A stretch of DNA of 64,000 bases from an uncultured Gemmatimonadaceae bacterium (GTDB lineage: Bacteria > Gemmatimonadota > Gemmatimonadetes > Gemmatimonadales > Gemmatimonadaceae), in contig CAWBOC010000009.1 in the NCBI GenBank assembly GCA_963790305.1, positions 640,001 through 704,000 of the forward strand, written 5' to 3'. Below the pieces are notes generated by a model. It had not been told where the DNA came from. It saw only the letters and a list, made by a program, of their open reading frames with translations, and searched no databases. Numbering within the stretch: the first letter of the stretch is position 1; every line of letters begins with the position of its first letter. Shown here in pieces: positions 1 to 64,000 of this stretch. Position numbers and translations under genes: made by a program.

Positions 1-2
1 CC

Positions 3-644
3 ATGGAAGGCGACGTCGCGCGCCTGCCGGAGATCCTCGAGATCGCCCGGGAACAGGACGCCATCGTCGCGATGGACGACTCCCACGCCTCCGGCGTGCT
101 CGGCAAGACCGGGCGCGGAACCGCCGAGCACCATGGGGTGTTTGGAGAGGTCGACATCATCACGTCCACGCTGGGCAAGGCGTTAGGCGGTGCGGCGGGT
201 GGCTTCACGGCCGGATCTGCCGCGCTCACGGACTATCTCACCCAACGCTCCCGCCCGCAGCTCTTCTCCAACGCACTGCCGCCGACGGTCGCCGCCAGCT
301 CCCTCGCGGCAGTCCGGTTCATCGAGACACACCCCGAGCGCGTGACGCGTCTGCACGAGAACACCCGTTACTTCCGCTCGGCGATCACCGATGCCGGATT
401 CACACCGCTCGAGGGTGACACGCCGATCGTGCCGATCATCGTTGGTGAAACGTCGCTCGCGATTCAGATCAGCGACATGATGCTCGACGAGGGGATCTTC
501 GTGACGGGCTTCGGCTATCCGGTGGTGCCGCAAGGACACGCACGCATTCGCTGCCAGGTGAGCGCAGGCCACACGCGAGAGGATCTCGACTTCGCGGTGG
601 GGAGCTTCAAGAAAGTGGGAAGGAAGGTCGGGCTGCTGAAGTGA
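3..644 (+). CDS. kbl: Glycine C-acetyltransferase (2-amino-3-ketobutyrate CoA ligase), 5'-truncated by the window edge
   Basis: PLP alpha-oxoamine synthase motifs DDSHASG, TLGKALGG and QRSRPQLFSN; C-terminal YPVVPQGHARIRCQVSA. Confidence 0.85.
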   Translation: MEGDVARLPEILEIAREQDAIVAMDDSHASGVLGKTGRGTAEHHGVFGEVDIITSTLGKALGGAAGGFTAGSAALTDYLTQRSRPQLFSNALPPTVAASSLAAVRFIETHPERVTRLHENTRYFRSAITDAGFTPLEGDTPIVPIIVGETSLAIQISDMMLDEGIFVTGFGYPVVPQGHARIRCQVSAGHTREDLDFAVGSFKKVGRKVGLLK

Positions 645-712
645 ATGCGGAATGCGGAATGCGGAATGGTGTAAGACCCGTACACCATTCCGCATTCCGC
701 ATTCCGCATTCA
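642..712. repeat. Perfect 32-bp inverted repeat built of GCGGAAT heptamers
   Basis: Arms 642-673 and 681-712 with a 7-nt loop; each arm contains the TGA stop of one of the two convergent flanking genes. Confidence 0.9.
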
Positions 713-1039
713 GACTTTGCACTTCACCTCGATGACGAGCCGCCGCCAGCTCTCCACATCGTCGCCGTGCACGCGGTCGACGTACGCGCTGCAGCGGCCG
801 CCCTCGAGCATCCACGGGACGAGCCAGCGGGAAATGTCGGGTGGGAGGTGTCCGATCACATCGCCGCCGGGCGCGTGGACCCAGACCCACGGATCGTCGG
901 TGCCCGGTGGGTCGGGAACGAGGATGAGGCGATCGCCCGCATGCAAGCGGTGAACGACCGCCGTACGCTGGCCAAAGACGGTGCCGTGCACCGGCGTGCG
1001 AAAGTGATCGTTGTGCGGTGGATATGTCGGTGTTTCCAC
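710..1039 (-). CDS. HIRAN-domain protein
   Basis: VHGTVF...LHAGDRLILVPDP...D..VWV....VIGHLP pattern typical of stand-alone HIRAN domains. Confidence 0.65.
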   Translation of the reverse strand: METPTYPPHNDHFRTPVHGTVFGQRTAVVHRLHAGDRLILVPDPPGTDDPWVWVHAPGGDVIGHLPPDISRWLVPWMLEGGRCSAYVDRVHGDDVESWRRLVIEVKCKV

Positions 1040-1138
1040 CCGCTCGCTCCATCGCGCTCGTTGTAGCGAGCGCCTCGCTCTCAGGGTTACCTTCGCGCAC
1101 GCTGTGACCGGCTCTCACCCCGCGCGCACTTCGCTCCT

Positions 1139-3628
1139 ATGACGACTCATTCGATCCTGCCGCTTCTCGTCGCGGTCTCGCTGACGCTGCTCGCTCCTCG
1201 AGACGCTGCCCCGCAGGTTCCCTCGCCACGCGAACATCTCGGTTTCGAGGTCGGTGCGGACCGGCAGCTCGCTGACTGGGGCCAAATCGTCAGCTACTTC
1301 ACGACGCTGGCCGCCGCGTCCCCCGAGCTCGAGCTCGATACGCTCGGGCCCAGCACTCAGGGACGCCCGCTCATCGTGGCGACGATTACCTCCGCAGCGA
1401 ACATGCGCAAGATCGAGTCGATCAGAGCGGCGCAGCGGAAGCTCGCCGATCCTCGGTCGCTCAGCGCCCAGGAAGAGCGTACCCTGCTGGCGTCCCAGCC
1501 TGCCGTCGTCGTGATCCAGTGCAACATCCACTCGACGGAAATCGCCTCAGCGCAAATGGCGATGGAGCTGGCGTATCGACTGGTGACGGTCGACACGCTC
1601 CGGAATGCGCTCAATGAGGTCGTCGTCCTCCTCATTCCCTCGGCAAATCCCGACGGGGAGCAAATGATCGTCGAGTGGTATCGGCGCAACCTTGGCACTC
1701 GCTGGGAGGGTGGCCCGATTCCATGGCTGTATCACCCGTACGTGGGCCACGACAACAATCGCGACTGGTACATGGTGACGCAGGGCGAAACGCGTCTCAT
1801 CACCGATCTGCTCTATCGCCAGTGGTTTCCCGAGGTGTTCTACGACGTGCATCAGATGGGAGATGAGGGGATGCGGCTGTTCGTGCCGCCCTTCGTCGAT
1901 CCGATCAACCCTCACGTCGACCCGCTGATCGTCCGCGGCATCGCGCACATCGGCGCCGAGATGGCGCTGGCGCTGGAGGAGCGGGGAAAGACGGGGGTGG
2001 GCGACCAGGCGATCTACGATCTGTGGTGGCACGGGGGCGCACGATCGACGCCCACGCGACACAACATGATCGGCGTCCTCACCGAGGCGGCAAGCGTGCG
2101 GATCGCCACGCCGATCGTGCAGGACACGGCGACGCTCGCCGGACATTCGCGCGGGCTGCCGAAATACGAGCGCCGCATGAACTTCCCGAACCCCTGGCCG
2201 GGAGGCACGTGGCGCCTTCGTGACATTGTCGACTACGAGCTCATCGCCGCCGAGGCGCTCGTCAGGATGCTCTCGCAGCAGCGGTCGCAGTACGTCGCGA
2301 ATTTCGTTAGGCTCGGCCGCCGTCAAGTGGCGCTGGGGAAAAGCGGATCGCCGAAGGCGTTCGTCATTCCCTCGAGCCAACGCGATCCGTCGGCCGTACG
2401 CCGTTTGGTGGAGGTGCTCACTCTCGGCGGCGTCGAGGTCGACTCCGCCGATGACGTGACGGCCGACGGACGATCGATGGGCCGTTCCTACGTCGTGCGG
2501 CTCGACCAGCCGTATCGGGCGCATGCGCTCGACCTGCTCGAGGCGCAGCGATTCCCCAGACTCGAGCAGCGGCCAGGCGGGCCAATCGAGCGGCCGTACA
2601 ATGTCGCGGGGTGGACGCTTCCCATGCAGATGGGCGTGAGCGTCGTGCCCGCGGAAGCCGTTTCGTACATCGCTCCGCGCGCGCGCACCGTTGGAGTCGT
2701 GGGCGCCGAGTCGTGCGGCCCTGACGTGAAGCTGAGCCGCGTGCTGATGCACGTGTCGAACACCGCCTGCTTCCGGCAAATCATCAGCTCTCTCCGGCGC
2801 GCCAGGCCAGTCGAGGTCGCTGGGTCGGGCGGGAGCTACCAGGTTAACCGAACCCCCCGAATCGGGCTTTACAGGCCCTGGACCGCCAACATCGACGAGG
2901 GGTGGACCCGCTGGGTGCTCGAGCAGTTCGAAATCCCCTACTCCTCCCTGACGGACTCGGCGGTCCGGGTGGGCGGTCTCCGTGACCGAATGGACGCCAT
3001 CCTCGTCACAGACATGAGTCTGCGTGACTTGCGGCGGGGGATGCCGGACTCAGTCGTTCCCCCAGCGTATTCAGGCGGACTTGGTCGTGAAGGAATCGAG
3101 GCGTTGAAGGCGTTCGTGAACGCCGGTGGCACGCTTGTGCTGCTGGATCGCGCTTCCGAGCTGGCAACCGCCGAGCTCGGCGTGGATGTGCGGCTTGTGA
3201 AAGTGCCGCCGCGCCGGGACGATTGGGAGGAGCCGTCGGGAGACACGCTCGACAACACGGCGCACGAGCTGTACGCGCCGGGATCGATTCTTCGCGTGCT
3301 GGTGGACGCGACGCACCCGGTTGGGTTCGGCATGCCGGACACGGCCGCGGTGTACTTCACGAACTCGGTGACGTTCGACGTTTCCTCGAGCTCGCCCGTT
3401 CGGGTGATCGCCCGGTATCCAGCCCGTGGTGATGACATTCTGCTGAGCGGGTACCTCGATGGCGCGACGTCGATCGCAGGGCAAGCCGCCGCGATCGAGG
3501 CGTCAGTCGGACGAGGCCGCGTCGTGATGTTCGGATTTCGGCCGCAGTATCGAGGTCAGTCGTACGGCACGTTCAGAATGCTCTTCAACGCGCTGCTCTC
3601 CGGCGGAGGATCCGTCGGCCGGCGCTGA
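1139..3628 (+). CDS. Secreted M14 family zinc carboxypeptidase
   Basis: Signal peptide; IHSTE zinc motif, NPDG, DNNRDW and DVHQMG; C-terminal GATase-like region. Confidence 0.85.
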   Translation: MTTHSILPLLVAVSLTLLAPRDAAPQVPSPREHLGFEVGADRQLADWGQIVSYFTTLAAASPELELDTLGPSTQGRPLIVATITSAANMRKIESIRAAQRKLADPRSLSAQEERTLLASQPAVVVIQCNIHSTEIASAQMAMELAYRLVTVDTLRNALNEVVVLLIPSANPDGEQMIVEWYRRNLGTRWEGGPIPWLYHPYVGHDNNRDWYMVTQGETRLITDLLYRQWFPEVFYDVHQMGDEGMRLFVPPFVDPINPHVDPLIVRGIAHIGAEMALALEERGKTGVGDQAIYDLWWHGGARSTPTRHNMIGVLTEAASVRIATPIVQDTATLAGHSRGLPKYERRMNFPNPWPGGTWRLRDIVDYELIAAEALVRMLSQQRSQYVANFVRLGRRQVALGKSGSPKAFVIPSSQRDPSAVRRLVEVLTLGGVEVDSADDVTADGRSMGRSYVVRLDQPYRAHALDLLEAQRFPRLEQRPGGPIERPYNVAGWTLPMQMGVSVVPAEAVSYIAPRARTVGVVGAESCGPDVKLSRVLMHVSNTACFRQIISSLRRARPVEVAGSGGSYQVNRTPRIGLYRPWTANIDEGWTRWVLEQFEIPYSSLTDSAVRVGGLRDRMDAILVTDMSLRDLRRGMPDSVVPPAYSGGLGREGIEALKAFVNAGGTLVLLDRASELATAELGVDVRLVKVPPRRDDWEEPSGDTLDNTAHELYAPGSILRVLVDATHPVGFGMPDTAAVYFTNSVTFDVSSSSPVRVIARYPARGDDILLSGYLDGATSIAGQAAAIEASVGRGRVVMFGFRPQYRGQSYGTFRMLFNALLSGGGSVGRR

Positions 3629-3667
3629 CGTATCCGCGCAGGACATCCTTCCGAACGAGGTCTCACA

Positions 3668-4315
3668 ATGCGTACGGTCCGCTGGCTGTCCCTCGGCCTC
3701 GCGCTCGCGACGGTTCTTCCGTCGGTCGCGATGGCGCAGGAAGGACGCCTCTTCAAGAACGCGTGGTTCTGGGGCGCCAAGGGCGGCTTTACGTCCTTCT
3801 CCACCGATCGCGTCAAGAACGCCGTCGCCCCATCGCTGGGCGTCGAATGGCTGATCACGCGGTCGCGCGGGGGCCTCTACGCCTCCTACGACCAGGCGTT
3901 CTTCAACGAGGAGACGGTGGTCTTCACGCAGGCATACGGGCCGCACACCATCCGCATGGAGAACATGCGCCGTGTGACGCTCGCCGGTCTCGCCTTCCCG
4001 TTCAACATCGGGACGCTGCGTCCGTACGGTGGCGTAGGACTCGCGCTCAACTTCATTCAGAACGTCTCGCCAGTGGATCCCTTCACGTCGGCGGACCAGG
4101 AGACGCTCGTCGCGCGTCGCGCCATGGACACGAAGGACCGTGCGGCGTTCATCGTAATGGCCGGTGTGCAGCTTCAGTATCTGCGATTCTCGGCTTTCGG
4201 GCAGGCGGCGGTGATGCCGGCGCAAGCGCGGTTCATGCTGAACTCGAGACCGGTATACCACCTCGAGGGCGGCATTCGCTGGAACGTCGGCACCTCGATC
4301 GATCGGCCGGACTGA
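3668..4315 (+). CDS. Putative outer-membrane beta-barrel protein
   Basis: Signal peptide ending AMA-Q; amphipathic strands including RPYGGVGL; terminal HLEGGIRWN strand. Confidence 0.6.
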   Translation: MRTVRWLSLGLALATVLPSVAMAQEGRLFKNAWFWGAKGGFTSFSTDRVKNAVAPSLGVEWLITRSRGGLYASYDQAFFNEETVVFTQAYGPHTIRMENMRRVTLAGLAFPFNIGTLRPYGGVGLALNFIQNVSPVDPFTSADQETLVARRAMDTKDRAAFIVMAGVQLQYLRFSAFGQAAVMPAQARFMLNSRPVYHLEGGIRWNVGTSIDRPD

Positions 4316-4341
4316 CGTAGGGGTCAGGGATCAGGAGTCAG

Positions 4342-4375
4342 GGCGCCCCGTGTCGAGATACCGACTCGGGGCGCC
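4342..4375. terminator. GC-rich hairpin between convergent genes (possible bidirectional terminator), preceded by TCAGGRR heptamers at 4319-4343
   Basis: ggcgccccgtgtcg / cgactcggggcgcc inverted repeat; no clear U-tract. Confidence 0.45.
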
Positions 4376-4380
4376 TTGCA

Positions 4381-5028
4381 TTACGAGCCCCGTTTGCCTC
4401 GGGGCTTCACCGAGACGTAGGGTGAGTTTGCGACATGCCATCGAAGGGGCCAGTCCGCCGCTTTCGTGATGCCAATGCGCGGACCGGTGACGATCACGTC
4501 GTCCGGGTACGTAATCCCGCGGGTGATCATCAGCGGTGGGCTTTGAAGTGGAACGCCGTTGTGCTGCGGTCCGATGCCCAGCGCCGCGCAGAGCTTTCCC
4601 GGTCCGTTCGTTAGGTCGCGGTCGGCTTTCGCCGCGGGCCGGCGCGCTCGCATCAGCGGTACGCCTTCGAGTGGCTCGAGCGCGCGAACCAGGACCGCGC
4701 TGGGCTGACCGTGCTCGCGCGTGACCGCGTTGAAGCACCAGTGTACGCCGTAGATGAAGTAGACGTAGGCAATGCCGGGGGCTCCGTAGAGCGGCCGAGT
4801 TCGCTCGGTGAGCCCGGGTCCGGCGGCGTGGCAGGCGGGATCATGCTCCCCCAGGTACGCCTCCGTCTCTACGATGCGTCCCGCGGCGACCCCTTCCGGC
4901 GATCGACACCACAACACGGTACCAAGCAGCTCGCGAGAGACGATCTCCGTCTCGCGGTCGAAGAACGACGCCGGCAGCGCCTCGCCGATACGAGAACGCC
5001 GCGCGGTGGGCGCGGCGTCTCGGATCAC
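4381..5028 (-). CDS. mpg: DNA-3-methyladenine glycosylase (MPG/AAG family)
   Basis: GRIVETEAYLG, YVYFIYGVHWCFN, AVLVRALEP, NGPGKLC and GPRIGI motifs. Confidence 0.92.
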   Translation of the reverse strand: MIRDAAPTARRSRIGEALPASFFDRETEIVSRELLGTVLWCRSPEGVAAGRIVETEAYLGEHDPACHAAGPGLTERTRPLYGAPGIAYVYFIYGVHWCFNAVTREHGQPSAVLVRALEPLEGVPLMRARRPAAKADRDLTNGPGKLCAALGIGPQHNGVPLQSPPLMITRGITYPDDVIVTGPRIGITKAADWPLRWHVANSPYVSVKPRGKRGS

Positions 5029-6740
5029 CCCTCGCCTCCGCTCGCGGCCGGCTTCTTCGCCCGGCCGCGTGGTGGACGGCGTCGTTTCGCCTTTGCCGCG
5101 GCCGTGCCCGCTCCAGCCGCGGTCTCGGGCGCTTCGGGCTTACCCTTCTTCGCGGTCTTGCGGGTGCGCGGCGCACGACTCCGCTTCTGCACCGGCTCTT
5201 TCGCCCGTGCGTCGGGAACAATGCTCTCCGGCGGACCGCCGAGCTCTGCTCCGGGCTCGCGGTCGAGCGGCTCGTCAGGCACCGCGGGCACTCCGAAGTC
5301 GACGACGCCGAGCGAAAGCAGCTCGGGTGGCAGCTCCATCGCACCACTGGTGCGTCCGCCACGTGAGCGCATCCCGCGACGGAATGACGCGGCAGTCGCC
5401 GCCGACCGGCCCGCCTGACTCTGCGACGGGACGGGAACCGCGGCCTGCAGCTGATCGGCAATCGGCGCGACGTCAGCTGCCGGCGCCAACTCCCAGTCAT
5501 CGCCGCGCTTCCGAAGATCGACGACGTTGGCGTCGTGCGCGTCGCGCAGGACGCGTACGAACATGCGCTCGTTGAGCGACTCGCTGTCGCGGCCGAGAAG
5601 ATCACGGGCCTTGCGACGCACGTCGCTGGCGAGCACCGGCGTATCCGCGCCACCGGTGAGAATGTCCACCGCCCGGCGAACGAGATCGAACGCCTCGTCC
5701 CTCGTGAGGCGCTCGCCCCCGGTGCCGATCCCATCACGCGCGGTATCCACGGCTTCGGGGCGTCGCTCCTCGACGGCGGGCGCTGGCGCCACCGCCTCGG
5801 TCGTTGCCGCGGCGGCAACAGCCGGCGTTTCGACGCGCGGCTCCTCGGTGCGCGGCTCGCGCTCGCGATCGCGACCACGCCCCCCACGCCGGCCACGCCC
5901 TCTCTCTTCCCGGCCTCGCCCGCGCGGCCGTTCCTCGCGCGGACGCGACTCCCCTTCGGTCGCTCGCGCGGCCGGACGAACCCCGTCACCCTCGGGAATG
6001 TCGATCTCGAGCTGGCCGTTCTCCAGCTTCGTCATCTTGAGGAGGCCACGCTCCGCGGCTTCCTGCGTGAACCGCGAGAACTTGGAGTGGCCGAGCGTCT
6101 TCTCGTCGAAGTTCGAATCGAGCTCCTGCATGACCTGCTTGAGCCGATCGGAGCGCATCACATCGCCATTCCGCTTCATGCGCTGGATGGCCTCTGTCAC
6201 CAGCTCCCAGGGGTCCTTCTTGACCAACTCTTCCTCGCCCGACTTCACGAGACCGGCCAGCGCGTTGTAGCTGTAGTACTCGTCGCAGTTCATCACCAGC
6301 AGATCGCTCGATGACTCGCGAATGCCCACGCCGATCACGTACTTGCCGTACTCCTTCAGCTTCGTCACGAGCGACGCGAAGTCCGAGTCGCCGGAGAGCA
6401 GGATGTACGTGCCGATCTCGGGCCGGGTGAAGACGAGCTCCATCGCGTCGACGGCGAGGCGAATGTCGGTGGCGTTCTTCTTCGACGATCCGTACGCGGG
6501 CGCCATGATCATGTCGATCGACGACTCGGCGAGCGGGACGATGTATTGCGGGTACCGACGCCAATCGGCATAGGCACGCTGCACGGCAACCTTCCCCTTG
6601 ATGATGTCCGAGGACAGGAGGTTGCGGAGCTCGTTGCCGAGGTCTGACCGGATCCCCATCGTGACGTTGTCGAAGTCGATGAGGAGCGCCGCGTTAGGCG
6701 CGTGGGGCGAGAAGGTCGCCTGGATGGGGGCCGCGGACAT
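5025..6740 (-). CDS. NYN (LabA/DUF88, PIN-like) domain protein with LOTUS/OST-HTH-like domains and low-complexity linkers
   Basis: LLIDFDN, RAYADW, KNATDIRLAVDA and LSGDSDF motifs; FDEKTLGHSKFSRF resembles LOTUS; start placed at ATG 6740. Confidence 0.85.
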   Translation of the reverse strand: MSAAPIQATFSPHAPNAALLIDFDNVTMGIRSDLGNELRNLLSSDIIKGKVAVQRAYADWRRYPQYIVPLAESSIDMIMAPAYGSSKKNATDIRLAVDAMELVFTRPEIGTYILLSGDSDFASLVTKLKEYGKYVIGVGIRESSSDLLVMNCDEYYSYNALAGLVKSGEEELVKKDPWELVTEAIQRMKRNGDVMRSDRLKQVMQELDSNFDEKTLGHSKFSRFTQEAAERGLLKMTKLENGQLEIDIPEGDGVRPAARATEGESRPREERPRGRGREERGRGRRGGRGRDREREPRTEEPRVETPAVAAAATTEAVAPAPAVEERRPEAVDTARDGIGTGGERLTRDEAFDLVRRAVDILTGGADTPVLASDVRRKARDLLGRDSESLNERMFVRVLRDAHDANVVDLRKRGDDWELAPAADVAPIADQLQAAVPVPSQSQAGRSAATAASFRRGMRSRGGRTSGAMELPPELLSLGVVDFGVPAVPDEPLDREPGAELGGPPESIVPDARAKEPVQKRSRAPRTRKTAKKGKPEAPETAAGAGTAAAKAKRRRPPRGRAKKPAASGGEG

Positions 6741-7127
6741 CGTGTGTGCCTGCGGGCCGCGGTGGATGGGTGTCGCCGCCGCACGCACGGGGGTGGCGGG
6801 ACGGGGGTGTCGTGGCTTCATGTCGTCGTCTTTGGTGTGGCTGTGTGACCGCGCGCGACCCCGCGCACGATCTCCCGTCGCTTCACCCTTCCGTGCCCGG
6901 AGCGGAAGGGCTCAATGAAGCGAACAAGATCAGGGTGTTCTGACGACGCATGCGCAGATCCGCTCACCCAGACGAATCGTGGGGGACACCGATCGCGCAG
7001 ACGTCGTTCGACTTCGGGTGCGGCTCGGGCTGATCGCTGGCGGGTTGCCCGCACGAGTGATCGGCCGAAGGCGCGGCCCATCGGGACACTTCAATGTACT
7101 TGACGAGCGGGCACGAGGCGAGGGCCT

Positions 7128-7550
7128 TCAGTCACCCATCGCCTTGACGATCACCCGCTTCTTTCGCTGCCCGTCCCATTCCCCATAGAACACCCGCTGC
7201 CAGGGACCGAAGTCGAGCTTCCCATCCGTGACCGGGACAATGACCTCGTGGCCGACGGTGAGGGAGCGAAGGTGGGCGGCGGCATTGTCCTCGCCGGTCC
7301 CGGAATTGTGGCGGTAGTGCTCGGGGTCCCACGGCGCGATGCGATGCTCGAGCCAGTCGAGAATGTCCTTCCACAATCCCGACTCGTGGTCGTTGACGAA
7401 CACCGACGCCGAGATGTGCATGGCCGAGACGAGGACGAAGCCCTCGCGGATGCCCGCCGCGGCACGGCAGGCCTCGACGTCATCGGTGATGTCGATGATC
7501 TCCTGACGGTGCTTCGTATTGAACGTGAGATAGGTCGTGTGCGTCTTCAT
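7128..7550 (-). CDS. yjbQ: YjbQ/UPF0047 family protein (secondary thiamine-phosphate synthase family)
   Basis: HISASVFVNDHE, DNAAAHL, GPWQRVFYGEWDG. Confidence 0.88.
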   Translation of the reverse strand: MKTHTTYLTFNTKHRQEIIDITDDVEACRAAAGIREGFVLVSAMHISASVFVNDHESGLWKDILDWLEHRIAPWDPEHYRHNSGTGEDNAAAHLRSLTVGHEVIVPVTDGKLDFGPWQRVFYGEWDGQRKKRVIVKAMGD

Positions 7551-7562
7551 TGCGCCGAGATG

Positions 7563-7904
7563 CTAACCGCGGCGAACGGGACGCGCCTCTTCCGGGAGTG
7601 CGGAGCGATTGGCGATGTCGCGAAGTCTGGTCGCTTCATCGCTGTTTCCACCGCGAGCTTCGAGGGCGTCAGCGGCAGCGCGCAAGGCATCGGCGTCGCT
7701 GGATGTGATCGCGACGGACCGCGGCAGCTCGAGCACGCGCACGTCACCCGAGCGCCACCGTGATTGCCGTGGCGCTCCCGCGCGCGATGCTCCTCGCTCC
7801 GCCGCGTCTTCCGCCCGGCGACTCGCGTGAAGCCACGCGAACACCAGCAGGCCGACGCTGGCGCCGATCATCGCGCCAATCAGCAACCCCAGCCAGAATT
7901 GCAT
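7563..7904 (-). CDS. Hypothetical membrane-anchored protein
   Basis: N-terminal hydrophobic helix; ends 12 bp upstream of yjbQ on the same strand. Confidence 0.5.
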   Translation of the reverse strand: MQFWLGLLIGAMIGASVGLLVFAWLHASRRAEDAAERGASRAGAPRQSRWRSGDVRVLELPRSVAITSSDADALRAAADALEARGGNSDEATRLRDIANRSALPEEARPVRRG

Positions 7905-8081
7905 GTCATCTCCGCGCCGCGGCCCCCCAGTGCCTTTCTATGCAAGGGAGACGCCGTAACGGACGTCGAGGTAAATCTAGCGTCGCCTGGCGCCGCCGTG
8001 GTTCAGGGTTCCCCTCCCCTCTACGCGCCATAGATTGGCAGTGTTGCAGAGTGAAACTGCCCCCGCGACCCGGCGTACGGT

Positions 8082-9308
8082 GTGGGTGTGAAGCGACTCA
8101 GCTTCCGAACTCGACTCTTCCTCTATCTCCTTCTGTTCGCCGTCGTTCCCGCAAGCGTGGTCATGCTGGGGGGGACGCTCGCGGCCAGCCGTGCGGTTCC
8201 CCTGGTGAGTGGGACTCGGGCGTGGGAGCGGGTGGCCGAGTCCGGTCGTACCGCTCTCGAACAGGCCCGGCAGGCGCCGCTAACTCCGGCGCAACGGGCG
8301 GCGCTGGACGCTCACGAGCAGGAGCTGCGAAGCTCGTTACTTCAGGCGAGCCGCTTTCGATTTCTCGCCGAACGGGTGGTGCCGGTCATCGCTCTGTTTG
8401 CGCTGGTCGGAACGGGACTGCTCGCGCTCTTCGCCTCGCGGGTCGCCGGCCACCTTAGCCGCCAGATGAGCCGTCCATTGAACGAGCTGGTCGGGTGGAC
8501 CGATTTGATCGGACGAGGCGAGCCGCTACCGGAGGGCGCCCCGAAGAAGCGGGGGGCTCCCGAGTTCGACACGTTGCGGCGGAGGATGCGACGGATGGCG
8601 CGGGAGCTCGAGACCGCGCGGGCCCAGGAGCGCGAAGCGGAGCGCGTTGAGGCGTTCCGGGAGACCGCCAGGCGGGTCGCCCACGAGCTCAAGAATCCGC
8701 TCACGCCGATTCGGTTCGCCGTCGAGCGACTCAAGCGCGATGCGCCGGACTCGCTGCGCGAGCCGGTGGAAGTGCTGGAAGTGGAGTCCGCGCGGCTGGA
8801 GCAGATGGCGCGCAGCTTTTCGCAGTTTGGGCGGCTTCCGGAAGGACCTCCCGCCAATGTCGACATGGCGGAGCTCGCCCGCTATACGGCGCGTTCAATG
8901 GTCGCGGAGCGCGTACCATTGCGATTGGAAATGGGAGAGGAGCTGCCAATGGTGCGCGGGCATCACGATGCGCTCGCCAGGGCCTTGTCCAACGTCCTGA
9001 TCAACGCCGTCGAAGCCTGCCGCGAAGGCGGCGAAGTAGATGTACGCGTCACGAAGGCGCGGCTGGATGGGCGCGACGCGGTCGAGGTCGCCGTGCGCGA
9101 CACAGGCTGCGGGATTCCCGCCGCGCAGCTCGCCCGCATCTGGGAGCCGTACGTGACGTCGAAGCTGGGTGGGACCGGGCTCGGATTGGCGATCGCGCGC
9201 CAGACGGTGCTCGCGCACGGGGGCGCTGTCAATGCGGCGAGCGCCGAAGGTCAGGGCACCGAAATCCGATTCGTCATTCCCGTCGATGGAACTGAGCAGC
9301 CCACATGA
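8082..9308 (+). CDS. Sensor histidine kinase (NtrY-like; HAMP-HisKA-HATPase)
   Basis: Two TM segments; VAHELKNPLTPI H-box; NVLINAVEA, DTGCGI and GTGLGL boxes. Confidence 0.92.
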   Translation: MGVKRLSFRTRLFLYLLLFAVVPASVVMLGGTLAASRAVPLVSGTRAWERVAESGRTALEQARQAPLTPAQRAALDAHEQELRSSLLQASRFRFLAERVVPVIALFALVGTGLLALFASRVAGHLSRQMSRPLNELVGWTDLIGRGEPLPEGAPKKRGAPEFDTLRRRMRRMARELETARAQEREAERVEAFRETARRVAHELKNPLTPIRFAVERLKRDAPDSLREPVEVLEVESARLEQMARSFSQFGRLPEGPPANVDMAELARYTARSMVAERVPLRLEMGEELPMVRGHHDALARALSNVLINAVEACREGGEVDVRVTKARLDGRDAVEVAVRDTGCGIPAAQLARIWEPYVTSKLGGTGLGLAIARQTVLAHGGAVNAASAEGQGTEIRFVIPVDGTEQPT

Positions 9309-9457
9309 TCCACGAGCTATTACCCTTCGCCGTCGCGGTCGAGCGAATCTCCGAGAGCCAGCGTTACACTACGAAGCTGCTCTCGGACAAGGCGCGATCG
9401 TACTCGGAACGCGCGGAGTAGGCACGACAGCTCTCTTTACTTGGAGGACGGCTCGTT

Positions 9458-9739
9458 ATGGACCCTGGAATCGTCGTGCCGCTCGGCTTCTTCGCAATGG
9501 TGGCGACCATTGCTGTTGGGGCCCCACTGGCGCGGGCGTTCGCGCGGCGGATGGAGCGAGACTCGAAGACCAAGCTTGCTCCGGAGGTCACGTCGCGGTT
9601 GGAGCGCATCGAGCAGGCGGTGGACGCGATCGCCATCGAGGTCGAGCGCATTTCCGAGGGGCAGCGTTTCACGACGAAGCTCCTCACCGAACGCTCGAGT
9701 GACGCGAGCCGTCTGACGGAGCCGCGGAGGCCCTCGTGA
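9458..9739 (+). CDS. Small membrane protein with coiled-coil tail (paralog 1)
   Basis: GGAGG RBS; TM helix followed by RLERIEQAVDAIAIEVERISEGQRFTTKLL. Confidence 0.7.
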   Translation: MDPGIVVPLGFFAMVATIAVGAPLARAFARRMERDSKTKLAPEVTSRLERIEQAVDAIAIEVERISEGQRFTTKLLTERSSDASRLTEPRRPS

Positions 9740-9978
9740 TCAGTGGCGTGATGCTCCTCGCGACGGTGGCGCTCCTCGCGGCGGTCGTCGTTCGCCTGAT
9801 GGACCGGCGGAGCAATGGCGACCCCAAGCGGGTCCAGCGACTCGAGGAGCGCGTAGCCCGACTCGAGGGAAGCCTCGAGTCGATGGCGAGCGAGATGGAG
9901 CGACTCGGCGAAGGGCAGCGGTTCATGACGAAGCTGCTCGCGGAGCGCCCCCAAAGCGGCTCAGAGCCCAAACGGTGA
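9736..9978 (+). CDS. Small membrane protein with coiled-coil tail (paralog 2)
   Basis: GTGA overlap with the previous gene; shares the ER(I/L)xEGQRFxTKLL motif. Confidence 0.68.
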   Translation: MISGVMLLATVALLAAVVVRLMDRRSNGDPKRVQRLEERVARLEGSLESMASEMERLGEGQRFMTKLLAERPQSGSEPKR

Positions 9979-9988
9979 ACGTAGCGGC

Positions 9989-11371
9989 ATGTCGACGATC
10001 CTGATCATCGACGACGAGCCGAACATCCGGCGCATGGTCGGGGCCCTGCTGTCGGCGGAAGGATTCACCGTTCGCGAAGCCGCCAATGGTGCTGCCGGTG
10101 CCGCCACGGCCATCGAGGACGAGCCGGACGCCATCCTTCTCGACCTCATGATGCCTGGCGAGATCGATGGAATGGGGACGCTCACGCGCCTGCGCGACAA
10201 GGTCCCGGACGTCCCGGTGGTCATGATGAGCGGCCGCGCCGGCCTGAGCGATGCCGTGCGCGCTACCAAGCTCGGTGCGTTCCATTTTCTCGAGAAGCCG
10301 CTCACGCCCGAGGGTGTGCTGCTGGCGCTGCGCTCCGCGCTCGAGCTGCGACGCGTGCGTCGTGAGGCACGGGCGCTCCGCGAGGACCTTGGCATTCCCG
10401 GGCGCATGGTGGGTGACAGCCCCGGCATGCGACAGGTCCGGGAGCTGATCCAGCGCGTGGCGCCGACCGATGCGCGCGTGCTGATCATCGGCGAGTCGGG
10501 AACGGGCAAGGAGCTGGTGGCGGCAGCGATTCACGGTGGCAGCGCTCGACGCGACAAGGCATTCGTGCGCGTCAATTCCGCGGCCATTCCGCGGGATCTC
10601 GTGGAGAGCGAGATGTTCGGGCACGAGCGCGGCGCATTCACCGGCGCCACGGATCGCCGGATTGGGCGATTCGAGCTTGCTCACGAGGGAACGCTGTTCC
10701 TCGATGAAGTGGGCGACCTGGGCGCCGAGGCGCAGGCGAAGCTGTTGCGCGCGATCGAGGCGAAGGAGATCGAGCGTGTCGGAGGCGGAAAGCCCATCGC
10801 CGTCGACGTGCGCATTCTCGCGGCGACGAATCACGACCTGGAGCGCGCGGTGGCTGACGGACGATTTCGTGAAGACCTGTTCTTTCGGCTGAACGTGATC
10901 CCAATGCAGATTCCGCCGCTGCGCGAACGTCCCGACGACATCCCACAGCTCGTCAGGCATTTCTCGGCGCTCTATCGCACGCGGAGTGGGCGGTTGGCGC
11001 CCACGTGGAGTGAGGGAGCGCTCGAATTGTTCGTGCGGTATCGGTGGCCGGGTAACGTTCGAGAGCTGGCGAACATCGTCGAGCGTCTGGCGATTCTTCA
11101 CGCGGGACTGGAAGTGCTTCCGGAGCACGTGCGCGCGGTGCTGCCGGTGGATGGTGCAGTCACGTCGGCCCCGAAGGGGCCATTGCCGGACGCATCCGCG
11201 CTCGAGCGTCCGCTCAGTGACATGCTCAATGAGTACGAGAGGACGCTCATCACGCGCGCGCTGTCCGTTGCTGGCGGCAACGTCGCGGAAGCGGCGCGGC
11301 GTCTCAAGACGGACCGACCGAATCTTTACCGACGCATGCGACGACTGAACATCGGCTGGGGAGGCGGGTAA
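9989..11371 (+). CDS. Sigma-54-dependent response regulator (NtrC/NtrX family)
   Basis: Receiver domain (IIDDE, LLDLMMP); [14 protein letters not shown] and WPGNVRE motifs; C-terminal Fis HTH. Confidence 0.95.
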
Positions 11372-11445
11372 GGTTGCTCAGCCACAGGGGAGTCGCCCTC
11401 GCCGGAAGCTGCCTGTCTCCTCGACCGCTCATTCGCGGAGCCGAC

Positions 11446-13194
11446 ATGCGCCCACTCGCACTGGTTGCACTCGTCAGTCTGCTGGCAATGCATGCTCACG
11501 CGCAGGCGCCCGATTCCGCGCAGGTGGCGCGGGCGCGCACGCCCACTGGTCTGGATATGGAGGTCGCGCAGGACATCGCCGCGCTTTACAACCAGCCGGC
11601 CGCGATGCGTGTGAGCGGCCGGCTCGACATCGCGGCGGCGCAGACGGTGAACGGAAACGTCGCCGTGCTGCGCGGGCCGGTGAGCATCGGCGGGCGCGTC
11701 ACCGGAAACGTCATCGTCATCAACGGCGATCTCACACTGACGCCGGGCGCCCGCATCGACGGCGCGGTGTTCGTCGTCGGCGGCTACTTCGAGGGACGAG
11801 AACGGGCCACGATCGGCGGACCCATCAGACATTATCGCGAGCCGCTCCGTTTCCGCGAGGAAGACGAGAGGATCATCGCAGAAACCGATCAAACGGTCTT
11901 CGACGAAGACGAGAGCTGGGTGACGCGCTGGCGCCGGCGTCGACGTGACTCGGACAGCAAGCTCAGCCTGATGACGGGGGGCTCGTACAATCGCGTCGAG
12001 GGTCTCGCCGTGCACGGAGGCCCGAGCGTTCGCCGGACGACGTCGTGGGGTGACGTGCGCGTCAATGCGTACGGCATCCTGCGCACGGTCGATCACTGGG
12101 AGTGGACCTCCCGGAACGTGGGCCACGATGTCACGGCGCAGGTCGGCCTGGGCCGCCCCGGCACGGTCGCCATCGGAGCGCGGGCGTTCGACATCGTTTC
12201 GCCGGTCGAGGCATGGCAGCTTCGCGACGCCGAGGTCGGGCTCGCAGCGTTCTTTCTGCACCGGGACTATCGCGACTACTGGGCGAGACATGGGGGAAGC
12301 GCCTATCTCGTCCTGCGCGGGGGCGAGGCGTTCTCGTTCACCCCGGCGTACTCCGAGGAGCGGTGGAGCGCGCTTCCCGAGCGCGATCCGTTCACGCTGT
12401 TCCGCGGCGGCCAGCAGTGGCGTCCCAACCCCGTGACCGATGAGGGGCGCTTCCGCCTGACGAGCGCGCGCGTCGCCTACGACACGCGAACCGACGTGGA
12501 TGATCCGTCATCGGGGTGGCACGTCGTTGCCGACGTGGAGCATGGGCGGAGCGCCGCAGTGCGTCTCGCACCGATACCGGTCGAGGTTCGCCCACCCGCG
12601 AGCGAGCCTGTCGGCGTCGAATACACGCGGCTGTTCCTCAATGCGCGGCGCTACAACCGCGTCTCGCCGGATGGGCAACTCAACCTTCGCCTCGTCGCGG
12701 GCGGCTGGCTCAATGGGGATGAGCTTCCCATCCAGCGCCGGTTCGCGTTAGGTGGCGCCGGGTCACTTCCCGGGTACGATTTCCGGCGGCCCCCCGGACG
12801 GGACGTCCTGCTCTGCGGTGGTGTCGACGTCCCCGGCCGACCCGGCCTGTGCGAGCGGATGATCGCGGCGCAGATCGAGTATCGAGGCACACTCGCTTTC
12901 CGCTTCAGCAGCGAAGGGGGATTTGACGAGGAGGAAGACAAGCGCTGGTGGCGGCTCGACTACAGCCGCAAGGGCGAATGGGTGGTGTTCTTCAATGCCG
13001 GGCGTGGCTGGCTGGTCGGGCCGCGCACCGGCGAGCTGCAGTACGGGCGCGGATCGCTTCCGGCGCTCTCGACGTTCCGCACCGACGTGGGTGCGGGCCT
13101 CGACTTCGACTTGATCGGATTCTTCGTGGCGAAATCGGTGTCCGATTCGAAGATCCCCGCGAACTTCTTCGTTCGCCTGCGCCACCGCTTCTAG
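11446..13194 (+). CDS. Outer-membrane Omp85/BamA-TamA-like barrel protein with N-terminal beta-helical (bactofilin-like) repeats
   Basis: Signal peptide; VNGNVAVLRG/VTGNVIVING/IDGAVFVVGG repeats; LGGAGSLPGY (VRGY-like); ends in F. Confidence 0.65.
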   Translation: MRPLALVALVSLLAMHAHAQAPDSAQVARARTPTGLDMEVAQDIAALYNQPAAMRVSGRLDIAAAQTVNGNVAVLRGPVSIGGRVTGNVIVINGDLTLTPGARIDGAVFVVGGYFEGRERATIGGPIRHYREPLRFREEDERIIAETDQTVFDEDESWVTRWRRRRRDSDSKLSLMTGGSYNRVEGLAVHGGPSVRRTTSWGDVRVNAYGILRTVDHWEWTSRNVGHDVTAQVGLGRPGTVAIGARAFDIVSPVEAWQLRDAEVGLAAFFLHRDYRDYWARHGGSAYLVLRGGEAFSFTPAYSEERWSALPERDPFTLFRGGQQWRPNPVTDEGRFRLTSARVAYDTRTDVDDPSSGWHVVADVEHGRSAAVRLAPIPVEVRPPASEPVGVEYTRLFLNARRYNRVSPDGQLNLRLVAGGWLNGDELPIQRRFALGGAGSLPGYDFRRPPGRDVLLCGGVDVPGRPGLCERMIAAQIEYRGTLAFRFSSEGGFDEEEDKRWWRLDYSRKGEWVVFFNAGRGWLVGPRTGELQYGRGSLPALSTFRTDVGAGLDFDLIGFFVAKSVSDSKIPANFFVRLRHRF

Positions 13195-13197
13195 CGC

Positions 13198-13848
13198 GTG
13201 CGATCGCTCGTCACCTTCGGCCTCCTGCTGCTGTCCACCGCGGCGCCAGTCATGGCGCAGCGGTCGACGGGCGTGCGCATCGAGCTGCCGGCGCCCGCGA
13301 TGCGAAGCGAAGAAGGCCCAATCGTAAAGGCGCAACGCGTGCTCTCCGATTCGCGCCTTCGCGACTTGCTGCGCAACGGCTTCCCGGCACGGCTGCACTG
13401 GAAAGTGGAGGTGTGGTCGACCCGCGGCTGGTTCGACGACCTCAAGGGCACTGTCGAGTGGGACATCATCGTCCGCTACGAGCCGCTCGGGCGCCGCTAC
13501 GAAATCGTGCACATCGACGCCAATGGCAATCCCACGCCCCTCGGTCGCACCGAGAACTTCGCGAACGTCGAAGCGGTCATCGAGCGCCCGCAAGAGGCGC
13601 CGATTCTGCCGCCGCGGCGCCGGGATCGTGTGTACTACAACGTCGCGCTCGACGTGGAGATGCTGTCGGTGAGTGATCTCGATGAGGTGGAGAGGTGGCT
13701 ACGGGGGGAGCTTCGGCCTGCAGTCAGGGGGCAGAGGAACCCCGGGACTGCGGTGACTCGGGGAGTTCGCACGGTCGTGGCCAAGTTGTTAGGCGCGGAG
13801 AAGAGACACTACGAGGAGCGATCGGTGCGGTTCGACGTTGCTCCCTGA
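13198..13848 (+). CDS. Exported hypothetical protein (DUF4390-like)
   Basis: Signal peptide; LRNGFPARLHWKVEVW..RGWFD and YEPLGRRY resemble DUF4390. Confidence 0.55.
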   Translation: MRSLVTFGLLLLSTAAPVMAQRSTGVRIELPAPAMRSEEGPIVKAQRVLSDSRLRDLLRNGFPARLHWKVEVWSTRGWFDDLKGTVEWDIIVRYEPLGRRYEIVHIDANGNPTPLGRTENFANVEAVIERPQEAPILPPRRRDRVYYNVALDVEMLSVSDLDEVERWLRGELRPAVRGQRNPGTAVTRGVRTVVAKLLGAEKRHYEERSVRFDVAP

Positions 13849-13856
13849 AACGCCAC

Positions 13857-13974
13857 AACGGCAAAGATGTCAGATGTCGGAATACAGATTTCAGACTTCA
13901 GACGGCGCGGATCCTGGGCCCGCGAATTCTGAACTTCTGAAATCTGTATTCTGACATCTGACATCTTCGCCGTT
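13857..13974. repeat. Long imperfect palindrome of CAGAnnT heptamers between convergent genes
   Basis: Arms about 13857-13902 and 13928-13974 (agatgtcagatgtc / gacatctgacatct). Confidence 0.85.
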
Positions 13975-13977
13975 CGT

Positions 13978-14643
13978 TCAATACCCCGGCACCACGGGCG
14001 CCACGCGATGCCGACTGCCCTTGTGCTCGAGCAGCTCGAGCTGGTGCAGCACCGCCGATCCGTAGAAGAGCTTGATGTAGTGGGCCTGCGTCGGAGTCAG
14101 ACGGCGCACTGCCCAGCTCAGGTGCACGAAGTGGGGCTCCACCGGGGCCGTGAGCGGGTGCATCCCGATCTCTTCGGCCATGTGGTTTCCCTTCCGCGTG
14201 TTGCAAGGCGAGCAGGCCGTCACGACGTTCGCCCACTCGTTGGTGCCGCCACGCGACAGCGGAATGAGGTGGTCGCGCGTGAGCGACTCCCGAGGCTTGA
14301 GCTCGGGGATGCCGCGTCCGCAGTATTGGCACCGGTAGTGGTCGCGCGCGAACAGGAACGTGTTGGTCACCTGACGACGGAACCGGCGCGGAACATGGAT
14401 GAACCGCGTCAGCCGGATCACAGCCGGCCGTGGCATCGCAAGCCGCTCGGATCGTACGACACGATCCGCGTCAGCCTCGACGATTTCCGCCTTGCCATCG
14501 AGAACGAGCCGCAGGGCCCGACGCATGGGAACCATGGTCAGAGGCTCGAACGAGGCGTTAAGGGCCAAACATCCCTGAATCACGCCAACCTCCGCTGGCG
14601 CATACGGAAACTCCCGCCACCGTGTCCGGGGCGGGAGTGACAC
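13978..14643 (-). CDS. HNH endonuclease (McrA-like); true start may be near 14583
   Basis: LALNASFEPL, RDHYRCQYCG, TRDHLIPLSRGG and WANVVTACSPCNTRKG. Confidence 0.9.
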   Translation of the reverse strand: MSLPPRTRWREFPYAPAEVGVIQGCLALNASFEPLTMVPMRRALRLVLDGKAEIVEADADRVVRSERLAMPRPAVIRLTRFIHVPRRFRRQVTNTFLFARDHYRCQYCGRGIPELKPRESLTRDHLIPLSRGGTNEWANVVTACSPCNTRKGNHMAEEIGMHPLTAPVEPHFVHLSWAVRRLTPTQAHYIKLFYGSAVLHQLELLEHKGSRHRVAPVVPGY

Positions 14644-14740
14644 GACGACACGCGCGACGTCGCGCCTCTCAGCGCCGGACGACGATCGGCGCCGATACTC
14701 CCTATTACACTGACGAAGCGGAAATCGTGCCGCAACCCCC

Positions 14741-15694
14741 TCACCGACCGGCGGCTACCGCTTCTGGTACCATCGTCAACCACCCATATGGATCGGGTTT
14801 TCGCCCCATGGCGATACCGAGGAACTCGTCCTGGATCGCACGGCAGACCGGACCCGGCCGCCCGGTTCCGATGGGAATGCGGTCGACCGACTTGATAGGC
14901 GTGATCTCGGCGGCCGTGCCGGTAAAAAACGCCTCATCCGAGATGTAGATCATCTCGCGTGGCACCAGCTGCTCGCGCACCTCAATGCCGAGATCGCGCG
15001 CGATGCGAATCACCGAATCGCGCGTAATGCCCTGGAGAATGCCTGACGCGAGCGGCGACGTGATCAACACCCCATCTCGCACGAGAAAGAAGTTCTCGCC
15101 GCTTCCCTCGGAAACGAAGCCGAAGGCGTCGAGCATGATCCCTTCGACGTAGTGGTCGAGGCGCGCCTCCGTCTTCGAGAGCTGCGAGATGAGATAGTTC
15201 CCACCCGCCTTGGCGAGGGTTGGTAGCGTATCGGGCGCTGGCCGACGCCAGCTGGAGACGCACGCATCGACTCCCGCCGTGAGCGCATCCTCGCCGAGGT
15301 AGCGACCCCACATCCAGGCGATGATGAACGTCTCGATCGGCACACCGACGGGATACACGCCCATGTGCTCACCGGTGCGCGCGACGAGGGGACGCAGGTA
15401 GCAATGCCGGACCTCGTTCGCCGCCACCGTATCGACGCACGCCTGAACCAGCGTCTCGGCGGAATGCGGGATGTCCATGCGGTAGATCTTGCACGAATCG
15501 ACGAGACGCCGGATGTGATCGGGGAGGCGAAAGATCGCGGGCCCGTTCGGCGTCTCATAGCACCGTATGCCCTCGAACACGCTGGAGCCGTAGTGGACGA
15601 CGTGACTCATCACGTGGATGGTCGCGTCCTCCCAGTTCACCATCCGGCCATCGCGCCAGATCCTGCTGGTGGGTCCGTTCGTACGATCCGCCAT
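14741..15694 (-). CDS. ilvE: Branched-chain amino acid aminotransferase
   Basis: HYGSSVFEGIRCY, AKAGGNY, EGSGEN, ILQGITR and FTGTAAEITP. Confidence 0.95.
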   Translation of the reverse strand: MADRTNGPTSRIWRDGRMVNWEDATIHVMSHVVHYGSSVFEGIRCYETPNGPAIFRLPDHIRRLVDSCKIYRMDIPHSAETLVQACVDTVAANEVRHCYLRPLVARTGEHMGVYPVGVPIETFIIAWMWGRYLGEDALTAGVDACVSSWRRPAPDTLPTLAKAGGNYLISQLSKTEARLDHYVEGIMLDAFGFVSEGSGENFFLVRDGVLITSPLASGILQGITRDSVIRIARDLGIEVREQLVPREMIYISDEAFFTGTAAEITPIKSVDRIPIGTGRPGPVCRAIQDEFLGIAMGRKPDPYGWLTMVPEAVAAGR

Positions 15695-15731
15695 GGCAGT
15701 CCTTGTCGGTGAGGGATTGACGTGCCTGAAT

Positions 15732-17084
15732 CTAGCCGCTCGTGCGATTCGGCGAAACAGCGGATGCACGAAGCGCCTCGGCCGTCGCGCGCACGCGCGC
15801 AACGAGTGCGTCATCCGCGCCGAGCAGCAGCCCGTCGACGACCCGAAGCACTCCGGCCACCGCGACGGTGCTCGCACGCGCGCCGCCGAGCGCGAACACG
15901 GCGGTGGCGACGGGATCCGAGTCCGGCACGGCGGCCATTTCATCGAGGGGAAAGGCAGCGAAGTCCGCCGCCTTCCCCACCTCGAGCGATCCAGTCTCGC
16001 CGTCGAGCCCAAGGCAGCGCGCTCCGCCGATGGTGGCAAGCTCGAGTGCACGCAATGCCGGGAGTGCGGGCCGTCCGGGATTGCGCGCGCGATGCGCGAG
16101 AATCGCGAGCCGAGCCTCCTCGAGGAGGTGCATGCGGTTGTTGCTGGCCATGGAATCGGAGCCGAGCCCGACGGTGATCCCCTGCTCCAGCCACTCGTTG
16201 AGCGGTGCAATGCCATGTCCCAGCTTCGCGTTCGACGCGGGACAATGGGCGATCGCGCATCGGGCATGCGCGATGGCACGAATGTCGGCCTCACGAGCGC
16301 GAATGCAGTGTATGAGAAGGGGGCGCCTGCCGAGTACGCCGAGCCGCGCCAGCAGGGCCACCGGCGTCTCGGCGCGGGGGACGACACTCAGTCCGCGCGA
16401 GCAATGCCCATCGGCGAAAGGGCCGGCGGCGTCGCGAACGTATTTGTCTTCGTCCTCGCTTTCGGCAATGTGCACCGCCATCGGCAGCTCCATCTCGGCG
16501 GCAAGCTCGGTCACCGCTTCGAAGAGGCGGTCGGAGACCGTATACGGCGCATGGGGCGAGACGCCGGCGCGAACGAGTGATGACTCCGTCTCGCGATGGC
16601 GCGCGAGCTTCGCCCGGACCGACGCAATGGCGTCGTCGCAGGAGGCGGGATCGGGGCCGAACACTTCCTGGTACATGATGCCGCGCACGCCCATCTCGCG
16701 CATCGCTTCGAGCGCCACGCCTGAATCACAGGTATCCGCGTACGTGGTGATTCCGGCGAGCAGCCCCTCGGCGATGCCAAGCTTCGCCGAATCGAGCATC
16801 GAGTCGGGCGTGAGGACCGTCGTCTTTGCGCGCTGCAGCCGTACGATCCACTCGAAGAAGGGAAGATCCTCGAGGAAGCCGCGCATGGCGGTGAGCTCGA
16901 GGTGGGTGTGCGTGTTGACGAGGCCGGGCAGGAGGAGCGCCGCGCCAAGGTCGTGGACTTCACCGTCCGGCGCTCGCAATGCAGGGCCGACGTAGGTGAT
17001 GCGGCCGTCCTGCACTGCGAGAGCGCCATCGCGCACGGGCGGAGTGGTGACGGGCACCACCCAGCGTGCGCGGTAGACGTGCAT
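15732..17084 (-). CDS. Amidohydrolase family protein (MTA/SAH deaminase-like)
   Basis: PGLVNTHTHLE, SPHAPY, HIAES, HCPASN, LGSDS and GSLEVGKAAD. Confidence 0.88.
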   Translation of the reverse strand: MHVYRARWVVPVTTPPVRDGALAVQDGRITYVGPALRAPDGEVHDLGAALLLPGLVNTHTHLELTAMRGFLEDLPFFEWIVRLQRAKTTVLTPDSMLDSAKLGIAEGLLAGITTYADTCDSGVALEAMREMGVRGIMYQEVFGPDPASCDDAIASVRAKLARHRETESSLVRAGVSPHAPYTVSDRLFEAVTELAAEMELPMAVHIAESEDEDKYVRDAAGPFADGHCSRGLSVVPRAETPVALLARLGVLGRRPLLIHCIRAREADIRAIAHARCAIAHCPASNAKLGHGIAPLNEWLEQGITVGLGSDSMASNNRMHLLEEARLAILAHRARNPGRPALPALRALELATIGGARCLGLDGETGSLEVGKAADFAAFPLDEMAAVPDSDPVATAVFALGGARASTVAVAGVLRVVDGLLLGADDALVARVRATAEALRASAVSPNRTSG

Positions 17085-17842
17085 CAGCGGGCTGCGGGAG
17101 TGCGCCGACCGTGCACGAGGGGATCGTACAGGTCTTCGTCCCGAACGCCCGCGGCGCGGGCCATCGCCAGCGGAGCGGCGATGTCGCCGACCTGCTTCGC
17201 GGTGTGCCCGTCCGAGCCTAACGACATGCGCAGACCGGCGGCGACAGCGCGCCTGACGAGCCGATCGTGCGGTGGATAGCGGGTCGACAGCTCGAACGCG
17301 ATGCCCGCGCGGCGCAATGCCTCCACGAGCCGCTCCTCGTGCGCTTCGCTCCACAGCTCCTCGGCGGACAGCTTGCGCAGCGACATCGGCACCAGAGTCG
17401 GATGGGCGAGAATGTCCACCGGCATCTCGAGGGCGAAGCGCTCGGCGTTCTCGACGTGGATGTCCATGTACGCCGCGGGAGTGAGGCCGGCAGGCATCGA
17501 GCGAAAGGCGTGGACGACCTGATCGGTTCCCGGAAGGAAGACGGCGTGCAGCGAGCCGATGAGGTGCGTGAAGCGTCGATCGACCTCGGGGGGAAGCACG
17601 CGCCACAGCGAATCGTGCCAGCAGAATTCCCCGCCCCGGGCGACGTCGTGCTCCTCGAGCTCCTCGAGGTAATCGGTCACCTCACTCACGTCTTTCAGCG
17701 CGTACGCGACATCGCCTGACAGGTGATCCGCCACGCTCGGGCGGACGCCACGAGCGCGGACGCGCTCCACCAGCTCGGCGACGGTGAGCGTTCCGTCGGA
17801 AAAGGTCGTATGTGCGTGGCAGTCACGAGGCAGCCAGCTCAT
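17084..17842 (-). CDS. PHP-domain phosphoesterase (histidinol-phosphatase-like)
   Basis: DCHAHTTFSDG, ADH, IGSLH, ILAHP and GSDGH. Confidence 0.82.
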   Translation of the reverse strand: MSWLPRDCHAHTTFSDGTLTVAELVERVRARGVRPSVADHLSGDVAYALKDVSEVTDYLEELEEHDVARGGEFCWHDSLWRVLPPEVDRRFTHLIGSLHAVFLPGTDQVVHAFRSMPAGLTPAAYMDIHVENAERFALEMPVDILAHPTLVPMSLRKLSAEELWSEAHEERLVEALRRAGIAFELSTRYPPHDRLVRRAVAAGLRMSLGSDGHTAKQVGDIAAPLAMARAAGVRDEDLYDPLVHGRRTPAAR

Positions 17843-17852
17843 GACGTCGAGA

Positions 17853-20149
17853 TCACTCCGGCAGCTTGAAGGGATCCTGGATACGGGTGGTGTCGCGAGG
17901 GCGGAGGCGCCCGGTGTCGCTCGGACGTGCGGGCTGCGGCATCGGGACCGCACCCGGCGTCACCCGTCCTTCCATACCGGGTGCGGCTGGATTGGGATTG
18001 ACCGGAACCAGCGCGCCGGTGCTGTCCGTCTGGAACATCGTGAACGGTGAATGCACGTCGCACTCCCGCATCGGCTCGGTGCCGGGGATGAAGAACTCCG
18101 TGCTCACGACCTCCCGCGGACAGAAGGGATTCTGCAGCAGCCCCGTGGAACGATCGACCTCACGAACGATGAGCCCTTCCGGGCGCGGCCAGTCGGGCGG
18201 CGCCGGCTTCGTCTGATAGACCTCGGTCATGAACGCCGTCCACGCCGGCGCGGCGAGCAGACCGCCCTGCGCGTTCGACTTGATCTTCTGCGGGCTTGTC
18301 GAAGCCCCATCCAGACGCCGGCGACGAGATCGGCGGTGTAGCCGATGTACCAGACGTCGGTGCCGTCGTTCGTCGTGCCGGTCTTGCCGGCCGCACGGGA
18401 CGCGGAAGCCCGATCCCCAGACGGCGCTGTACGCCGTGCCGCGACGGACGACGTCCCTCATCATGTCCATCATCAGCCACGCTTCCTCCGCGCGACAGCA
18501 CTTCCGTGCGCGTCGGCGTCGGGCTCCCAGAGCACATCGCCACGCGCGTTCTCGACGCGCAGGATCGCGTTCGGCTGCGCCCGCACGCCTAGCTTCGCGA
18601 AGGCGCTGTACGCGGCGACCATCTCGAGCGGATAGACGACGGCGGCGCCGAGGTGGATCGACGGATAGGGCGGAATCGGCGTCGTGAGGCCGAAGCCGCG
18701 CGCCATGTCGATCACCGTGCCCTCGCCGAGCTCCATGCCGAGCGCGACCGTCGCGAGGTTGCGCGACATGTACAGCGCGCGGCGCATCGGCATCGGTCCC
18801 TCGAAGCGGCCGTCGTAGTTCTGCGGGGTCCAGTCTTCGCCGCCGATCTGCGGCACCATGATCGGCGATCGTCCTGCACGATGTACGACGGCGGGCGCCC
18901 ATTGCGGACCGCCGCGGCGTACACGATCGGCTTGAACGTCGAGCCCGGCTGCCGAAGCGCCTGCGTGGCGCGATTGAACTTCGAGTCATCGAAGTCGCGG
19001 CCGCCGATCATCGCGCGGACGGCGCCGTTGCGCGGATCCATCGCGATGAACGCGCCCTGGAGATACGGCGAATTCGCTGCCTCGCCATTCTCGTTCGTTG
19101 CAGCCTGCGCGAGATACTTCTCGTACGTCATGTGCCGGTAGCGCGCCGTACTTGCCGCTCTCCACCGCCTTGAGCTGCCGCTCCAGCGCGCGCTCGGCGG
19201 CGGACTGCATGTCGACGTCGAGCGTCGTGAAGACGCTGCAGTCCCTGCTCGTACAGCTTGCGAGCCGAACTGATCGTCGAGCTGACGCCGCACCCACTCG
19301 ACGAAATACGGCGCCATGTCTCCCGCTTCCTCGCGTCGCGCGAGCTGAAGCGGGAATGCCCGCGCGAGCGCTCGCGTCGGCCTGATTGACGATCCCTTCT
19401 CGGCGCATCAGCTCGACGACGGTGTTGCGTCGCTGGATCGCGCGCTCGGGATAGCGCCGGGGATTGTACCGCTCGGGCGCTTTCGGCAGCGCGGCGAGCG
19501 TCGCCGCCTCGGCCAGATTCAGGTCGCGAACGGACTTGCCGAAGTAGCGCTGCGAGGCGGTCTCGACGCCGTAGGCGCCGTTGCCGAGATAGATCTGGTT
19601 GAGATACAGCTCGAGGATCTTCGCCTTCGGGTATTTCGACTCGATCTGCCGCGCGACCTTGGCTTCCTTGAGCTTGCGCGTGAGCGTCTTCTCCCGGGAG
19701 ATGCGCTCGGGAAAGACGTTGCGGGCGAGCTGCATGGTGATCGTCGAGAATCCCTGCGCGTAGGAACCGCTCAGGACGTTGCGACCCGCCGCGCCGGCGA
19801 CGCGGACCCAGTCGATGCCGGCGTGGTCGTAGAAGCGCTTGTCCTCGGTGATGACGAAGGCATCACGCACGTGGTTCGGAATCTCGTTCAGCTTGACGAG
19901 CGTGCGCCGCTCGAGACCGATCTCGGCGATGAAGCGGCCGTCCGCGGCATAGAGCTTGGACGTCTGCTGCGGTGTCCACTCGTCGAGCACCTGAATGGAG
20001 GGGCACGCCCCGCCACGACAGATGAGCGCCCACGCCGCGTACGCGAGGCCGGCGACGAAGGCGAAGACAAAGGTGACGGAGAGGCCAGTGGCACGCGCGA
20101 GGCGGGGGCGCGAGCGCCAAAAGCGGCGCGAGAATGGCGAAGCGGCCAT
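17853..20149 (-). CDS. Class A penicillin-binding protein (PBP1A family), broken by multiple frameshifts that are probably sequencing errors
   Basis: Transglycosylase motifs [24 protein letters not shown] and RKLKE; transpeptidase motifs QPGSTFK, SRN and (G)KTGTT lie in different frames. Confidence 0.85.
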
Positions 20150-20232
20150 GGTGTCGAAGAAGCTACACTCGTGGTTAGGGCGCGGCAACGCGCGCTACTG
20201 ACGCGCGCGAACCGATTCTCTATCTTTCGGAA

Positions 20233-21504
20233 ATGGTCTCAGATCACAAACGGGTGCTCGATGAGCTCGCGTGGCGCGGGCTCCTCTTTCAGTACACCGA
20301 AGGACTCGGGGAGTCCCTCACCTCGGGGCCTGTCACGGCCTACTGCGGCTTCGATCCGAGCGCGCCAAGCCTGCACGTTGGAAATCTCGTTCCCGTCATG
20401 GGACTCGTGCACCTTCAGCGCGGCGGTCACCGCCCGATCGCTCTCGTCGGCGCGGGCACCGGGATGATCGGTGATCCGAGCGGGAAGCGCACGGAACGGC
20501 TGTTGATGACGCCGGAGATGGTCGAAGCGAATGCGGCGAAGATTCACGAGCAGCTCGAACGATTCCTGGACTTCACTGGACCGGCGGCGGCCCGTATGCG
20601 GAACAACGCGGACTGGCTGCTTCCGCTGACGGCGATCGGGTTCATGCGCGACGTTGGGAAGCACTTCACCGTGAACTACATGATGCAGAAGGAGTCGGTG
20701 AAGGCGCGTCTCGAAGAAGGCATCTCGTACACGGAGTTTTCGTACATGCTGCTTCAGGCGTATGACTACCTGGAGCTGCATCGACGTGAAGGGTGCACGC
20801 TGCAGGTGGGCGGAAGCGATCAATGGGGGAACATCACGGCGGGAATGGAGCTGATCCGCAAGGTCGTCGGCGCCGAGGCGCATGCGCTGACGTACCCGCT
20901 GCTCGCTACCGCGTCGGGTACGAAGTTCGGCAAGACTGAGGCTGGCGCCGTCTGGCTCGATACCGAGCTGACCTCGCCATACAAGTTCTTCCAGTTCTGG
21001 ATCAACGCCGACGATCGGGACGTGGGGAGGTTCCTGCGTTTCTTCACGCTGCTCCCCAGAGAGACGATCGAGGAGCTGGATCGTGAGACGGCCGAGCACG
21101 CCGAGCATCGCGCGGCGCAGTACGCTCTGGCGCAAGAGGTTACGGCGCGCGTCCACGGAGAGGAGGCAGCGCGAATCGCCGGTGAAGTCTCGGCGCTGCT
21201 GTTCGGGAAGGGTGATCCCAAGGCGCTTTCGCTCAAGGCGCTCGAGGCGCTCGCCAACGAGGTGCCCTTCGTGCGGGTTTCTTCCGACGGGCAGGGCATC
21301 GACGTGCTCGAGCTCTTCGCGAGCGCGAAGCTCGTGGCGTCGAAGGGGGCGGCGCGGCGTCTCCTCGAGCAGGGCGGGCTCTACGTGAACGGCGATCGCC
21401 TCTCTGCCGAGGACAAGACGCTCGGGCGCGAATGGATGCTGCCCGGCGGACACCTGCTGATCCGGAAAGGCGCGCGCGAATACGCGCTGGTCAAGCTGGA
21501 CTGA
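20233..21504 (+). CDS. tyrS: Tyrosine--tRNA ligase
   Basis: [24 protein letters not shown] and KFGKT motifs; C-terminal S4 domain. Confidence 0.97.
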   Translation: MVSDHKRVLDELAWRGLLFQYTEGLGESLTSGPVTAYCGFDPSAPSLHVGNLVPVMGLVHLQRGGHRPIALVGAGTGMIGDPSGKRTERLLMTPEMVEANAAKIHEQLERFLDFTGPAAARMRNNADWLLPLTAIGFMRDVGKHFTVNYMMQKESVKARLEEGISYTEFSYMLLQAYDYLELHRREGCTLQVGGSDQWGNITAGMELIRKVVGAEAHALTYPLLATASGTKFGKTEAGAVWLDTELTSPYKFFQFWINADDRDVGRFLRFFTLLPRETIEELDRETAEHAEHRAAQYALAQEVTARVHGEEAARIAGEVSALLFGKGDPKALSLKALEALANEVPFVRVSSDGQGIDVLELFASAKLVASKGAARRLLEQGGLYVNGDRLSAEDKTLGREWMLPGGHLLIRKGAREYALVKLD

Positions 21505-21507
21505 GGG

Positions 21508-22669
21508 TCACACTTCGCGCACGAGCAGGGCCAGTGCGCGCTCGATCTCATCGCGCGTGGTGTAGAGGTGCGGCGAGAGACGTATGGCACCCTCGCGCAG
21601 AGCGCAGACGATTCCGGCGCGCGCGAGCTGCTCGCTGACGCGCTCGCCATTTTTCACCCGCACGGTGACGATGCCGGCACGCCGCCGAGGCTCGGCGGGG
21701 GTGATGACAATTGCTCCGGCGTCACGCAACCGCGACATCATCGCGTCGACCAGGGAGCTCACATGCGCGGCAATGCGCGTGACGCTGACATCGAGCAGCA
21801 ATTCTACGCTCGCGCAGAAGGCGGCCAGATCCTGATAGGGGAGCGTGCCGACCTCGAAGCGGCGAGCGTCGTCGTACCAGACAAGATCGTAGTCGACGAG
21901 GCGATTGAAGTCGTGCGACCCGCGCACGGCCATCCATCCGATCTCGCGTGGCTCGAGCTGTTGGACGAGATCGCGCCGGATGTAGGTGAAACCTGTTCCC
22001 CAGGGCGACAGCAGCCACTTCTGCCCGCCGCAGGCCAGGATGTCGATCTTGCAGGCGGGTGCATTCGAGCTCACGCGCGCCAACGCCCTGAATGGCATCG
22101 ACGACGAAGTAGATACCACGCTCGCGGCACGCGCGGCCAATACGCTCGAGATCGACCGTGTAGCCGCTCGCGAACGAGACCCAGGATAACGTGAGGACCT
22201 TCACGCGTGGGCGATCAAGGGCCTCGACGATCCGCTCCTCGTGAGGCAGCCCGGTCGGTGTGCAGCGAATCTGCTCGAAGGTGACGCCTTCGCGCGCAAG
22301 CGCCATCCAGGGATAGACGTTGGCGGGAAATTCCCGATCGGAGGACACGACGATGTCGCCCGAGCGAAGGGGCAGGCAGCGCGCGGCGATGTTGAGCCCG
22401 TGGGAGGTGTTCGTCGTGAGGGCAATCTCCCCCGCCGCGGCGCCAACCAGCCGCGCGGCGAGCGCCCGCGCACGATCCATGACCTCGAACTCCATTTCGT
22501 CGCTTATGCGCCAGGGCTCGCCGCGTAAGTCGTTCCAGGAGGCGAGAGCCGCTCGCGCCCGCATCGGCAGCGGACCGGTGGACGCGTGATTGAGATAGAT
22601 GCGATCCCCGCGTGCCGTCCACGGGAACTCGACGCGTCGTAAGGCTTCCAGATCGTAAGGTTCAGTCAC
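21508..22669 (-). CDS. Class V PLP aminotransferase (cysteine desulfurase/CefD-like); frameshift near 22075
   Basis: YLNHASTGP, NTSHG and VDAIQGVG in one frame; GGQKWLLSPWG and RLSPHLY in another. Confidence 0.85.
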
Positions 22670-22703
22670 GCTTGACGTAAGGCTGGGTGCGAGCAGTAGG
22701 TCC

Positions 22704-23540
22704 CTAAACGGTTCGCGGATCCAACGCATCGCGCAATGCATCGCCCAGCAGGTTGAAGCCGAGGACGGTGACGCCGATCGCGAGGCCGGGAAAGAGGGAG
22801 GTCCAGGGCGAGGATCGCAGCTGGCTCAGGTCGCGCCCGTCAGCGATCATCGCGCCCCAGCTTGGCGTCGGGGGCTGAACGCCGAGGCCGAGGAACGAGA
22901 GCGCCGCTTCCGCCATGATCGCGCCGGCCATCCCCAGCGTCGTCGCGATCACCACCGGGGCGATCACGTTCGGAAGGACGTGGCGTGCGATGATGCGGCG
23001 GTCCGACGTCCCGAGTGCGCGCGCAGCGTGGACGTACTCGAGCTGCCTGACGACGAGCACCTGGCCGCGCACCAGCCGCGCCATGCCCGCCCAACCAACG
23101 ATGCCGACCGTCACGAATACCACGATCAAGGATGGCTGCAGCGCGGCGACCATCGCGATGAGGAGCAGCAGCGTCGGAAACGCCAGCGTGACATCGGCGA
23201 GCCGCATGACCAGGTCATCGATCCATCGGCCGAAGTAGCCGGCGATGAGCCCGAGCGTCAGCCCAATGGCGAGCGCGATACTCTGAGAAATCAGGCCGAC
23301 GGCGAGGGAAATCCGGGCTCCGTACACGAGGCGCGCCCACACGTCGCGCCCCTGGATGTCGGTTCCCATCCAATGCTCGGCCGACGGCGGCTGCAGCTGA
23401 CGCAAAAGGTCGACGCGAATGGGGTCGTGTCGCGCGAGGAGCGGGGCGAGAATCGCGAGGAGCAGGAGCATCGCCACCACGATCAGCCCAATGCGCGCTC
23501 GCGTATCGCGCCGCAGACGCGCCCACACCTCGGCGATCAC
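22704..23540 (-). CDS. Peptide ABC transporter permease (DppC/OppC family)
   Basis: HWMGTDIQGRDVWARLVYGARISL; EAA loop (YVHAARALG); EAALSFLGLG; GTG start overlaps the upstream stop. Confidence 0.92.
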   Translation of the reverse strand: MIAEVWARLRRDTRARIGLIVVAMLLLLAILAPLLARHDPIRVDLLRQLQPPSAEHWMGTDIQGRDVWARLVYGARISLAVGLISQSIALAIGLTLGLIAGYFGRWIDDLVMRLADVTLAFPTLLLLIAMVAALQPSLIVVFVTVGIVGWAGMARLVRGQVLVVRQLEYVHAARALGTSDRRIIARHVLPNVIAPVVIATTLGMAGAIMAEAALSFLGLGVQPPTPSWGAMIADGRDLSQLRSSPWTSLFPGLAIGVTVLGFNLLGDALRDALDPRTV

Positions 23541-24049
23541 GACGCGGTCACCACCGCGCGTCCGCAGACGCGGACGAGCATGCACCGGGCGCATCGGCGC
23601 GGATCGTGATGATTCGGCGGCACGTCAGCGGCCGTCAGGTCGGCGCGCATGTTGGCGATCGTGCGCAGCAGCTCTCCTCGCACTCGGTCGGTGAAGTCGA
23701 TACGGAAGGTACGGTTCGCGTATCGGAGATAGCCATACCCGGCGAAGCGCGGCTCCGTTTCCTCCAGCAGCAAACAATACGCGGCGAGCTGCACGACGTC
23801 GCGCAGCCAGGGGGAATCGCTCTCGCGCGTCGGCTTGAGCTCGACCGGGGCGATCCGCCCCTGCTCCTCCACCAGATAATCAGGCTTGCCGGCGATGCCG
23901 TGACGTGGCGAGCGGAGCACGCGCGACGGACGCGAGACGACGGAATCGCTCGCGACCACGCGTCCGCGCAGCCCGGAGCGCCGGAGCAGCATCACGCTCA
24001 GGATCCCCAGCACGATCGCGACCGCTACGACCGCGAGCACGATCATCAT
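23537..24049 (-). CDS. Cas4-like PD-(D/E)XK nuclease, C-terminal half, with an N-terminal TM anchor
   Basis: GKPDY (motif II), VELK (motif III), QLAAY and C-terminal CARC-x5-C; hydrophobic N-terminus; ATG 24049 overlaps the upstream TGA. Confidence 0.8.
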   Translation of the reverse strand: MMIVLAVVAVAIVLGILSVMLLRRSGLRGRVVASDSVVSRPSRVLRSPRHGIAGKPDYLVEEQGRIAPVELKPTRESDSPWLRDVVQLAAYCLLLEETEPRFAGYGYLRYANRTFRIDFTDRVRGELLRTIANMRADLTAADVPPNHHDPRRCARCMLVRVCGRAVVTAS

Positions 24050-24306
24050 CGCCAGGTGCTCCATGCCAGCGCCGCGAGTGCCCCCGCCACGAGAAGCGCG
24101 GCAAGCCACCCTAACGCGCGTGCCCACCACAGCGACCACGCGTGCCGCCAATGCGCGGCGTGGCCCGCGCTGAAGCGCTTTCCTTCCGTGTCCGTTGTCA
24201 CACCCCGGACCGCGCGCAACCACCATGCGCGGCGACAATACGCGTACTCGCCCAGCTCCGAAGCCGAGATGAAGCGATCGGGCCTCGGTTCTGGTGCCGC
24301 GTTCAT
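24046..24306 (-). CDS. Cas4-like N-terminal module (first Fe-S cysteine and GxxxH) with a C-terminal TM helix
   Basis: ISASELGEYAYCRRAWWL and GHAAH match the Cas4 N-terminus; ATGA overlaps on both sides. Confidence 0.72.
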   Translation of the reverse strand: MNAAPEPRPDRFISASELGEYAYCRRAWWLRAVRGVTTDTEGKRFSAGHAAHWRHAWSLWWARALGWLAALLVAGALAALAWSTWR

Positions 24307-25232
24307 GCCGCGGGATCGCGAAGCTCGGCGGGCGTATCGGAGGGCTGGTGCTTCCAGCGCCGATGCTGCCAGAAGTACTGCTCGGGCGTCTTGCGGACCA
24401 AGCCTTCGAGGATGCGCGTGTACGAGGCCACGATGCCATCAATGTCGCTCTCGCGGTCCCCCGTCTCCTCGTAGGGCACATCCTCGAACGAGAGATGGAA
24501 GCGGCCGTCGGGCTCGCGGACGGCCGAGACGAACAGCGTCGGTGCGTGGTAGCGGAGGGTGAACACCGCGGGCCCGCGCGGCGTTTTCGCCGGGCGTCCG
24601 AAGAACGGCACGTGCGTCGACGCGAGATTGAGCACGCCCTGGTCGGCGAGAAACCCGATCGCGCGTCCCTCCTTGAGCGATCGCGTCGTTCGTCGCACGG
24701 CTTCGGCATCGTAGACGACCGTCATGCCGAGGTCGGCGCGCGTCTGGTTGAGGTAGCGATCGAAGATCGGGTTGGACATGCGTCGCACGATGACGTCGAC
24801 GGGAACCCCTCGCGCGGCAATGTACGCGCCCGAGACCTCCCAATTCCCGAAGTGACCCGCGATGAGCAACAGGCCCCGCTTCGCCTCGATCGCGCGCTCG
24901 ACGAGATCCCACCCCGTCGTCCGCGAGACGAGATCGAGAATACCCTTTCGACCGAGCGATGGCATGAGCGCCGTCTCGACGGCGAGCCGGCCGAGATGGT
25001 CGTACGAGGCGCGCGCGACCTGCGCGACGCGATCAGCGTCCCATTCGGGAAATGCGGCGGCGATCTGCCGCTCTACCACGCTTCGCCGCACGCCGAATGG
25101 TGCGTAGCCCAGGCGGCCAAGTGCGCCCCCGAGCGAGGAGGCACGTCGCCACCCAACGGCTGAGAGCGTGGCCACCGCGGCTCGCAGCCCAACGTACTCC
25201 AGCCGGTGCGCCATGCTGACGGGCCGCGTCAT
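24303..25232 (-). CDS. Lipid A biosynthesis acyltransferase (LpxL/HtrB family)
   Basis: HFGNWE, FLADQ, VPFFG and PEQYFWQHRRWK. Confidence 0.9.
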   Translation of the reverse strand: MTRPVSMAHRLEYVGLRAAVATLSAVGWRRASSLGGALGRLGYAPFGVRRSVVERQIAAAFPEWDADRVAQVARASYDHLGRLAVETALMPSLGRKGILDLVSRTTGWDLVERAIEAKRGLLLIAGHFGNWEVSGAYIAARGVPVDVIVRRMSNPIFDRYLNQTRADLGMTVVYDAEAVRRTTRSLKEGRAIGFLADQGVLNLASTHVPFFGRPAKTPRGPAVFTLRYHAPTLFVSAVREPDGRFHLSFEDVPYEETGDRESDIDGIVASYTRILEGLVRKTPEQYFWQHRRWKHQPSDTPAELRDPAA

Positions 25233-26326
25233 CTCCGCTTCCAGCGCGAGCGATCGGCCGCGGCAGCGGCGGCTTGCTCGAAGCCGTCGAGCATCGCGGC
25301 CTCGGTGAACTCTCGCGCGACGCGGGCGCGGCCCGCGGTCCCCATGGCCACGCGCTGATCATCGTGCGCCAGTAAGCGAGCCAGGGCCGCCGCGGTCCCC
25401 GGGGCGTCGTTCGCCGGCATGAGGAGTCCAGTAATCCCATCAGCGACATACGTCCCCGCCAGCGGCCCACGCTCGGCGAGCACGGGCACTCGCATCGCCA
25501 TGAAGTCCAGACAGGCGAATGCGGCGGCGTCACCAGTCGCCACGACCCACCCGAGGTCCGCGGCGCGGAGCACCGCCAGATAATCCTCACGCTCGCCCGC
25601 GAACGTCACGATCTTCGTTAGGCCCAGCGCGGCGGCATGCATGCGAAGATCCTCGTCGTCGGAGCCGGGGCCGACGAGGGTGAGGCGGAGGTTGGGGTGA
25701 TTCGGCGCGAGGAGCGATACGGCGCGGACCATCGTGGCCGCGCGGGCACGGGCGCCGTGGTCGCACACGCCGACCACCAGGGCGGTGGAGTCGTCCGCGT
25801 CGAGGGATGAACGAGGTACCGGGCGGATCGCGTCGTAGGTCTCGACGTCGACGCCTAACGGTGCCGCCGCGGGCTCGAAGCGCAGGCGCTTGAGCACCGG
25901 AAGGTCGCGGAGGTCCTCCTCGCTGCCGACCAGCACGCCCGCGGCGGCAAGGCGCGACCCGAACCCTCGCTCGGTCACCTCAGCGGCGGTGCCCGAGGGA
26001 ACGCGACGGATGACGGCGGCGCGGCCGGCAAGGAAGGTCGCCAGCAATGCGACCTTGTGCTCGCGCGGCGTGTGGACGAAGACGACCTCGGTGAAGCGCC
26101 CCTTCAGCGCCCGGCGAAGGCGAAGGGCAGACAGCCCCCACCAGCCATCGGGCCGAATGGGCACGACCTCGTGGCCGGACGCGGCCACCTTCTGCTCGAC
26201 CGTGCTCTCGGGGCTGCAGACGTAGGTGATCTGATGTCCGCGCGCGTGCAGCCCGCGCGCGGCGGCGGCGAATGCCCGCGCCTCCCCGGACCACGCTCGT
26301 GCCGAGTAGTAGAACAGGAGGCGCAC
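25229..26326 (-). CDS. Glycosyltransferase family 4 (GT-B)
   Basis: GT4-like N-terminus; FAGERED; DGITGLLMP; GRARVAREF. Confidence 0.78.
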   Translation of the reverse strand: MRLLFYYSARAWSGEARAFAAAARGLHARGHQITYVCSPESTVEQKVAASGHEVVPIRPDGWWGLSALRLRRALKGRFTEVVFVHTPREHKVALLATFLAGRAAVIRRVPSGTAAEVTERGFGSRLAAAGVLVGSEEDLRDLPVLKRLRFEPAAAPLGVDVETYDAIRPVPRSSLDADDSTALVVGVCDHGARARAATMVRAVSLLAPNHPNLRLTLVGPGSDDEDLRMHAAALGLTKIVTFAGEREDYLAVLRAADLGWVVATGDAAAFACLDFMAMRVPVLAERGPLAGTYVADGITGLLMPANDAPGTAAALARLLAHDDQRVAMGTAGRARVAREFTEAAMLDGFEQAAAAAADRSRWKRR

Positions 26327-26339
26327 TAGGCGAGCGATT

Positions 26340-28181
26340 TCACGTCAGGATTTCTTCGCGCTTCGCTTTGCCTTCATCCCGGAACTGCAGCTGATACAGA
26401 CGGGCGTAGGCGCCGGCCGCCGCCAACAGATCGCGATGCGACCCGCGCTCCACGACCCGTCCGCGGTCGAGCACGAGGATCTGCGTCGCATGCTGGATCG
26501 TCGAAAGGCGGTGCGCGATGACGAACACCGTGCGGCCCTCCAGCAGGCGATCGATCGCCTCCTGGACGAGGCGCTCCGACTCGGTATCGAGCGCCGACGT
26601 GGCTTCGTCGAGAATGAGAATCGGCGGATCGATCAGAAGTGCGCGGGCGATCGCGATGCGCTGCCGTTGCCCGCCGGAAAGCCGTGCGCCACGCTCGCCC
26701 AGCAGCGTGTCGTAGCCCTGCGGAAGCTCGGTGATGAATCCGTGCGCGTTCGCGGCGCGCGCCGCCGCCTCGATCTGTGCCTCGGTGAAGCGGTCACTCA
26801 TCCCGTAGGCGACGTTGCTGCGCACGGTATCGTTGAAGATGACCGTCTCCTGACTGACGATGCCCATGAGACTGCGCAGCGATGGGAGACGAATCTCGCG
26901 CGTGTCAATGCCATCGATGGTGATACGTCCCGACGTCGGCTCGTAGAAACGCGGGATGAGATCGGCAAGCGTGCTCTTCCCCGCCCCGCTCGGGCCGACC
27001 AGGGCGATCACATCGCCCTTGCGCGCGCCGAACGACACGTTCGCGAGCACCGGCTCCGCCTCGTACGCGAAGGACACGTCGTCGAAGACGATCTCACGCT
27101 CGAAACGCTCAATGGTGCGCGTGCCGCTGTCGGCTTCGATCTCGGTCGGGACGTCCAGTACCTCGAAGAGCCGATCGGCGGCGGCGAGTGACGACTGCGC
27201 AGCCGTCGGCAACTGCGACAGCGCCTTGAGCGGCGCGAGCATGCGCATCACGAGCGTCAGAAAAACGAGGAACGCCGAGGCTTGCAGCACCCGCGCATCC
27301 AGAACCAGCGTCGCGCCGTACCAGAGGAGAAGCACGGTGATCGCCGTCGCCATCGTCTCGGTGATCGGCTGCGCCAGCAGCGCAAGCCGCGACGTGCGCA
27401 CGAGGCCCTTCGAGTATCGATGGCTGGCGTCGACGAACTTGCTTTCCTCGTGACCTTCGGCGCTGAACGACTTGACGAGGCGAATGCCGCTGACGCTTTC
27501 CTGGAGCACGCTCATCATCTCGCCGTGGTCGTCATGCAGCCGGCGATACCGCTTGCGAAGGCGCGAGAGCAGCGGACGCAGCGCGAGAATCAGCGCGGGA
27601 GCGAGCACGAGCGCGATGAAGGTGAGGCGCCGCGAGATCCCCCAGAGATACGCGATGTAAATGAGAACGACGGCAGCGCTCTGGATTGCCGACGTGACGA
27701 TCTGCGTGATGAGCTGCTTCGTCTGCGCCGTGTCGGAGAGCACGCGCGAGAGGATCTGGCCGGTCTTGTTGCGCGTGAACCAGCCGATCGGCAGGCGCTG
27801 GAGGTGGCGATAGACGGCGTCGCGGAGGTCGCGCGTGACGTACTCCTGTAGCTGCACCCCGAGCTGACCGGCGAACCAGACGAAGAAGTTCTTGAGCGCG
27901 ATCGTCACCATGAGGATGACGATGACGTTGCGCAGGGAGTCCATCGGGTTGGCTGGATCGACCAGATCCCCGATGACGCGACGCAGAAAGGTCGTGACCC
28001 AGCCCCCGTCGACCGGAAGCGGATCGGTGCCGAACAGCGCGTTGAGGAACGGGATGAGCAGCGCGAACGCGAACCCATCGAGCGCCGCCGCGGTGACGCT
28101 CGACAGTACCGTCCCCACCATGCGCCACCAATGGGGGCGCAGAAAGGGTATCAGTCGGCGATAGACGTCCTCGCGCGCCAC
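26340..28181 (-). CDS. MsbA-like ABC exporter (fused permease and ATPase)
   Basis: Multiple TM helices; GPSGAGKS, LSGGQRQR, LDEATSALD and IAHRLST; adjacent to an lpxL-like gene. Confidence 0.9.
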   Translation of the reverse strand: MAREDVYRRLIPFLRPHWWRMVGTVLSSVTAAALDGFAFALLIPFLNALFGTDPLPVDGGWVTTFLRRVIGDLVDPANPMDSLRNVIVILMVTIALKNFFVWFAGQLGVQLQEYVTRDLRDAVYRHLQRLPIGWFTRNKTGQILSRVLSDTAQTKQLITQIVTSAIQSAAVVLIYIAYLWGISRRLTFIALVLAPALILALRPLLSRLRKRYRRLHDDHGEMMSVLQESVSGIRLVKSFSAEGHEESKFVDASHRYSKGLVRTSRLALLAQPITETMATAITVLLLWYGATLVLDARVLQASAFLVFLTLVMRMLAPLKALSQLPTAAQSSLAAADRLFEVLDVPTEIEADSGTRTIERFEREIVFDDVSFAYEAEPVLANVSFGARKGDVIALVGPSGAGKSTLADLIPRFYEPTSGRITIDGIDTREIRLPSLRSLMGIVSQETVIFNDTVRSNVAYGMSDRFTEAQIEAAARAANAHGFITELPQGYDTLLGERGARLSGGQRQRIAIARALLIDPPILILDEATSALDTESERLVQEAIDRLLEGRTVFVIAHRLSTIQHATQILVLDRGRVVERGSHRDLLAAAGAYARLYQLQFRDEGKAKREEILT

Positions 28182-28187
28182 GAGCGA

Positions 28188-29750
28188 CTACCGGCGCGGG
28201 GTGAGCAACGCGATGGGGAGAATCATCTCCTCCGGAGTGGCGCCGCCGTGCAGGAAAGATCCGCGGTACCGCGTCTGATACTCGCGCAGCTTGGTCGGGT
28301 AGACGAAGAAGGAGTCGCCCGTCGCCAGCAGAATGTTGCCTCCCATCCCGCGACGCGGCAGCCGGAGGTCGTCCGAGTTGGTGAACAAGAGGGCATACTC
28401 CGGACGCTCCGCGCGCAGATCCTCGCCGAACTTGTAGCGGAGGTTCGCGGTCGCATCGCGCTTCGCGAACACGGTCGCTGGCGACAGGCAGTGAATCGAG
28501 CCGTGGTCCGTCGTGAGCAACACCGGAATACGACGCCGCTGCGCCTCACGCAGCAGCGTGAACAATCCCGAGCGCTGGAACCACTGCCGCGTGATCTGCC
28601 GGAGGGCGATCTCGTCGCGCGCGACCTCGAACAGAATGGCTGATTCGCTGCGTCCGTGCGTGAGCAGGTCCACGAAGTTGAAGACGAACGCGCCGATCCC
28701 CTCGGCCGGCAGCGCACTCGGGAGCCGCCGCACGAGATCGTCGGAGTCGGCGGCGGTCGAGATCTTCTCGTAGCGCACCGGGTAGGGCTTTCCGGCCTCG
28801 GCCAGCTGCGCCTCGAGCAGCTGCCGCTCGTGCGCGTTGAGTGTTTCGTCCTCGCGGTCGCCCCACCAATCAGGGAAGCGCGCGGCGATCTCCCCCGGGA
28901 ACAGGCCGCTGAACAGCGCGTTGCGCGAGTACGGCGTGGCCGTGGGAAGAATCGAGAAGTAGTGCGTGGTCTCGACCTCGAACATCGGCGCCAGCAGCGG
29001 CATGAGGATGCGCCACTGGTCGAGTCGCAGGCAGTCGACGACGACGAACATCGCCGCGCGCTCGCGCTCGAGGATCGGCAGCAGAAACTCGCTCACGACG
29101 TCGATCGACAGCGGCGGGCGATCCCCCTCGAGATCGCGCAACCAGCGTGGATACTCGCGGCGAATGTACGCCGCGAAGTCGCGGCGCATGTTGGGATACA
29201 TCCCCTCGAGCGACTCGTGGAGCCCCATCTCCCCGATCTGCGTCAGCTCGATGCTCCAGTCGACGAGCTCGCCGTACCGCTCGATCCATCCCCGCCAATC
29301 GAGCGCGTGGTCGCGCTCGTTCTGGAGCGCGCGAAACCGCTCGACGAATTGCCGCGCCACCGCCTGCTGTCGGATCTGCGGACCTTCGAGGATGCGTGTG
29401 ACGACGGTGAGCACCTGCCGCGGATTGATCGGCTTGACGAGGTAGTCACTGACGTTGACGCCGATCGCCTCCCGCATGGTCGTGTCTTCCTCACTCTTCG
29501 TGACCATGACGATGGGGAGCGCGGGATCGACATCGCGCAGCTCACGAAAGGCTTCCATGCCGCGCTTGCCGGGCATCTGCTCGTCGAGCAGGACGAGGCC
29601 GTACGGCCGACGCCTGAGCATCTCGACGGCATCGTCGGCGTTGGTCGCCGAGTCGACGTCGTATCCTTTGTCACGCAGGAAGATCCGGTGCGACTCGAGC
29701 AGGTCCGCTTCGTCGTCCACCCAGAGAATGCTCTTCGCGGGAGGGGGCAT
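28188..29750 (-). CDS. PorX-like response regulator (receiver plus PglZ/alkaline phosphatase domain)
   Basis: ILWVDDE, LLDEQMPG, MVTKSEE; PglZ motifs VDCLRLDQW, LPTATPYSRNALF, TDHG and HGG..PEEM. Confidence 0.88.
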   Translation of the reverse strand: MPPPAKSILWVDDEADLLESHRIFLRDKGYDVDSATNADDAVEMLRRRPYGLVLLDEQMPGKRGMEAFRELRDVDPALPIVMVTKSEEDTTMREAIGVNVSDYLVKPINPRQVLTVVTRILEGPQIRQQAVARQFVERFRALQNERDHALDWRGWIERYGELVDWSIELTQIGEMGLHESLEGMYPNMRRDFAAYIRREYPRWLRDLEGDRPPLSIDVVSEFLLPILERERAAMFVVVDCLRLDQWRILMPLLAPMFEVETTHYFSILPTATPYSRNALFSGLFPGEIAARFPDWWGDREDETLNAHERQLLEAQLAEAGKPYPVRYEKISTAADSDDLVRRLPSALPAEGIGAFVFNFVDLLTHGRSESAILFEVARDEIALRQITRQWFQRSGLFTLLREAQRRRIPVLLTTDHGSIHCLSPATVFAKRDATANLRYKFGEDLRAERPEYALLFTNSDDLRLPRRGMGGNILLATGDSFFVYPTKLREYQTRYRGSFLHGGATPEEMILPIALLTPRR

Positions 29751-29791
29751 GTTTTTAATCTAACCCGCGAGGAAGAGTGCGTCGAAGAGGT

Positions 29792-29870
29792 GGTCAAGGG
29801 TGTCCAGGTCGTCGAGGTGATCGACGTGACTTTACCTTGATCACCTCGACATCCTCGACGACCTTTGACC
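29792..29870. repeat. Imperfect palindrome of ~9-mer repeats between divergent genes
   Basis: gtcgaggtgatc / gatcacctcgac core with outer ggtcaa / ttgacc. Confidence 0.65.
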
Positions 29871-29873
29871 GAA

Positions 29874-30263
29874 ATGCTTCCCTTCGCCGTCCCCCCCATT
29901 CGCTTTCCCTTTCGCGCGCTCGCGGCGCGCGTGGGGCGCGCGCCGCTCGGCGGAGAGCGCGAGGTTGCGATGGCGGCGCTCATGGTCGCGCGGCTGTCGT
30001 GTGACGCGCTGGGCGTCGGGGCAGCCGACGTGAAGCAACGTGAGGTGCGTGCAACCGCCGCCAAAGGCTGGCTCGCGTCGCTCGCGGTGCCGGCGCGCGC
30101 GCGGCCAGCGCTCTCCCGCGCGCTCAATGCGACCGCTCGCGATCGTGGGGCCATCACCGCGGCGATGGAAGAGCTGCTGAAGGTGGCCGCCCCCTGGCTC
30201 GATGACACGAGCCTCGCCGAGCTGCGTGCCGTAACCGCTGCGCCATTCGTCAATTCCCGATGA
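29874..30263 (+). CDS. Hypothetical protein translationally coupled to the DnaB-like gene
   Basis: ATG 29874; ATGA overlap at 30260-30263; helical Ala-rich sequence. Confidence 0.6.
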   Translation: MLPFAVPPIRFPFRALAARVGRAPLGGEREVAMAALMVARLSCDALGVGAADVKQREVRATAAKGWLASLAVPARARPALSRALNATARDRGAITAAMEELLKVAAPWLDDTSLAELRAVTAAPFVNSR

Positions 30264-31108
30264 CTCGCATCACCGATCTTTCGCCTCTCGGGCGCGTCAT
30301 GCGGCGCGTGGACGCCATCTCCAATGGCGCCCCTCCCGTGGACACGATCGCGACGGGATTCCCGAGCCTCGACCGCGCGCTTGGCGGCGGTCTGCGGCGC
30401 GGGGACCTCGTGCTGATCGGTGGCGACATCGGCGTTGGAAAGTCGGCGCTCGCACTGGCGATCGCGGTGCGCGCCGCCCAGAACGGGCATGCGTCGACGT
30501 TCTTCACCGGCGAAGCGAGCACGGAGCGGGTGATCGAGCGCGCGCTCGCGCTCGAGGGACGGGCTCGCATCGACGACATCCGTGGCGGAACGCTGGATGA
30601 GGCAACGCGCGCCTCGCTCGGCGCCGCGGCCGTTCGCCTGCGCGAGCGCATGCCCGATGTGTACGGGTTGCCGGGCGCGGGCGTGGACGCGCTCGCGCTC
30701 GAGCTCCGCTCCATCGCCGACGCGGCACTCGTCGTCGTCGATCCCCTCCAGTCACTCGCGGTCGGCTCGACCATACAGGATGAACAGTTCGCGCACGCCA
30801 TTCGCGAGCTCAAGCGGGCGGCGGTCGAGCTCAACATCGCGGTCATGCTGACGGCGCACACGCCCCATCTCGACCCGACGCGCCCCAACCCTCGCCCGAC
30901 CCTCGCCGACCTGGGCGCACTCGGCGCGCCGGGACAGCACGGCGACATCGTGCTCGGACTCTTCCGCGAGGAGCTCTACCCCGCCCTTCAGGGCGCCGAG
31001 GGAGCCACGGAGCTCTCGGTTCTGAAGAATCGGAACGGGCCGAGCGGGATGTACGTGGATCTGTACTTCTACAAGCAGTGGCTCAGGTTCGAGGATATGG
31101 CTGAGTAA
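30260..31108 (+). CDS. DnaB-like helicase, C-terminal RecA-fold domain only
   Basis: IATGFPSLDRALGGGLRRGDLVLIGG, Walker A GVGKS, RPTLADL and VLKNRNGP; only 282 aa, with no DnaB N-terminal domain. Confidence 0.8.
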   Translation: MTRITDLSPLGRVMRRVDAISNGAPPVDTIATGFPSLDRALGGGLRRGDLVLIGGDIGVGKSALALAIAVRAAQNGHASTFFTGEASTERVIERALALEGRARIDDIRGGTLDEATRASLGAAAVRLRERMPDVYGLPGAGVDALALELRSIADAALVVVDPLQSLAVGSTIQDEQFAHAIRELKRAAVELNIAVMLTAHTPHLDPTRPNPRPTLADLGALGAPGQHGDIVLGLFREELYPALQGAEGATELSVLKNRNGPSGMYVDLYFYKQWLRFEDMAE

Positions 31109-31111
31109 GGC

Positions 31112-31215
31112 AACGCGGAATGCGGAATGCGGATTAGACCCTTCGGGATGCTTCGAACGCCGGTAGAAGCATCCCGACGTCGTTTATGCGCAGTCCGCAG
31201 TCCGCATTCCGCATT
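31112..31215. repeat. GCGGAAT-heptamer palindrome with an internal 12-bp hairpin
   Basis: gcggaatgcggaatgcgga ... tccgcagtccgcattccgca; inner tcgggatgcttc / gaagcatcccga. Confidence 0.85.
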
Positions 31216-31255
31216 ATATTTCCCCACCCGCCCGAGACCTTCTCTCCGGACCCCC

Positions 31256-31999
31256 ATGGCCGGTCACAGTAAGTGGAAGCAAATCAAGCACTACAAGGCC
31301 GCCGCCGACGCCAAGCGCGGGGCCCTGTTCACCAAGCTCATCCGTGAGATAACGGTCTCCGCCAAGGCCGGGGGCGGCGATCCGGATGGTAATCCGCGGC
31401 TGCGCACGGCCATCGAGGCGGCGCGGGCAGCATCGATGCCCAAGGACAACATCGAGCGCGCGATCAAGAAGGGTACGGGCGAGCTCGAGGGCGTCAGCTA
31501 CTCGGAGATCACCTACGAAGGCTTCGGCCCCGGTGGCGTCGCGATCCTCGTGCACACGCTCACCGACAACCCCACGCGGACCGTGGCCGATCTTCGGCAC
31601 AAGTTCTCGAGGCTTGGCGGCAACCTGGGCGCGTCGAACTCGGTCGCGTGGATGTTCGAGCGGAAGGGGCAGATCTACGTCGATGCGGCGCGCTTCAGCG
31701 AAGACGCCGCGCTCGAAGCGGCCCTGGATGCGGGCGCTGAGGACATGAAGCGAGAGGGGGATCAGTTCATCGTCACGACCGACCCCTCGGCACTGCATCA
31801 GGTGAAAGGCTCCCTCGAGGCGAAGGGCATCGCGATTCAGGAGTCCGAGATCGCGAACATCCCGAAGAACACCGTCCGCGTCGAAGGAAAGACCGCCGAG
31901 CAGCTGCTCAAGCTTCTGGAAGAAGTCGAGGATCTCGACGACGTCCAGAAGGTGGCGGCGAACTTCGACATGGATGTGAGTGAGATGGCGGGGACATGA
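31256..31999 (+). CDS. yebC: YebC/PmpR family protein
   Basis: MAGHSKW, NPRLR, YEGFGPGG and TDNPTRT. Confidence 0.95.
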   Translation: MAGHSKWKQIKHYKAAADAKRGALFTKLIREITVSAKAGGGDPDGNPRLRTAIEAARAASMPKDNIERAIKKGTGELEGVSYSEITYEGFGPGGVAILVHTLTDNPTRTVADLRHKFSRLGGNLGASNSVAWMFERKGQIYVDAARFSEDAALEAALDAGAEDMKREGDQFIVTTDPSALHQVKGSLEAKGIAIQESEIANIPKNTVRVEGKTAEQLLKLLEEVEDLDDVQKVAANFDMDVSEMAGT

Positions 32000-32102
32000 A
32001 GCGGAATGCGGAATGCGGAATACGGAACGACGAACGCCGCTGGATCCGGGCGGTGCGTCAGCCGTCAGTGCCGTTCCATCCGCATTCCGCATTCCGCATT
32101 CG
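32000..32102. repeat. GCGGAAT-heptamer palindrome between yebC and ruvC
   Basis: gcggaatgcggaatgcggaatacggaa ... atccgcattccgcattccgcattc. Confidence 0.85.
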
Positions 32103-32108
32103 CTCTTC

Positions 32109-32657
32109 GTGCTCGTCCTAGGCATCGACCCCGGAACCGCGCTCACCGGCTATGGTGCCGTGCGCGGCGAGCCGTTCGGGGCGCTCGCGCTCGTGGAGTG
32201 CGGTGTCATTCGCACCAGCGCGCGGGACCGGCTGCCGGTGCGGCTGCGGGAGATCTACGAGGACGTGCGCGCGCTCATCGAGCGGCTTCGCCCGGATGCT
32301 CTCGCGGTCGAGGATGTGTTCTACTCGCGCAACGTGCGCACGACCGTCGTTCTCGGACATGCTCGCGGCGTGATCCTGCTCGCCGGGGAGCAGGCGAACC
32401 TTCCCGTGCACGAGTATCCACCGGCGGAGATCAAGAAGGCGGTCGTTGGAACGGGTGCGGCCACGAAGGAGCAGGTGCAGTTCATGGTGACGCGACTGCT
32501 GCGACTGCGTACGACACCATCGCCGAGCGACGCCGCCGACGCCGCCGCTGTCGCCCTTGCGCACATCATGTCGGCGCGCGTGCCTCGGCTCGGCGACATT
32601 GAACGCGCAGCGACGCTGACACTGGGCGTGCGGTCGGTACGGGGGCGGAAAGTGTGA
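32109..32657 (+). CDS. ruvC: Holliday junction resolvase
   Basis: VLGIDPG, AVEDVF, GHARGV, IKKAVVGTG and DAADA. Confidence 0.95.
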   Translation: MLVLGIDPGTALTGYGAVRGEPFGALALVECGVIRTSARDRLPVRLREIYEDVRALIERLRPDALAVEDVFYSRNVRTTVVLGHARGVILLAGEQANLPVHEYPPAEIKKAVVGTGAATKEQVQFMVTRLLRLRTTPSPSDAADAAAVALAHIMSARVPRLGDIERAATLTLGVRSVRGRKV

Positions 32658-33253
32658 TCGCGCATGTCCGCGGGCGGCTGGTCGCGAAGGATCTCGACCG
32701 GGTCGAGATCATGACACAGGGCGGAACCGGGTACGAGCTCTCGGTTCCGCTGTCGGTATTCGAGATGCTGCCGAAGGTCGGCGAGGACACATCGCTGCAC
32801 ACCCACCTCGTGGTTCGCGAGGACGGATGGCAGCTCTTCGGCTTCGCGACTGTGGTCGAGAAGCGCGTGTTTCAGCGCCTTCTGACAGCGTCCGGTATCG
32901 GGCCTGCATTGGCGCTAGGCATGCTGTCCACGCTGTCCGCGGACAGGCTCGTTCGCGCCATTCGTGAAAAGGACGTGGCGACGCTCCAGGGCGTCCCCCG
33001 GGTAGGGCGGAAGAAGGCCGAGCGCCTGATTCTGGACCTGGCTGACAAGCTGGACGACGTGCAGGGCGAGGTCGGGGGGATTGCACGCCCCGACGGCGCG
33101 GGCGCGGACGATGCGATGCGTGCACTGGTGTCGCTCGGCTATGCCTCGGCCGATGCGGAAAAGGCCGTCCGGAGTGCGCTCGACGAAGGGGGCCGGGGGA
33201 TGTCCGCTCCCGAGCTCATTCGCCGCGCGCTGTCAAAGGTCAGCAGTCGGTAA
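32654..33253 (+). CDS. ruvA: Holliday junction branch migration protein
   Basis: HLVVRED..LFGF, SGIGP, VPRVGRKKAERLILDL and ALVSLGY. Confidence 0.95.
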   Translation: MIAHVRGRLVAKDLDRVEIMTQGGTGYELSVPLSVFEMLPKVGEDTSLHTHLVVREDGWQLFGFATVVEKRVFQRLLTASGIGPALALGMLSTLSADRLVRAIREKDVATLQGVPRVGRKKAERLILDLADKLDDVQGEVGGIARPDGAGADDAMRALVSLGYASADAEKAVRSALDEGGRGMSAPELIRRALSKVSSR

Positions 33254-33302
33254 GGAAAAAGGGTCGCTTCAACGATCGACGCATTCTAGCCGTATCATCT
33301 CG

Positions 33303-34700
33303 ATGATTCTTCCGCTCGTAATTCTCAGCCTGGCAGTCGTTCAGCAGGATACCCTGCGCCTTTCGCTGCCCGAGGCCGTGACGCTCGCGCTGCGAGACGC
33401 CGACGAGGTGAAGCGGGCCAACGCCGACGTCGCGATCACCGAAGCTCAGGTGACGACCTCGCGAGCCGGCGCACTTCCCCAGCTTCGACTCGCCGGCACG
33501 TACAATCACGTTCTGGCGAATGCGCGGGCGCGCGCCGTCAACCAGGTCTTCAACCAGCCGAACACGTACAACGTCAACGCGAACTTCTCGCAGACGCTGT
33601 TTCAGGGCGGTCGCGAATTCGCATCGTGGCGAGCGGCGCGCCGGGTTCGTGAGGCATCGCGCCTGACGGCCGGCGAGACGCGTGCGGAAGTGGCGGTTGG
33701 AGTTCTACGTGCCTACCTGGCTGCGTCCCTCGCGGAACGGTTCGAGCACATTCGCGGCGAGAACCTGATTCTCGCCAGCCAGCGGGTCACGCAATCCGAG
33801 CAGCTGTTCACGGCGGGACGCGTTGCGCGCTACGACGTGCTGCGCTCGCGCGTCGAGCGGGCCAACCTGGAGCCGCTGGTCATTCAGGCACAGAACGACC
33901 GGGAGATTGCACTCCTCGAGCTGCGGCGACTGCTGAACCTTTCCGCGGAAGCGCCCATCCGCCTGACGACGACGATCGACTCGAGCACGGTTCCGCTCAT
34001 CATGACTGCGGTCGCACAGAGCGATGACGACGGGAGCGATCGCGCATCGGTCCGTGCCGCGGAGCTGACGGTGCGCGCTCGCCGCGATGCGATCTCGATC
34101 GCGCGCGCGGACTGGCTACCGACGATATCGGTGTTCTTCCAGACGGGCGTGCAAGCATTTCCGCTGAGCGGGTTCCCTCCCGGCCGCGGCGAGACGGATC
34201 CGCGCTTTTGTCCCTCAGGGTCGCCCGCTGATCGTTCCTGTCAGAACGGCGGCTGGTTCGGCGATCGCACAGTAGGGGTCAACTTCTCCTGGCCGTTGTT
34301 CGACGGCTTGCGGGCCAAGGGAGCGATGGACCTCGCTCGTGCGCAGCTCGAGGTTGCCGAGATCGCGCTCGCGCAGGAGCGTGAGGCGGTAGCGCTCGAG
34401 GTCGCCCGCGCGCGCGCCGAGATGAACCGTTCGCGCTCGGTGTTCGCGGCGCGGCGTCAGACGGTCACCGAAGCCGACGAGACGTTCCGACTCGCCTCGC
34501 TGCGCTATTCTCGCGGTATCGGCACGTCGCTCGAAGTTTCCGACTCGCAGCTTCAGCTGCTCATCTCACAAACCGACGAGGCACAGAGCGCTGTCGACCT
34601 GTACCTCGCCGCCGCGGAGCTGGCGCGCGCACTGGGGCGTCCCATTCCTCTCCCGGGCGGCACAGCCATTTCGCCTCAGACTACCGCTAATGCACCATAG
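33303..34700 (+). CDS. TolC family outer-membrane efflux protein
   Basis: Signal peptide; LSLPEAVTLAL; two OEP-like repeats; upstream of MFP and RND genes. Confidence 0.88.
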   Translation: MILPLVILSLAVVQQDTLRLSLPEAVTLALRDADEVKRANADVAITEAQVTTSRAGALPQLRLAGTYNHVLANARARAVNQVFNQPNTYNVNANFSQTLFQGGREFASWRAARRVREASRLTAGETRAEVAVGVLRAYLAASLAERFEHIRGENLILASQRVTQSEQLFTAGRVARYDVLRSRVERANLEPLVIQAQNDREIALLELRRLLNLSAEAPIRLTTTIDSSTVPLIMTAVAQSDDDGSDRASVRAAELTVRARRDAISIARADWLPTISVFFQTGVQAFPLSGFPPGRGETDPRFCPSGSPADRSCQNGGWFGDRTVGVNFSWPLFDGLRAKGAMDLARAQLEVAEIALAQEREAVALEVARARAEMNRSRSVFAARRQTVTEADETFRLASLRYSRGIGTSLEVSDSQLQLLISQTDEAQSAVDLYLAAAELARALGRPIPLPGGTAISPQTTANAP

Positions 34701-35850
34701 ATCGGTTGCACGCGCCCTCTGCCTCATTGCCGTGGCGGCAACCGCCGCCTGCGGCGATGGGAAGGAGGACCAGGCTCAAGCGGCCCAAGGGCCTAACGGT
34801 GGCGGCGGCCCCGGTGGCCCCGGAGGCGCCGGCCGACCATTGGTGTCGCTGGCCTCGGAAGACGTCGCCACGGCGAAGCGGGCGCCCATCGAGGAAAGCG
34901 TTCCGCTCACCGGTGACTTGCGTCCCATCGAGACGATCGACGTCCGCGCCCGCATCGAGGGCGACCTCACCGCCGTCTACGTTCGCGAAGGCTCTCACGT
35001 CCGCGAGGGACAGCTCCTGGCGCAGTTCGAGGCGGCCGATCAGGAAAGCTCCAGACAGAGCGCGATCGCGTCACGCGTTGCCGCGCAGTCTGCGCTCTCC
35101 ACCGCGGAATGGAATCTCGAGCAGGGCCGCGAGCTCCTGAAGGCAGGCGCCGTTCCGGAACGTGACGTGCGCGCCGCCGAGCAGGCGGTCGCGGCGGCAC
35201 GCGCGCAGGTCGCGGCGGCCGAGTCGCAGGTGCGCGCGGCGTCGACGGAGTCGCGAGACACGCGAGTACTGGCGCCAACGACGGGCGTGCTCGAGCGTCG
35301 CTTCGTTGAAAGCGGCGAGCACGTCGCACGCGGCGCGCAGCTCTTCACACTCGTGCGAACGGATGCGCTCGAGCTTGCGGCCACCATCCCCGCTCGGTAC
35401 GCGAGCAACGTGCGCACGGGACTGCTCACGCGCTTCAACGCCGACGGCCGCACGATCGAAGGACGCGTCGTCCGAGTGAGCCCGACGATCGATCCGGCGA
35501 CGCGGTCCATCACCGTCTACGTGCAGGTCGCGAATCCCTCCGGCACGCTCAAGGGCGGCACGTTCGTCTCGGGGCGCGTCGTGGGTCGCTCCATTCCACA
35601 GGCACTCGTCATTCCCGGCGCGGCAATCCGCCAGTCCGAGAGCGGCAGCCCGTACGTGTACACCATCGAGGGAGAGACCGTGGCGCAAAAAGAGGTGCAG
35701 ATCGGTGTCGTCGATGACGCGACCGGCATCGTCGAGATCACATCGGGTCTCGAGGAAGGTGATCGCGTGATCGTCGGCAACGTCGGCACGCTCGGCCGCG
35801 GCATGCAGGTCCGCGTCGTCGACCGCGACGACCGGCCCGCTGTGCGTTAG
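34690..35850 (+). CDS. RND efflux periplasmic adaptor (MFP) lipoprotein
   Basis: Lipobox TAAC; VREGSHVREGQLL; APTTG; IDPATRS; GLEEGDRVI. Confidence 0.92.
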   Translation: MHHRSVARALCLIAVAATAACGDGKEDQAQAAQGPNGGGGPGGPGGAGRPLVSLASEDVATAKRAPIEESVPLTGDLRPIETIDVRARIEGDLTAVYVREGSHVREGQLLAQFEAADQESSRQSAIASRVAAQSALSTAEWNLEQGRELLKAGAVPERDVRAAEQAVAAARAQVAAAESQVRAASTESRDTRVLAPTTGVLERRFVESGEHVARGAQLFTLVRTDALELAATIPARYASNVRTGLLTRFNADGRTIEGRVVRVSPTIDPATRSITVYVQVANPSGTLKGGTFVSGRVVGRSIPQALVIPGAAIRQSESGSPYVYTIEGETVAQKEVQIGVVDDATGIVEITSGLEEGDRVIVGNVGTLGRGMQVRVVDRDDRPAVR

Positions 35851-35862
35851 GCGGAGGACGCA

Positions 35863-38800
35863 ATGTTTCTTTCAGACGTCTCCATCAAGCGACCCGTCTT
35901 CGCGACCATGCTCATGGTCGCGCTCGTCGTGCTTGGGGTCGTGTCGTATCAGCGGTTGGCGATCGATGAATACCCGGACGTCACCTATCCGGTGGTCGTC
36001 GTCCAGACCAGCTATCCCGGCGCCTCCCCCGAGGTGATGGAGCGCGAGGTCTCGCGCCCCATCGAGGAAGCGCTGAACACCGTGCAGGGCCTGTACGAGG
36101 TCACGTCGACGTCGTTCGAGGGGAGCTCGCTCGTGCGCGTGCAGCTCAACCTCGGGATCAACGTGATGGAGGCGCAACAGGACGTGCAGGCGAAGGTGGC
36201 GCGCATTCGGCGAGCCCTGCCTCGCGACATCGATGATCCGGTCATCGTCCGCTTCGATCCCAACGAGCGGCCGATCATGTCGATCGCCATCCAGAGTCCT
36301 GACAGACCGCTCCGGGAGCTGACGGACATCGCCGAGGAGATCATCGCGCCCCGGCTGGAAGCGATCCCGGGCGTTGGGGGCGTGAACCGCGTGGGCGGTG
36401 TGGAGCGGCAGATTCGCGTGCAGCTCGATCACGCGGCGATGCGCTCGTACGCGATCAGTCCCGTCCAGGTATCGGCAGCGCTGGAGCGCGAGAACCAGGA
36501 GGTTCCGGCCGGACGCGTGACATCGGGCCAAACGGAGCGACTCGTGCGCGTGACGGGACGCGTCGTCGAGCCGGCGTCGTTCAGCAACATCGTCGTCGCG
36601 GTGCGCGACAACGTGCCGATTCGGCTGTCCGATGTCGCCACAGTCGTCGACGGAACGGCCGACCAGCGGAGTGCCGCGCGTTACAACGGTGATCCGGCCG
36701 TCGCGCTCGACCTGCTCAAGATCTCGGGCGCAAACACGGTGAACGTGGCCGACGCGGTCCGCCTCGTCGTCGACGAGCTCGGCAAGCAGATGCCGCCGGA
36801 CATCAAGCTGGCGGTGATTCGGGACGATTCGCGGCGTATCCGCGAGGCGCTCAGCGACGTGCAGCTCACGATTCTCCTGGGCGCCGTGCTCACCATCGCG
36901 ATCATCTACCTGTTCCTGAACTCGTGGCGGTCGACGGTCATCACCGGGCTCACGCTGCCGGTGAGCATCATCTCGGCCTTCTTCATCATGTGGGTGTTCG
37001 GATTCACCGTGAACACCATGACGCTGCTCGCGCTGTCGCTCGCGATCGGGCTGCTGATCGACGACGCGATCGTGGTCCGCGAGAACATCGTCAGGCACAT
37101 CGAGATGGGGAAGGATCACTACCGCGCCGCGCGGGAGGGCACGAGCGAGATCGGTCTCGCCGTCACATCGACGACGCTGGCGGTCGTCGCGGTGTTCATT
37201 CCGGTCGCGTTCATGGGTGGGATGATCGGCAAGATCTTCCTCCAGTTCGGCGTCACGGTCGCGTTCGCGGTGCTCGTGTCGTTGTTCGTCTCCTTCACGC
37301 TCGACCCGATGTTGTCGAGCGTATGGGCGGATCCTGAAGTCGAGCATGGAGCGCAGGCCACCGGCGACGAGGCGAAGTCCAGACGGAAGCTCGGTCGATT
37401 CTCGATTCGACGGATCGCGTTCGCCTTCAACGATCGTTTCGAGCGCCTCGCCGATCGCTATCCGAAGTGGCTCGAGTGGGCGCTGCGACGCCGTGGTACC
37501 GTCATGGCGATCGCGGCGGCCTCGATCGTGGCCGCCTTCATGATTCTGCCGAGGCTCGGGTTCACCTGGATGCCCGAGGCCGATGTCGGGGAGTTCTCGG
37601 TGGGCTTCCGCGCGCCACCTGGATCGCGTCTCGAGTACACGCTCGATCGGGGAACGCGGCTCAGCTCCATGGTGCGCGAGAATCCCGCGGTGGATTTCAC
37701 CTATCTCAACATCGGTGGCGGCTTCCGGGGCTCGCCGAACAGCGGGTCAGTGTTCGTGAAGCTCAAGCCGCGTGAAGAGCGCGATCAGCACATGTCCGAG
37801 ATTCAGAGCTCACTGCGGGAACGGCTTCGCGAGATTCCGGGGATTCGGGCAAACGTGCAGGGTACCCGTTCGATCTTCGGCGGCTTCCGCAATCCGATCG
37901 CGGTGAACGTGCAGGGACCGGAGCCGTCGCGTCTCAAGCTGCTCGCGGCGCAGGTGCTCGAGAAGATGCGGGCCGTGCCGGGTGTGGCCGAGCCGCAGTC
38001 GAGCGACGAGGGGGACATTCCGCAGCTGGACGTGCAGGTCGATCGCCAGCAGGCGTGGGCCGCGGGGCTGGGTATTGGCAGCATTGCCGCGACGCTCCAG
38101 CCGCTGTTCACGGGACAGCGCGCGACGCAGTGGGAAGACGAGCTCGGCTACTCGCACGACGTGGTCGTCGTGTATCCGGACTCGATGCGCGCATCGGTGG
38201 AGGACGTCGCCACCATTCCCGTGCTCAGCAACAACATCGATCCGCGGACGGGACAGCAGGCGGTCATTCCGCTGGTGCAGGTCGCGGAGGTGAAAGCGGG
38301 CATCGGTCCACAGCAGATCGAGCGCAGCTCGCTTCAGCGCCAGATCTCGATCTCGTCAGGCGTACTGCCGGGCGCCAACGTCGGTGATGTCGCGAACGCG
38401 GTAAAGGCCTCGATCGACTCGATCGGATTCCCGCCGGGATATCGCACGGTGTTCGGGGGCGACGTGCAGAATCTCAACGAGACGAAGGGATACGTCCTCG
38501 AGGCGATCCTGCTCGCCGTCATCTTCATCTACCTCATTCTGGCGTCGCTGTTCGGATCGTTCGTGCAGCCGCTCTCGATCATGCTCGCGCTCCCGCTGTC
38601 GTTCATCGGGGTCGCGCTCGCCCTGCTCATCACCGGCGGCTCGATGAACGTGATGACGATGGTCGGTATCATCATGTTGATGGGACTGGTGACGAAGAAC
38701 GGCATTCTGCTCGTCGACTTCACCAACCTGATGCGCAGCCAGGGTCGCGAACGGCGTGAGGCCTTGCTGCAAGCCGCTCGCATTCGGTTGCGCCCAATCA

Positions 38801-39054
38801 TCATGACGACGGCGGCGATGATCTTCGGCATGCTTCCGCTCGCACTGGCCATTGGAGAGGGCGCCGAGGAGCGCGCGCCAATGGCGCGGGCGGTGATCGG
38901 TGGCCTGATCACGTCGACGCTGCTGACGCTGCTCGTCGTGCCAGTGATGTACACCCTGCTGGACGACTTCGCGGGCTGGGTGAAGAGCCGGCGGCGGGTG
39001 CCCGTGGAAGGCGGGTTGCACGGGAGAGAGCCGGAGCCGGCGATCGGGGACTGA
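35863..39054 (+). CDS. RND efflux permease (AcrB/AcrD/AcrF family)
   Basis: 1063 aa; GLLIDDAIVVRENI, KNGILLVD and RLRPIIMT. Confidence 0.96.
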   Translation: MFLSDVSIKRPVFATMLMVALVVLGVVSYQRLAIDEYPDVTYPVVVVQTSYPGASPEVMEREVSRPIEEALNTVQGLYEVTSTSFEGSSLVRVQLNLGINVMEAQQDVQAKVARIRRALPRDIDDPVIVRFDPNERPIMSIAIQSPDRPLRELTDIAEEIIAPRLEAIPGVGGVNRVGGVERQIRVQLDHAAMRSYAISPVQVSAALERENQEVPAGRVTSGQTERLVRVTGRVVEPASFSNIVVAVRDNVPIRLSDVATVVDGTADQRSAARYNGDPAVALDLLKISGANTVNVADAVRLVVDELGKQMPPDIKLAVIRDDSRRIREALSDVQLTILLGAVLTIAIIYLFLNSWRSTVITGLTLPVSIISAFFIMWVFGFTVNTMTLLALSLAIGLLIDDAIVVRENIVRHIEMGKDHYRAAREGTSEIGLAVTSTTLAVVAVFIPVAFMGGMIGKIFLQFGVTVAFAVLVSLFVSFTLDPMLSSVWADPEVEHGAQATGDEAKSRRKLGRFSIRRIAFAFNDRFERLADRYPKWLEWALRRRGTVMAIAAASIVAAFMILPRLGFTWMPEADVGEFSVGFRAPPGSRLEYTLDRGTRLSSMVRENPAVDFTYLNIGGGFRGSPNSGSVFVKLKPREERDQHMSEIQSSLRERLREIPGIRANVQGTRSIFGGFRNPIAVNVQGPEPSRLKLLAAQVLEKMRAVPGVAEPQSSDEGDIPQLDVQVDRQQAWAAGLGIGSIAATLQPLFTGQRATQWEDELGYSHDVVVVYPDSMRASVEDVATIPVLSNNIDPRTGQQAVIPLVQVAEVKAGIGPQQIERSSLQRQISISSGVLPGANVGDVANAVKASIDSIGFPPGYRTVFGGDVQNLNETKGYVLEAILLAVIFIYLILASLFGSFVQPLSIMLALPLSFIGVALALLITGGSMNVMTMVGIIMLMGLVTKNGILLVDFTNLMRSQGRERREALLQAARIRLRPIIMTTAAMIFGMLPLALAIGEGAEERAPMARAVIGGLITSTLLTLLVVPVMYTLLDDFAGWVKSRRRVPVEGGLHGREPEPAIGD

Positions 39055-39087
39055 TCGCGGGTTCTCGATCTACGCCGCGAGCCGACG

Positions 39088-39186
39088 GCAATAACCACAG
39101 AGGCACAGAGGGCACAGAGAACGGCCAACTGCAAGACGTCTGCAGTTGGAGGTTCTCTGTGCCCTCTGTGCCTCTGTGGTTACTGC
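39088..39186. repeat. Near-perfect ~35-bp inverted repeat of CACAGAG units with a nested hairpin
   Basis: aaccacagaggcacagagggcacagagaac / gttctctgtgccctctgtgcctctgtggtt; inner ccaactgca / tgcagttgg. Confidence 0.88.
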
Positions 39187-39271
39187 AGTCAGGCTCGTGA
39201 CGGTAGAACTAGTTCTTGATCTTGAGACTTCCGCGCCGCACGTTCTCCCGATGAAATTCGCCGGGACTTCC

Positions 39272-39764
39272 ATGCACAAACTCGTCGTCCTCTCCGTCCT
39301 CTCCGTTCTCGCCGCCTGCTCCGCGTCCTCCTCGGGAGGAACCCCCTACGCGGACACGATGTCGACGCGTCGAGCTGCGCGAGTCGGTCATGCAGGCTGA
39401 CCGCGACTTCAACACCGATTTCGCAACCCGCCGCGTCGACGGGTGGGTGTCGTGGTTCGACACCTCAGGGGTGCAGGTCACTTCCGAGGGCGCCGTGCCG
39501 AAAGGGCACGACGCGATTCGCGCGTACATGGCGAAGAGCTTCCCCGACAGCGCGCAGATTCTCGCCTGGCGACCGGTGTCGGTCGAGGTCTCCGCCGACG
39601 GCAGCATGGCATACACCATCGGCACCTGGGACTTTCACAGGCGCGGACGGGATTCGGCTGGCTCGGCCGCGACCGGGCACTACCTCACGGTGTGGCGTCG
39701 TCAGGCGGACAATTCGTGGAAGGTGCTGGCGGACATCGGCAACACCCACCCCAGGAAGCCGTGA
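39272..39764 (+). CDS. NTF2/SnoaL-like (DUF4440) lipoprotein; frameshift near 39360-39390
   Basis: LAAC lipobox in one frame; KGHDAIR, DGSMAYTIG and YLTVWRRQADNSWK in another. Confidence 0.7.
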
Positions 39765-40933
39765 GCAACGCTCGACGGATGCGTGCCGCCCGGACGGCGA
39801 CGTTCACCGAGTCGGTCATCCGCGAGATGACGCGGCTCGCCAACCAGCACGAGGCGATCAACCTCGCGCAGGGCTTTCCCGACTTCGCGATGCCCGCCCC
39901 GATGAAGGATGCCGCGTGCGCGGCCATTCACGGGGACATCAATCAGTACGCCATCACCTGGGGGGCGCCCGCGCTGCGTCTGGCGATCGCCGAGAAGTAC
40001 CGGCGCTGGTACGAGATGGATGTCGATCCCGAGCGTGAGATCACCGTTACCTGCGGCGCGACGGAGGCGATGGCCTCGGCCTTTCTTGCGCTGTTCGATC
40101 CGGGTGATGAGGTCGTCGTGCTCGAGCCGTTCTACGAGAATTACGGACCGGACGCCATCCTCGCCGCGGCCTCGCCAGTGTTCGTGCCGCTCGAGATGCC
40201 GGAGTGGCGGCTCGATCCAGATCGGCTGCGCAAGGCCTTCTCGTCGCGCACGCGGGCGATCGTCGTCAACACGCCGCACAACCCCACCGGTCGCGTCTTC
40301 ACGAAAGAGGAGATCTCTCTGATCGCCGAGCTGTGCATTACGCACGACGCGTGGGCGATCACCGATGAGATCTACGAGCACATTCGTTATGCGGGCGGCC
40401 ATCACCCGATCGCCACCTGGCCGGGGATGCGCGAGCGCACGGTGACGATCTCCGGCCTGTCGAAGACGTTCTCCTGCACGGGATGGCGCCTGGGATACGC
40501 GATCGCGCCGGCCGAGCAGTCGCAGGCGATTCGGAAGGTGCATGACTTCCTGACGGTGGGCGCGCCTGCTCCGCTCCAGGCAGCGGGCGCCGTCGGCATG
40601 GCGTTCGGTCCCGACTATTACAACCACATCGCGCTCGACTACCGGGCGCGGCGCGACGTCATCGTTCTCGCGTTGGAGGAGGCGGGATTCCGGTTCTCCA
40701 TTCCGGAGGGCGCGTACTACGTGCTCGCCGACTTCTCGGACTTGAGCTCGCTCGCCGACGACGAGTTCGCGCGCTGGATGACGCGCGAGATCGGCGTCGC
40801 GCCGGTGCCTGGATCGAGCTTTTACCACGATCCCGCGCTCGGTCGAAAGCTGGTGCGCTTCGCCTTCTGCAAGAAGCTGGAGACTCTGGAGCGGGCCGGG
40901 GAGCGGCTGGCCAATGTGCGCGCGAGCGTGTAG
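39761..40933 (+). CDS. Class I/II PLP aminotransferase (YbdL/kynurenine aminotransferase-like)
   Basis: INLAQGFPDF, NTPHNPTG, DEIY and SKTFSCTGWRLGY. Confidence 0.93.
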   Translation: MSNARRMRAARTATFTESVIREMTRLANQHEAINLAQGFPDFAMPAPMKDAACAAIHGDINQYAITWGAPALRLAIAEKYRRWYEMDVDPEREITVTCGATEAMASAFLALFDPGDEVVVLEPFYENYGPDAILAAASPVFVPLEMPEWRLDPDRLRKAFSSRTRAIVVNTPHNPTGRVFTKEEISLIAELCITHDAWAITDEIYEHIRYAGGHHPIATWPGMRERTVTISGLSKTFSCTGWRLGYAIAPAEQSQAIRKVHDFLTVGAPAPLQAAGAVGMAFGPDYYNHIALDYRARRDVIVLALEEAGFRFSIPEGAYYVLADFSDLSSLADDEFARWMTREIGVAPVPGSSFYHDPALGRKLVRFAFCKKLETLERAGERLANVRASV

Positions 40934-41136
40934 GGCTGGCATCCAGGTTCAAAGTTGGGACGCGGATTACGCGGATGCAGCGGATTCTGCGGATCGTTCC
41001 TGGCGCAGCGAATTCTCCTCGCTCAGAAAAAAAGCAACTGCTTTTTGCTCCTGTAGAGGAGAGATCGGGACACGAGGAGCAATCCGCCTGATCCGTTGAA
41101 TCCGCGAAATCCGCGTCCCCCCTTTGAACCTAGATG
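40934..41136. mobile_element. MITE-like element with ~28-bp terminal inverted repeats followed by 9-nt-period GCGGAT repeats
   Basis: catccaggttcaaagttgggacgcggat (40940-40967) versus atccgcgtcccccctttgaacctagatg (41109-41136); related termini at 44474-44521. Confidence 0.55.
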
Positions 41137-41202
41137 GTGGAATGTCGTGACTTTCGGCATATCTTCGGCTAGATTGCCACGCAGACCCTGAACCCGCAGC
41201 CC

Positions 41203-42222
41203 GTGTCCCGAGCCGAAATCACCACCCCCGAAGTCATCGCCGAAGAGTCCGTCGTCGAGCTGTCGCTGCGCCCGCAGCGGCTGGCCGAGTTCATCGGGCA
41301 ACAGAAGGTCAAGGACGCACTTCGCATCTACATCGACGCGGCGATCGCGAGACGCGAGCCGCTCGATCATGCCCTGTTCTACGGGCCGCCCGGGCTCGGC
41401 AAGACGACGCTGGCCGAGCTCATCGCGCGCGAGATGGGGGTCAACATTCGCACGACGTCGGGCCCCGCGCTCGAGAAGCCCGGCGATCTCGTCGGTACTC
41501 TCACCAACCTGCGCGAAGGGGACATCCTCTTCATCGACGAGATCCATCGGCTGCGGCCGATCATCGAGGAGTTCCTCTATCCCGCGATGGAGGACTACAA
41601 GATCGACATCCGCCTCTCCGAGGGACCCAAGGCGCAGACGATCACGATGCCGATCGAGCGGTTCACGCTCATTGGGGCGACGACTCGCTTCGGCATGCTG
41701 ACGCCGCCCATGCGCGCGCGGTTCGGCATCATCGAGCGGCTCAATTACTATCCCGCCGACGATCTCGAGCACATCGTGCGACGCTCGGCGGAGGTGATGC
41801 ACGTGGACGTCGAGGCGCAGGGCGCGACCGAGATCGCGCGTCGGTCACGCGGCACTCCGCGCGTGGCGAACCGGCTGCTCCGGCGCGTGCGCGACTACGC
41901 GCAGGTGAAAGCCGACGGACGCATCACACGCGAGGTCGCCGCGCAGGCGCTGGTCATGCTCGACGTCGACGAGTTTGGGCTCGACGACATGGATGCCCGC
42001 GTCCTCAAGACGATCATCGAGAAGTTCGATGGTGGACCGGTCGGTATCTCGACGATCGGCGCCGCGGTTGGCGAGGACGCGAGCACCATCGAGGAGGTCT
42101 ACGAGCCGTTCCTGGTGCAGAACGGATTTCTCCAGCGTACGCCGCGCGGGCGCGTCGCGACGCCGCAGGCGTATCGCCACTTTGGCTACACGCCGCCAAC
42201 GTCTCAGCCAACGCTGTTCTGA
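41203..42222 (+). CDS. ruvB: Holliday junction DNA helicase
   Basis: [33 protein letters not shown] and RTPRGR. Confidence 0.98.
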
Positions 42223-42281
42223 TTGTGTGAGGGGGCGGCCGCGCGCTTGACAGCGCGCCGCCCCGCTCCGAAGGATAGGGC

Positions 42282-44429
42282 ATGCGACGCTTCGTTCTCG
42301 TCGTCCTCGCCCTCGCGGTCCTGCGAGCTCCCGTCGCAGAGGCGCAGACGGTCACCGACTCAGCGGACGCGCTCAGGGCGCTGGACGACGCGGTGCGAGC
42401 CGATCCAACTGATCACAGCGCGTGGCATCGGCGGGGGATGCTCGCCTGGACGATGGCGCGCGCGCAACGGCGCGTGGGCGATGGCGAGCCCGAGAAGGGC
42501 TCTGGGTTCCTTCAGGTCGCGGAGTCGTCGCTCGAGCGCGCGGTGAAGCTCAACGAGCGCGAGCCACGCTATCTCATCGAGCTCGCCCGTTTTCGCTGGT
42601 CCTCTCCCACGTCGATTGCTCGACGCCGCGCGGGCGGCATGTACGAGCGCGCGCTCGATCTCGCCCGAAAGCAGCAGGACAGCACGGCGATGGCCGAGGC
42701 GCTCGCGGCGTTAGGCGTCATCGCCTGGCGCCGGTACGAGAGCGTGGCCGACCGGCACATCTACAGCTCGATCTTCAACGACCCCGATCGCGAGGGGCTG
42801 ATCAATGACGAGCGCGCGATCGCCTATTTCGTCGAGAACGCCGCGAAGATCGCCGCCTCGAAGAACTGGTCGGGACAGCGCGAATACGACGGGGCATGGA
42901 AGCTGTTCGCGCAGGCACTCGAGGCCGACCCGGACAACCGTCGTGCACGCGCTGGCCGTTACATGATGCTGATCGACCGCAGGCGGTGGGAGGAAGCGCG
43001 GCACGAGACAATGCTTCGCCTTCGGAGCGCGCCATGCGACGCAATGTCGTGGCTCGTGCGTGGACTGGCGGCGCACCAGCTTCGCGCCGAAGGCGAGGCC
43101 ACCGTGGCGTTCGACAGCGCACTGGTGTGTATGCCGCCTGACGAGCGCGAGCGCCTCGACGCACTCGGGCGTGTGCTCTCGCCCAAGGATGGTCGCGAGC
43201 ATGCGCAGCTACCCTCTCAGGAGCGAGCGCTGACGGCACGGCTGTACTGGCTCATGTCCGATCCGTTGTGGCTCACGCAGGCGAACGAGCACCGTCTGGA
43301 ATACCTGGGCCGCGTGACGGCGGCCGAGCTGCGGTGGTCGGTGGAAGAGCTCGACGTGCGGGGCGCCGACACCGATCGCGGCGACCTGCTCGTGCGCTAC
43401 GGTCCCCCTCCCGCGGTGATCTCGTTCCCGCCCGATCCGGAGTACACGCAGGAGATGCGCGTCCGCCTGCTCTGGTGGTACACCGACGGAGTCGCGTTCA
43501 TCTTCCGGATGATGCCCGGGTATGGCACCGCCACCCTCCACTCGGAATACACCCGATACGTGCGCGGCCTCCGCGATACCATCCCGGTGTCGTGGGCGAA
43601 TCTGGGTGTCGAGCGGGCGATCGACACGATCCCCCTCCAGGCGGTGCGATTTCGCGGCGCGGGCGACTCGACCGACGTGTTCGTGATCGCCGACATCCCC
43701 GCCGATTCACTCGTGCGCGGCCTCGATCTCTCCCGCGTGGCGCTCGAGGTCGGGCTCAACATCTTCAACTGGCGGGCGGAGCGCATCGCGCGCGACTCCA
43801 TCCGCGAGGTCATCGATGTCGCGCGCGCGGAGGTGGTGAACACCCGCGCGTGGCGCAAGCGATTGCCGCCGGGGATCTATCTCTATCGCGTCGAAGCTCT
43901 GCAGCCGGACGCGCTCCGGGGGGCGCGCGCGGCGAGCCGCCTCGAGCTGGTGGCCGGTGATGGGTTCGGCATGAGCGATGTGCTCGCGGCGCGCATGATC
44001 GAGCCGAAGCCGGGGTCGACCTCGTCGCGCTGGTCGGACTTCCGGGTGCTCCCGATGACGGGGGTGCTTCGTCGCACTGAGCCGCTCGCGCTGCTGTGGG
44101 AGACGTATGCGCTTGCCGCCGACAGCGGAGTGAATCGCTATCGCGTGTCGATCACGATCGAGCAGCGCGATCGCCCCGGCCGGCTCGCGCGGATCGGCGC
44201 GGCGATCGTCGGCGGCGTGCGCGCGGCGGTTGGTCGCTCGTCGCGCGGCGAGGGTCGGGTGACGCTCAGCTACGATCGGGACGTTCCGGTTAGCCCGGTG
44301 GCGCTCGATTACCTTACGATCGACGCGAGCGGGCTCGACGGTGGTCAGTACACCGTGACGGTCGATGTCGAGGACCTCGTCGCGAAACGGCGCATGGCGC
44401 GGTCGAGCATGCTTACGATCGTCGATTGA
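42282..44429 (+). CDS. Exported GWxTD-domain protein with TPR-like repeats
   Basis: Signal peptide; helical repeats; W..SDP...T..NEHRLEY and GADTDRGDLLVRYGPP. Confidence 0.72.
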   Translation: MRRFVLVVLALAVLRAPVAEAQTVTDSADALRALDDAVRADPTDHSAWHRRGMLAWTMARAQRRVGDGEPEKGSGFLQVAESSLERAVKLNEREPRYLIELARFRWSSPTSIARRRAGGMYERALDLARKQQDSTAMAEALAALGVIAWRRYESVADRHIYSSIFNDPDREGLINDERAIAYFVENAAKIAASKNWSGQREYDGAWKLFAQALEADPDNRRARAGRYMMLIDRRRWEEARHETMLRLRSAPCDAMSWLVRGLAAHQLRAEGEATVAFDSALVCMPPDERERLDALGRVLSPKDGREHAQLPSQERALTARLYWLMSDPLWLTQANEHRLEYLGRVTAAELRWSVEELDVRGADTDRGDLLVRYGPPPAVISFPPDPEYTQEMRVRLLWWYTDGVAFIFRMMPGYGTATLHSEYTRYVRGLRDTIPVSWANLGVERAIDTIPLQAVRFRGAGDSTDVFVIADIPADSLVRGLDLSRVALEVGLNIFNWRAERIARDSIREVIDVARAEVVNTRAWRKRLPPGIYLYRVEALQPDALRGARAASRLELVAGDGFGMSDVLAARMIEPKPGSTSSRWSDFRVLPMTGVLRRTEPLALLWETYALAADSGVNRYRVSITIEQRDRPGRLARIGAAIVGGVRAAVGRSSRGEGRVTLSYDRDVPVSPVALDYLTIDASGLDGGQYTVTVDVEDLVAKRRMARSSMLTIVD

Positions 44430-44473
44430 CCGTTATGGGCGAGGCAGGTCAAGCTTTCCCAAGGGCCTAGGCG

Positions 44474-44521
44474 GGCTGGCATCCAGGTTCAGCGTCCCAA
44501 CTTTGCACCTGGATGCCAGCC
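44474..44521. repeat. Short palindrome made of the termini of the 40934-41136 element
   Basis: ggctggcatccaggt ... acctggatgccagcc; 44492-44521 is the reverse complement of 40934-40963 with one mismatch. Confidence 0.8.
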
Positions 44522-44580
44522 GCGATTGCCGTTGAAACCTGCATTGAAGAGATCTCATTTCAGGCTCCGATGAAGGTGGG

Positions 44581-45586
44581 AGGCGGACGAGCGACTACGA
44601 CTTCACGCTTCCCGCCGATCGCATCGCGCAGCAACCACTCGCCAGACGAGACGAGAGCCGCTTACTCGTCGTACGGCCGGAGTCGGGTGCGATCGAGCAT
44701 CGTCGCTTCCGCGATCTCGTTGACCTCGTCGCGCCCGGCAATGCACTCGTCCTCAACACCACCAAAGTCTTTCGCGCCCGCCTGCTCGGTCGCCGCGCAT
44801 CGGGGGCGGACGCCGAGATCCTGCTGCTCCGCGAAATCGGGGATGGCAAATGGGAGGCGATGGTCAGTCCCGGCGGGAAGCTACGACCCGGGCGGACGGT
44901 GAACATCGCACCCGGGTTCGATGTCGAGATCCTCGAGATCACCGACCGCCGAACTCGCGTCGTCCGGCCTGTGACCGGCGGATCGGTGATGGACGCGATC
45001 GAGCGCCATGGGCACGTTCCGCTCCCGCCATACATCGCGCGCGCGGACGCCGCGGCTGACGTCGACCGGTATCAGACCGTGTATGCCATCGAGCCTGGAT
45101 CGGTCGCCGCGCCGACGGCTGGGCTGCACTTCACTCCCGAGCTCCTGGCGGCGTTGTCGGCCCGGGGGGTTCGGCGCGCTGACGTCGTACTCCACGTCGG
45201 CGCGGGTACGTTCAAGCCCGTCGAGGTCGAGGATCCCGCGCAGCACGTGATGCACGAGGAGCGGTTCACCGTGCCCGCGGAAACGGCGACGACGCTCAAC
45301 GACGTGCGCCGCTCGGGCGGGGGGATCTGGGCCGTCGGCACGACGTGTGCGCGCACTCTGGAGAGCGCGGTGCGCGATGACGGAACCTTTACCGAGCGAG
45401 CGGGAGAAACACGCCTGTTCATTCGACCGCCCTATCGCTTTCGCGCCGTAGACAAACTGATCACGAATTTCCATCTTCCCCGCTCCACGCTGGTGATGCT
45501 CGTGGCCGCATTCGCGGGATACGAGCTGACGATGCGGGCCTACCGGGAGGCAGTCGATGAGGGGTACCGCTTCTACTCGTACGGCG

Positions 45587-45606
<20 letters not shown>
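44581..45606 (+). CDS. queA: S-adenosylmethionine:tRNA ribosyltransferase-isomerase; start codon unresolved
   Basis: In-frame TSDYDFTLPADRIAQQP and NTTKVFRARL upstream of the listed ORF; PLPPYI, YQTVYA, AAPTAGLHF and YSYGDAM. Confidence 0.93.
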
Positions 45607-47491
<1,885 letters not shown>

Positions 47492-47495
<4 letters not shown>

Positions 47496-48049
47496 GCCTG
47501 CTCGACATCTACGTCCTGGGAGCCCCGATCCTGCGTGAGGAGACGCGTCCCGTTACCGATGTGGGGCCGGGGTTTCAGAAGCTCGTGGACGACATGTTCG
47601 AGACGATGTACGCCGCGAAGGGCATCGGGCTCGCCGCGCCGCAGGTCGGGCGCACCGAGCGGGTGGCTGTCGTCGACGTCGATGGCGCGCGACACGTCAT
47701 CGTCAATCCGAAGATCGTGCTGCGCGAGGGATCGCAGAAGGGTGAAGAGGGTTGCCTGTCGATTCCGGACATCTATGCCGATGTCGAGCGCGCCATGCGC
47801 GTCGTCGTCACGGCGGAGGACCGCGAGGGGAAGCCGATCGAGATCGACGCGAACGAATTGCTCGCACGCTGTCTTCAGCACGAGATCGATCACCTGCACG
47901 GCAAGCTCTTCATCGACTACCTCGGCCTTCTCAAGAGGCGCGCGGCGCTCAAGAAGTGGGAGAAGCAGCGCGGCGGCGACAAGTCGCTGACGCGCACCGT
48001 CGAGGCACTCGAGGTCGCGCAGCATCACCACCGCGACGAGGAGCTGTAG
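47492..48049 (+). CDS. def: Peptide deformylase
   Basis: GIGLAAPQ, EGCLS and QHEIDHL. Confidence 0.96.
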
Positions 48050-48051
48050 TC

Positions 48052-49003
48052 GTGCGCGTCCTCTTCTGGGGGACATCCGCCTTCGCCGGCCCGTCGCTGC
48101 GAGCGCTCGTGGGCGAGGGATTCGATGTCTGCGGCGTCATCACGCAACCGGACCGCCCGCGCGGCCGCTCGCGCTCGACGTTGGTGCCATCACCGATCAA
48201 GGAGATCGCGGTCACGCGAGAGCATTCCCGTGCTGCAACCGGAGAAGCCGCGGGGCAAGGAGTTCGTGGAGCAGCTGCGTGCACTCGAGCCGGAGCTTTC
48301 CGTCGTCGTCTCATACGGTCAGATCCTGCCGAAGCCCGTCATCGAGCTGCCGGAGCGCGGGACAGTGAACGTGCACGCCTCGCTGTTGCCCAAGCTCCGC
48401 GGCGCGGCGCCGATTCAAGCCGCGATTCGGGAAGGGTTCATCGAGACCGGCGTGACGATCATGCGCATGGTGCCCGAGCTCGACGCCGGCCCCATCGTCC
48501 TTCAGGCGCGCACACCGATCGCGGAGGATGAGACCGCCGGTGAGCTCGAGCTCCGACTCTCCGAGCTCGGCGCCCTCGCGCTCATCGAGGCGCTCACGCT
48601 CATCGTGCTCGGAGAATCGAGCGAGCGCGACCAGAACGAGGAGCTGGCGACGTACGCGCCGAAGATCGAGCGCGACATGGCGCTCGTCCCGTGGGAGGAG
48701 GGGAACGGTGTCGTCGCCCGCCACATTCGCGCGTACGATCCCAAGCCCGGCGCCTTCACCGTCCGAAAGGGAGAGGAGCTCAAGCTGTTCGGCGCCCTGG
48801 CCACGGAGGAAGGGGGCGACGAGGGATCGACCAAGGCCGGCCAGGTTCTCGAGATCGACGGCACCGGGATGCTCGTCGCTTGCGGAGACGGGGCGGTGCG
48901 CGTCCTTCAGGTGCAGGCTCCTGGCAAACGCCGGATTTCGGCGCTCGAATTCGCCCGGGGACGCGGCATTGCCGTGGGCGACGTGCTGGGCAATGCGCGA
49001 TAG
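48052..49003 (+). CDS. fmt: Methionyl-tRNA formyltransferase; frameshift near 48215, probably an error
   Basis: RVLFWGTSAFA and TQPDRPRGR in one frame; NVHASLLPKLRGAAPIQ and LDAGP in another. Confidence 0.92.
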
Positions 49004-49044
49004 GCTATAGGCTTGGGCACCTACGGTCTAATATCTTGAAGGAC

Positions 49045-50373
49045 ATGGCTTTCACTGGAACGGGATCGGTCACCGAGGCGCGCCGCGCCGCGGCCGAGGT
49101 TCTCGCCGACATGCGGCATGGCGAGATGCTCGACCCTGCCTTCGAGCTGCGCGCCGCGCCGCTCGACGCGCGCGATCGCCGGTGGACGCAGGAGCTCGTC
49201 TACGGCACGCTGCGCCGCCGCGCCATGCTCGACGCCATGGTCTCCGAGCGCGTCCGCGGCGGACTCGTGAGGCTCGATCCCGACCTCAGTGACCTGCTCC
49301 GTCTCGGGGCTTATCAGCTGCTGCACATGCGGAGCGTTCCCGCCTACGCCGCCATCGCGCAAACCGTGGAGCTCGCGAAAGAGCGTCACGGATTGGGCGC
49401 CAGCAAGCTCGCGAACGCGGTGCTGCGTCGTCTCGATCGCGAGCGTGAGATGCTGGACGTCGCCGTGCCAACCGATCCGGTCGATGCCCTCGCGCTGCGC
49501 CATTCGCATCCGCGCTGGCTCGTCGCGCGCTGGGTTGGGCGATGGGGCGCGGAAGAGACGGAGCGGCTACTCATCGCCAACAACGTCGAGGCGCCGCTCG
49601 TGGTGCGGCCGTACAACATCGTGCGCGAGCAGCTCGAGGCGACCCTCGAGAGCGGGGGCGTCGAAGTCGCCGAGGCTCCGCTTTCGCGCGATTCGCTCGC
49701 GATCAAGAGCCCCGTCTCGCTCACCGAGCTCGGCGCCTATCGACAGGGGCTCTTCTTCGTGCAGGACCCGGCGGCGACGCTCGTCACGCAGTACGCCTGC
49801 GTGGCGACTGGCGCCGAGGTCGCCGACCTGTGCGCGGCGCCGGGCGGAAAAGCGCTCGAGCTCGCGCGCTCCGCCTCGGTGGTCATCGCCGGTGATCGCT
49901 CGGTGCAGCGCATCCAGCGCCTGATCGGGAATGCGCGACGCGTCGATGCCCGCAACGTGCTGGCGGTGGTGTCCGATGCGCGCACGCCGGCAATCCGACC
50001 CGTGGATGCGGTGCTGCTCGACGTCCCGTGCACGGGGACGGGCACGTTCCGTCGTCATCCCGATGCGCGCTGGCGCCTCAAGGTGTCCGACATCGCGGTG
50101 CTGGCGGCGACGCAGCGCAGCATGCTGCGCGCGGCGGCGACCGTCGTGAAGCCCGGCGGGCTGCTCGTGTACAGCACCTGCACGCTCGAGCCGGAGGAGA
50201 ACGACGTGCAGATCGAGGCGTTCCTGCGCGAGAGTCCCGAATGGAAGCTCGAGCCGCCCCCCGAGGGAACGGTCCCGGCGCCGGTCCTCGATGCCGGGCG
50301 TTTGCGCGTTCTTCCACAGCGTCATGGAGTCGATGGCGCCTTCGCGGCGCGCCTGCGGAGGGCACGAGGGTGA
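49045..50373 (+). CDS. rsmB: 16S rRNA m5C967 methyltransferase
   Basis: NusB-like N-terminal domain; VQD, DLCAAPGGK, DVPCTG and YSTCT. Confidence 0.93.
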   Translation: MAFTGTGSVTEARRAAAEVLADMRHGEMLDPAFELRAAPLDARDRRWTQELVYGTLRRRAMLDAMVSERVRGGLVRLDPDLSDLLRLGAYQLLHMRSVPAYAAIAQTVELAKERHGLGASKLANAVLRRLDREREMLDVAVPTDPVDALALRHSHPRWLVARWVGRWGAEETERLLIANNVEAPLVVRPYNIVREQLEATLESGGVEVAEAPLSRDSLAIKSPVSLTELGAYRQGLFFVQDPAATLVTQYACVATGAEVADLCAAPGGKALELARSASVVIAGDRSVQRIQRLIGNARRVDARNVLAVVSDARTPAIRPVDAVLLDVPCTGTGTFRRHPDARWRLKVSDIAVLAATQRSMLRAAATVVKPGGLLVYSTCTLEPEENDVQIEAFLRESPEWKLEPPPEGTVPAPVLDAGRLRVLPQRHGVDGAFAARLRRARG

Positions 50374-51098
50374 GGTGGCGCGGGGGTGCGCGCCGCGCGA
50401 TCCCGTACGTGATCGCCGCGACGGCGGGGTTCGTCCTCTCCTATCTCATCATCGCGTTCTTCGTCTTCCCCGCGACGATCATTCCGAGCGACCGCAAGGT
50501 GCCCAACGTCGTCGGGATGGCGTCCGACGAAGCCGTGAAGCGCCTGACGACGGATGGCTTCCGCGCCTCGACGGGCGAGCAGCGCTTCCACGCCAGTGCG
50601 CCGAGCGGCACGGTGCTGGAGCAGGAGCCGCCGGCAGGCTCCAACGAAGCCAAAGGCGCCGAGATCGTGCTCCACGTGAGCTCGGGTCAGCGTCGCGGCG
50701 AGGTGCCTAACGTCGTCGGCATGACGCGGCAGCAGGCAGAGCTGGCGATCGAGAATGCCGGTCTGGATGTCGGGGATGTGCAGGAGATTCGCGCGCAAAC
50801 GCCGCGCGGAACCGTCACCGCCTCCCAGCCGGTCGCGGGCTCGCGAGTGACAGTGCCTTCGTCGGTGACGCTGACCGTCAGCGTGGGGCCGGCGTCGGTG
50901 GACATGCCCAATGTCGTCGGCGAAAACTACTCGCGCGCGCGCACCGTGCTCGAGCAGCTCGGGCTTCGCATCGGTGACGTCAACGTCGATTCGACGAGCC
51001 TGGCGCCGGGCAACATCGTGATCGCCCAGACGCCGGCGGCGGGACGCGCGGTAGGAGCAGGCGCCCGCGTGGCGCTCACGATCTCGGGGCGACCGTGA
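50370..51098 (+). CDS. Membrane-anchored PASTA-domain protein (three repeats, no kinase domain)
   Basis: TM helix followed by three (V/M)PNVVG...Q.P.AG repeats. Confidence 0.88.
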   Translation: MRWRGGARRAIPYVIAATAGFVLSYLIIAFFVFPATIIPSDRKVPNVVGMASDEAVKRLTTDGFRASTGEQRFHASAPSGTVLEQEPPAGSNEAKGAEIVLHVSSGQRRGEVPNVVGMTRQQAELAIENAGLDVGDVQEIRAQTPRGTVTASQPVAGSRVTVPSSVTLTVSVGPASVDMPNVVGENYSRARTVLEQLGLRIGDVNVDSTSLAPGNIVIAQTPAAGRAVGAGARVALTISGRP

Positions 51099-51760
51099 GC
51101 ATTCGGATCGCGCCGTCGATCCTGAGCGCCGACTTCGCTCGGCTGGGCGAAGAGATCGCCATGGTCACCGAGGCTGGCGCGGACTGGATTCACGTGGACG
51201 TGATGGATGGGCGATTCGTCCCGAACCTTACCTTCGGTTCGAAGGTAATAGAGACGGTGCGCAGGCTGACCGATCTGCCGATCGACGTGCATCTCATGGT
51301 CGTCGAGCCCGAGAAGTACCTGGAGGACTTCGCCGCCGCCGGCGCGTCGGTTCTCACGGTGCATCCCGAGGTGTCTCCGCATCTCCACCGGCAGCTGATG
51401 CGCATCAAGGAGCTTGGCTGCCTGGCGGGCGCGTCGTTGAATCCCTCGACACCCCTCGACGCGGTTTATGAGGTGGCAGGCGATCTCGACCTGCTGCTGA
51501 TCATGTCGGTGAATCCCGGATTCGGCGGGCAGACGTTCATTCCGGCATCGATCGACAAGATCCGTCGCGCGCGCGCAATGCTGGACGAGGTGGACAGCCG
51601 GGCGGTGCTCGAGGTGGACGGGGGCATCAATCGAGAAACGATCGCTCAGGTGTGGCACGCGGGCGCCGACACCTTCGTCGCCGGGAACGCGATCTTCAAG
51701 GCGAAGGATCCGCGGGCCGAGCTGCGCGCATTGCGGGCGAAGTGCGCGGTGGCCGCATGA
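51095..51760 (+). CDS. rpe: Ribulose-phosphate 3-epimerase
   Basis: IAPSILSADF, HVDVMDG, MSVNPGFGGQ and EVDGG. Confidence 0.97.
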   Translation: MSIRIAPSILSADFARLGEEIAMVTEAGADWIHVDVMDGRFVPNLTFGSKVIETVRRLTDLPIDVHLMVVEPEKYLEDFAAAGASVLTVHPEVSPHLHRQLMRIKELGCLAGASLNPSTPLDAVYEVAGDLDLLLIMSVNPGFGGQTFIPASIDKIRRARAMLDEVDSRAVLEVDGGINRETIAQVWHAGADTFVAGNAIFKAKDPRAELRALRAKCAVAA

Positions 51761-52305
51761 CGAGGAAGGAACAGTGGGCCTGGGTGGGCGCATTCGCGCT
51801 CGTGCTCGTGGGCGGCGGAATCGTCGCTGGGCATGCGCTCAAGGGCGGCCTGTCCCCTGTCACCCTCGGCAGCCAGGCCCCCGTCTTCGAAGCGAACACC
51901 ATCGACGGGCAGTCGGTGAAGCGGACGCTGGAGGACTATCGCGGGAAGGTCGTGCTGCTCAACATCTGGGCGACCTGGTGTGGCCCCTGCATCGTCGAGA
52001 TGCCCACGCTCGAGGCGCTGCATCGTGAGTTCAAGGACACCGATCTCAGGATCGTCGCCGTCAGCATCGACCAGGCGCAGACGGAGCATGCCATCAACGA
52101 CTTCGTGAGGAAGCTCGGCCTCACCTTCGAGGTGCTGCACGATCCGGAGGGCGACATTACCCGCGACTATCAGGCGATGGGCTATCCGGAGACGTTCGTG
52201 ATCGGTCGCGACGGCGTCATTCGCAAGAAGGTGATCGGCGCGTCGGACTGGCACTCCGAGGGGAATCGCGCGCTCGTCAGGCAGCTTCTCGCCGAGCGCG
52301 TGTAG
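51757..52305 (+). CDS. TlpA/ResA family thiol-disulfide oxidoreductase
   Basis: TM anchor; LNIWATWCGPC; cis-Pro motif YPETFVI. Confidence 0.92.
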   Translation: MTRKEQWAWVGAFALVLVGGGIVAGHALKGGLSPVTLGSQAPVFEANTIDGQSVKRTLEDYRGKVVLLNIWATWCGPCIVEMPTLEALHREFKDTDLRIVAVSIDQAQTEHAINDFVRKLGLTFEVLHDPEGDITRDYQAMGYPETFVIGRDGVIRKKVIGASDWHSEGNRALVRQLLAERV

Positions 52306-53025
52306 ATGGCGCCGCCCGTTCCCTGGAAGCGGCGCATCACGGCGGCGCTGACCGAGCACCTTCCGCTCAAGCTCGTCGCCATCTTCTTCGCGTTCGTGGT
52401 GTGGCTCGTCGTGAGCGGCGAGCGCCCGACCGAGATGGTGGTGCCGGTGCGCGTGGAGATTGGCGTGGACACATCGGTGACGCTGCGCGGCCCCACGCCG
52501 GAGGTTCGCGCCCTGGTCGTGGGGCGCGGCCGCGATTTAATGAAGCTGTGGGACACCCCGCCGACGATCGCGCAGCGACTCGGCAGCGACGTTCCCGATT
52601 CGCTGGCGATCATGCTCGAGGTGAACAACGTCGAGCTGCCGCCGGGTGTCGCGGGGATCGTGCGCGACGTGCAGCCGCGTAGTCTTCGCCTCCACTTCAA
52701 TGTTCAGACCAAGCGCTTCGTGCCCGTGCGCTCGGCGGTCCGCGTGCGCGCCGATTCCGGATTCCGTATCGCCGGTCCGGTGCAGCTGGAGCCGATTCGG
52801 GTGCAGCTCATCGGCGAGCGCCGCACGGTCCGCTCAATCGATACGGTGGCCACGACGGCGATCGATCTCGTCGTGCGCGATACGACGCCGATGACGGTAC
52901 CGCTCGACACCGCGGGACTCGGCGTGCGCGTGAATCCGTCGTTCGTCCGCGTCCGCGTGCCGGTCACGGCCGTGGAGCCGGCGACCGCGGCGACCGCCGC
53001 GTCAACCAGCCGTCGGCGCCAGTGA
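52306..53025 (+). CDS. YbbR/CdaR-like membrane protein
   Basis: LKLVAIFFAFVVWLVV N-terminal TM helix; YbbR-like beta-rich repeats. Confidence 0.7.
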   Translation: MAPPVPWKRRITAALTEHLPLKLVAIFFAFVVWLVVSGERPTEMVVPVRVEIGVDTSVTLRGPTPEVRALVVGRGRDLMKLWDTPPTIAQRLGSDVPDSLAIMLEVNNVELPPGVAGIVRDVQPRSLRLHFNVQTKRFVPVRSAVRVRADSGFRIAGPVQLEPIRVQLIGERRTVRSIDTVATTAIDLVVRDTTPMTVPLDTAGLGVRVNPSFVRVRVPVTAVEPATAATAASTSRRRQ

Positions 53026-54062
53026 CGCGCATTCTCGGCATCGAGACATCCTGCGATGAGACGTCGGCGGCCGTGGTCGAAGGCACCGGTGATGCAGTCG
53101 AGCAGAAATCGCTGGTGATTCTCTCGCAGGACGTGCACAAGGTCTTCGGCGGCGTGGTGCCCGAGATCGCGTCGCGCGCGCACCTGACGAGCATCGTTCC
53201 CGTGGTGGATCGCGCCTTGTCGGAGGCGAACGTCGGCATCGGCGACATCGACGCGATTGCCGTGACCTATGCGCCGGGGCTCGTGGGAGCGTTGCTCGTC
53301 GGCGTCAGCTACGGGAAGTCGCTCGCGTTCGCGAGCGGGCGCGCGCTCGTGGCGGTGCATCACATGGAAGGGCATCTGTTCGCGACGCAGCTCCAGCATC
53401 CCGGGGCGGTGCCGCCGTTCACGGCGCTGTTGGTGTCGGGTGGCCACACCTTACTCGTCGATGTGGAGGCGTGGGGACGTTATCGCTTGCTGGGTCAGAC
53501 GCGAGACGACGCGGCGGGAGAGGCATTCGACAAGGTGGCGAAGCTGCTCGGCCTTCCCTACCCTGGCGGGCCGCACATCGAGCGGATCTCGAAGGAAGGC
53601 GATCCGTCGCGTCATAGGTTCTCGCGTCCGATGGTGCGGCGCGATCAGCGCGTCGGCGATCCCGACTACTACGATGTCTCCTTTTCCGGGCTCAAGACCG
53701 CCGTGCTCAACGCGACCAAGCGCTCAGATGTGGAGGCCGAGCGTGCCCACATCGCGCGTGGGTTTCAGGACGCCCTCATCGACACGCTGGTGGAAAAGAC
53801 CTACCGGGCAGCGCGCGAGCATGGCCGCACGCGGGTGGTGTTAGGCGGCGGCGTGGCCTGCAACAGGACGCTGGCCGACTCGATGCGCTCGCGCATGGCC
53901 ACGATCGGCGCTGACGTCTTTGCGCCGAGCCCGCGGTTGGCGACGGATAACGCGGCGATGATCGCGCGAGCGGGGCTGTTTCGATATGAGCAAGGTGAGC
54001 GCGCGCCGCTCGACCTCAATGCGTACGCAACTCTTCCCTTACCAGGACTGATCGCCGCATGA
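53022..54062 (+). CDS. tsaD: tRNA N6-threonylcarbamoyladenosine transferase subunit
   Basis: LGIETSCDET, GGVVPEIASRAH, HHMEGH, DDAAGEAFDK and DNAAMI. Confidence 0.97.
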   Translation: MTRILGIETSCDETSAAVVEGTGDAVEQKSLVILSQDVHKVFGGVVPEIASRAHLTSIVPVVDRALSEANVGIGDIDAIAVTYAPGLVGALLVGVSYGKSLAFASGRALVAVHHMEGHLFATQLQHPGAVPPFTALLVSGGHTLLVDVEAWGRYRLLGQTRDDAAGEAFDKVAKLLGLPYPGGPHIERISKEGDPSRHRFSRPMVRRDQRVGDPDYYDVSFSGLKTAVLNATKRSDVEAERAHIARGFQDALIDTLVEKTYRAAREHGRTRVVLGGGVACNRTLADSMRSRMATIGADVFAPSPRLATDNAAMIARAGLFRYEQGERAPLDLNAYATLPLPGLIAA

Positions 54063-54889
54063 CGATCGACCATCGCCCGTTGGCGTACGAGCTCGGGCCC
54101 CTGATGATCACCGGATTCGGGCTGGCGGTGCTGGCCGCGTTCGTCGTGGCGCAGATCGTCGCGCAGAACGAGCTGAAGCGGCGCGGTTACAGTCCCGAGC
54201 CGGTGGGCGACATGATCTTCGCGGCGGTGGTGGGGAGTCTGCTCGGCGCGAAGCTCTATTTCGTGGCGTTGACGGGCGACCTCGACACCCTCTTCAGTCG
54301 TGGCGGCTTCGTGTTCTGGGGTGGGCTCATCGGCGGGATTCTCGCGGTGACGGTGCTGGTGCTGAAGCGGAAGCTTGGATTCTGGCGTATCGCCGACGTC
54401 GCCGGCCTCTCGATCATGCCCGCGTACGCGGTGGGTCGCACCGGATGCTGGGCGGTGGGTGATGACTACGGCCGTCCATGGGAGGGTCCGCTGGCGGTGC
54501 GTTTCCCCGATGGTGCGCCACCGTCGACCGCGCAGAACATGCAGGAGATGTTCGGCATCCCGGTGCCGCCGGATGTGCCGCCTAACACGGTGCTGGCGGT
54601 GCATCCGACGCAGCTCTATGAGGTGACGATGGCCTTCATCCTCTTCCTGATTCTCTGGAGGCTCCGCGATCACAAGCACGCCGAGGGGTGGCTCATGGGC
54701 GTGTATTGTGTGATGGCGGGGGTGGAGCGGTTCATCGTGGAGTTTTTCCGGGCGAAGGATGATCGGTTTTTTGGGGCGTTGACGGTGGCGCAGGTGATCG
54801 CGCTGGTGTTCATCGCGATCGGGGTGACGGTCATGGTGCTGCGGAACCGGGTGACGCCCGAGGCGCGCGGGATCTACGCGACGGCGTGA
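54059..54889 (+). CDS. lgt: Prolipoprotein diacylglyceryl transferase
   Basis: [13 protein letters not shown]...GDDYG, HPTQLYE and RFIVEFFR. Confidence 0.9.
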
Positions 54890-54911
54890 TGCGGGGTGCG
54901 TAGGAGGGGGC

Positions 54912-55922
54912 ATGGAGATGGAGCGGAACGCTGCCATTTCTGAGCGTATGGTGGAGGTTGCGGCGCGCGACCGGCTGATCCCTGCAGCTCGCCGAGTGAT
55001 GCGCACGAAGCATTTCAGCCGGCTGACGGAGGAGGCGTACGTCCGCTGGATCGTGCGGTACGTGCGCTTTCACGGAAGCCGGCATCCACGCACGTTAGGC
55101 GAGCGAGAGGTGCGGGAGTTCCTGTCGCATCTCGCCGCGGACCAGAACGTGGCGGCGAGCACGCAGAGCCAGGCGTTGGCGGCGCTTCTGTTTCTCTACG
55201 TCGAGGTGTTGCGCGATCCGGTGCCCTGGATCGCCGACGTGATTCGGGCGCGGCGTCCGCAGCGCCTGCCAGTGGTGATGACGCGCGAGGAAGTGCGTGG
55301 CGTGCTGGGGAAGATGACCGGTGCGCCGCGCCTGGTCGCGACGCTGCTCTACGGGTCGGGGCTGCGGCTGATGGAGGCGCTACAGCTGCGGGTGAAGGAC
55401 ATCGATTTCGGGATGAGTCAGATCACCGTGCGCGGTGGCAAGGGTGATCGGGACCGGGTAACGATGCTGCCGGCGGCGGTGCGGGCGGGACTCGAGCGCC
55501 ATCTGATCCGGGTGAAGGCGCTGCATGTGCGTGACCTCGCGGCGGGTGCTGGCCGTACGCTTCTTCCTCACGCGTTGGCGTCGAAGTATCCGAACGCGGT
55601 TTCGGAGCTGGGGTGGCAGTGGGTATTCCCTGCGCAGCGAATCGCGGTGGATCCGCGGACGAAGGTGCGCTACCGTCATCATTTACATGAGACGGTGGTG
55701 CAGCGGGAGATGCGGGAGGCGGTGAAGGCGGCGGGTCTAACGAAGCGAGCGACGTGTCACACGTTCCGGCACTCGTTTGCGACGCATTTATTGGAGGATG
55801 GGCACGACATTCGGACAGTGCAGGAGTTGTTGGGTCATCGGAGCGTTGCGACGACGATGATCTACACGCATGTCTTGAATCGTGGGGGGTTGGGAGTGAA
55901 GAGCCCGGCGGATCGGTTGTGA
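54912..55922 (+). CDS. intI: Integron integrase
   Basis: [28 protein letters not shown]; IntI-specific insertion [50 protein letters not shown]. Confidence 0.97.
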
Positions 55923-56104
55923 GGGGTTGGGTGAGGGGTGTTGCGGTCGAATCGGGCGGGCGGAATGGAATGCTACTTTTTCTGTTATTCCATCGCTGCA
56001 CGCCGCGTTAGCGGGTGCAATACTTTGGTACGCAGGGGATAGGGTGGTTGCTGCGTTGCCGCTTACGATTGGGTGTTCCGTACTGAGGACAGCGGCGTCC
56101 GCTT

Positions 56105-56143
56105 CGTTTGTCTCGAAAACTTGCTGCAGAATAGGCGTTATGC
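56105..56143 (+). other. Putative attI site; crossover G/TT at 56137/56138; left boundary approximate
   Basis: GTTATGCCG at 56137 is complementary to the first cassette's R'' (CGGCATAAC, 56598-56606) and is not preceded by an attC body. Confidence 0.75.
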
Positions 56144-56173
56144 CGACAACGGGCCTTTTCACTAAATTGGCTC

Positions 56174-56605
56174 GTGCTCTTCACAATCACGCATCACGGC
56201 GTGCCCATCGGCACCGTTGAGCTCACGCGCGCGGACACTTCCGCTGCAGAGCAGATCGCGTGTGGCGTGTTCCCGCTTCCGGGCTACGCGCCCATCAGCC
56301 CGATCGTGCGCGCAGCAAGTGAGGCGTTACGCAATCTTCTGCCCGCCGGGCCGCCCGCCGATCGCGGGACCGAGCTCGCCGCCGAGCGCGCATTGGGACG
56401 CGGCGCAGAGTTGGGACGCGAGCTCGAGTTGCGTGACGCAACCGGGCTTCTCGTTCCAACGGATTTCATCGAGCTCAGTGAATCGGCGAGGTGGAATCCG
56501 GAGGTCGCCGCGCTCATGAGGTTTAGGCTCTCACACGCCGCGGTACCAGCGCGTCTGCCGCCACGCGAGAGTGGTGGTTCCGATGCAGCGGCGCCTGCGG
56601 CATAA
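56174..56605 (+). CDS. Cassette 1: hypothetical protein
   Basis: ORF fills the cassette; its TAA stop lies within the attC R'' GCATAAC. Confidence 0.7.
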   Translation: MLFTITHHGVPIGTVELTRADTSAAEQIACGVFPLPGYAPISPIVRAASEALRNLLPAGPPADRGTELAAERALGRGAELGRELELRDATGLLVPTDFIELSESARWNPEVAALMRFRLSHAAVPARLPPRESGGSDAAAPAA

Positions 56606-56732
56606 CTAGCTGTTGCAACTGGCAGGCGCGATGTCTATGGTAGCCATCGCGACTGCACCCCTTGAAGTGCAACGAAGGCGCGCTGTGCGCGCCTTCTGGA
56701 AGACCGCCTGCAGTTGAACGCAGGCGTTATGC
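56600..56732 (+). repeat. attC site 1
   Basis: GCATAAC-N5-GTTGCAACTG ... CAGTTGAAC ... GTTATGC. Confidence 0.92.
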
Positions 56733-56748
56733 CTCACAGGATGCTTCC

Positions 56749-57231
56749 GTGAGCTTTGATGTTTTCCTCCAACGGTTTGCGGGCGGCGAATCCGCCGAAG
56801 TGGATCGGCGTCCTGTCCGCGAAGTGCTCAGGTCAGCAAGGCATCGCGGGCCGGATACCTTCGGTTTCTACGTCGTGGCATTTCCTGATGGCGTTGAAGT
56901 GGAGTTCTCAGCAAAAGGTCTCGAATCCAAGGAGTCGTTCACGGGATGCGCGTTCCACTTTCGCGGCTTCGGTGATGCCCTGATGACATTCGTGTTCGAG
57001 GTCGCGCGGGCCGGTGACATGGTCATTATTCCGGCCATGGAAGGCAATCCGCTGGTGTTGCTTTCGGAAGAGCAGCAGACGAGATGTCCCAGCCGACCTT
57101 CGAGAGAAGTCTCACTTAATTGTCGTCCGCTCCGCTTCCGAACTGCGGTAGCGTCCTCCGCCGAGGATTGGAGGGCTGGTCCGCTTATCGCGATCAGGTT
57201 CTTCGACAGTCCAAGCCGGAGTGAGGCATAA
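56749..57231 (+). CDS. Cassette 2: hypothetical protein; 3' end probably frameshifted
   Basis: GTG start MSFDVFLQRF; another frame gives a more protein-like end, GLEGWSAYRDQVLRQ. Confidence 0.62.
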   Translation: MSFDVFLQRFAGGESAEVDRRPVREVLRSARHRGPDTFGFYVVAFPDGVEVEFSAKGLESKESFTGCAFHFRGFGDALMTFVFEVARAGDMVIIPAMEGNPLVLLSEEQQTRCPSRPSREVSLNCRPLRFRTAVASSAEDWRAGPLIAIRFFDSPSRSEA

Positions 57232-57273
57232 CCGACGCCTGAGCGTCGTTGACTCAAGATCGCGGCCCGTGAG

Positions 57274-57408
57274 GCATAACTAGCAACTGCACCTGTCAGG
57301 CGCGACATTCAAGGAAGCCATCGCAGTTCGTGTGCTTCAAGTGCAACGGCAAAGCGCGCTGTCGCGCGCTTTTGAGCAAGCCGCCTGCAGGTGAGCGCAG
57401 CGTTCTGC
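57274..57408 (+). repeat. attC site 2
   Basis: GCATAAC ... CACCTG/CAGGTG ... GTTCTGC. Confidence 0.92.
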
Positions 57409-57421
57409 CGACGACGAACTC

Positions 57422-58216
57422 TTGAGGTCAATTCCGCTTTCAGTACCTCACCCTGGTGTGGTCGAGGACATGGATCTCACGCCAGAGGGCGCTGCCGTCG
57501 CGGTGGTCCGAGTCGGTGACGCGCTCCGCGTCGTGATGCCCGATTGGGACCTGGGCAGCCCGGCTCCCGTAAGGTTCCCCCGCGTTCGCGCGCTCAACCG
57601 TGACCGAGTTCTGCTAGTGGAGACACGGACAGAAAATGATGCCCCGAATGCCTGGATTCTCGACCGGCCCCGTGGCGTCATCGCCCATTTCCTGATGGGC
57701 GATGCCATCGCCGACATTGTCGTCAGCCCACCCTTCATTGCAGTCACCTACTTTGATGAGGCGTACGGCTCCGCCGGACCTGCCGGCGAAGGCGCGTCGT
57801 TCTTCGATTTTGACGGCCATTTCGTCTGGGGCTACCGCGCTCAGTTTGGCCACGAGGCGGTCGATATGATGGACGTCTATGCCGCCTGCGCCGACGAGAC
57901 CGGGTGCCTCTGGTTTTACCCGTACACCGATTTCCCACTCGTGCGACTCGACATTCACGCGCGTGAGCAGCAGATCTTTGAGCCACCAGAGACGTTGCGT
58001 GGCGCTCACGCGCTGAGCATCCGTAACGGTACCGCATACTTCATCGGGCCATACGAGCGCCATGGGGTGGTCTTTGAATGGCCACTAAAAGCACGCGAAG
58101 CACGGCGTCTTTGCACGCTAGAGGCCAGGGTTCGTGGGCTTCCCGGTGGACGGTTCCTCGCCGCCATTGATGGGACGTGGTCCGTCGTTGACGATCTCGC
58201 AGCGAGAGGGGAATAA
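57422..58216 (+). CDS. Cassette 3: hypothetical protein, possibly a beta-propeller; alternative start at ATG 57470
   Basis: ORF fills the cassette; beta-rich repeats (GDAIAD, TYFDE, YPYTDFPLV). Confidence 0.7.
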   Translation: MRSIPLSVPHPGVVEDMDLTPEGAAVAVVRVGDALRVVMPDWDLGSPAPVRFPRVRALNRDRVLLVETRTENDAPNAWILDRPRGVIAHFLMGDAIADIVVSPPFIAVTYFDEAYGSAGPAGEGASFFDFDGHFVWGYRAQFGHEAVDMMDVYAACADETGCLWFYPYTDFPLVRLDIHAREQQIFEPPETLRGAHALSIRNGTAYFIGPYERHGVVFEWPLKAREARRLCTLEARVRGLPGGRFLAAIDGTWSVVDDLAARGE

Positions 58217-58264
58217 CATCGCGTCCGAGGTCTGTGCTCGGCCCTTGCAGACCGCGTACCCGCG

Positions 58265-58395
58265 GCAGAACTAACAGCTGCAACTGTCAGGCGCAATGTC
58301 CAAGGAAGCCATCGCAGTTCGGCCCCTTGAAGTGCAAACCCCACGGCGCGCTAACGCCGCCTTGAGACGCCGCGCAGGTGAACGTAGCGTTCTGC
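58265..58395 (+). repeat. attC site 3
   Basis: GCAGAAC ... GTTCTGC with the same repeat body. Confidence 0.9.
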
Positions 58396-58468
58396 GGACG
58401 ACAGAGTTCCGAGTGACCGAGAGCGTCTTGGCCCGAGTCTCTGGATATGCCCCGACAGTGACCTCGTC

Positions 58469-58828
58469 ATGCCGAGTTCCTCAAACCTTGCCCAACGCGC
58501 TGCCCTTACGGTGGTGGCCGCACTCGCAGTCACTGTTACTCTTCCGTCGCCCGCACACGCACAGCGCGTTGACAGCGTGACGGTGGCACCGGTGCGGTCA
58601 CCGACGATCCAGATCAGGATCCGCGGCAAGGCGCCCACGGATTCCGTCCACATAGACCCCGCAGATATCGAGATCATTGAGATCCTGAAGTCAGATCTCC
58701 CCGCCCGTTACAGCCCGTGGCGGGGATGCGGTCCGATCATTGTGAGGGTGCCGCCCCGTCGGTGGACGCTCGAGTCACTGTTGCGGCTCCAACCGGACAT
58801 TCCGCATCACGACCCGCCGCAGAACTAA
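58469..58828 (+). CDS. Cassette 4: putative secreted protein
   Basis: Signal peptide ending AHA-Q; stop overlaps attC4. Confidence 0.6.
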   Translation: MPSSSNLAQRAALTVVAALAVTVTLPSPAHAQRVDSVTVAPVRSPTIQIRIRGKAPTDSVHIDPADIEIIEILKSDLPARYSPWRGCGPIIVRVPPRRWTLESLLRLQPDIPHHDPPQN

Positions 58829-58956
58829 CCGTTGCAACTGTCAGGCGCGACCGTTAGGGTAGCCATCGCAGTTCGTGTGCTTCAAGTGCAACTGCAAAGC
58901 GCGCTGTCGCGCGCTTTCAAGAACACCGCCTGCAGTTGAACGGTATAGCGTTCTGC
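58819..58956 (+). repeat. attC site 4
   Basis: GCAGAAC ... CAACTG/CAGTTG ... GTTCTGC. Confidence 0.92.
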
Positions 58957-59000
58957 CGAGCACAGGCTCTGTAGCGAAGCGACCCTACATCACCTCTGCT

Positions 59001-59323
59001 ATGACGCGCGTAGAGCAGGAACAAGTCGAGGTATATTCGCGCGATACGAACGCATGGATCGTCCGAACGCCCGGGCGACAGTACCCAGCGCTCGTCGTGC
59101 AGGGCGACTCGTTCGAATACCTTCGTCGCGCTCGCGCAGTCGATTGTTAAGCGGGCTCGAACGTGCGGGTGTGCCGACGATGAACTGGTGGAAGAGAGCC
59201 GAAGAGCTACGCGACCTTCTCTCAGCTCGCCTCTCTCACTATACGACCGCGCTCGGGCAGTACGGCTTCGATGTGCCGTTCGGGCAGCGATACGCATCCA
59301 ACGTAGCGCGTGGTCACCGATAG
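59001..59323 (+). CDS. Cassette 5: DUF6959-like protein, frameshifted
   Basis: EVYSRDTNAWIVRTPGRQYPALVVQGDS in one frame; EELRDLLSARLSHYTTALGQYGFDVPF in another; family name from recall. Confidence 0.6.
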
Positions 59324-59334
59324 CGTTCCCGCCG

Positions 59335-59471
59335 GCAGAACTAACCGTTGCACCTGTCAGGCGCGACGGTTAGGGTAGCCATTGCAGTTCGAGCGCCTTG
59401 AAGTGCAACTGCAAAGCGCGCTGTCGCGCGCTTGCAAGAAGACCGCCTGCAGGTGAACGTAAGCGTTATGC
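59335..59471 (+). repeat. attC site 5
   Basis: GCAGAAC ... GTTATGC. Confidence 0.92.
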
Positions 59472-59490
59472 GACACCCACCTCTCGACTA

Positions 59491-59997
59491 ATGCCACGTT
59501 TGTTCATCGCGCTGGCCACCTTCATTGCAGTAGCCGCCTGCGCGCCACCTGCAACGATTACGGACGCCCCGCGCACCATTCCTTTCCGAGCCGCGCTCGA
59601 GCCGCCTTTCTCCGACTCGGCGCTATTGAGCGGCGAGGTGACCATCCTTCCCGATCGGCTCGAAATCGTTCTGCATCGTCTCGATTACGTGATCCGAAAT
59701 CGGACTGGCACCCGCCCCCCAGACTCCCTTAAAGTCGCTTTGGCGACGGGCGTCCAGCATGCGCGCTGGGATCGTGAAGCGGAAAGTGCGGCCGTCCCGT
59801 TCCTCGACGCATTCCGGGCAATCAGCGACGCGCGCTCACCAGTGCGCTTCGTTATCGCGCGACCGGCCGGGCGCACGCTCGGTCGACGCTGGCTCAGCTT
59901 CCTTTTCACTCTGCACCATCCAGCTCGCGAGGGAGAACCAGCACTCGACGGCTATTATTTTGCGCATACGGATGCTCGGCTCTTCGAGGCTCCATGA
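59491..59997 (+). CDS. Cassette 6: putative lipoprotein
   Basis: MPRLFIALATFIAVAAC lipobox; ORF fills the cassette. Confidence 0.68.
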   Translation: MPRLFIALATFIAVAACAPPATITDAPRTIPFRAALEPPFSDSALLSGEVTILPDRLEIVLHRLDYVIRNRTGTRPPDSLKVALATGVQHARWDREAESAAVPFLDAFRAISDARSPVRFVIARPAGRTLGRRWLSFLFTLHHPAREGEPALDGYYFAHTDARLFEAP

Positions 59998-60023
59998 CCG
60001 CCCGACGGCCCTCAGCGCGTGTC

Positions 60024-60158
60024 GCATAACTAGCTGTTGCACCTGTCAGGCGCGATGTCTAAGGTAGTCATCGCGTTTGATCTCCTTGAAGTGCAACTGC
60101 GAAGGCGGGCGTTGCCCGCCTTCTGGACGATCGCCTGCAGGTGAACGCAGCGTTATAC
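60024..60158 (+). repeat. attC site 6
   Basis: GCATAAC ... GTTATAC. Confidence 0.92.
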
Positions 60159-60173
60159 AGCACGGACATTTCG

Positions 60174-60598
60174 ATGAAGTAGGCGAGACTCGCTCCGCGC
60201 TTCGTTGATCGCCACTGTCTCCTCTTGGCAGCCTGCGCCAACGCCGATGGCGATCGGTTCGCGCGCACGTTCATTACGCGTCTGGCCGCTGGCGACTGCG
60301 CAGCCTTCTCGCATGTCAGCCGGCAGTGAAGTGAGTCGACGCGGTTGGGCCTCGATCGCCGCGATGGGGGAGTCGATTACACCGGGCGAGCTGCGGAGTC
60401 TCCATTTGATCGACGAAGAACACGGCGTCGATTCTCAGGGCGCGTACCGCAGACTGATCTACGAGTTTGCCCGCGTGGGCGGGACGGCTCACGTTGAGCT
60501 ATGGCTCATCGATCACATGGGCAGACATATATCAACACAGTACGCATCCGTCGGCTCCGCAGCGCCGGCGCCGAGAGTTCGAACGTCTCGATGCGGCT
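60174..60598 (+). pseudogene. Cassette 7: disrupted putative lipoprotein (decayed or mis-assembled); boundaries approximate
   Basis: LLLAACANADGDRF lipobox in one frame and GAYRRLIYEF..VELWL in another; ATG 60174 is followed by an early stop. Confidence 0.4.
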
Positions 60599-60734
60599 GT
60601 ATAACTAGCTGTTGCACCTGTCGAGCGCGATGTTTAAGGAAGCCATCACGTTTGAACCCCTTCCGGCGCGTTGCCGCGGGTGAGCGCCCTGCCTTTCGGG
60701 GCAGATCGCTCTGCAGGTGAACGCAGCGTTCTGC
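60599..60734 (+). repeat. attC site 7 (variant central region)
   Basis: GTATAAC ... ctgcctttcggggcag ... GTTCTGC. Confidence 0.9.
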
Positions 60735-60771
60735 GGCTACCAACTCTGGACTCGGCGTATGCTTGCATCGC

Positions 60772-61056
60772 ATGAAGTTCCACTCGCCCCGCCCTAACTT
60801 CATCAAGACCGACGCTGGCTTCAGCGTTGAGGTCTTGGGCCGGACCGGCCTTCGCTATCGGGAAGGACTCCGGAGCGTTTTCGTCGACTCAGAGATTCTC
60901 GCCGGTCCAGCCGGAATCGCAGTATTTCAGAAGTCGATTAGGCGGTGGGGGTTTCCATTCTCTCTGTGGCGCATCGGTCCGGCGCGCCGGACAAAGATCC
61001 TGGAGAACATTCGGGCCGCTTTTCAGTCGGAAGGCATCAACGTCGATGTCGGATAG
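60772..61056 (+). CDS. Cassette 8: small protein, possibly a polymorphic-toxin immunity protein (Imm74-like)
   Basis: GFSVEVLGRTGLRYREG..VDSE..SIRRW..ILENIRAAF; family assignment tentative. Confidence 0.6.
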   Translation: MKFHSPRPNFIKTDAGFSVEVLGRTGLRYREGLRSVFVDSEILAGPAGIAVFQKSIRRWGFPFSLWRIGPARRTKILENIRAAFQSEGINVDVG

Positions 61057-61087
61057 CAGCGCACAGCCCTCAGCATCGCGACCAGCC

Positions 61088-61225
61088 GCAGAACTAACCG
61101 CTGCAACTGTCAGGCGCGATGTCTAGGGTAGCCATCGCAGTTCATCTCCTTCAAGTTCAACGGCAAGGCGCGCATACGCGCGCCTTTAAGAGCGCCGCCT
61201 GCAGTTGAGCGGTATAGCGTTCTGC
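61088..61225 (+). repeat. attC site 8
   Basis: GCAGAAC ... GTTCTGC. Confidence 0.92.
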
Positions 61226-61247
61226 GGACGAAGGGACCCTATGCGTG

Positions 61248-61689
61248 TTACTCGTCGCGGGTCCGAAAGAAGGCAAGGACATACCCGTCGGCATCACTAA
61301 CCTCGAAGCCCCAGAGGCCATCGTCGATGAACGACAGTTCCTTCACGAACGAGGCACCCCGCTGCTTGAACTCCTCGAACAGAGCGTCGGGGTCAAGGGT
61401 ATAGATGTAGGCATCCCAGCGAGCCCATTCGTGCCGGAGGTGGTTGGGACAGGGAAGCACGTCGGGACATGATGGTCTTCAGCATGATGCCGATCCCGTC
61501 CCGGCTCACGTGGCCGTAGTACACGTCGTCGGGCGGACCCTGGAAGTCCAGCTGGAAGCCGAAGCGCTCGATGTAGTGGGCGATCGAGGCCTGCAGGTCC
61601 TTCACGATGAAGAACGGACTGATTGAAGCGAGGTTTCCCCTCGCTCCTTCCGGATTTGCGCGTTGTGAATCGCTCCTGGTTGAGCTCAT
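61248..61689 (-). CDS. Cassette 9: VOC/glyoxalase-bleomycin resistance family protein in reverse orientation; frameshift near 61465
   Basis: ISPFFIVKDLQASIAHY..FGF in one frame; DPDALFEEF..RG and FEVSDADGYVLAF in another. Confidence 0.78.
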
Positions 61690-61946
61690 GGCTGGCACTC
61701 CTGACATTCTGAACGGCAATGTGGGCTGGGGAAACGTGCACGATCCTGGATAGGATCGTATCCGACGTCGTAGCATCTCACAGTGGCTTGATCCAGAGGA
61801 ATGCTCAACCGCCGATCCCGTACTGCTCGAGTGGGCGCTCACCGACGATGAGGCGCTAGCTCAAGAGAGCCGATCGAGTGATCTCGGCGCTAGCCCAGCT
61901 CAAGGGCCGCGACTAGCGACGTCAACTCGAGCTCCACGAAGCCGCC

Positions 61947-62080
61947 GCAGAACTAGCAAATGCAACTGGCACGCGGGATGTCCAAGGAAGTCATCGCAGT
62001 TCGGTGCCTTTGAGTGCAACACCAGGCGCGCTGTCGCGCGCCTTTGAGTCGACCGCGTGCAGTTGAGCGCGGCGTTCTGC
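61947..62080 (+). repeat. attC site 9
   Basis: GCAGAAC ... GTTCTGC. Confidence 0.9.
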
Positions 62081-62302
62081 CGACGCGCAGCCGTCTGTTC
62101 CGCGAACTCCGCTTCAAAGCGATGCTCCGCGAGTGAAGCTTTGTGAATGCGGGTTCGAGCTTATCACGCGACGGTCACGTACGGCTGGGATCGGATCGCT
62201 ACGAAGGGCGCGAGTCCGAACGCGCTTCGCAGCAATACATTGGCGATCGCGCGCAGTGGCGAGTTGGTGGCGCGGGTCGGCGGCGTGGCCAGGAAGGGCG
62301 CG

Positions 62303-62436
62303 GCAGAACCGTAGCACCTGCCGAGCGCGAGTGTTAAGGTAGCCATCACATTTAACCGCCGTCGCACTCGCTGCGACGCGAAGCAACCTGCCCCTTCGGG
62401 GCAGATCGCTCGCAGGTGAACGGTATAGCGTTCTGC
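62303..62436 (+). repeat. attC site 10 (variant centre; shortened R''-L'' spacer)
   Basis: GCAGAAC-c-GTAGCACCTG ... ctgccccttcggggcag ... GTTCTGC. Confidence 0.85.
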
Positions 62437-62452
62437 CGACAGCAGGGCTTCA

Positions 62453-62461
62453 TGCTAGATT
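62453..62461 (+). promoter_or_regulatory. Possible extended -10 promoter for the toxin-antitoxin cassette
   Basis: TGcTAGATT about 50 bp upstream of hicB; TA cassettes usually carry their own promoter. Confidence 0.35.
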
Positions 62462-62513
62462 AAGGCAGTGCAGGCGCAGTTCGATCCCGACGAGCCTATC
62501 GCTCCGAACCAGC

Positions 62514-62720
62514 ATGCATCTCACTCTCGAAGTCGACCGCGAAGAGGATGGCCGGTGGATCGCCGAGGTTCCCGATCTCAAAGGCGTCTTCGCCTACGGG
62601 GCATCGCGCGACGAAGCGATCGCCCACGCCCAAGCGCTCGCCCTCCGCGTCCTCGCCGATCGCCTCGAGCACGGCGAGGCCGGGCCCGATCTGGTCAGCG
62701 TTTCCTTCCGCGCCGCCTAG
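62514..62720 (+). CDS. hicB: Cassette 11: HicB-like antitoxin, short form
   Basis: EEDGRWIAEVPDLKGVFAYGASRDEA. Confidence 0.85.
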   Translation: MHLTLEVDREEDGRWIAEVPDLKGVFAYGASRDEAIAHAQALALRVLADRLEHGEAGPDLVSVSFRAA

Positions 62721-62744
62721 CTCCTTCCATAACGGGCTTCGTTC

Positions 62745-62958
62745 GTGGCCGCCTGGCCTTCGACCCGCGCCCGGGCGTGTGCTCGCCGCGCTCCTCCGCA
62801 TTGGCTGGCGCATCAAGCGCGAAACCGGTTCCCATAAAACCCTCGCGCGCGACGGATGGCCGGACTACGTGTTCGCGTTCCACGAGGGCGACGAGATCGG
62901 GCCGAGGATGCTCTCACGCATCGCCAAGCACACGGGGCTCAAGCCTGAAGATCTCTGA
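62745..62958 (+). CDS. hicA: Cassette 11: HicA-like mRNA interferase toxin; apparent extra G at 62773-62775
   Basis: GTG-AAWPSTRAR joins RVLAALLRIGW...GSHK...FHEGDEIGPRML..IAKHTGL after removing one G. Confidence 0.82.
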
Positions 62959-62965
62959 CCCTGCG

Positions 62966-63103
62966 GCAGAACTACCCGTTGCAACTGTCAGGCGCGATTG
63001 TTAGGGTAGCCATCGCAGTTCGCCTCCTTGAAGGGCAACTGCGAAGGCGCGCTGTGCGCGCCTTCGGAAATGCCGCCTGCAGTTGAACGGGATCGCGTTC
63101 TGC
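62966..63103 (+). repeat. attC site 11
   Basis: GCAGAAC ... GTTCTGC. Confidence 0.92.
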
Positions 63104-63156
63104 AGCCACGTCCCACAACGATAGGTCAGATTTCGCGCTGCCTCACACGACACGAC

Positions 63157-63570
63157 ATGCCCACATCTTCGCAGGGTGACCTTGCGCGAATCGAGGCGCT
63201 CCACGAAGCCGACATGCGCGCGTCGAGGGACGGGGACTATCAGACGCTCCGATCGATAATGTCGGATGATGCCGTGGTGCTACCGCCGGGCGGTCGCCTC
63301 ATTCGTGGCCGCGAAGCGCTCGATCGGAGTTTCGCCGCGATGAGCGCGACGGAGGCACCGACGGAAGTACTTGAGTATCGCTTCGACTGGCAGGAGATCC
63401 GCGTCCTCGGCGACTACGCGTTCGAGTGGGGCTACATTCACGGCAAAGAGCGCCACAAGACCAGCGGAGCGATCAGCTCGGAACTGTACCAGGTCATGCG
63501 CATCCTGCAGCGGCAGCCCGACGGTGCGTGGAAAGTTCACCGAACAATCTGGAACGAGCCAGCGAAGTAG
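63157..63570 (+). CDS. Cassette 12: NTF2/SnoaL-like (DUF4440) protein
   Basis: DDAVVLPPGGRLIRGREAL, GDYAFEWG and ILQRQPDGAWKV. Confidence 0.82.
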   Translation: MPTSSQGDLARIEALHEADMRASRDGDYQTLRSIMSDDAVVLPPGGRLIRGREALDRSFAAMSATEAPTEVLEYRFDWQEIRVLGDYAFEWGYIHGKERHKTSGAISSELYQVMRILQRQPDGAWKVHRTIWNEPAK

Positions 63571-63621
63571 CCTCCGGCACTCAGCGTCACGTATTTTCCC
63601 AAGAGGTTGGGCACGCCGGCT

Positions 63622-63756
63622 GCAGAACTAGCTGTTGCACCTGTCAAGCGCGATGTTTAAGGAAGTCATCACCTTTGAACCCCTTGAAGTGCAACTGCGA
63701 AGGCGAGCTTTGCTCGCCTTCTGAGAAGCCGCCTGCAGGTGAACGCAGCGTTATGC
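63622..63756 (+). repeat. attC site 12
   Basis: GCAGAAC ... CACCTG/CAGGTG ... GTTATGC. Confidence 0.92.
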
Positions 63757-63783
63757 GGGCACGTCACTTCTGACGGAATCGAC

Positions 63784-64000
63784 ATGAGCAGATTCTGGCA
63801 ATACGTCGCCCTGGCTTTCGCGGTCGCCGCGCTTCTGGCATCCGTCTACTTCGGCATCGCCGCCGGCCGATTCCTCAACCCCACCCGCAGTGCTGCTGGT
63901 AAGTCGACGGCCTTCTTTTTTACGCGGAAGATGCCCCAGGATTTCATCGCGCCGGGCTATCGACTTTACACGCGCCACGTGGCCGCACTGGCTGTGGCAG
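63784..64000 (+). CDS. Cassette 13 (partial): hypothetical membrane protein
   Basis: ATG 63784, MSRFWQYVALAFAVAALLASVYFGIAAG TM helix; cut by the window end. Confidence 0.5.
   Translation, partial: MSRFWQYVALAFAVAALLASVYFGIAAGRFLNPTRSAAGKSTAFFFTRKMPQDFIAPGYRLYTRHVAALAVA

Follow-up and report, generated by a model that had tools for sequence, protein, structure and literature searches.

Within a 64,000-nucleotide stretch of the genome of an uncultured Gemmatimonadaceae bacterium (hereafter the window), two small genes, A and B, in all likelihood encode separately translated subunits of a single membrane-tethered nuclease of the Cas4 family (PD-(D/E)XK, 4Fe-4S) that is obligately two-subunit, an assessment that concerns the molecular reading alone and excludes the cellular role. 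The soluble parts of the two proteins would meet at the cytoplasmic face of the inner membrane, where A would contribute C24, the first of the cluster cysteines, together with a conserved histidine (G-x3-H) that corresponds to the metal-binding histidine of solved Cas4, while B would provide D, ExK, QxxxY and the remaining three cluster cysteines. With the ligands divided between A and B in this way, the subunit interface would be where the Fe-S cluster, and probably also the metal site, takes shape, and only the A-B pair would have nuclease activity. That A and B form a heterodimer, that their soluble parts are cytoplasmic, that the pair binds a cluster and that it cuts near-membrane DNA in a metal-dependent manner are inferences; Table 1 lists the features of the locus.

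Table 1. Coordinates of genes A and B, their predicted parts and the flanking genes in the window
Feature	Position	Strand	Content	Basis
Gene A	24046..24306	(-)	86 aa; Cas4-like nuclease N-terminal segment and one C-terminal transmembrane helix	ORF and translation
A soluble part (about residues 11-55), predicted cytoplasmic	24142..24276	(-)	Carries Cys24 (putative first Fe-S ligand) and G48-x3-H52	
A transmembrane helix (about residues 59-83), then short outer tail WSTWR	24058..24132	(-)		Hydropathy
ATGA junction	24046..24049	(-)	Stop TGA of A (24048-24046) overlaps start ATG of B (24049-24047)	
Gene B	23537..24049	(-)	170 aa; N-terminal transmembrane helix, Cas4-like PD-(D/E)XK core, three C-terminal cysteines	
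B transmembrane helix (residues 1-22), then RRSGLRGR	23984..24049	(-)		Hydropathy 3.17
B catalytic core and cluster ligands (predicted)	23564..23890	(-)	G-K-P-D, E-x-K, Q-x3-Y, C-x2-C-x5-C	Invariant columns, 32 sequences
Lipid A biosynthesis acyltransferase family gene, upstream of A	24303..25232	(-)		PF03279, E 4e-43
OppC-type permease gene, downstream of B	22704..23594	(-)		PF00528 and PF12911

A preliminary description of this locus held that two adjacent genes jointly supply the Cas4 motif set, and both its coordinates and its motif strings are borne out. The resemblance goes beyond chance: the two genes cover complementary parts of the Cas4 model TIGR00372, A positions 2-41 and B positions 60-178. 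Gene A contains ISASELGEYAYCRRAWWL, GHAAH and a C-terminal hydrophobic helix, with a Kyte-Doolittle peak at residues 64-82. Taken alone, A matches Cas4 models weakly throughout (E 0.003-0.15; PF12705 E 0.0028, TIGR00372 E 0.0097), with coverage confined to positions 2-41 and with bit scores below every cut-off (18.1 versus 22, 12.6 versus 22.7 and 15.7 versus 65), and it aligns with residues 6-48 of the type I-C Cas4 8D3L at E 0.016. The databases list it as a hypothetical protein without a Pfam family. The alignment of the A family has eight invariant residues (A15, S16, E17, C24, W28, G48, H52 and H55), C24 and H52 being kept in 28 of 28 sequences, and dN/dS values of 0.08-0.21 place A under purifying selection.

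Gene B contains an N-terminal hydrophobic helix, GKPDY, VELK, QLAAY and CARCMLVRVC (C-x2-C-x5-C). It matches TIGR00372 over positions 60-178 of 180 (E 2.1e-17; 63.6 bits versus a cut-off of 65) and PF01930 over positions 53-158 of 160 (35.4 bits versus a cut-off of 22.7), and its only Pfam domains are PF01930 and PF12705; the databases name it "CRISPR-associated Cas4" in genomes that lack CRISPR. All 32 B-type sequences share G59, P61, D62, E75, K77, Q92, C158, C161 and C167, and Y96 is nearly invariant among them (numbered on the 175-aa form). B is also under purifying selection (dN/dS 0.085-0.116). Judged by its predicted structure (pLDDT 93.2), B has a Cas4/RecB-like nuclease fold: its best structural matches are the Cas4 chains 7MI4_A and 8D3L_I, and the top Foldseek matches include 7MI4_A (E 2.3e-7), 8D3L and 4IC1.

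The ATGA overlap had been read as a sign of a natural split rather than an indel, and this reading gains from the recurrence of the A/B frame change in independent assemblies. Gene A lies upstream of B in a different frame in all nine relatives' loci that hold the junction, as well as in the window's own, and the start codon sits at offset -1 in 9 of these 10 loci. Across Gemmatimonadaceae and Chloroflexota, 65 of the best 80 loci have A upstream of B and on the same strand. The two genes are adjacent in 45 of these and 0.6-5 kb apart in 19, and the last is an apparent fusion that reflects a frame error; the adjacent pairs overlap by four bases in 21 cases and by more in 2, have a short spacer in 18 and are arranged otherwise in 4. 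The genome scan found at least 578 relatives, and the B type accounts for 120 of the best 150 cluster representatives. Among the 16 Gemmatimonad-titled loci, which represent the window's own clade, we found no genuine single ORF.

Compared genome by genome, A and B also co-occur where they are not linked. Every one of the five genomes without a nearby A holds exactly one A elsewhere, and in Gemmatimonadota the three genomes with A, out of 201, are the same three that hold a full-length B. In Chloroflexota, a B-type match that includes the helix was found in 44 of 151 genomes, and A was detected in 38 of these 44 and undetected in six (G229, G365, G257, G232, G245 and G347). Cultured Herpetosiphon strains carry the pair (L076 and L079), which makes it accessible to experiment. 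Two candidate exceptions did not hold up: L030, which looked like a single A-B ORF, has two frame errors in a long-read assembly and still contains the ATGA junction, and P0124, the single match of a protein search with A that looked like a longer A-containing fusion, switches frame twice and is a chimera. One metatranscriptome contig covers positions 23450-23675 alone, which has no bearing on the split or on expression.

We conclude that the split is natural, conserved in two bacterial phyla and under selection. It is scarcely credible that an ordinary single-chain gene merely looks split here through an assembly frameshift or through decay into a pseudogene. Neighboring genes in the same assembly do look frameshifted, the related assembly L030 has its frame errors within the A/B pair, and no contig from four of 24 public read runs spanned this strain's junction at 24046-24049 (a result that speaks neither for nor against the split or its expression). 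Yet the frame change is present in 9 of 9 relatives holding the junction, many of which are assembled in hundreds of contigs, and in 64 of 65 loci of the wider set; some genomes carry A and B unlinked; and the dN/dS of 0.08-0.21 is not that of a decaying gene. Programmed ribosomal frameshifting at the overlap, which would yield one fused protein and leave the two genes merely formal, is extremely improbable as well. The 4-base overlap in many loci and the fused forms in other lineages would suit it, but the junction ranges from overlaps of 4 bases or more to spacers of 2-60 bases; other DNA lies between the genes in 19 loci, including a whole L,D-transpeptidase gene in 14; and A and B are on different contigs in several genomes.

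The fused forms also suggest how two separate genes may have arisen. Single-chain relatives make up 13 of the best 150 representatives, all in lineages other than the window's clade, and at the point where A and B are split they have a membrane insert of two or four helices, which places the split in the outer turn of a hairpin. A model of the fused P0206 (pLDDT 88.6) has helices at 37-84 and 95-122 joined by a loop, and it superimposes on the Cas4 chain 7MI4_A with Z 19.2 and an rmsd of 2.5 A over 177 aligned residues. The relatives of the fused archaeal P0154 are themselves split in 51 of the 52 loci where A was detected. The ancestor would have been a single-chain enzyme with a two-helix membrane hairpin between the N-terminal Cys/His segment and the catalytic core, and in the window's lineage the gene would have been cut in the outer turn of that hairpin, so that A would run from the cytoplasm to the outside and B from the outside back in.

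The distribution of positive charges is consistent with this arrangement. Summed over 28 A sequences, 70 lysines and arginines precede the helix versus 16 after it, and the tail past A's 19-residue hydropathy window is only 0-9 residues long in the 28 family members. Around the helix of B, the N-tails of 32 sequences contain 5 lysines and arginines versus 101 in the 12 residues that follow the helix. By the positive-inside rule, this bias puts both cysteine-bearing parts on the cytoplasmic side.

A model of the A+B complex likewise points to direct contact between the two proteins, with the Cys24 region of A predicted to lie against the cysteine-bearing C-terminus of B. The model reached an ipSAE of 0.82 (median of three runs) versus 0.00 in the best of three controls. 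It thereby passes a mark that 116 of 157 solved complexes attain, as do 2 of 215 mismatched pairs, although the tool's calibration extends neither to our own alignments nor to the ligand. The runs share at least 89% of contacts, and partner pLDDT is at least 66. The modeled contacts join A residues 8-33 with B residues 56-60, 87-99, 132-152 and 161-169; the confident interface residues of A are 8-33, 36 and 38, and the two membrane helices are absent from the confident contacts. Since A and B are halves of a split gene, the pass may stem from resemblance to solved single-chain Cas4. The heterodimer-dependent, membrane-tethered nuclease put forward in the preliminary description is thus supported by homologs, charge topology and co-occurrence, the three grounds on which that description said it could fail, and by the complex model.

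Alternatively, B may function by itself as a nuclease anchored in the membrane, and A may be a small membrane protein that is unrelated to it or dispensable. Cluster-less mutants of the Methanosarcina mazei solo-Cas4 (PMC12501428) and of the Leptospira Cas4 (PMC8610317) are described in those papers as still nuclease-active, and the 6 of 44 B-type Chloroflexota genomes without a detected A could be taken the same way. However, A retains the N-terminal motifs of Cas4, with the cysteine and histidine invariant, is under purifying selection and co-occurs with B even where the two are unlinked, and in the model it docks at the position of the N-terminus of solved Cas4. We therefore regard independence of B from A as very unlikely and favor the two-subunit enzyme.

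The known "iron staple" nucleases of the Cas4 type are either soluble enzymes or form domains of repair helicases. By modeling, A/B share the fold of CRISPR-associated Cas4 (PF01930/TIGR00372; 4IC1 SSO0001, 4R5Q Pcal_0546, 8D3L type I-C and 7MI4 Geobacter Cas4-Cas1), and the motifs in common are D, ExK, QxxxY and one N-terminal plus three C-terminal cysteines. Unlike these soluble proteins of one polypeptide, A/B are encoded by two genes, with a membrane helix predicted to flank the split on either side, and unlike the Cas4 of CRISPR adaptation they occur without cas1 in the genome or a CRISPR array in the window. The Fe-S domains of AddB/AdnAB, Dna2 and Exonuclease 5, which are structural matches at Z 9-13, have a comparable staple in which a 4Fe-4S cluster links an N-terminal helix to the C-terminus. 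Those staples sit in large soluble helicase-nucleases, whereas that of A/B would join two small, separate membrane proteins, with the active site shared between both.

The absence of CRISPR components from the window, as previously described, extends for cas1 to the whole genome: we found no match to cas1 (PF01867) in this genome (94.3% complete), and the window contains four short tandem arrays rather than any CRISPR-like array. The pair therefore fits the solo-Cas4 sense of Hudaiberdiev et al. (2017, PMC5704561), in whose text solo-Cas4 denotes a Cas4 homolog outside CRISPR-cas and mobile-element contexts. That text notes a monophyletic solo-Cas4 group in many Chloroflexi, which may be the A/B family; the word "split" does not occur in it, and "membrane" occurs once, in a gene-name legend. 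The M. mazei Solo-Cas4 differs from A/B in that its 30.7-kDa chains form a soluble oligomer of about 318 kDa, and the word "membrane" is absent from the text that describes it (PMC12501428). In the literature searched, we found no paper on a membrane-anchored or split Cas4.

The nearest candidate for a protein that works alike is SNIPE, described (PMC13190303) as having an inner-membrane anchor, a cytoplasmic nuclease and cutting restricted by place. SNIPE is one chain with DUF4041 and GIY-YIG domains, and B has no GIY-YIG match in Pfam; the defensive role of SNIPE was demonstrated according to the same report, and the resemblance of A/B, which are known from sequence and models, would be one of functional analogy. 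This raises the speculative and rather improbable prospect that A/B are members of an as yet undescribed class of Cas4 nucleases embedded in the membrane, old and widespread and with hairpin, four-helix and two-gene forms, that carries out pairing-dependent, place-restricted surveillance of DNA touching or crossing the inner membrane. Were this so, the cluster and active site would exist only upon pairing in the membrane, pairing could act as a switch, and self would be told from non-self by location, as in SNIPE but from Cas4 parts, which might hint at a role of Cas4 before its recruitment to CRISPR. The A/B design is common in any case, and recognizing it would correct the annotations of both genes, offer a naturally divided enzyme in which to study how Fe-S clusters assemble between subunits and point to unexplored activity on DNA at the inner membrane.

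What the pair does in the cell is a guess, given that no gene neighborhood of A/B is conserved across lineages, and we saw no conserved context that favors either the incoming-DNA or the envelope-state role suggested earlier. Housekeeping processing of DNA ends at the membrane is a plausible role, to which we give somewhat less than even chances. In this genome, linkage to competence or helicase genes is absent: ComEC is encoded on a different contig, and more than 100 kb separates the pair from the nearest UvrD-type helicase. Defense against phages or plasmids is a possible but unlikely role, in which the pair would, by analogy with SNIPE, cut DNA entering through the membrane while the tether protects the chromosome. 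The shared topology (N-terminus outside, one helix, cytoplasmic nuclease) and the reported prevention of self-cutting by SNIPE's tether (PMC13190303) are consistent with defense, as are the patchy distribution in Gemmatimonadota (3 of 201 genomes) and the immune relatives within the Cas4 family. However, we found no defense-island context, the neighbors that recur in other lineages are housekeeping genes, PADLOC returned Cas4 models and weak DruK matches alone with no link to a defense system, none of 50,697 phage records matched, A and B evolve slowly, and solo-cas4 is reported, in the text of PMC5704561, as mostly vertically inherited. The remaining probability falls to roles other than DNA-end housekeeping or defense.

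Two recurrent neighbors were considered and set aside. A TRAX/C3PO-like gene, a candidate partner, is the immediate upstream neighbor of A in about 36 of 64 non-Gemmatimonad loci, but in an evenly drawn Chloroflexota sample it adjoins A in 4 of 39 A-bearing genomes. It is present in 87 of 151 Chloroflexota genomes (38 of 40 with a strong B and 49 of 111 without), and it was not found in the window's genome. We take it as lineage-specific synteny and not as a component of the system; our search found no paper linking Cas4 with translin. The L,D-transpeptidase gene, which lies between A and B in 14 of 16 loci with a 0.6-0.9 kb gap, is also lineage-specific.

In the window, A/B are flanked by genes for envelope and transport functions. 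The lipid A acyltransferase gene is found upstream of A in 10 of 10 relatives' loci, and in the window its TGA overlaps the ATG of A (ATGA at 24303-24306). The OppC-type permease gene is found downstream of B in 9 loci of the window's relatives, and since an in-frame GTG at 23540-23538 overlaps the TGA of B (GTGA), this GTG may be its true start. These 4-base overlaps, which join A/B to the acyltransferase gene and possibly to the permease gene, also argue against defense. Apparent frameshifts are seen nearby in a class-V aminotransferase gene (21508-22741) and a PBP1A-like gene (17853-20188) of this 13-contig assembly.

Genes A and B (table) carry complementary parts of a single Cas4 domain, because A aligned weakly with positions 2-41 (E 0.002-0.15) and B clearly with positions about 50-178 of the Cas4 models in Pfam, NCBIfam and PADLOC (B scored 35.4 bits against PF01930, cut-off 22.7, and E 2.1e-17 against TIGR00372). 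On re-reading the ORFs and translations, we found the coordinates and sequence strings of the preliminary description to be correct: gene A contains MNAAPEPRPDRFISASELGEYAYCRRAWWL...GHAAH followed by a hydrophobic helix, and gene B begins with MMIVLAVVAVAIVLGILSVMLL-RRSGLRGR and contains the motifs GKPDY, VELK, QLAAY and CARCMLVRVC. Databases label B "CRISPR-associated Cas4" or "Dna2/Cas4 domain-containing protein" and A-like clusters "hypothetical protein", without a Pfam family. Given that Cas1 was absent from the window's genome and a CRISPR-like array from the window, A/B is a solo Cas4-type enzyme, outside CRISPR-cas loci. An in-frame GTG of the OppC gene shares bases with the stop of gene B, and this overlap, together with that at the start of A, suggests that acyltransferase, A, B and OppC form one translationally coupled operon.

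Coordinates of genes A and B and of the upstream overlap
Feature	Position	Strand	Description
Gene A	24306-24046	-	86-aa ORF, stop TGA at 24048-24046
Gene B	24049-23537	-	170-aa ORF, start ATG at 24049-24047, frame differs from A
ATGA overlap, acyltransferase stop / gene A start	24303-24306	-	sequence reading

The assembly of this genome comprises 13 contigs, and two genes near A/B seem frameshifted, so an indel artefact at the junction needed excluding. A class-V aminotransferase gene (21508-22741, minus strand) lies in two frames, with Pfam positions 1-190 in ORF 21722-22741 and 187-370 in ORF 21508-22140; a relative has it intact (389 aa, L020:7616-8782), and the broken copy reflects a frameshift error or else is a pseudogene. 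The PBP1A-like gene (17853-20188, minus strand) probably contains at least one frame error: its transglycosylase domain lies in ORF 18986-20188, the final third of which reads as Arg/Ala-rich nonsense, and the next ORF (17853-18989, minus strand) is without a Pfam match.

Among relatives, gene B was matched in 12 of 41 sampled genomes (window genome included) and in 7 of the 8 others of the same genus. At all nine relatives' loci holding the junction, A lies directly upstream of B in a different frame, which bears out the earlier view that the split is natural rather than an indel. The window and eight of these nine loci share a four-base overlap between A's stop and a start codon, and the relatives' loci also conserve the flanking genes, lipid A acyltransferase upstream and OppC downstream. 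The dN/dS ratio was 0.08-0.21 for gene A (against four relatives) and 0.085-0.116 for gene B (against three). We conclude that A/B is genuine: a known enzyme family has here a natural and conserved membrane form made of two subunits.

The two-gene split also held in a wider survey of homologs. Scanning one genome per species gave at least 578 relatives. Of the best 80 loci, 16 carry Gemmatimonad titles; of the other 64, two are titled just "uncultured bacterium" and nearly all bear the names of Chloroflexota lineages (Anaerolineae, Thermoflexales, Herpetosiphon, Roseilinea, Chlorohelix). An A-like ORF lay upstream of B on the same strand at 65 of these 80 (single-sequence search), and a profile made from the A hits found no further A among the same loci. 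The genes were adjacent at 45 of the 65 (21 four-base overlaps, 2 longer overlaps, 18 spacers of 2-60 bases, 4 other), 0.6-0.9 kb apart at 16, 4.3-5.0 kb apart at 3, and apparently fused at one (L030), a fusion we rejected given two frame errors in the locus. The 15 loci without A include 5 where less than about 320 bases precede B and 10 with room but no A; whole-genome searches for five of the latter found exactly one A elsewhere in each (E 6e-20 to 3e-28). With junctions so varied and some pairs unlinked, programmed frameshifting is ruled out as a general mechanism. A second, divergent B-like copy in one related genome (L013, G020:C98:3327-3848; 41% identity) has a TAA within the match and no A-like ORF detected at its locus.

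A and B homologs also co-occur, as the preliminary description implied. In an even sample of 201 Gemmatimonadota genomes, A was present in 3, exactly the same 3 that have a full-length B match; the remaining 25 B-model hits begin at model position 31 at the earliest and look like ordinary Cas4-type domains. An even sample of 151 Chloroflexota genomes contained 44 with a helix-including B-type match (40 strong, E<=2e-31), and A was found in 38 of them; the sole genome in which A lacked such a B had a weak A hit (E 1.7e-4). The six B-type genomes in which A was undetected speak against strictly obligate pairing, though they may instead be incomplete or carry divergent A genes.

Single-chain forms, with A-like and B-like parts in one polypeptide, also occur. 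A near-length search returned 169 relatives, the best 120 all 127-200 aa long, and an all-against-one HMMER search returned 1097 cluster representatives at E<=1e-3 (419 at E<=1e-10). We classified the best 150 of the 1097: 120 were B-type (N-terminal helix, core and CxxCx5C), 13 were single chains also matching the A profile, 1 was a frame-error chimera and the remaining 16 were fragmentary or of other types. The helices of the single chains, two in number or three to four by hydropathy, fall precisely where the A-like part gives way to the B-like part; a protein of Methermicoccus shengliensis belongs to one single-chain cluster. Four chains, P0221, P0269, P0262 and P0210 (324-357 aa), have three to four predicted helices there instead of two and form one clade with P0223 (276 aa; support 0.99). 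Fused forms are scattered over seven places in a quick unrooted tree, so fusion and fission seem to have been repeated in the family's history. Of 56 metagenome loci related to the fused archaeal P0154, 52 showed A, with the genes split at 51 and fused at 1.

Residues A15, S16, E17, C24, W28, G48, H52 and H55 are invariant in 28 A sequences, with one helix after them, and D40, G59, P61, D62, P73, E75, K77, Q92, L99, G111, C158, C161 and C167 in 32 B sequences (numbering of the 175-aa form). Beyond the 19-residue hydropathy window, 0-9 residues are left in the 28 A sequences, and the window starts after 0-6 residues in the 32 B sequences. Lys plus Arg number 70 before and 16 after A's helix, and 5 before and 101 after B's. 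By the positive-inside rule, this bias predicts that A runs in-to-out and B out-to-in, which would place both soluble parts in the cytoplasm, with the cysteine-bearing parts on the same side of the membrane, where the cluster shared between two membrane proteins in the preliminary description needs them; the cut would then fall in the outer turn of an ancestral membrane hairpin. A's G-x3-H aligned with its counterpart in type I-C Cas4 (8D3L residues 6-48, E 0.016). The metal ligands of SSO0001 are given as His62, Asp99 and Glu113 (PMC13621843, PMC12501428), and alignment position points to H52 of A as the probable equivalent of His62. The invariant D40 of B (window about 23945-23947) sits in a short motif, V-x-S/T-D, between membrane helix and Cas4 core, beyond the region matched by Cas4 models; the aspartate is found in fused forms too.

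The model of B alone (pLDDT 93.2) best matched Cas4 chains (7MI4_A, E 2.3e-7; 8D3L; 4IC1), Dna2, MGME1 and AdnAB. That of the fused relative P0206 (pLDDT 88.6) has a long helix (37-84), a loop, a second helix (95-122) and then the core, and matched 7MI4_A over 177 residues (Z 19.2, rmsd 2.5 A). We modelled the A+B complex with the 4Fe-4S cluster riding along, in three runs with three controls. It scored 0.82 (median of the runs) versus 0.00 (best control). Of 157 solved complexes 116 reach this mark, as do 2 of 215 mismatched pairs; the runs had at least 89% of contacts in common, and the partner's pLDDT was at least 66. Contacts joined A residues 8-33 to B 56-60, 87-99, 132-152 and 161-169, so that in the model the Cys24 region of A lies against the cysteine-bearing C-terminus of B, as a shared cluster would have it; the membrane helices were outside the confident contacts. 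Since single-chain relatives of the domain that A and B divide between them have been solved, this pass shows likeness, not binding.

Hudaiberdiev et al. 2017 (PMC5704561) report a monophyletic solo-Cas4 group in many Chloroflexi; in its main text "split" is absent and "membrane" appears only in a gene-name legend. The M. mazei solo-Cas4 is described as a soluble oligomer (PMC12501428), whereas A/B is a predicted membrane-held pair. Our full-text literature search turned up no report of a Cas4 that is split or membrane-anchored.

We favor A/B as a predicted metal-dependent DNA nuclease, complete only as a pair and held at the membrane's inner face. Housekeeping DNA-end processing at the membrane is a plausible role, if short of an even chance. 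Defence against entering DNA seems rather unlikely: PADLOC, phage records and the positions of ComEC and UvrD gave no link here to defence or DNA uptake. Some other role takes the remaining odds. The membrane-bound defence nuclease SNIPE shows that tethering to the membrane is enough by itself to tell foreign DNA from self (PMC13190303).

No gene context of A/B is conserved across lineages. Gemmatimonadaceae neighbours are MsbA-like transporter, glycosyltransferase, lipid A acyltransferase and OppC genes, and upstream of the window's MsbA-like gene a response-regulator receiver domain is fused to a PglZ domain (28188-29750, minus strand). In one Anaerolineae lineage the pair follows a TRAX/C3PO-like gene (AfTRAX 3ZC1, E 2.8e-35), an L,D-transpeptidase gene sometimes separates A from B, and hisS, NAD kinase and recN-like genes lie downstream. 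We set the TRAX-like gene aside as a lead, since in the even sample it is widespread (87 of 151 Chloroflexota genomes) and adjoins A in only 4 of 39 A-bearing ones; our search of the window's genome did not find it. It lies directly upstream of A (e.g. L040:4373-5044) at about 36 of 64 loci (L031-L092) and keeps beside A where A and B are apart (L034, L039, L052, L096). The intervening gene, encoding a YkuD-type secreted L,D-transpeptidase (e.g. L062:5120-5914), is present at 14 of the 16 loci where A and B lie 0.6-0.9 kb apart.

Follow-up and report, generated by a model that had tools for sequence, protein, structure and literature searches.

In an uncultured Gemmatimonadaceae bacterium, the region downstream of tsaD and lgt contains a genuine chromosomal integron of the reverse, or inverted-integrase, kind, in which intI, attI, and the attC array follow one another in that order. 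From sequence comparison, we consider it highly probable that this integron is fixed behind tsaD-lgt in one genus of the family, and that its intact integrase inserts cassettes at an attI just 3' of its own stop codon, acting on attC sites through their folded bottom strand, the letters of these sites being specific to the lineage. The window, meaning the whole 64,000-nucleotide stretch of DNA that was analysed, holds the following features; about 20 kb more of the array lies beyond its end.

53022..54889, + strand: tsaD and lgt, the conserved chromosomal flank
54912..55922, + strand: intI, integron integrase, identified by TIGR02249 and catalytic residues
55923..56143, + strand: platform module with putative cassette promoter (Pc) and attI; other copies in the genome lack intI
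55965..55993, no strand assigned: conserved dyad (7-N15-7) in the platform, retained in the four platform copies of the genome, degenerate in relatives from the genus
56018..56031, + strand: second conserved platform block, found by conservation among platform copies
56126..56143, + strand: attI core, with L box 56126-56132, 4-nt spacer, and R box 56137-56143
56138..56726, + strand: cassette 1, ORF 56174-56605, no Pfam match
56600..56732, + strand: attC1, hairpin z = -6.3
57274..57408, + strand: attC2; cassette 2 (56727-57402), ORF apparently frameshifted
58265..58395, + strand: attC3; cassette 3, ORF 57422-58216, no Pfam match
58819..58956, + strand: attC4; cassette 4, ORF 58469-58828, no Pfam match
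59335..59471, + strand: attC5; cassette 5, DUF6959 divided between two frames
60024..60158, + strand: attC6; cassette 6, ORF 59491-59997, no Pfam match
60599..60734, + strand: attC7; cassette 7, without a clear gene
61088..61225, + strand: attC8; cassette 8, faint Imm74 similarity that falls short of the Pfam cut-off
61947..62080, + strand: attC9; cassette 9, whose longest ORFs are minus-strand
62303..62436, + strand: attC10; cassette 10, short and ORF-less
62966..63103, + strand: attC11; cassette 11, a toxin-antitoxin pair, HicB-like 62514-62720 (below cut-off) and a HicA domain ending at 62958
63622..63756, + strand: attC12; cassette 12, DUF4440/SnoaL-like, ORF 63157-63570
63751..64000, + strand: cassette 13, truncated where the window stops

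The integrase gene starts 22 nt past the end of lgt, lies on the + strand as the first-pass annotation had it, and encodes an uninterrupted 336-residue protein that scores 449 bits against TIGR02249 (cut-off 265) over profile positions 4 to 315. The catalytic set, mapped to IntI1, is complete at all six positions (R152, K177, H283, R286, H309, Y318), and the protein aligns over its full length with VchIntIA (PDB 2A3V, E 1.9e-89) and contains the integron-specific insertion of IntI. It is 51% identical to IntI1 and 60% identical to the IntI of Gemmatirosa kalamazoonensis. About 65 close homologues, mostly full-length, share 77-98% identity with it; a metagenome scan for homologues returned distant ones only (46-66%). 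The sequencing runs containing this DNA comprise 20 DNA runs, all with small shares, and no RNA run is listed.

The attI site had been placed about 215 bp past the intI stop, and the R box, GTTATGC, indeed begins 214 nt after that codon. An inverted L box, GCAGAAT, lies 4 bp away, within the spacing of 4-5 bp described for attI (PMC12614218), and crossover is predicted between 56137 and 56138. This region forms no hairpin comparable to that of attC1 (z = -1.5 against -6.3). The attI consensus from 35 loci of the phylum consists of an inverted L box, a 4-nt spacer, and GTTAGGC.

The array spans about 28 kb and contains 26 full attC sites, all co-directional. Twelve complete sites fall within the window, every one of them with + as its top strand, as claimed, and delimit 12 whole cassettes and a 13th that the window truncates. 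Full sites are 131-140 bp long, with R'', L'', L', and R' boxes, two bulges, a branched terminal structure, and a hairpin fold. Detection relied on a custom HMM together with a structure scanner; the latter recovers 9 of the 12 window sites, finding 9 matches in the real array and none in 20 shuffles, and 400 kb of DNA from outside arrays gave it a single match scoring at least 14. Neither method finds an attC in positions 1-56590. For 21 of the 26 sites, folding is more favourable on the bottom strand (means of -35.1 and -33.8 kcal/mol for bottom and top). A point against the reading is that GC skew in the attC core is near 0, without the negative skew reported for mobile-integron sites. The earlier count of at least 13 cassettes holds, but the sites called homogeneous are only moderately so (mean pairwise identity 71%, range 51-93%). 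Cassette genes are + in general, as had been said of nearly all of them, except that in cassette 9 the longest ORFs run along the minus strand and cassettes 7 and 10 lack a clear gene. Toxin-antitoxin cassettes of the array include HicAB and BrnT.

In 23 of the 26 cases, the R'' box of a site matches the R' box that opens its own cassette, a result equalled in 0 of 100,000 permutations (p < 1e-5), while R'' and R' belonging to one site agree in only 15 of 26. Such cassette-wise pairing bears the signature of integrase-made junctions. It continues unbroken over the first 14 cassettes, which argues against a frozen or nearly frozen array, that is, a real platform with a decaying array and an integrase by now inactive or seldom expressed. 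We judge that alternative quite improbable. It would account for the several cassette ORFs that look frameshifted (DUF6959 and others), for the decayed sites at the distal end, where 8 partial attC matches occur, for the lack of a conserved SOS-like dyad 5' of intI across 110 loci of the phylum, and for the loss of intI from this site in one relative, G003. The frameshifted genes and decayed sites mean that current activity may be low, or that the assembly may contain indels. Yet the reading frame and catalytic set are intact, the roughly 65 close homologues are mostly full-length, and first cassettes differ between relatives. The first cassettes of three relatives (G003, G004, and G001) match deep cassettes of this array at 74-79%.

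The tsaD-lgt-intI site is kept in five of the eight other genomes of the genus, a sixth retains the lgt-linked array without intI, and the attC family is common to six of the nine genus genomes. A fixed, shared site, a lineage-specific attC family, and 26 full attC sites, set beside the threshold of more than 10 sites given in PMC9024848, support the first-pass reading of a sedentary chromosomal integron with an inverted intI. The opposite reading, in which this is a canonical divergent integron with its true intI and attI at the opposite end of the array or hidden in a gap, and the intI seen here is an unrelated neighbour or the product of a mis-join, retains almost no probability. The assembly is 94% complete, which leaves that reading some room, as does a second IntI lineage of the genus that sits at another site and is missing from this genome; but that lineage is inverted too. 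A mis-join between 55922 and 56137, named beforehand as a weak point, is excluded by the same lgt-intI-attI-attC order in two relatives (G004 and G006) and by an independent contig from another sample (run X8) that bridges 55792-56139. Another weak point named, a second, divergent intI at the array end, has no counterpart in the assembly, which contains only one intI and none past the array on the contiguous 1.02-Mb contig. Bulge position and the cassette genes also set + as the top strand.

The reverse integron found here belongs to a known type that is the rule in Gemmatimonadota, and its orientation in itself is not new. Among 251 sampled genomes of this major soil phylum, 105 encode an IntI over the TIGR02249 cut-off. 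The 125 loci comprise 64 inverted ones (59 genomes), 2 scored canonical, and 59 that could not be scored. With 64 of 66 scorable loci inverted, Gemmatirosa kalamazoonensis included, the rarity of the layout, described earlier as that of a minority, was overrated. Among the canonical calls in the phylum, L137 is a real exception, with an IntI outside the inverted clade; L149, with one site and unmatched R boxes, was dropped as a chance match. In IntI trees rooted on IntI1 and containing neither Treponema nor Vibrio IntI, 58 of 59 inverted loci fall in one clade (SH-aLRT 92) that includes none of 15 canonical loci, and the data do not reject monophyly of the full 59 (p-AU 0.70). Also in this clade are inverted loci from Acidobacteriota, Coriobacteriia, Elusimicrobiota, Chlorobiaceae, Bacteroidota, Lentisphaeria, and Eisenbacteria. 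The reverse layout marks a single large IntI clade found across many phyla of soil and fresh water, in a cross-phylum sample that is biased to this clade because its loci were found with peptides of this integron. In Cury 2016, the inverted-integrase group was paraphyletic. A single conserved insertion site throughout the phylum was rejected, as 110 upstream regions fall in 77 clusters.

The letters of the attC sites depart from what is usual. The textbook first extrahelical base on the bottom strand is G, and the textbook core is GTTRRRY / RYYYAAC. Here, the first flipped-out base on the recombining (bottom) strand is C in 28 of 29 sites, and the same holds for 202 of 207 sites phylum-wide, across three families, while the second bulge varies freely. 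The bulges of this array are C and mostly A on the bottom strand (on the top strand, the first is G in 28 of 29 sites; the second is T in 17, G in 7, and A in 5 of 29). The 29 R'' boxes read GCATAAC (14), GCAGAAC (13), or GTATAAC (2); GCAGAAC lies outside RYYYAAC, but the invariant GTT/AAC triplets are retained, and the departure from the usual core and bulge consensus marks a variant integron, not a non-member. Cores in the genus are GTT(A/C)TGC, the phylum-usual GTTAGGC being avoided (2 versus 68 sites), and GTTAGGC as a word is scattered 382-1006 times per genome in this genus. The first-pass annotation passed over these letters. In the literature searched, we found no earlier description of the C bulge, of the shifted core with its word excess, or of the intI-less promoter-attI module discussed below. 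Two supposedly near-universal attC rules are thereby broken in a phylum whose integrons are almost all reverse, which bears on the cassettes that can pass from soil integrases to clinical ones and back, and on the detection of such arrays by Proteobacteria-trained attC models.

These atypical letters likely reflect a tuning of the integrase to the sites of its own integron. We give roughly even chances to neutral drift of the attC family, under which the bottom-strand C bulge and the GTT(A/C)TGC core need no tuned integrase and the link with the genome word is coincidental. Drift is consistent with the modest cost of a G>C change at the first bulge, which lowers integration by IntI1 only 2.7-fold (PMC2727003); IntI1 acting on a site with all three bulges complemented, by contrast, drops to 3.8e-5 from about 1e-1 (PMC2095811). 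A C bulge also occurs in canonical Verrucomicrobiae arrays (L069, 8 of 9 sites) and among the class 1 control matches (2 of 9), the core shift and word excess coincide in a single genus and so amount to one evolutionary event, and the second integron of the genus has a GTTAGGC core on two first cassettes. Against drift, the first-bulge base is constant across three families where the second is free, and the attI L box mirrors the shifted core. We rejected the idea that the inverted layout gives rise to the C bulge, as this base is present in canonical L069, L079, and L286, and a G bulge in inverted L093, L102, and L123.

Gly167 of this IntI aligns with Asp161 of IntI1. D161G is a laboratory specificity change of IntI1, selected for complemented bulges, so that an IntI naturally possessing this residue offers a test case for attC-integrase co-evolution. 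Of the 65 close homologues scored, 58 have Gly at the position. A general pairing of this residue with the C bulge is unsupported, a point in favour of drift, since Gly occurs in 9 of 61 C-bulge loci of Gemmatimonadota and in 4 of 16 other, G-bulge loci; nor is it associated with the second bulge. The top association with the bulge is at residue 162, Lys in 82 of 85 C-bulge loci and Gln in 8 of 15 G-bulge loci, among kin that are not independent. It was set aside as a determinant for that reason and because IntI1 has Lys with G-bulge sites. The matching residue of VchIntIA presumably touches the bulge. This contact was not found in PMC2095811.

The roughly 200-bp promoter-attI module between intI and the array is found again, lacking intI, at three further places in the genome, and in relatives also:

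C9:706903-707100: intI-less platform copy, 86% identity
C7:273902-274082: intI-less platform copy, 74% identity, followed by a cassette and attC
C8:12578-12644: intI-less platform copy, partial

The module does not overlap intI and can therefore be copied alone. In G003, lgt, platform, and array are retained without intI, and the orthologous intI sits elsewhere. The conserved dyad is a candidate cassette promoter or protein-binding site, and the second block may be a promoter or accessory site. A scan of 54500-56800 for sigma-70 consensus promoters or terminators gave none above shuffles, so it is conservation that points to the putative Pc. These intI-less modules, too, had been passed over in the earlier annotation.

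By analogy with class 1 and Vibrio integrons, single-stranded attC would recombine with double-stranded attI, followed by replicative resolution, and strand choice would be set by the position of the bulges on the R''-L'' arm rather than by their identity. Cassettes would be expressed from a promoter in the 214-bp intI-attI module, perhaps with read-through from the tsaD-lgt-intI run. A copied module would act as a satellite attI, served by the integrase in trans. No LexA box or shared SOS-like dyad was found upstream of 110 intI genes of the phylum, nor between the lexA and recA leaders, in a search based on shared dyads; the genome has two lexA genes. A broader proposal is that Gemmatimonadota have a distinct integron dialect, in which the integrase reads C-bulged attC, the genus core moved from GTTAGGC to GTT(A/C)TGC because the old-core word, present hundreds of times in the genome, would offer off-target sites, the reverse layout frees the promoter-attI module as integrase-less satellites served in trans by one IntI, and Gly167 is a natural D161G form. 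As a whole this is speculative, and we think it rather unlikely.

The closest known parallel in layout is the reverse integron of Treponema denticola (PMC3607928; PMC4889954; PMC8352920; 10.1101/2020.05.09.085589), where intI is likewise transcribed towards attI and co-directional with the cassettes, and attI lies about 200 bp past the intI stop with a putative Pc in the gap. No LexA box was detected 5' of intI in the Treponema preprint (10.1101/2020.05.09.085589), as none was here. The present integron differs in its phylum, its intI 22 nt past lgt, its GTT(A/C)TGC cores, its bottom-strand C first bulge, and its intI-less platform copies. The sedentary Vibrio cholerae (VchIntIA) and class 1 (IntI1) integrons share with it the IntI fold and catalytic residues, long attC sites that have R and L boxes, a pair of bulges, and a branched terminal structure, and toxin-antitoxin cassettes, but their intI is divergent, their bulges on the bottom strand are G and T, and their cores are GTTRRRY. 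Nearer in lineage is the integron on a 1.1-Mb replicon (NZ_CP007129) of Gemmatirosa kalamazoonensis KBS708, with the inverted layout and a C bulge in 15 of 15 sites, but with sites of about 96 bp, GTTRRRY-type cores, and another insertion site. Part of PMC9024848 lists it as a large element and does not mention its orientation or bulge. Since Gemmatirosa is cultured and shares layout and bulge, it makes co-evolution of attC and integrase directly testable.

Integrase-less attI platforms would explain some CALINs otherwise than by decay. CALINs (PMC4889954) are likewise attC clusters without intI, and the attI-type (delta-attI) cassettes of mobile integrons, as described in part of PMC12901181, are likewise attI-bounded units inside arrays. 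Compared with these, as far as that part goes, what recurs here is a whole 200-bp promoter-attI module, at unlinked chromosomal sites as well, and in one relative array and intI have become separated.

The integrase gene closes a run of closely spaced genes and is transcribed towards its own attachment site, in the direction of the cassettes. The features at this end are as follows.

Upstream of intI: rpe, a TlpA-like gene, an unnamed ORF, tsaD and lgt
54912-55922, + strand: intI, 336 aa, scoring 449 bits against TIGR02249 (cut-off 265)
56137-56143, + strand: attI R box, 214 nt past the intI stop, with an inverted L box 4 nt upstream

The start of intI lies 22 nt from the end of lgt. Its product aligns over its full length with VchIntIA (PDB 2A3V; E 1.9e-89) and keeps the catalytic set R152, K177, H283, R286, H309 and Y318, mapped to IntI1. 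The first-pass annotation had described attI beyond the intI stop and co-directional attC sites, and this layout holds: the gap is 214 nt, and all 12 full attC sites in the window (131-138 bp) have their top strand on +. A mis-join at the intI-attI junction can be set aside, since the tsaD-lgt-intI order recurs in five other genomes of the genus (G001, G004, G006, G007, G008) and a single contig from X8, a sequencing run of another sample, spans 55792-56139 (16 differences, 4 gaps). In G004 and G006, an attC likewise lies 3' of intI on the intI strand. Nor is there a second, divergent intI, as tblastn of the 4.3-Mb assembly gives one copy. The attI end is conserved within the genus, and the insertion site is genus-specific. 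Two lexA genes score above the family cut-off (at 334286 on contig C6 and 139131 on contig C9, which carries the window); a search for a shared operator found none.

The array extends along the contig to about C9:724,000. Thirty-four HMM matches were found in it, 26 full-length and 8 partial, the latter at the distal end; no attC was found before 56590 in the window. The first site folds with z = -6.3, and a structure scanner picks out 9 sites of the array within the window, against none in 20 shuffles. The junctions are modular: for 23 of 26 sites R'' equals the R' that opens its own cassette, and for 15 of 26 it equals the R' of its own site; a count of 23 was not reached in any of 100,000 permutations. 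Two of the three mismatches flank a segment carrying a second attI. The array is beyond chance, and by their sequence its junctions appear integrase-made. By analogy with characterised integrons, the attC bottom strand would recombine with attI. Cassettes have been repositioned among relatives; the first cassettes of G003, G004 and G001 match cassettes deep in this array at 74-79%. Pfam names few cassette genes (76 ORFs submitted, flanks included):

DUF6959 (split), HicA with a weak HicB match, two DUF4440 genes, BrnT
Glyoxalase, DUF2269, FKBP, amidohydrolase, a split PF00144 protein

Several cassette genes appear frame-split (56749-57231, 59001-59323, 61248-61842, 62548-62958, and 11851-12922 of locus L031), among them DUF6959, the HicA region and the PF00144 protein; these are pseudogenes or assembly indels. 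A short cassette without an ORF (C9:709192-709591; also seen at loci L003 and L343) comes first after attI in G004 and after a satellite platform of G001; a promoter or an RNA may lie on it.

The sighting of an inverted integrase was correct, and the layout is of a known type, but it is not rare here. Treponema integrons are described with intI transcribed towards attI (PMC3607928), an inverted group was named by Cury 2016, where it is judged paraphyletic (PMC4889954), and Ghaly 2021 places inverted IntIs in a sub-clade within a soil/freshwater clade (PMC8352920). IntI scores above cut-off in 105 of 251 phylum genomes, a tally that includes the unpublished G015. Among the 125 best-scoring phylum loci, which is not all matches, 64 are inverted (59 genomes; 45 loci with at least 2 sites), 2 scored as canonical and 59 have no scorable site; over half of these 59 meet a contig end within 1 kb. 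One canonical call is a chance hit, and the IntI of the other falls outside the inverted clade. The inverted layout is therefore normal for the phylum. Homologues that carry a taxon name and share 80-82% identity are assigned to Gemmatimonadaceae or Gemmatimonadota, and an 8-kb stretch of Gemmatirosa kalamazoonensis contains 15 inverted sites. A further set, 80 named loci from other genomes and 3 class 1 controls, yielded 22 inverted loci, of which 14 lie outside Gemmatimonadota. In an IQ-TREE phylogeny of 74 scored loci, sampled with this IntI's peptides, with 20 Gemmatimonadota inverted loci (13 randomly drawn) and without Treponema and Vibrio, a single clade with no canonical members (SH-aLRT 92) takes in 58 of the 59 inverted loci, and monophyly of inverted loci is not rejected. 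Gemmatimonadota are among the phyla listed as integron-bearing in PMC8618304, and the passage on the Gemmatirosa element in PMC9024848 cites it for its size. Our search, mainly of open-access main texts, found no publication that treats integron orientation or the letters of the sites for Gemmatimonadota; such cases may be present in the IntegronFinder tables and in Bouvier's Figure S1.

What makes this integron worth assaying, beyond its known layout, is its site letters and its detached platforms, the platform being the stretch from the intI stop to the end of attI (55923-56143). At the first extrahelical position the top strand has G, so the recombining strand has C; this is true of 28 of 29 own sites and, across the phylum, of 202 of 207. 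Of the 9 matches in class 1 controls, 6 showed the canonical letter. Bouvier 2009, in the passages cited here, describes this base as "almost exclusively a G" and a G>C change as lowering IntI1 only 2.7-fold (PMC2727003). If characterised integrons are a guide, strand choice would be set by bulge position. The C bulge is also present in canonical arrays (L069, L079, L286, from Verrucomicrobiae, Blastocatellia and a metagenome), and so is not tied to inversion. At the Elusimicrobiota and Eisenbacteria loci L072 and L077 the bulge is a bottom-strand A. The second bulge is a bottom-strand A in 17 of 29 own sites. In the experiments cited from Demarre 2007 (PMC2095811), complementing all three VCR bulges took IntI1 from about 1e-1 to 3.8e-5, and D161G was selected as a rescue. 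Gly occupies this position in our IntI and in 58 of 65 scored close homologues. A general link between Gly and the C bulge is not supported, Gly being present in only 9 of 61 C-bulge Gemmatimonadota loci and also in 4 of 16 G-bulge loci; moreover, the same attC family serves the genus's second IntI lineage, whose residue at this position is Ala or His. That lineage, also inverted and 56-59% identical, occurs in four genus genomes (L231, L232, L205, L050); the syntenic site here, C9:289657, holds a small membrane-protein ORF and no intI.

The R'' core is shifted too: GCATAAC in 14 of the 29 own sites, GCAGAAC in 13, which the attI L box mirrors, and GTATAAC in 2; the commonest R' elsewhere in the phylum is GTTAGGC (94 of 195). 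The word CGTTAGGC has 855 copies in this genome, 19-fold above Markov expectation, and 382-1006 across all 9 genus genomes versus 5-177 in 54 others. Within the genus attC family, R'' matches it 2 times versus 68 for shifted cores, both matches lying on first cassettes of the genus's second integron. Avoidance of off-target sites is a possible reason for the shift, drawn from one genus; the 7-fold excess of CGTTATGC speaks against simple avoidance. Two more words are in excess, CGTTAGGT by 7-fold and GCTAGAGG, which is unrelated, by 15-fold.

The 200 bp 3' of intI recur without intI at three other places in the genome.

C9:706903-707100: platform copy, 86%, within the array, where it follows a tRNA-Asn-like 3' fragment
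C7:273902-274082: platform copy, 74%, with a DUF4175-like gene before it and a cassette plus attC after it
C8:12578-12644: partial platform copy

G004 adds two copies and G001 one more; the sequence retrieved around them shows no intI. The integron of G003 is split (L344, L039): platform and array are still at the lgt site, which lacks intI, while the orthologous gene sits at a different locus. Going by characterised integrons, satellite attI sites might be served in trans by IntI. The copies have in common a 7-N15-7 dyad, a second block and the attI core, which are the best candidates for the cassette promoter Pc and accessory sites. A sigma-70 promoter scan of 54500-56800 found nothing. Cassettes would be expressed from this post-intI module if it acts as in characterised integrons; the Treponema study, in the sections cited, puts Pc in the interval from intI to the first cassette and reports no LexA box (10.1101/2020.05.09.085589). 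Other genera can have attI as little as 42-70 bp past the intI stop, which makes read-through, or a promoter within intI, likely in those cases.

Along with these copies come two attC clusters of the same family that lack an integrase (C7:273825-274533 and C8:5984-27295; L035, L033, L034). The C7 cluster has a full platform; in the C8 cluster 3 sites are full and 5 partial, and a fragment there joins the end of a DUF4175-like gene to half a platform. The tRNA-Asn-like fragment before the in-array platform (C9:706691-707100, L031:3191-3600) is 82% identical over 40 nt to the tRNA-Asn of contig C1, and the unit looks like an attI-bounded cassette. The C1 tRNA-Asn itself (101370-101444) is followed 5.4 kb further on, at 106778-106818, by a partial copy of its 3' end, the kind of trace that an integrated island leaves.
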